From the NCBI GenBank assembly GCA_964016885.1, contig OZ024740.1, forward strand, positions 116,746,001 to 116,810,000: a stretch of 64,000 nt of DNA, given 5' to 3'. Every line of letters begins with the position of its first letter. Position 1 is the stretch's first letter. The translations under genes were made by a program, and so were the position numbers. This DNA is from Eledone cirrhosa. Lineage: Eukaryota. The notes under the pieces were generated by a model, which saw only the letters and a program-made list of their open reading frames with translations, was not told where the DNA came from and made no database searches. This document shows positions 1-64,000 of this stretch, piece by piece.

Positions 1-842
1 ATTATTCTTATCATGTGTGTAAACCGAAGTGCCCAGAAATAACTCACACATCCATATATTGTTAAATATTACTCTTCTTTTTTTCTCATATAAAATATGA
101 GATTTCTACCTTGTGTACTATATTGCATGCTGAGTACCATAGAGAGGAGCTGAATTACAAGCATACCAAGTCAGCTGCCTGGTTTCCATTCACAGTTAGT
201 TTTTACTTAGCAAATACTTCAGGAAAATACCCAGCGTGCAATATACAAGTAACAAATCTCATATTTTATATGAGAAGAGAAAGAGAGTAATATTTAACTT
301 TTTTCTGGCTAATAAGACGTTAAAGGTGTTATGAAGCATTGCTGTAGTTATCCGAGTTCTTTCCCTCGTCTTCTTTTTATTTTAAAACCTCTTGGGTGGT
401 ATATTTTATGCCAATATTTTGTTTTCTTTCTTGGCCTCTTTTATAATTTGGAAGTTGAATCAAGTACCGATAACTATTGCTTCCTTTATCGGTCGGAATA
501 AGGTTGACTTTTTGCTGTTAGCCTCAGGGGAGGTAAGGCTGTGAATGCTGCCAACATCTGATATCTGTCTTTATAGGCACTAATCGGAAGCTCTATAGTC
601 TCTCAAGTGTCATAATGGTGTATCTATATTGCTTGGTCAGGCAACATGAGATTTTCAGGCAGCTGGAAATGTCTTTGAATTCAGTCGAGCCGATCTGACA
701 AACGTCATGTTTTCTCAATCCTTTGCACTCCCTTCTCCATTCGGCTGCCATTTTTGTTTCGCATTATGACCTTCTGTTTCCATACTTTGAAAATCAGTCT
801 TCCCACAGCACAACTGTCATAAATATAGAATTCTCTACCATC

Positions 843-965
843 TCTTCTTCTTCTTCTTCTTCTTCTTCTTCTTCTTCTTCTTCTTCTTCTTCTTCTTCTT
901 CTTCTTCTTCTTCTTCTTCTTCTTCGATGTCGGTGAAGAAGAAGAAGAAGAAGAAGAAGAAGATG
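843..965. repeat. (TCT)n tract followed by an inverted (GAA)n tract
   Basis: Long (TCT)n run, a spacer of about 10 nt (CGATGTCGGT), then (GAA)n; source of the spurious poly-S/poly-K ORF 723-974. Confidence 0.95.
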
Positions 966-1525
966 GAAACATAGAAATATCTATATCATCTCTAAGCTTC
1001 TGACGATAAATTCAAAGCATTTGAATAATGAGATTATGTATTGCTGATGCCTCATCTAAGCAATTTAACTCTGTAATGTGAAATAAAATATCTGTAACAA
1101 TGAATCGAAGCCTTGTGATGAATTTGTATCACGGTTCACTAAAATATGGTTATCTAGACACATGACCAACTATTATAGACGACAGGGGGAGGGATGTTGT
1201 GTTTATGTTTATCTTTTCTAATGATATGAACAAATCAACGATTACAAGTATAAAAACGAAGCATTGTTTTACGATAAACAATGTAACAAATGTCAATAAA
1301 ATAGAAGCAAAAATTCATTTCTCTTAGTACAAACTTCTCTGCTGATTTACAAATTTCCTCTGACTAATATTGATATATTGGTGGGATGAACATCAACAAC
1401 ATCTTTTATAATATAATACGGTATGGATCCGAAACTCCTGAGAGTTTTTAACTGTGGTTTCCCCCATTTTAACTCGGGATATATATACAATATATAAATA
1501 CACAAACACACTCACAGACATATAA

Positions 1526-1567
<42 letters not shown>

Positions 1568-1581
1568 AAAAGATTTTTTTT

Positions 1582-1719
1582 TAGTCCAGAATTAGCCGTC
1601 GAAACGGCTTGAGCTCAGCCGTCGGGGTCCTACTCATTCCTATTACCCACTCTACTACCCTAAGTATTGAGTACTTTGGTGCGTTATGGTCCACCTGGTT
1701 CCTTACCACATTTCCTTCG

Positions 1720-1720
<1 letters not shown>
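1582..1720 (+). mobile_element. 3' terminal fragment of a Penelope-like (Naiad-type) element, containing the 3' half of a hammerhead
   Basis: Near-identical to the reverse complement of 31781-31920 and to 51961-52100; ends in (TA)n. Confidence 0.85.
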
Positions 1721-1815
<95 letters not shown>

Positions 1816-2199
1816 TGTACCTTAGATGAAACACTGTGTAAGGAGTAAATCTTGTTTTTAAATGTATCGCCTTCTCGTCCATTTATTTTTGCTTATATCT
1901 ATCTATCTAAGGCGGATAAAATTCCTGAGATCCATGGACGAGTTCTCTGCAGCGGTCTCTGTCCCTCATCATCGCTGCCATGTCCTGCGTCTCCAAGAGA
2001 CCTGTATCTGTCCTTAGGGTAGATAACTCTAAATAATAATTAAATAACTCCGCTAAAATACCCCTGGAAAAAAGCGGACAGAAACGTCAGCCGTAATTGA
2101 ACTACGCATCTGCCGCATGCTGTGTACCAACAGAATGGATGATCAGTTTCGACTGAAATACATGTATTGACCTCTTTCCCCCTCTGTTTTGTAATCAAA

Positions 2200-2257
<58 letters not shown>

Positions 2258-2292
2258 TTTATACACACATACACACACAGATATATGCATGC

Positions 2293-2340
<48 letters not shown>

Positions 2341-2637
2341 ATATAGAGAGAGAGATATGTAAGTACATCATGCGCGCATTCTCCTCCACACATCCTTAAA
2401 TACACATCATGTGGGAGCTGCTTCCCAGTCAGTTTTCCCTTAAGGGATTCAAGAAGACAGATTTCTCTAGAATAGGGTTCAATTGGGACGGAGACACTCT
2501 ACGCTTGGTTTTCTGGCGGCCTAAAGTAAATTATATTTCAACAAAACAAAACAACATTGGCTCCTTCTGTTCTGATCGCGATGACGTATGTTCCGGTCAG
2601 TGTGAGTGAGTACATGTCGTTAATCTGAAGTTATAGA

Positions 2638-2905
2638 CGTAGCATGGTCGGTTAAGAAGTTGGCTTCGCAATCATAAGGTCTTGGTTTCATTTCCAATGC
2701 ATGGCATTTTGGAAAAGCCTCATTTACCATAACCTTGTGTAGATCCAAGCCTTAAGAGTGAAATTGGGTAGACAGTTTCACTGTACTTGTAATTCAAAGG
2801 AAAAGCCAAGCCACACACTGTGTCATGCTGAACTTCCTGAGAATTACGTTAATAATATTAATAATACACATGTTTATGGAATGCTCCGTCACTTACATGT
2901 TATAA
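2638..2905 (+). mobile_element. Degenerate tRNA-derived CORE-type SINE (octopus OR-like)
   Basis: Degenerate A/B boxes; motif AAGCCTTAAGAGTGAAATTGGGTAGACAG shared with copies near 31.1 kb and 54.8 kb. Confidence 0.55.
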
Positions 2906-2953
2906 ACATACATATATATATAAATATGTATACATATCTAAACAACTCTCCCT

Positions 2954-3041
<88 letters not shown>

Positions 3042-3222
3042 TGAAAATAATTGAAGTCAGATTTTCAGCTTGTATAGAAACTTTATTTGCATATCTTGAG
3101 CCTTCTATCATCTTTACATAGACTATTGTAAAGAAAGAATTATTGAATTTAACATTTGTTTACTATAAACCCCATCATTTTTGACGAGTACTATGTTTTA
3201 TATATATATATATATGTGTGTG

Positions 3223-3293
<71 letters not shown>

Positions 3294-3679
3294 GTGTGTG
3301 TGTGTGTTTGTGTGCGTATGTGTGTGTTCGCACGCGTGTTTGTGTGCGTGTGTGCGCGTGTGTGCATCTGTGTGTTCCCGTGTCTATGCATACGTTTCTG
3401 TTTGTGTAAGTGTTTATGTACCGTAACTTAACGTTCGACAAAATATGTTCCAGACTTAAAATTAAGTACTGGTATCGATATAATCGACGAAATTAAGGCA
3501 ATGACCTAGCATGGCCGCAATCTATTAATTGAAACTAATAACGGAATAAGCCGAGGTCAGCTTTGCTTTTCATTCTTCGGAGGTCTATAAAATAAATTAC
3601 CATCAATTACTGTGGTCGATATAATCGAATTTCCAATCCCTTAAATTGCTGGCCTTGTGCGAACATCGTAACAGAATTA

Positions 3680-4243
<564 letters not shown>

Positions 4244-6702
4244 TGTGTGTGCGTGTATTATGGTGGTGCCCCAACATGGCCTCAGCCTCTCGGTTGGAAC
4301 ACGTAATAGAGTAATAGAGTAATTAAGGGTGAATTTACGATAGGGAGATCAGGAAAAGTGACAGGTGAAAAACGTACTCAATACGTTGGTAGGGTATAGG
4401 CACCTTTATTTTATATAGAAGTGACTTCTACAGGACTAGAAGAACAAGAAAAAAGTGATCATAAGAGAAATATATTAAGAGAAATCTCAAGAGATAATAG
4501 AGAGAGAAAGAAAGAGAGGGGGAGAAAAATACAGGCGGAGATGATGTATGTTTATATGTATGTGTATCTCTTATATGTGTTTGTCTCAGTGTGTTTGCGT
4601 GTGTTAATGATGGCTTTCCCTTACCTAAAACTTCACCTAAAACGTATGTTTATTCTAACGATGTTAGACTAGAAGCGTCCGAAATATTTACTGAAGACTG
4701 ACCAAATAATAACGCTCCGTCAGTCAGACTAATACAGATTTCCAGCTCTACTTGCCCTTGTTATTCCATCTCGATGTTTTGTCTTGTTTCGTCTGTGTGT
4801 TGTTTAAGGTTTTCGGTTGCTTTATTTTCTGTTTGTTTATTGTGGCATTAACGATCTTTGCCGACTTAAAATAATGTTGTTGTAATTGAGAATAAAATTA
4901 ACTATTTAATGGTCTAATGATTTTTCTCGCTGTTTTCCTTAGAGTGGATCAGAGACGTGCTAAGCTGAGAGAGTGACTGCAACAATAGCCAGAGGAGCAT
5001 CAATGGCGCCATATTGAAGCAGAGGCTACGATGGTGATGGTAGCGTTGACGGCTGGAGTCAGACAAACTGATGTTGGAAAGCATATATCCGGCCAGAAAA
5101 TAGTTAGTTGCTCACAGGGGGATACAATGCTGAGATCAAGTGGCACATGAAATGGCCACCTTAGAAGAAAGAACTGATGACCAACTTTATTGAAGACGTA
5201 CGTATATTAAATTATTTTTATTGAGTCAAAATTTCATATTCATTCAATTTATTTAATCAGTTTAAACGTCCGTATGGAGATAATAATCCATGACATACTA
5301 GGAGAGGTATTGAATATCCCTTAAAATTAAGAAACAAAAACAACAGAGAGAAAAAGGAAAGGAATAGGACAAGAAGAGGAAAAAGAAGCATAACTAAGTA
5401 AAAAGTGAAAAGCAAGAAAAACTATAAAGCAGCTAACAGTTTTTGTATAAATTTACAAACAGGAAGAGAGAAAAAGAAAAAAAGAAGGGGTGGAGGAAGA
5501 AAACATAAATTGGAGAAGGTATAAACCTTACAGCATGGCTGGATGGTACATCTTAGTTGTATTGCTGCTGAAAACAACCAGCGATATTTTCTGCATGGAC
5601 CATTCCACCAGGTGGGTTCCTTCCTCGGAGAAAACGGCAGACAGGGGACGGAGGACACTGTAGGTCTCGATGGCTACCGTCAGGAAAAGGAAACGGTCAT
5701 TCAATGCCTTGTATTCAGTTATGTTACGCCCCTCTGCGTTACGTAAACATTCAATTAGAACAGAAACATTAGAGCTTGACGGAAGAGAATACATTTCATA
5801 TTAAACATTTACTATATTTATATGTATGCAAAGGATGTCGAGCTAGATGGACTGACAGAACCAGTCCAGCTCATGGGACTCAAGCTTGTAGTTGGCTATC
5901 GTCATTCTAATAGAAATGCATAGGGAGGCGGTTCGAAGGTCCAATACGCCAGATGTCTCCATCGTTATGGGTCCGTAAGGAATGCTGTTCTCTAGCTAAT
6001 AGCATTAGTTACAAACCATCATGCAAAAGTAGACCATTCCAATTATGAACATCGATAATTAAACGCCAGAGAAAGAGTTGTAGAGATATATAGGTGTTAT
6101 ATTAATATTTGAAAGTTAAAATAGCTAAAAAAGTTAATTAAGTGGACGAAGCATAGCTGTATGTTAAAGAAGATTCAAGCCATGTGAATGAAATTAGGTA
6201 GATGGAAACTGTATGAAAGCCTGTAGACTGGACTGTACATGTAATTTATACCAAACTCGTGGGAATATTAAAGCATCTATTTTCTTCGTCACCGAACTTT
6301 GGGTAATGCAATTTCGTGCATAAGTGTGGGATTGCATAATATAGAAAGATGCATATCACACATCATAACAACATAGAGACGGAGGGAAACAACGGAGTGT
6401 TTTTCGACCAGGACAGCAAAGCAAGTATGTAAACAATAATTGTTTCTATATTACTCGACGAACCAATAATGATAAAAAGTGTTACTATTAGAAACAGGAC
6501 ATGATGCAGTGCAGGCAAGGTGTGCAAATGGAAATATAAGTAGATTTTCGTAAAAAAAACTGTAAGTGTAAAGGAGAGCAGACAAACATGTCATGTCTCT
6601 TTCGAAGTCGGGTAGGGAAAGAAAGGCTAAAAGAAACTGGAAATTGGGAACGAGTAGCTGAATATGAATAAGCAAGCGGGTGGGGGGGGGGAGAACAGAG
6701 AT

Positions 6703-6735
<33 letters not shown>

Positions 6736-8199
6736 TAGATAGAGAGAGAGAATAGGATTCATCTTTTCAAATCAATGTTATACATAGATTTATTCATACA
6801 TACATTTGCTGACTTGAGGTTTGTTGATAACGAGGAGATTTTTAGTTTTCTTGTATTTAAAAAAAAAAATGTAACTGTAATTTTATGTTAAGAATGTTGT
6901 ACGATTTTTGTCTATTTTATAGGTAGGATGTATTTGGTGCGGCCAAAATGCTCTGTGTATCATCTATTCACTTTCGTTGTTTATACCATGGTCAGCTCTG
7001 ATTCAGCAGACCTTTGATAATAAAAACAACAAATAGTTCAGTTAGTAGCAATGGATACAATGCTGATTCCTTGAACAATTCTGTTGTATGATGGCTAAAC
7101 TAAGTAATACCAGAGATGACCAGAGAAGTGAATAGTCTAGATGTGTTGGATGTCCACCAGTATCGATGATAAGTATTCCACAGACACGTGGTTTTCAGGG
7201 AGATTCAGCGTAGAGCGAGGCTGACCTTTCGAATTACAGGTGTCACTAATTTTTGCCAGCTGAGTGGAATAAAGTACCTTGCCCAGTGAGACAATGTGTC
7301 GCCAAGAATTGAACTTACGATCGTAAGTCTAACAACCTAACCACAAAACCAGGCGCATTCACAATAGTTTAAATATAGTCCTAAAGTCCAGATTGAAACT
7401 TATCGATATATATGAAGCCCACTAACCTGCGAATCTGATCGAAAGATCTTAAATTCTCTTTCTACGTGTTATTTTATTGAGCAAGACACTTTATTCACGC
7501 TGCTCCAGTCCATTCAGACTGAATACATGACTTGCGATGACATTGATTCCAAGCCACATCGGCCTTGTCCTTGTACGATATCAGTAATTGCTGGTCTTTT
7601 CCAAAACATCCTACCCAGACGTGTACCTCAGAGGAGCTAACCCGTGGTTAGTCATGGGTACAAAACCCATGGCCAGTTATGATGGAAGAGGCCCTGTCTT
7701 CTTTTGTGTCCGATAATATTCTAACCTTTTTTTAATGCTTCGCCTATGAATTAGTATATCAGCCATATTTGTGTTAGGTTTTAATTATCTGTATTTGGAC
7801 AGTAGTAAGTGCAAAATATCAATACACATCAGCTTGACATGCATTATACATAAGGCTATGGGAATGATAATTAGGGGGATAAAACGAATTCCTAAACGAT
7901 CTAAGTATTTTGAGAAAAAGTAACAAAGATGTTTCCGAATAAGAAATAATCAACTGGATAACAATTATTGATACATCTTTACGATTGGACTTGTACATCG
8001 ATAGAGAAGACTTTATAGAGTTTATCTAGATATACAAAAGCACACATTGCATAAATATTTGATCCTTTAAAGAAAATGAATTGATATTTGTGTTTAGCAT
8101 ATTCTTCTGTTATTCTGGTTAATGCAAGCATTTTCCTTTGGATTTAGGGCTATGTGTGGTGTGTCTTGGATCACCGTGGGTTCAAACAACTGAACAACC

Positions 8200-8460
8200 A
8201 GCTCGTAAAATTAACGTGTAAGTGGCTGAGCCTGCCACAGTTACATGCACTCTTAATGGAGATTCAGTAATGGAGATTCAGTGATACAGTGTGTGACAGG
8301 GCTGGTTTTTCAAATATAGGTGCAACTCATTCTTTCTCAGAGAGTGAACTGGAGCTACGTGAAATAAAGTGTCTTGCTCAAGGAAACAATGTAATACCGG
8401 GAATCGAAGTCTTACGACCTTATGATCATGAGCCGAACACCCAAATCTCCAAACACGCCC
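8200..8460 (-). mobile_element. tRNA/CORE-type SINE; related copies at about 7170-7360, 39030-39175 and 63290-63535
   Basis: Recurring motif GAGTG(G/A)ACTGGAGC(A/T)ACGTGAAATAAAGTGTCTTGCTCAAGGA. Confidence 0.6.
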
Positions 8461-8519
8461 CTTTACTTATGGCTATAATATGAATGATAGACCGTATGTA
8501 TTCGTGCATACATACGTGC

Positions 8520-8520
<1 letters not shown>

Positions 8521-8550
<30 letters not shown>

Positions 8551-8724
8551 TGTATGTATGTATGTATGTATGTATGTATGTATGTATGTATGTATGTATG
8601 TATGTATGCATGCATGTATGTATGTATGTATGTATGTATGTATGTATGTATGTATGTATGTATGTATGTATGTATGTATGTATGTATGTATGTATGCATG
8701 TATGTATGTATGTATCTATGTATG
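8521..8724. repeat. (TATG)n microsatellite hosting RLE and RTE retrotransposons; further tracts at 11381-11452, 11665-11730, 14106-14261 and 14903-15135
   Basis: Direct inspection. Confidence 0.97.
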
Positions 8725-9243
8725 TTCTTCTGGTTTTATAATTTCACAAATTTTTTCAAAAAAGAGAGAGAGTCGGTTTCTAACATAGACACAAAACTCT
8801 CTCATTGGAATTTACACAACATCAACTAGGTAGATTATGTATGCTTGCATGCATGTGTAGATATGATTGTTATTGTATGTGTGGATGTGTATGTTTTGAG
8901 TTGTATGTGTGCATGTGTATATGCTTTGCATCTGTACATGTGTATATGCAGTTATTAGATGCAACATTTTTGGAATGTTTTACATATTTTTACTGTTCCA
9001 TTAATGGATTCTACTTGTAATTTTCTAACTAGTTGTGTTCTTTCTGTTCCTGTGAAGCCTAGCTTCTCAAGATTTGTATTGAGGCAGTTACTAACATACC
9101 CCAGTGCCCCAATAATCACAGGCATACATCTGAAGGTGTAATCAGGGTGGAGTATCTGCAGATTTCTCATCAGTTCTGCATAAATATTCTCCTTTTCGCT
9201 AATCTTTGATATTATATTGGCATCTGCTGGGCAGCTAATTTCC
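8725..9243 (-). mobile_element. R4/Dong-clade RLE non-LTR retrotransposon, family A, 5'-truncated 3' end
   Basis: Minus-strand peptide EISCPADAN...MRNLQILHPDYTFRCMPVIIGALGYV...VKICKTFQ (RLE C-terminus); 3' UTR ends AAAACCAGAAGAA(CATA)n. Confidence 0.85.
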
Positions 9244-9255
9244 TATGTATGTATG

Positions 9256-11380
9256 TTATCTCTTTCTCTTAATTTCGAGTATATTTATTTGACCGGCTAC
9301 CTTCCTGGTGGCATGGTTGTAAAAGAAAAGAAATTGTCATCCCTTGAATCGCAAGAATGTTTTGCAAATTTTGAAGGTGCCAGCTATCGCAGCCATTTGT
9401 AGACTATGAATTAGGGAGCTGCGCTCTTTGTCCACAAATCCAAGTTCAGTCATACTTTGGTCCAAGCGGGTTGGTATATAACCCGTAGCTCCAATAATGA
9501 TGGGTATGAAGCTAAAGGTGTATCTTGGATACTGGATTTGTAAACTCCTCATCAATGGTCCGTACATGTCCTCCTTCTCCTGTATTTTTCTGACAACGTT
9601 TACATCAAGTGGGCAGCTGATCTCCACAACAGAACATGTTTTTAATGTGTGGTCACAAACAACAATATCAGGCCGGTTGTGCTTTAATTTGGTGGCAGTT
9701 TTTATTTTCAGGTTCTACCAGTATTCCTTAGTGCCATCTGTCTCAATATATTCTTCCTCGTTTGTTGTTAATTTTGTTTTCCGAAGTGCGTTCCAAATGG
9801 TTCTAGCTATCCCATCGTGTCTCATGGGGAGGTAGTAGCGAGATGACATTCTTTCGCAGCTGGCAACAATGTGGCTTACATCCTCGATCTTTGTTTTGCA
9901 TAGCCTACATTTATTGTCAGCTGATGGCCCTCCCCGTTTTGTGCAGCAGATATTTGGTAGGGAGTTCTTGTTCCTGTATTGCATAGAGATATCCCTCAAG
10001 GTGTGATGTCATAAACTTGTCGGAAACTCCATGCCAGGCTTTTTGAGTGGTTTATCCCCTCTATGGTCTGTGTTTTACGTCTCAAGTATCCATGCACAAC
10101 TTTTTCTGTAAATTGGTCAATTTTTTCATCTTGTTTGAACATTGAATAGGATCTTCCAATTTCTCTGGGTGAGAGATTTATATCAGGCTTTATTCCATAT
10201 CTCTCCTCCAGATCAGTGGCTATTCTAATGATATTTTTTTTTCATGCTCATAAACCTGGGCAAGATGGTTGCCAACCTTTTTCCTCTGATGAAGATGTTG
10301 CTTCAGTGTTACTATCCGGATCTCATATGATGTTAATATGGATTTTAGACCCCCGTCCACCTTCCTTGCGTGAGAAGTATAGCCTATCCACATCACCATT
10401 GATGTTAAAGTTCCCAGTAACACTGATAAGTTTGCGAGTTCTAACATCCATCTCACTTAGTTCTTGCAATGACCAGTTCAGCAGGCCAAATGTTGGCGTT
10501 AGAATTGGCACAGCATAAGTATTGTGGGCAATGTATTTGTTGTACGCTGACAGTTCTGATGACCATATTTTCTTTACTCTTCTGAGGTATTCAGTTCTGG
10601 TTCTCTCCTTATTTATGGGTCCATCATATCTGACATTCTCATCCTGTCCAAGATATCTGTAGTTGTCACCTGACTGTAGAGGTTGTATTTCAGGCCGTTC
10701 ATCTCTAGATTTCTAGAGGAGGGCACAGCTCTTCCACGTTTTACTGCCAAATATGCACACTTGGACTCACCAAATTTCATTTTGATGTCTGTTGAGGTCC
10801 AATTGTTTCTTGATGCCATTGATATTTGACCCATACAACTTCAGGTCATCAACAAACAAAAGATGGGAGATACTTCTGGACCTACTTCTTTGTCCACCTT
10901 GTTTCCTGAGTAGGTACGATAGTGGATTTAGTGAGAGAACGAAGAGTAGCACTGACAAGCTATCACCCTGAAAGATGCCCTTCTGGTAATGTATCTTATC
11001 AGTCTTAACTTGCTCCTTCTCACCTCTAAGGATCAAATTGGTGTACCAGTTCTTGGTCAGACGTTCAACAGCAGCTACCAGTGGTTGTGGGACTTTGGCT
11101 AACTGTAAGACCTTAACAATCCACCCATGAGGTACACTATCAAATGCCTTTTGATAGTCCGGCCACACCACAGTCATGTTTCTGCGATTCTTTGTTGTTT
11201 TTTCTTGAATCATTTTATTAGTTAGTAGGTGATCTATGCAACCCCACACCTCCCTCTTTCCACCAGCTTGCTCAGGTGTTATGATGTTGTTGGTAGCACA
11301 GTGATCCTGTAAGAACAGGTTAAGGCACACAGTATATAATTTATACATGATGTTTTGGCAGGCTATTGGGCGGTAATTTT
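9256..11380 (-). mobile_element. R4/Dong-clade RLE non-LTR retrotransposon, family B, 5'-truncated and frameshifted RT-CCHC-RLE
   Basis: NYRPIACQN, DYQKAFDSVPH, QGDSLS, LLFVDDLKLY (RT); CRLCKTKIEDVSHIVASC zinc finger; RHD, PDI and EISCP RLE motifs; 3' end AAGAGAAAGAGATAA(CATA)n. Confidence 0.92.
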
Positions 11381-11452
11381 TATGTATGTATGTATGTATG
11401 TATGTATGTATGTATGTATGTATGTATGTATGTATGTATGTATGTATGTATG

Positions 11453-11664
11453 TTCTTCTGGTTTTATAATTTCACAAATTTTTTCCCAAAAGAGAGAGAG
11501 TCGGTTTCTAACATAGACATAAGACTCTCTCATTGGAATTTACACTACATCAACTAGGTAGATTATGTATGCTTGCATGCATGTGTAGATATGAATGTTA
11601 TTCTATGTGTGGATGTATATGTTTTGAGTTGTATGTGTGCATGTGTATATGCTTTGTATCTGTA
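11453..11664 (-). mobile_element. R4-clade family A, 3' UTR-only insertion
   Basis: Highly similar to 8725-8935; (TATG)n on both sides. Confidence 0.85.
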
Positions 11665-12069
11665 TGTATGTATGTATGTATGTATGTATGTATGTATGTA
11701 TGTATGTATGTATGTATGTATGTATGTATGTGTGTGTGTATGTACATATGTACATAATACATACATGCGGACACTCACACATACATACGTATACATACAT
11801 AAATGCATACATACGTACATACATGCATGCATTAATATATATACATACATACATACATACATACATGCATAAGTATATATACATATACGCATAAAATTGT
11901 GTCTGATATATGGGTTTGACATTCTGTGCATGTGTGCGTTTGTATAAATAGAAAAGGGATTATGCGAATACATTGAATTCGGAATACTTTCTTAAAGGGG
12001 TGTGTCAACTATAATAATATAGGTTTTCTCTGAATTGTGCTGATAGGGAATGGTGCGAGGAAAATGGAA

Positions 12070-12445
12070 TACGGACAAAATAGTAACAGCAACAAAAATC
12101 CCCAGGACATAATCCCTACCGTACAAAAACCCAGGTCCAAATTCTCACTCTCGCCAGGACAAAAATCTCATCGGACATGAGGCCCGAGGACAAAATCCCG
12201 CCCCACCGATAAAACAAAAAACAATTTATCTACATAGTAAAAGATAAAACAAAATCAATTTATAATATGAAATGTAATTTACAAATGAGTGATATGACTT
12301 CCACCGTATCCAAATGGTTTTGTTCTTTTTCAACTATATGAGATTTTTGTTCAGTGGGGTTTTTGTCTATTGGAGTCTTTGTCCAGTGGGGTTTTTGTCC
12401 GATGGAGGTTTTGTCCGGCTGAGCTTTTTGTTCAATGGGAATTTT
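12070..12445. mobile_element. Foldback/Mutator-like MITE with subterminal GGACAAAA(A)CCC repeats
   Basis: GGACAAAA-type repeats on the left arm face GGGTTTTTGTCC repeats on the right arm. Confidence 0.5.
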
Positions 12446-12850
12446 ATTTATATTTTTTTCCCGAATATATTATATCTTATACGCGATGAAAACCACCCAT
12501 CTGACAACAATATCACAAGTGGTGAAAATGACAAAAAATAGTCATAAGCTGACGAATGTTGGGGGAAAACATTTCCGACTGTAGACACGTCAAAGTATGA
12601 AATATTTAACGAATACACACGTATTAGATTTTAAAAAAAAATCAACGAGAAACTTATACGGCGCCATTCGACCTGCTAGAAATAGCATATATGTTTCTCT
12701 CAAATAACATCTTATCATGTTGCAAAAAACAAACAAACAAAAAAGAACAAATAATGCATGTATATACTTGGTTATAGATATGGTTATGTAGTATGATATA
12801 TGTAGTGACACATATACACATAGACATACATATGTCGACATGTATGTATG

Positions 12851-12881
<31 letters not shown>

Positions 12882-12996
12882 TTATGTATGTATGTATGTA
12901 TGTATGTATATATATACATGTATGTATGTATGTATATATGTATATATGTATGTATGTATATATATATATATGTATATGTATGTATATATATGTATG

Positions 12997-13111
<115 letters not shown>

Positions 13112-13112
13112 G

Positions 13113-13145
<33 letters not shown>

Positions 13146-13201
13146 GTATATATGTATATATGTATATATGTATATATATGTATGTATGTATGTATGTATA
13201 T

Positions 13202-14105
13202 GCTATCGAAACCAAGGTGAAAGTGTATCTGACTTGTGTCATCTACTCTTTGCTTTATGCCTGTGAAACGTGGGTCATACAGAAAGCACCTCAAGGAACT
13301 GGAGAGATTTCACCAACAATCTCTTCGTAAGTTACTTGGGGTGCGATGGAAAATGTTCATCAGTGATTTGGAAGTTCTCGAACGGAGCAGATGTGTGACT
13401 ATAGAGAGCATGATCTTTCGGCACCGGTTGAGGTGGTGTGGACACGTGGTCCAGATGTCTGATGATCGCATTCCAAAACAACTTCTCTACGGAGAACTAT
13501 GTGAAGGAAGGCGACCACCACACAAACTAAAAATGCGGTATCGGGACTTTGTCAGGGGCACCTTAGCTTGTGCTGTAATTTCATCTGACAAATGGGAGAA
13601 AATGGCTGAGGAGCGAGTGAAGTGGAGACATTTGATCAAGTCAGGTAGTGAACACTTTGAAACCCGTCGGAGAGAACACCTTACACTGAAAAGGAAGGTA
13701 AGGAAAGGAGACTGTTCTGAACTGCCTGCTGTTGAACATCATCTGGTTTGCCAGCTCTGTGGTCGAGTCTGCCTGAGTAAAGCTGGTTTGACTAGACGTG
13801 AACAAAGTCATATCAGTAGACCTCATGTAGATTATGTTCTGAAAGGTGTAAGGAATGTGGTAAGGAATGTGCTAGCATGGGAGGTCTCAAAAGACACACG
13901 AGAACACACAGCCAGAACAAAGCAATGGAAAGTCTCAGAGGAGCCTACAGTTGCCATATATGTGTCAGAGGGTGCAAGTCTTTGGCTGGTTTAAAGAGCC
14001 ACATTCGTGCCTTACATTTTTTGAGCATTTTACTTTGGCGATAGCAATGCTCGAACACGTTTACAGCCATCATAATGTATATATGCACGAAATCAAGTTG
14101 CAGCC
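13202..14105 (+). mobile_element. 5'-truncated RTE-clade LINE (thumb and C-terminus) with three C2H2-type fingers and a (TATG)n tail
   Basis: [58 protein letters not shown] are typical RTE motifs. Confidence 0.88.
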
Positions 14106-14261
14106 ATGTATGTATGTATGTATGTATGTATGTATGTATGTATGTATGTATGTATGTATGTATGTATGTATGTATGTATGTATGTATGTATGTATGTATG
14201 TGTGTGGTGTATGTATGTATGTATGTATGTATGTATGTATGTATGTATGTATGTATGTATG

Positions 14262-14902
14262 TTCTTCTGGTTTTATAATTTCACGAAGTTTTCCAATAGA
14301 GAGAGAGAGTCGGTTTCTAACATAGACACAAGACTCTCTCATTGGAATTTTCACAACATCAACTAGGTAGATATGTATGTATGTATGCATGCATGTGTAG
14401 ATATGGATGTTATTGTATGTGTGGGTGTGTATGTTTTGAGTTGTATGTGTGCATGTGTATATGCTTTGTATCTGTACATGTTTATATGCAGTTATTAGAT
14501 GCAACATTTTTGGAATGTTTTACATATTTTTACTGTTCCATTAATGGATTGTACTTGTAGTTTCCTAACTAGTTGTGTTCTTTCTGTTCCTGTGAAGCCT
14601 AGCTTCTCAAGATTTGTATTGTGGCAGTTACTAACATATCCCAGTGCCCCAACAGGCATAAATCTGAAGGTGTAATCAGGGTGGCGTATCTGCAGATTTC
14701 TCATCAGTTCTGCATAAATATTCTCCTTTTCACTAATCTTTGATATTATATTGGCATCTGTTGGGCAGCTAATTTCCACTACTGTGCATGTTTTCTTCTC
14801 CCTGTCCCATATCATAATATCTGGTCTGTTATGCCTGCATTTTATTGGGGTTTTTACTGGAACATTCCACCAGTACTCTTTCATATTATGTACATGGATA
14901 TC
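14262..14902 (-). mobile_element. R4-clade family A, 5'-truncated RLE end
   Basis: EYWWNVPVKT..KCRHNRPDIMIWDREKKTCTVVEISCP..KENIYAEL; same 3' UTR as 8725. Confidence 0.9.
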
Positions 14903-14980
14903 ATGTATGTATGTATGTATGTATGTATGTATGTATGTATGTATGTATGTATGTATGTATGTATGTATGTACGTATGTAC

Positions 14981-15058
14981 GTTCAGCGCATCGGTAGGGG
15001 TTCTCCTACATGGATATAAAGTAGTGGCCGTACTCGAAAACGAGTTGGCAGCCACCAT
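14981..15058 (+). mobile_element. Short 3' terminus of another RTE-like family inside (TATG)n
   Basis: Ends CTCGAAAACGAGTTGGCAGCCACC(ATGT)n, resembling the TTGCAGCC(ATGT)n end at 14105. Confidence 0.5.
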
Positions 15059-15394
15059 GTATGTATGTATGTATGTATGTATGTATGTATGTATGTATGT
15101 ATGTATGTATGTATGTATGTATGTATGTATGTATGTGCGTCTGTGTGTCTCCAAATCAACAAAGAAAATCTAGACGTAGTCAGTATATGGTGTGACAGTT
15201 CCAGTAATAGGCCTCACGTCAATACAACGCTACATGCAATCAGAATACGCCGAGATTGTCCCAGCAATAGGTCTCACGCCAACACAAGGCCACACGCAGT
15301 CAGTATACGTACACGGGCACACACAAGCCACCACACTGAAGTGATGAGTGTCATTGATATGGAAATACACAATTTCAGAAATTTTATAATTTTA

Positions 15395-16200
15395 TGGGAG
15401 CGTTGATTGACTTCTCTCTCGACTATCCCTCATACGTAGTAGTTCAACGAAGGTCTGGAGAGCTAGATGACCATATGTTTGGGATGACCTGATCATGGAG
15501 ATTATAATCCATGCCTTCTTGGGACATCGTGGCCTTATGAGAGTTTTGTTGGTAGGTGTACGGTCTTTATTTGCTCACGCTTTCTGTCCAATGTCTTACA
15601 ACCCTCTCCAACACCTCATAGTCAGCAGCACCGAAAAAGAAGTAAGGAGGCATGACATCTCCCTCATTGATCATAACTCCCATAACTCCAATGGTCATGC
15701 ACACGAAGTGTGCATGACCATTGGAATGTCTTTAGGGTTTCTGCATAACCATCTGTCATTCCTTCGGTTGACATTTTAGTTTTGATCAAAGATTTTGTCG
15801 TCAGAGAAAAACTAAAGCATTCCAGGCTTTTGATGTTTCAACTTGCACAAAGGTGCTACACACAGATCAGACGGTTATTTGTTTGTCTTTGCAGGCTTCA
15901 CATATAATGTGGCTTGAATCCTTCAGCTGATTAACAATGGAGCTAATTGACTTTCTGCGGTCTTTATCGATAATTTTCTGCACCTTATTTTACAAATGTG
16001 GGTGTTCTGATGGTTTTAGGACCCTTAGAAGCGTTTTACGTTTGTCTACTGCTGCAGAATACATGTCAACAGATTCTAATCACCCTTTGCAGACTTTGAC
16101 ATGGCAACTTTGACACTGCAGCTTTCCGGAAGCAATCTCTATATCACAATTCTCTGTTTTTTTAGGCAACGATTACAGCGTGTGTTTTCATTTGTTGGGT
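15395..16200 (-). pseudogene. Degenerate Tc1/mariner (maT, DD37D-like) transposase
   Basis: Broken minus-strand peptides FFSDDKIFDQ, WLCRNPKDIPMVMHT, GDVMPPYFF, RPYTYQQNS, IWSSSSPDL. Confidence 0.75.
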
Positions 16201-16413
16201 GAGGCTGACGTCGTCACCAAGAAGGAGAAGGATAAGACGTGCATATATTTCGACATAGCAATACTATAAGTAAGAAATACCTCAGTGAATTTTACAGAAA
16301 AGCTGACATAGTAGGAATATGAAGAACAAAATAACCTCGATGGTCATCGGAGATCTAGGGCCCATGATCTAGGGCCCATTTACAAAAAATGTAAGCAAGG
16401 AAGTACCAAAGGA

Positions 16414-16414
16414 T

Positions 16415-16484
<70 letters not shown>

Positions 16485-16500
16485 ATTGCCGCCACTGCTG

Positions 16501-16550
<50 letters not shown>
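16414..16550. repeat. Compound (ACT)n(GCT)n(ACT)n microsatellite
   Basis: Direct inspection. Confidence 0.95.
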
Positions 16551-16551
<1 letters not shown>

Positions 16552-17218
16552 AGAGCAACAACAGCAATAAAAACAAAAATAATACAAGAATAAGAATAAA
16601 ATGATGATGATGACGAAGCTGACGATACATAGGAAAAGTGTATGAGGATGGTGGTGAATAAGAACAAAAAGAGAAAAAGAAAGAAAGAAGCAAAAAGTGT
16701 GTGTGCTGTTGAGAAGAAGGTAAAATAGAAATGTGTAAATTTAGTAGATGTCAAGAAAACAAGCAACTCCTAGGTGGGAGTCCATTTTGTTTGTTACCTT
16801 TCAACGTAACTATCAAAGGCAACATTTAAACTTTCAACCTTTCACATCTGCAGGACTTGGAAGAAGAAATAGATACATACACTAACACATACACACACAT
16901 ACACATTCACACACACATACCCCCCCCCCCCCACACACATTGACACAGACATACACATTTCACACACACAGACACACATACACACTCACACACACATATA
17001 TATATGTATATATATGACCATAGTCATATGTGTATACGCGTTGGCACGCATGTGTATTTGTGTACGTGTGAAGGAAGATATTTCCCTATGTATGTAAGTA
17101 TGTATGTATATACGTATATACATATATATATATATATACACAATACACACATATATTCATCATTACAATCTTAAGCATTCAATTTTTTTGTACATACACC
17201 TCCTCACTGTATATATAT

Positions 17219-17253
<35 letters not shown>

Positions 17254-17302
17254 CATATATCTTAAAGACACACACATATACATATATATGTATATATATG
17301 AA

Positions 17303-17441
<139 letters not shown>

Positions 17442-17477
17442 CACAAATACACGCAGACACACCAATACACACACACG

Positions 17478-19195
<1,718 letters not shown>

Positions 19196-19197
19196 AT

Positions 19198-19241
<44 letters not shown>

Positions 19242-19549
19242 TATCAGTATATATGTATTTACACTTGTTTGTGTGCGTGCATGTGTAAGTATCACTCAGC
19301 TGCACGTGTGTCCTATTTAGTGCGTGTGTATATGTGTAGCATTCTTGCAAGTAGGTGTTTGTGTATGCCTGGTGTGTGTGTGTGGTGCGCGCGCTGGTGT
19401 GTATGCGTGTGTTTATGGGTATGTTTATATCCCTGTGTGTGTATTTATGTTAACAACATGCTTGCTCTTTTGTAATTTCGTCTAGGTTAGATATCACCGC
19501 AGGTTATTCGTCAATAAACCACATAACACCAACAATGACATCAACAATA

Positions 19550-20005
19550 GCGTTGTCCACCTTGTCACCGCCACCACCACCCCCACCGTCACCGTCATCA
19601 CCGACACCACCAACACCATCACCACCATCACCACCATCAGCACCACCACCACCGCCACCACCAACACCGACACCATCGCCATCACCACCACCATCACCAC
19701 CGTCACCATCACCACAATCACCACCACCGCAACCATCACCACCGTCACCACCACCACCACCACCACCACCACCACCACCACCACCACCACCACCACCACC
19801 ACCACCACCATCACCACAATCACCACCACCACCTCCACCTCCACCACCACCGTCACCATCACCACTGTCACCACCACCACCACCACCATCACTACCACCA
19901 ATATCATGTTAATCAACATCATCAACATCATTATCATTATCATCAATTTGTCGTCGCCCCAGTCGTCGTCGTTGTTATCCTTTGTCGTCGTCATCATCAT
20001 CGTCA
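19550..20005. repeat. Degenerate (CAC/CAT/CGT)n trinucleotide tract
   Basis: Direct inspection; gives spurious poly-P and poly-V ORFs. Confidence 0.9.
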
Positions 20006-20188
20006 TTATAAATCAACAACAAAAGTGTTTCAAACTTGTTCAAATAAACGAAATGTTAGCGTCTTTATTCTTAAACAAGATGTAACAGCAATGTTTTAAA
20101 ACATAAATATACACGTACACATGTGCATATAAACACACACACACACATAATACAAACACATGCGTGTGTGTAACATGAGTATATAGGG

Positions 20189-20328
<140 letters not shown>

Positions 20329-20423
20329 AAGGTTAAACAAGGTTCAATGAATAAATCAAAGAATGAGTTTTACATGACTGAATCTTAACCATCTACTAAG
20401 TCAGGGTATGTCATGCATCATCT

Positions 20424-20490
20424 TATTTTATCTGATGAGGACGTACTGTTGAAGATAGCTCAGTACCTCTGAAATATCTATAATAAAATA
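20424..20490 (+). ncRNA. Type I hammerhead ribozyme in a Penelope-like 3' fragment (about 20325-20540)
   Basis: TATTTTAT-CTGATGA-GGACGTACTG...CAGTACCTCT-GAAA-TATCTA-TA-ATAAAATA; 8-bp stem I; fragment flanked by (TA)n. Confidence 0.8.
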
Positions 20491-20692
20491 TACTTGATCA
20501 CACGAATGTCTATTTTTGTTAATATTTTGAATTAATATATATATGTATATCTGTGTGTGTGTGTGTGTGTGTGTGTGTGAGTTTGTCTATATAAGAATAT
20601 TGCTAGACTTGTCTGTATATATATATATATCGATATAAACCTACACAAATACACACGCGGAATTACACAAACACACACACACTCTTATATGC

Positions 20693-20747
<55 letters not shown>

Positions 20748-20794
20748 AATCTATCTATATCTATCTATCTATCTATTTATCTATCTATATCGCT

Positions 20795-24120
<3,326 letters not shown>

Positions 24121-24776
24121 GACCGTTGCACACGCATTGGTACACTGCTCGGGCGTAGCCGATCTGTGGGGCTATGTCGAACAACTGCTGTCAAGGGTGG
24201 GACCGATCCGGTTGACCACCGAGTCTATTGTAATGATCAAGCCGCCTCCCCCCTTCAAAGATGAAGCAGAGGCGGTGTTTCTGTGCGTAATAGCCATGGC
24301 GAAAGAGGTTGTATGGTGGACGCGTCTGTAAGGACTGAGGTCAGGCACCTTTCTCTCTGGCCAACAACTGGTCCGTTTCTTCCGATATCATTTCGGAAGA
24401 AGGATCAGGATGGAGAGAGAGGTGCTGCACCCCAGCCGTTTCTATGAAAGATGGGTGAAAGTGGCGAGAATGGCCCGTGTGAATGGGCCTTCACTCTACA
24501 TCAGACTATAGGTGAGGAAGATGAAAGACCAAGGGAGCACCCCTTCTCTGTGCTCCTGAGGAGAAGGGTTGCACACTTTTTTCGGGGGTGTGTGCGACCC
24601 CCCAAGGCGCCTCCTCTCTATTGAGGATTTTGTTAAAAATTTTATTTTTTGTTATATCTTATTTTATTTTTATATTTTGTTATTGCCTCCTCCTTATTGA
24701 GGACGCCTTTTTGTGTAAACTCCCCCCTTTGTACTTGTCCCACTTTTGATGCCCTAGTGGCAAATAAAAGAAACAT
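24121..24776 (+). mobile_element. Tx1-clade LINE family 2, short 3' fragment
   Basis: TVAHALVHC...[10 protein letters not shown]...SLYIRL*; distinct 3' UTR; (ATCT)n flanks. Confidence 0.9.
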
Positions 24777-25077
24777 ATCTATCTATCTGACGCGTGAAAC
24801 ATCGCCGGTAAGATTTTTCTAAATTTATATACGAAAAACAGAACAAATTGTTTAAAAAAACATATCATTTCGTAGGTCAACCCCCAAGCTGAATTGTCAG
24901 CTGGGTGGTAATCCCATTTTCGCCCCTTTAGGGGCGAACATTTTATTTAAAAAATTGTTTTAAAATATCAGATTTTACAAACTAAATAACTTGAACAACA
25001 CAAGAACGCTGGAGAACGTCAATAGAGAAAAGAGAGAGAAAGAGGCAGATATTAACGTTATATCTGGTTCTGCTACT

Positions 25078-26888
25078 ATGGACGTCGCCATAGATACGAC
25101 TGTCAACAATGAGGAAACAATTTTACTACTTGAAGATTTTAAAATTTCTACCGTCGAAGCGGAGAAAAATAACACTAACACACATGAAAACACAGGAATT
25201 AAACCCATTAACATACATACACATGAAAAAGACATCAACAACTTCACAGATACATCAACACATAATGTTTCACCTCGTCAAGGAACTGAGATTTCCAACA
25301 CCGAGGCTAACAACGATAACAGCAACAACAACAGCAACACCACACAAAAAAGAAAATGTCTTTCGCTGAAACAGTGAACAAAAAACAAGATTTTATAAAT
25401 CTTGATATTTCCAATGCAAGAGATATGCTCCAGCAAGGGAGACATTTGTAACTTTCGAAGAAAAAGGTGGGTTTAGAATTAACTCACCCCTTGAAATAAA
25501 GGAAGACACAATTCGCAGATCAGTCACCTTTTGGACTGTGTCAAATTCCACAAGAAAGCCGACATTTGTTAGCAGATATAGAAGCTACTTTCACAAGGAA
25601 ATTCTAGCAAATATCGATTTTCTCCAGCGAGGAAAACAGTACGGAAGTGTTTCCGTACTGTTTAAAAGCGAGGCACTCGCCCCAAAACATTCTGACACCA
25701 ATGGTGTCAAAAGCATACACCTTTTTCCCTACATACATGGGAAAAAAAGACACAAAAAATAAAAAATAAAAATATACCACCAAACATTAACATCTGGTGG
25801 ATCTTGGCTGGCTTCGTAGAGCCAGAAACTGATATGATTCTTTCGATACGAAAATCTATTCGACAAAGGTGGGCGGGTACTGATTTGGAGATTCTGTTGC
25901 AAATGAAACCGGAGAGAATCTCCAAAATACCCGAAAGAGTCGTCATCGATGATAACAACAAAATAAACATTTCGGTAGAAGGACGAACATTTCATTGCTT
26001 TTGCTGTGGTAGCACAGCACACCTAAAAGCCTCTTGTCCACAAACACACAACAACAACATCATTAAAAAACACTATTACCAACACCAACACCAAAACAAC
26101 CACCACCACCACAAGTACAACGACAGACGAAACGAGCAACCACACCAAAACAAACAGACACTCAACCAACAACAACAGAAAAAAACAGAGACAACACCCC
26201 TGAAGAACACAGGCCCACCCCATCCCACTCCATCAAACACTACCACAAACACACACACCGAAACACCACCACCACACAACATACCCCTACCCCACACACC
26301 TGACGATGATTATTCATCGACGGATGAAGCTGCTTCTCCTTCTTTAAGTGAAGAAGAGGGAGAGCCGCGGAAATCTAAAAAACAAAAAAGAGACACCTCA
26401 AAACCCCCTAAACTCCAATCACCAACACCAACACACAACCACAGACACAAACAACAACAAAAACAACACCACAGTCAAACATCCCTCTATCAGCAAAGCC
26501 AACACCAACACCACCCCAAACACAAACACCCACTATAAAAAGAAAACTCCCGGTCGAACAACAAACTAAAACAACAAAAACTCAAACAACAATATGCATA
26601 CACCAACACAAACAACAAGAATTTGATGGAGGTCATCTCCCAAAACCCTAAGGTGGAGACGGAGGGCAAAACTTTCGTCAAGGCAGAATCGTCTCCACAC
26701 ATTAAACTTATAAGGTTTCTATGGAAACCTATAATGACCTAAAAAATAAATTTTCACAGGACATGGGCAACCTCTGCCAGAAACCCATCAACCGCGTCCT
26801 GTTAAAATGTTTCCCCACCCCACCCAACAACCCATCCAGCACCCAAATGGAGATTGAACAACCCGATCTCCAGGAAACGAAAAGGTAA
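25078..26888 (+). pseudogene. Tx1 ORF1 (gag-like, single CCHC knuckle), disrupted by frameshifts; start codon uncertain
   Basis: SVEGRTFHCFCCGSTAHLKASC; C-terminus METYNDLK...PINRVLLK...MEIEQPDLQETKR* is homologous to 23354-23689. Confidence 0.8.
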
Positions 26889-26929
26889 GTGCACCTTTCG
26901 TCCTTTTTCTCCAACTCTTCTTCACCAAC

Positions 26930-29900
26930 ATGGCTAGTTTACGAGTTGGAAGCGTGAATGTGCGTGGCCTAGGGATGCCCTGGAAACAGGGCCAACTTTT
27001 AAACGACCTTATGTCACACGGTATGGATGTGATAGCCATCACCGAGTCCAGGATCCACAACAGGCAGCAACTAACCCCCATCTACGACGACTTTGAGATC
27101 TACGCATCTCTCTGTCAGTCAGGAGGTGGGAGTGGAGTGGCTGTCATATTTCAGAAGAACCTGGACGTCGAAGTACAGCAAGTACACTTGGACCTGGAGG
27201 GTAGACTGGTAGTCCTAGACGTGAACAGTATTGGAGGTGGAGCCTTCAGACTGGTGGCCGTTTATGCCCCGAGCGGGCAATCGCAATCACGGCCAGACTT
27301 CTTTAAGCGTCTAGAGTCTTTTCTGGGAACGTCTCGCTCCTTACATTTTGTGGGGGACTGGAATGGTATCCTAGATGCACGATGGGACTATGTGGGAGCA
27401 TGTCCCAGTAGAGCGGGGTGCAACAGCCTCAAAACTTTAATCGGCCAATTCCAACTGGCCGATAGGTATCGACTGGATTTCCCGACTGCACCACAGTGGA
27501 CGTGGGCAAACCACAGCGGGACATCTAGATCGTATTTAGATAGGTTCTTCATTAGAGAAAGGGACAAGGAGATGTTAAGCTGTCCACGAATGCACATGGT
27601 TGCCTATTCAGATCACAAATTAGTCGTCTGCTTAGTCAACCGTGATAGAATACAAAGACAGGGACCCGGATACTGGAAGCTGAACGTGTCGTTGCCGGCA
27701 CGTAAAGCTTACAGTGAACGGATAAGTAGACTAGTCAAGCAACAGTTAACGGGAGCCATCGTCAACAATAGATGGTGGTACTCTCTCAAGAAAGCAATTA
27801 GAATAGAATCGATAGGGTATAGTAGAGAGTTAGCCTTAGAGAAAAACAGAATAGAAAGAGAACTATTAGCCAAGGTAGAGGAGGCACTTAGAAGTGGCAA
27901 CGTGGCTAGAGTATTAGCGTCGAGAACGGCACTGGACCAGTTCTTCGATCCGAAACACGAAGGCTGCGTGGTCAGAAGCAAAACACGTGCTCTAGGAAAC
28001 GAAGGAGCGAAAGCTGTCAGCTGGGCCCGAGTGGCGGAGGCAAAAAGTGGCAACAAGTTCACCATTCAGTCTTTGAAAGACCAAAACGGACACGTGCTAC
28101 TTGACCCCAAGCAAATGTGCGCGGCCTTTCAGCGGCACTTTGCGCGACTGTTTGAGCAGAACGACGGTGAGCCGAACGGGGCAATGGACTTTAGTTCATA
28201 CCTCGACGGCCTGCCGCGTCTCTCGAACACGGACGCCGAGTTCTGCGAAAGACCGATCACGGACACTGAGATACGGGACGCTCTGGGCCGCTGCGGGAAA
28301 CGCAAGTCACCCGGTCTAGATGGTCTACCCTACGAGTTTTACATAGGCACGCCGGACTTGTTCTCTGGCGTCCTCGAAGCCGTCTACTGCAATTGGCAGC
28401 AGAACGGGAGAATTCCCAGTTCTGCAGGCAAGGGCGTAGTAACGCTGATCAGGAAAGACGAGAACAAGGGGGACGAAATTAACAACTTCAGGCCCATAAC
28501 TCTGCTCAACACAGAGTTAAAGATTTTGGCCAAGGTGCTAGCGACGAGGTTGGCGCTTGTCGTCGAGAACCTGGTAGGGAAAGCGCAAACGTGTGCAAAC
28601 CCGACCAGGTCCATACACGACAACCTCCACCTCATGCGATACATCATAGAGAGGGTGGGTAGTAAACCCGGCTTCGGTGGGGCTCTGATCAACTTGGATC
28701 AGTCTAAGGCATTCGATAGGGTCGACCATCGATACTTGGAAGCGGTTCTCAAGGCGGCCGGTTTCGGTTCCGTGTTCAGAGGATGGATCGAGGCGATGCA
28801 CACCAGCATCTGCTCGAGGGTCAAGGTGAACGGCTACCTATCGGAGCCGTTCGCAATCACGCGTTCCATTCGACAGGGATGCCCTCTCTCCTCCATTCTG
28901 TATGTATTGACTCTAGAGCCACTACTGCGGAAATTGGAGCTGTTGCAGGGCATCCCCCTAGAACCGGGACTGCGCAAAGCGGCGTCGGCTTATGCCGACG
29001 ACGTGACAGTAATGGTGTCGAGCACCTCGGAAATCGGGGTGATCGGCAACATACTGAAAGAATACGAAACGCTGACGGGAGCAAAACTAAACCCAGACAA
29101 GTCTGTCGGTTTGCAACTCGGTACGTGGAGAGGCAAACCGATGACATCCGACAGCGTCGTTGGACGCTGGACGGACGGACCGGTGAAATTGCTCGGGGTC
29201 TGGTTCGGTCCAGACCTCCAGGTGGAGAAAAACTGGAACGAGGTCACGGCCAAGGTGTTTGCACTCACTCAGAAGTGGGCAGAGTGCAAACTGTCCTTGA
29301 AAGGTCGAGCGGAGGTGGCGAACACTTTCATAGCGTCCGTCATCTACTACCGCTTGACTGTCGTGCCTTGTCCCCGTGAACACCTCGCCAAGATGGAACG
29401 CATGCTCTTCCAGTTTCTGTGGAAGAAGCAGGCTCCGCTGGTGAGGAGATCCGTCTGCTGTCAGCACCCTTCCAACGGAGGGCTGGGAATGCCGTGGCTG
29501 ATGATGCGCAAACATGCGCTGAGGCTGCGGCATCTCCAGGTATTCCTCACCGACCCCCTACCGGTGTGGGCACCGTTTGTGAGACAGGCTTTCCCACAGC
29601 TCGTCTCGCTAACGGAGCTGCAGTCCTGGGTGAAGAAAAGACCGAAAACGATGGGCGCCTGGCACATTGAATGCGCTCAGGCGCTCACAGTCCTCTGGCA
29701 AGCGGGCGCAGCAATCAATGGAGACTCCACTTCGACATTCTATAGAGGGATTGTACGTTACAAGGGCGACGACGTGCTCGGAGAGACTCTGGGCGTCGAA
29801 GACGATGAGCTCACCAGTATGTTTGGTAGGACTTTCCGCCCGGGACCTATGGACAACTTCCAGAGGTCCCTGGCCTGGCAGTGCTACCGAGGAGCTCTAC

Positions 29901-30376
29901 CGGTTCGTGACAAGATCTACAGGCACGGACGCCCTGGCAGGGATCCTTCCAAGAGGACGTGTCCAAGATGTGCGCAGGACATTGAAACAGTTCTGCACGC
30001 AATTGTACACTGCCCGGGCGTAAGCGACCTGTGGAACTATGCAGAACAACTGCTGTCGCGTATGGGACAAATACAGTTGACTGCCGAGTCCATAGTAAGG
30101 ATCAAACCGCCAGACTCTTTCAAAAACGAAAGAGAGGCGGTTTTCCTCTGTACGGTGGCTATGGTGAAAGAAGTTATATGGTGGACGAGGTTGAGAGGAC
30201 TGAGGACAGATGCCTTTCTCTCCGGACAACAATTGATTCCATTCTTTAAGTATCACTTTAGAAGGAGAATCAGGGTGGAGAGAGAGGCACTGCACCCCAG
30301 TAAATTTACTGAAAGGTGGGTGAATGAAGCGAAAATGGCCCGAGTGATTGGGCCTTCTCTGTTTATAAGCCTGTAG
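26930..30376 (+). CDS. Tx1 ORF2: APE endonuclease, reverse transcriptase and CCHC finger, 1148 aa, intact
   Basis: NVRGL, YAP, GDWN, SYLDR, SDH (APE); KSPGLDGLP, FRPITLLN, LDQSKAFDRVDH, RQGCPLS, YADD (RT); CPRCAQDIETVLHAIVHC. Confidence 0.97.
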   Translation: MASLRVGSVNVRGLGMPWKQGQLLNDLMSHGMDVIAITESRIHNRQQLTPIYDDFEIYASLCQSGGGSGVAVIFQKNLDVEVQQVHLDLEGRLVVLDVNSIGGGAFRLVAVYAPSGQSQSRPDFFKRLESFLGTSRSLHFVGDWNGILDARWDYVGACPSRAGCNSLKTLIGQFQLADRYRLDFPTAPQWTWANHSGTSRSYLDRFFIRERDKEMLSCPRMHMVAYSDHKLVVCLVNRDRIQRQGPGYWKLNVSLPARKAYSERISRLVKQQLTGAIVNNRWWYSLKKAIRIESIGYSRELALEKNRIERELLAKVEEALRSGNVARVLASRTALDQFFDPKHEGCVVRSKTRALGNEGAKAVSWARVAEAKSGNKFTIQSLKDQNGHVLLDPKQMCAAFQRHFARLFEQNDGEPNGAMDFSSYLDGLPRLSNTDAEFCERPITDTEIRDALGRCGKRKSPGLDGLPYEFYIGTPDLFSGVLEAVYCNWQQNGRIPSSAGKGVVTLIRKDENKGDEINNFRPITLLNTELKILAKVLATRLALVVENLVGKAQTCANPTRSIHDNLHLMRYIIERVGSKPGFGGALINLDQSKAFDRVDHRYLEAVLKAAGFGSVFRGWIEAMHTSICSRVKVNGYLSEPFAITRSIRQGCPLSSILYVLTLEPLLRKLELLQGIPLEPGLRKAASAYADDVTVMVSSTSEIGVIGNILKEYETLTGAKLNPDKSVGLQLGTWRGKPMTSDSVVGRWTDGPVKLLGVWFGPDLQVEKNWNEVTAKVFALTQKWAECKLSLKGRAEVANTFIASVIYYRLTVVPCPREHLAKMERMLFQFLWKKQAPLVRRSVCCQHPSNGGLGMPWLMMRKHALRLRHLQVFLTDPLPVWAPFVRQAFPQLVSLTELQSWVKKRPKTMGAWHIECAQALTVLWQAGAAINGDSTSTFYRGIVRYKGDDVLGETLGVEDDELTSMFGRTFRPGPMDNFQRSLAWQCYRGALPVRDKIYRHGRPGRDPSKRTCPRCAQDIETVLHAIVHCPGVSDLWNYAEQLLSRMGQIQLTAESIVRIKPPDSFKNEREAVFLCTVAMVKEVIWWTRLRGLRTDAFLSGQQLIPFFKYHFRRRIRVEREALHPSKFTERWVNEAKMARVIGPSLFISL

Positions 30377-30609
30377 GTTGAGGAAGAGAGCAAAAGGAAG
30401 AAAGGAGCACTTGCACAACACGCTCCTTGAGTTGAGGGTTGTTCTATCGACGGGGTATTAAACAACCCATTTGTGGCGCCTCCCCCCAATTGGGGATTTC
30501 GATTGTTGAAATTGTTTGTTTTTATATTTTTTACACGACTGTATGTAAAATCCCCGGCATGTCTTTGTATTGTCCCCTTTCTTGTTGCGCCCTTGTGGCT
30601 AATAAAGAA

Positions 30610-30670
<61 letters not shown>

Positions 30671-31019
30671 GATAGATAGATAGATAGATAGATAGATGAT
30701 AGATATTCCCTTTATACTCATGGTTTGTCCCATTTGGTGTGTACCAAATTTGATACTTCATTTGCTGTAGTTCTTTTTTTTCCTCACCTGATTTATATGA
30801 ATACCAGCGCCACATCTTGTAGTTTTTGGAACATTCATTCTGACTTGTTCAACAAGTCTTCTCGGCAACTCATCTAATTTGATAAAGTTTGTCATCTATA
30901 TTTAGGTCAACCTAGTGCTAAGAATTTGTTGCACCCGACCATACTTCATCTTGTCATGTATATGACATCACCTGACTCTTATATCGTAAACACATGCCAG
31001 TCAATAGCCTGTTATACTG

Positions 31020-31310
31020 AGTAGTGGACGCAGGCAGAGCTGAATTGACTCTGCAGTCATAAGGTCCTGGGTTCGATCCCAGTCTTCCCAGTGTCAGATA
31101 TCTTAGACAAGTGTCTTTAACATAGCTTGAATCAACCTAAGACTTGTGAGTCAAACTAGGTTGACGGAAACCATGTAGAAGCCCGTCGGAGGAATTGTTA
31201 TTCAAAAGTCCAGCCACGGCACATATTACGTTTACATTGAATCGGCTTGGGAATTATGTTAAGTGTATACGTATTTATAACATATTCAACGACTTACACG
31301 TTAATTCACA
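31020..31310 (+). mobile_element. tRNA/CORE-type SINE (OR-like)
   Basis: B box GGTTCGATCCC; CORE-like CTTAGACAAGTGTCTT; GACGGAAACCATGTAGAAGCCCGTCG. Confidence 0.6.
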
Positions 31311-31709
31311 GCTGGACGTTCCAATTGAATATTTATCGTCGAAATCGACGGAAGATCCAACATACTGTGTAACACAGAGTAATAAGTATCAGGATCAACC
31401 TCTGGCCAAATGATTGGTAGTTCGTATCCTACCTTCGTCACAAAATTATCCATAGATATGATACTTAAACCTTGTTTTTTAATGGGTTAGTGAAAGGAAG
31501 AAAGGCGATGCCTTTTATCTGATTCAGGCCCTTAGTGATTACATAACGTTTCTTTAACAAACCCACAACCACTGCACTCGCTATTTAACTATCATGTGTG
31601 CACGCTGAACATCGAGATGCAGTTTCACAACTGCAACCTTATTGATTAATTTAAGTGAGTGAGTCATGGCCAGAGATCGCTGAAATAACATCAGTGACTT
31701 TCGTAAACC

Positions 31710-31780
<71 letters not shown>

Positions 31781-31781
<1 letters not shown>

Positions 31782-60660: not shown

Positions 60661-60665
<5 letters not shown>
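60020..60665 (+). mobile_element. 5'-truncated Penelope-like element with a 144-bp inverted terminal copy and a large hammerhead at 60393-60513
   Basis: Inverted repeat 60020-60163/60410-60553; TTATT-CCGATGA-...-GAAA-CACGTG-TC-AATAA; (TA)n flanks. Confidence 0.8.
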
Positions 60666-60724
<59 letters not shown>

Positions 60725-60741
60725 ACACACACACATACACA

Positions 60742-60829
<88 letters not shown>

Positions 60830-61066
60830 TATATATATATAAATTAGATAGATAGATATTTAGTTTTGTAAATTGAAAAGATAAGCCTGGCGTAAAACCC
60901 GTTCAACACTCAAAGTGGTCATTAAGTACACTACATGGGGTGGTGTACACCCGAGGGACAGGTTATTCCGTCTTTTTCTTTTCTGGAATCCAATACCATC
61001 GGACGTAAGTTCATAGACTATAGTAAAAACAGGTAACGAAGAGATCAATACAGCGTATATCTGTTA

Positions 61067-61260
61067 CAGACTTGCAACTATTCCCATCCGACGGGTGAGA
61101 TCTCCCACCCATTTTGGAGTGGGTGAGAGATGCTTTCTCTTGTGAAAATGGGTATAGCTTTCATTATGTAAAATCTCCCCATTTTGCCTCATTTCTCCCC
61201 GTTTTAGGGCACTTTTTTTATGGTACTCCCCGCTTGGGTTTTTAGAGGTTGACAGGTCTG
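61067..61260. mobile_element. Possible hAT-type MITE
   Basis: Imperfect TIRs CAGACTTGCAAC/GTTGACAGGTCTG; internal TCTCCC repeats; no clear 8-bp target duplication. Confidence 0.4.
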
Positions 61261-63025
61261 ATATTAAGTGATGAATATTTTTACGATAATTCTGCTCAGC
61301 GCTACAGTTATATCATAGCCGTACTCGGATGATTATCACTTCTTCGGACTTGTACACATATAGATGTACAGAACTCATCTGTTCTTCAAATGCATAAATT
61401 TCATTTATATGCTATATATATTCCTTTAAACGGTTACAAAGACAAAACACAATAAAACAAAACAAAACTAAACACCTAAGATGAAGGTCAAAATCAAAGT
61501 TGACGTGCACCACCGCATTAACTCACGAGAAACAAATAATTAAACAAAAACAACTTTAATTATTAGACGTTGTCCACATCATTTTAATAAGGCATTCATA
61601 AAATCATGATAATAATTGTTTCTACTTTTGGCACAAGGCCAGATATTATACCAGTACATTACTGGTACTTTATTTTATCGTTAACCTCGGCGGGATTTGA
61701 ACTCAGACCGTAAAGAGGCGCATCTCTATGCCACAAAGCATGGCATCCGGCTCTCTACCGATACTGCCACTCGATTATGATAATAATGTTATAACCATTA
61801 AACTTTACTGCATCTATTTAGTTTTCGACATAATGGCTTTACATTTTCATCACAATAGACTTCTGTATAAACTCCTCCATATCTTCATACGTATTGAGTT
61901 AGATTTTTCTCAAGTTATATAGCCGCTTATTTTACCAACGCGTTTTGCATACTTCTGTGTCGAGTGGTGAATAATAATTATCACGATTCGTGATTCTCTA
62001 GGACCAACGTGATCTCTGGTCTGTGATTAACGTTTTCCCTTCTACCTAGTAGCGTCAGTCATGCGCTTCTCTGAGGTCTACGCTCTAGGCCGCTGCCTAA
62101 TTAGTTTTAATTGTAGCGCCGGCTCTGCCTATAATAAAAAGAAATTCAGTTGCAGTCACCCCGTTTTCAGGACTACATTTTTTAATATGTCCTTCAAATT
62201 AAAACAATAATAATACGGCTTGAGTTTAAGAACCTGACTATTATTTCTAGCAGGTTTAGAGACCATTAGAGGCACCCTCCTTTACTCGACTGCCAGATGT
62301 TGCATTGGAAAGTACCATTGCTAAGTTGTCTAATATAAAAGAAACCAACTAGTAATACAGTTACAAGAATCTGTCATTCATCTAAGTGGCAGGATTTATT
62401 TTGGCAGACCAGGAATCTATAAGAAGGGATTAAGAATTGAACTCCTAATTGTTTTAGGTATTTATCACGACTAAATCCCTATGTTTAGACGTATAAAATG
62501 TATGTGGTTATGTATTGTATATTTGGATGTATATATATATGTGTCTGTAGCGGGAGTAAGTGTTATGCGATAAAACTATTTAAGTGAAATAATATATGCG
62601 AGAGCATACCACAGCTTAAAGTGTCATGACAACTGATTCTTTGCATTTTAGAGCAAATGTATATATATATGTGTGTGTGTATGTCTATGTGTGTGTGTGT
62701 GTGACTGAACGTCGGATAGAATGCTTTGGGGCATTCAATTCGGTTCTCTGCTCTCTGAGTTCAAATCCCACTGAGGTTATCTTTGCCTATTATCCATTCG
62801 AAGTCGATAAAAAAAGGACCAGTCTAATACGTTTCTTCCTCTATATCCCTTTCTCCCTCCCATACTCTCACCTGCTATCTTTCTTTGGAAGAAATCTACT
62901 GTATTCAGACATGGAGAGGAGATGGACTACGCCAGGTTTTAAAATGCGCCCTTACGATTCTCCCAAGGGATAGGGGAACATGTAATGCATATGTGTGACT
63001 GTTTGCACGGGGCTATGTCTGTGTG

Positions 63026-63092
<67 letters not shown>

Positions 63093-63118
63093 GTATATAT
63101 ATATGTATATATATATGT

Positions 63119-63175
<57 letters not shown>

Positions 63176-63577
63176 CAAATATGTATGTACAATGCACACG
63201 TGTGTGTATGTGTGTGTGCTTGTGTGAATTTGTTGCACCTTCTTCGATTACATCAATAAGTATTCCAGTTTGACTGACGGAACTGCCTACTCTTGAAATT
63301 AACTTGCAGGTGGCTGAGGTTTCTACAGACACGTATCATTTTAAATATATTTCTCCGAGAAAGCATGTGACAAGGCTTACCCTTTGAACTATTGATACAT
63401 CTCATGTTTACCAGCTGAATGGAATGGGAAAACGTGAAATATAGCGACTTGCTCAATGACACAACTTGCCGTCGGGAGGGAATCTAGCACACGACGTATG
63501 ATCGCGAGTCAAACACCTTAACCACTAAGCCCAGTACCTTAATATACACACATACATGCATACACACCCACGCGCGT

Positions 63578-63622
<45 letters not shown>

Positions 63623-63638
63623 CACACACACATACATG

Positions 63639-63710
<72 letters not shown>

Positions 63711-63721
63711 AATATATATAT

Positions 63722-64000
63722 GTCAGGTCGCTCTCGAATGCTACTGGTAAAATGTAACCCAGTATAACCTGTCACATGATCGGGTCGCCGGCGACTAAAC
63801 CGGCAACCCCACCAAGCTTGCTTGGTGAGGAGGGTGATATTTGGACACCCTGCGGGATGAAATATAAGACCCGGCAAAGGGCGGAGGAACTCAGCAGAGC
63901 CAACGGCCATCCAAATAGTACTTCTTTTTTTTTACCTGAGAGTGAAAGGCCCCCAGTTGTTGTCACAACACCTTTCTAAGAGAGGGAAACTCTGAAAAAA
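63722..64000 (+). mobile_element. GC-rich structured leader, probable 5' end of a LINE (RTE-like) continuing beyond the window
   Basis: Abrupt GC rise after (TA)n; several hairpins. Confidence 0.45.

Follow-up and report, generated by a model that had tools for sequence, protein, structure and literature searches.

LINE copies in the window

The window analysed here, 64,000 nucleotides of the 3.0 Gb Eledone cirrhosa genome, holds between 17.5 and 30.7 kb a tandem pile of LINE copies, each inserted in (TATC)n tracts (Table 1). The ORF2 of the window carries the Pfam domains PF03372, PF00078 and PF13966, corresponding to an N-terminal APE-like endonuclease, a reverse transcriptase (RT) and a C-terminal Cys-rich domain, and its nearest solved structure is human L1 ORF2p (E 2.8e-53). 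Features of the L1 group are present: ORF1 is separate and upstream, 5'-truncated copies occur, and LTRs are absent. An Argonauta protein is the closest named relative of ORF2 (62% identity). Families A, B and C are 76-84% identical to one another in ORF2, and an additional active family, F, is 67-69% identical to them.

Table 1. Features of the LINE pile, with positions in the window
Feature	Position	Strand	Remarks
Family B copy, 5'-truncated	17509..19066	+	98.9% to copy L197
Family B copy, 5'-truncated and frameshifted	20827..22272	+	95.1% to L197
Family A ORF1, 5'-truncated, with donor	22387..23793	+	GT at 23686; plus ~27 ORF2 codons; 99.6% to copy L180
Family B 3' end fused to A fragment	23792..24045	+	97.7% family B; junction not GT-AG
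Family A 3' fragment (family 2 of the original prediction)	24121..24775	+	Natural end of the 23686-type ORF1; 99.5% to L180
Family C element, near full-length (family 3 of the original prediction)	24790..30612	+	Flanked by (TATC)n tracts; 92.6% to full-length copy L098
5'UTR donor-like CG|GTAAGA and AG	24806..24875	+	GT at 24808, AG at 24874-24875; possible 68-nt 5'UTR intron; joint second of 279 GT sites
ORF1 of family C	25078..26888	+	Frameshifted in the window copy; start codon uncertain
Donor motif AG|GTAAGT	26883..26890	+	ORF1 stop TAA at 26886-26888; top-ranked of 279 GT sites
Inter-ORF spacer, pyrimidine-rich	26889..26929	+	Ends CAAC before the ORF2 ATG; length and sequence differ between families
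ORF2, 1148 aa, intact	26930..30376	+	Endonuclease, reverse transcriptase, zf-RVT; no internal AATAAA
Candidate proximal acceptor	27006..27013	+	Family YAG ends at 27012 (T there in the window copy); phase 2, in frame with ORF2
Candidate acceptor, best pyrimidine tract of the 22 YAGs common to five families	27330..27350	+	Lost in the window copy; window z = 1.74, not significant
Originally predicted acceptor, AAG ending at 30369	30352..30369	+	After Pro-Ser-Leu codons; not conserved
ORF2 stop TAG then G, second possible acceptor	30374..30377	+	TAG|G at A, B, C, G and further 3' ends; the one H copy has TAG|A, active F has TAA
3'UTR of family C	30377..30612	+	AATAAA at ~30601; terminal block common to five families, then (ATCT)n

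A CCHC zinc knuckle in ORF1 is a feature of Tx1 elements, and weak zf-CCHC matches below the curated cut-off occur in the A and B ORF1s, with none in F. A microsatellite, (TATC)n or (ATT)n, adjoins all window copies and the full-length copies examined, and the microsatellite targeting reported in PMC4494074 (in part) is consistent with the Tx1 label. Like the Tx1-clade elements Kibi and Koshi, as partly documented there, these elements combine two ORFs, an APE-type endonuclease with RT, a possible weak ORF1 zinc knuckle and microsatellite insertion. The targets differ: Kibi and Koshi use (TC)n and (TTC)n, whereas here A, B and C use (TATC)n and F, G and H use (ATT)n, a switch within a group whose members have in common a terminal block before the tail.

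The ORF1 frame is open for at least 579 codons in intact copies; frameshifts are present in both ORF1s of the window. Family A has ORF1 and ORF2 in a shared frame, with a single TAA and eight sense codons between them (L180; window 23687-23713), so that readthrough would yield a fusion. In C and F the two frames differ. Family C 3' ends are ~100% identical across 40 copies and represent a very recent burst of truncated insertions; C ORF1 ends, by comparison, differ by ~3% (3' ends from window 30200-30612, L031-L060 and L101-L110). Four C copies that share the same mutations at ~28 kb spacing (L068-L071, C1:399.28-399.37 Mb) are a segmental tandem duplication.

The original prediction held that ORF2 as a whole is one removable intron, running from a donor on the ORF1 stop to an acceptor in the last ORF2 codons, and it paired the 23686-type ORF1 with its own ORF2 end. 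That element is instead a chimera of a family A fragment and a family B 3' end (22387-24045), joined at a junction that is not GT-AG (Table 1). The same A-B join is absent from the other 39 best matches, which match the A part only, and the chimera appears to be a single event. We therefore discarded the idea that 23686-23804 represents a natural family with a mini-intron. In full-length A copies the 3' end is what had been called the family 2 end, rather than the family 1 end assigned to this ORF1. The family 1 end belongs to B, in which the donor is GTGAGT in phase 1 and the ORF1 stop lies one codon further. HAL1s are half-L1 elements that form amplified DNA families. Their structure of ORF1 plus a 3' end resembles both the predicted spliced product and the 22387-24045 chimera; the chimera, unlike a HAL1, is single.

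A consensus splice-donor motif on the ORF1 stop

As predicted, AG|GTAAGT closes both window ORF1s, with GT at 23686 and 26885 and with TAA closing the ORF1 frame. This half of the prediction is real, and the motif is conserved more widely than the window shows. GTRAGT stands at the ORF1 end in 7/7 lineages (A, B, C, F, F2, G and H) found by searches that did not require the donor motif; G and H are each represented by one decayed copy, that of H with T at -1. Three others, C2, C3 and A2, also have GTGAGT and are excluded from this count because they were found with patterns that fix part of the context, while a C4 copy has C at +1. Variation in the donor is confined to +3 (A/G), and the stop alternates between TAA and TGA. 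The last Arg codon interchanges between AGG and CGG, always G-final; the donor persists through this change and also in B, which reads it in another frame. Free variation of the ORF1 stop context had been named as grounds for refuting the idea; the context proved conserved. For comparison, the F ORF1 is 26-33% identical to the A, B and C ORF1s over the main alignments, and the last 50-60 residues do not align.

Ranked against the general donor consensus, the motif is the best or joint-best match among the 252-316 GT sites of each of four elements (first of 279 in C, first of 280 in A, joint first in B and F). To gauge neutral retention we used fourfold-degenerate ORF2 sites, 70/229 of which are invariant over A, B, C, F and G (28/69 for G, 7/40 for T). 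This gives ~0.03 for the donor's three free positions, a post hoc estimate that refers to one origin. All families descend from one common ancestor, so the donor represents a single origin followed by retention, and on these figures its conservation probably exceeds chance.

Among distant L1/Tx1-like LINE loci, the G|TRA|G context was found at 0/42 distinct ORF1 stops, and one of these 42 elements has GTGAGT beside its stop. The distant set comprised 80 metagenome loci, most at 23-33% identity, from which 54 ORF2 ends and 42 ORF1 stops were counted after dropping 26 loci without a closed ORF2 end and 38 without a distinct ORF1 stop.

Acceptor candidates at the end of ORF2

The predicted AGs, ending at 18820, 22028, 23804, 24504 and 30369, are indeed present two codons before TAG, but the five ORF2 ends represent three lineages and not five observations. 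Nor is the AG kept: the penultimate codon is AGC or AGA in the window families and AAC, AAT, ATC, TAT or CGC in related lineages. Free variation of this codon had been set out beforehand as counting against the site, and in related families the codon does vary, to Asn, Ile, Tyr and CGC-Arg codons without the AG. Two ORF2 relatives (P0001 and P0002, the latter from Argonauta) have protein ends SMHL and NMRF, without the penultimate Ser; relatives P0003-P0029 are 37-41% identical. A YAG preceded by a tract had been described, but the site at 30369 is AAG. It is one of four tied for the best upstream pyrimidine count among 274 AGs, and the pyrimidines before it encode Pro-Ser-Leu in a conserved protein end. 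The ORF2-end acceptor does not rise above chance.

The stop TAG, proposed as a second acceptor, fares better in part. ORF2 finishes in TAG|G in A, B, C, G and further 3' ends, and in 1/54 distant ends, but it is lost in the intact, active family F, which has TAA. The F 3'UTR contains a T-rich CAG site that ties for second place among 209 YAGs. This site is missing from the one H copy, which is older and retains TAG. If ORF2 were removed whole, the stop TAG or a 3'UTR site would be a better candidate acceptor than the AG two codons earlier.

The spliced product had been described as ORF1 followed by (S/R)L and the ORF2 stop. That holds for A and C, but in B the join would add 46 residues. Near-native ORF1 products are predicted for A at both sites, for B at the second and for C at the first; other pairings would add 20-100 residues, with the TAG join adding 28 in C and the F joins adding 20 or 100. 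At TAG, the join would lead to an immediate stop in A (phase 2) and B (phase 1). A conserved peptide encoded in the 3'UTR was considered and rejected, as the frames differ.

Acceptor candidates within and before ORF2

Conserved AGs are frequent in ORF2: 58 AGs and 22 YAGs are common to five families, and 17/39 Arg columns are AGR throughout. Excess synonymous conservation was absent from every 15-codon window of ORF2 (maximum z 3.03 against a null median of 2.97). A YAG at 27012 is present in 10/10 lineages, as YAG|G in 8, and is coded by Leu-Arg-Ser; TTA-G at 27350 is present in 9/10. As selected acceptors, 27012, 27350 and 29745 were all rejected for want of a synonymous excess.

One C copy, L073, is deleted from the donor to within 1 nt of 27012. 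We rejected it as proof of splicing: it is one base off, its two ends share a 4-nt microhomology, and other deletions, of 370 and 16 nt, are without GT-AG.

Upstream of ORF2, a pyrimidine tract and YAG precede the start in B (L197, 7-30 nt before the ORF2 ATG) and in G (L321), and are absent in A, C and F. The B site is the top of 150 YAGs and a possible acceptor for an ORF2-only RNA.

Search for spliced copies

Precisely spliced genomic copies, which the original prediction led one to expect, were not found. Among 916 family A sites (911 canonical donor sites and 5 non-canonical continuations) none was spliced, and of the non-canonical donor sites in the other families, 0/63 in C (43 + 20), 0/4 in F and 0/3 in B, all of them read, were joined to the 3' end. 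These counts refer to copies with an exact 17-20 nt match upstream of the donor, and in B, C and F to non-canonical sites alone, outside C sites that begin with G followed by a base other than T and B sites with G at +3; full-length 5' ends did not enter them. A scan from the 3' side of 249 loci of the same genome likewise gave no join from donor to 3' end. At two 5'UTR sites there were no spliced copies, and no copy lacked the short 5'UTR stretch.

Most insertions are 5'-truncated, and 0/10 young C ends reach ORF1. A whole-ORF2 junction would nevertheless lie only ~240 nt from the 3' end, and the absence of spliced copies therefore argues against abundant spliced RNA in the germ line. The argument is weakened by cis preference, the tendency of L1 proteins to act on the RNA that encodes them (PMC5860796, in part), which could hide spliced copies.

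Two ORF1 protein searches for a spliced C-terminus gave two distant matches in one and none in the other. Logan contigs of four runs, of unknown kind and with rare forms dropped, were compared with 24800-30608 and showed no joint between the donor and either acceptor among the 15 listed of 383 joints, which speaks neither for nor against splicing. The depth profile of one run (X4) differs from those of the other three (X1-X3), although depth does not rank parts of the element.

Possible roles of the donor

Our best reading, held tentatively, is that the motif is a selected U1 site at the ORF1/spacer boundary without a fixed partner acceptor. Host U1 snRNP is likely to bind the motif, which would chiefly serve to shield the A-rich ORF1 transcript from cutting at AATAAA upstream, giving full-length RNA; any splicing would be a minor route, with acceptors turning over between families. 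In C, A and F, AATAAA precedes the donor by 140, 315 and 330 nt, with none nearby in B; the hexamer is present in ORF1 and absent from ORF2 in A, B, C and F. Recurrence of donor-like motifs near the 5' ends also favours this reading. The three hexamers upstream of the donor lack homology to one another, and chance alone would be expected to produce them in A-rich DNA. Because the ORF1 stop would lie inside the intron, a spliced RNA would end translation in the last exon. Against a pure guard, a LINE should pay a price for a strong donor that has no partner, a point in favour of its use in splicing. The U1 site of EVADE, which both splices and blocks premature termination (PMC5580714, in part), offers a precedent, with the difference that U1 binding is here read from the motif itself.

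That the motif has no splicing role is somewhat unlikely, though closest in weight to the U1 reading. It would then be an inherited stop context (Arg codon, TAA or TGA, G at +4) or part of a termination-reinitiation signal for ORF2, along with the pyrimidine spacer and the CAAC preceding the ATG. G at +4 is also a favoured stop context, and the pyrimidine bias of the spacer and the start context are conserved as well. The families have a single ancestry, the neutral-retention value is not negligible, conserved AGs and AGR columns are common from coding alone, and no spliced copy turned up at any tested site, the 5'UTR included. What a stop signal does not readily accommodate is that B keeps GTGAGT while its stop lies elsewhere, that the sole variation seen fits donor degeneracy, and that the motif is the top donor match in each element. 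The T at +5 and the G at -1 are not known to play a part in termination.

Removal of the whole of ORF2, yielding an ORF1-only mRNA as in copia, is unlikely even in an amended form in which the acceptor used with the donor lies at the end of ORF2 or shortly after it, namely the stop TAG in most families and the 3'UTR site in F rather than the AG two codons earlier; the junction exactly as first proposed is very improbable. In favour of the amended form, TAG|G recurs at the ORF2 end in A, B, C, G and others and rarely at distant ends, the TAG join would give an immediate stop in A and B, F, having lost TAG, has a T-rich CAG in its 3'UTR, and cis preference could account for the missing copies. 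It is opposed by the lack of spliced copies in all four families, by the unconserved first AG, by the residues that the TAG join adds in C and either join adds in F, and by an ORF2 without excess synonymous conservation. Taken further, a LINE clade may use the host spliceosome as a copia-like switch, with the ORF1 stop as 5' site and the ORF2 stop or a 3'UTR site as 3' site, between a full bicistronic template and a short ORF1-only mRNA kept out of retrotransposition; this is just as unlikely.

Improbable, too, and more so, is a short intron from the donor to an early ORF2 acceptor. A join at 27012 would take out the ORF1 stop together with the ORF2 start and create an in-frame ORF1-ORF2 fusion minus 28 endonuclease residues, and one at 27350 a frameshift and an ORF1-only RNA. 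The broad presence of both sites and the near-deletion in L073 speak for it, and junctions as far as 3.6 kb from the 3' end would seldom make it into a new copy. Yet coding explains 27012 and 27350, where any synonymous excess is not significant, L073 is off by a base and has microhomology and other deletions beside it, and the fusion would lose the first endonuclease motif.

Relation to known systems

Arabidopsis EVADE, other Ty1/Copia elements and Drosophila copia (PMC5580714, in part) likewise have a U1 site after the structural gene, and the copia intron measures ~3 kb, near the 3.5 kb of the intron proposed here. In these LTR elements gag and pol form one frame, splicing creates the stop and spliced RNA has been demonstrated, whereas here ORF1 has its own stop and the arrangement is known from sequence alone. 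Of the copia-type features, a conserved donor after the structural gene is present and a conserved acceptor at a fixed place is absent, the first AG being lost in several lineages and TAG in F. As the acceptor is not fixed and any spliced RNA here is hypothetical, we do not class these elements with the copia/EVADE system.

Human L1 RNA also has functional donors, acceptors and premature polyA sites (PMC5860796 and PMC2896524, both in part). In the SpIREs and SpORF2 described in these sources, donors in the 5'UTR lead to removal of the promoter or ORF1 and to ORF2-only RNA, whereas the present donor sits on the ORF1 stop. Spliced genomic copies are known for L1, where intra-5'UTR spliced copies make up ~1.8% of full-length elements, and were not found here. 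TART has spliced antisense and putative subgenomic RNAs (PMC1636488, in part). Recently active L1-Tx1 families have been reported in an octopus in a paper whose main text makes no mention of splicing (PMC13282606). A full-text literature search, which largely excluded subscription papers, Repbase Reports and repeat-library supplements, found no description of a donor on a LINE ORF1 stop or of an ORF2-removing splice in Tx1.

How LINEs produce far more ORF1 than ORF2 protein, and how their long intronless RNAs escape premature polyadenylation, has been addressed mainly in mammalian L1. With a donor motif retained on the ORF1 stop by families that diverged deeply and are still active, U1 control in a LINE could be probed at a single site. 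Were whole-ORF2 splicing true, a non-LTR element would have converged on the copia strategy; were the motif a U1 guard only, it would be a transposon's use of telescripting. With at least 900 strong donors contributed by a single family, the elements could also supply host transcripts with ORF1 exons.

Further features of the elements and the window

In A, C, C2, C4 and F, further donor-like motifs lie within 19-75 nt of the 5' end (L184 ~1070-1140; L316, L194, L186, L196), and in A and C a T-rich TAG lies ~67 nt past the motif, resembling a short 5'UTR intron. Intact F elements are found in head-to-tail arrays, ~6 kb apart with short (ATT)n between them (L323-L329; C1:441.10-441.14 Mb and C28:97.18-97.21 Mb). 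Elsewhere in the window, translations judged by eye suggest fragments resembling the ORF2 of other LINEs (RT-like and C-terminal) at 10767-11471, 13233-13994 and 14495-15169. At 34446-35165 are a 151-nt unit in two identical tandem copies and a 206-nt unit, SINE-like by eye, in two tandem copies (90%).
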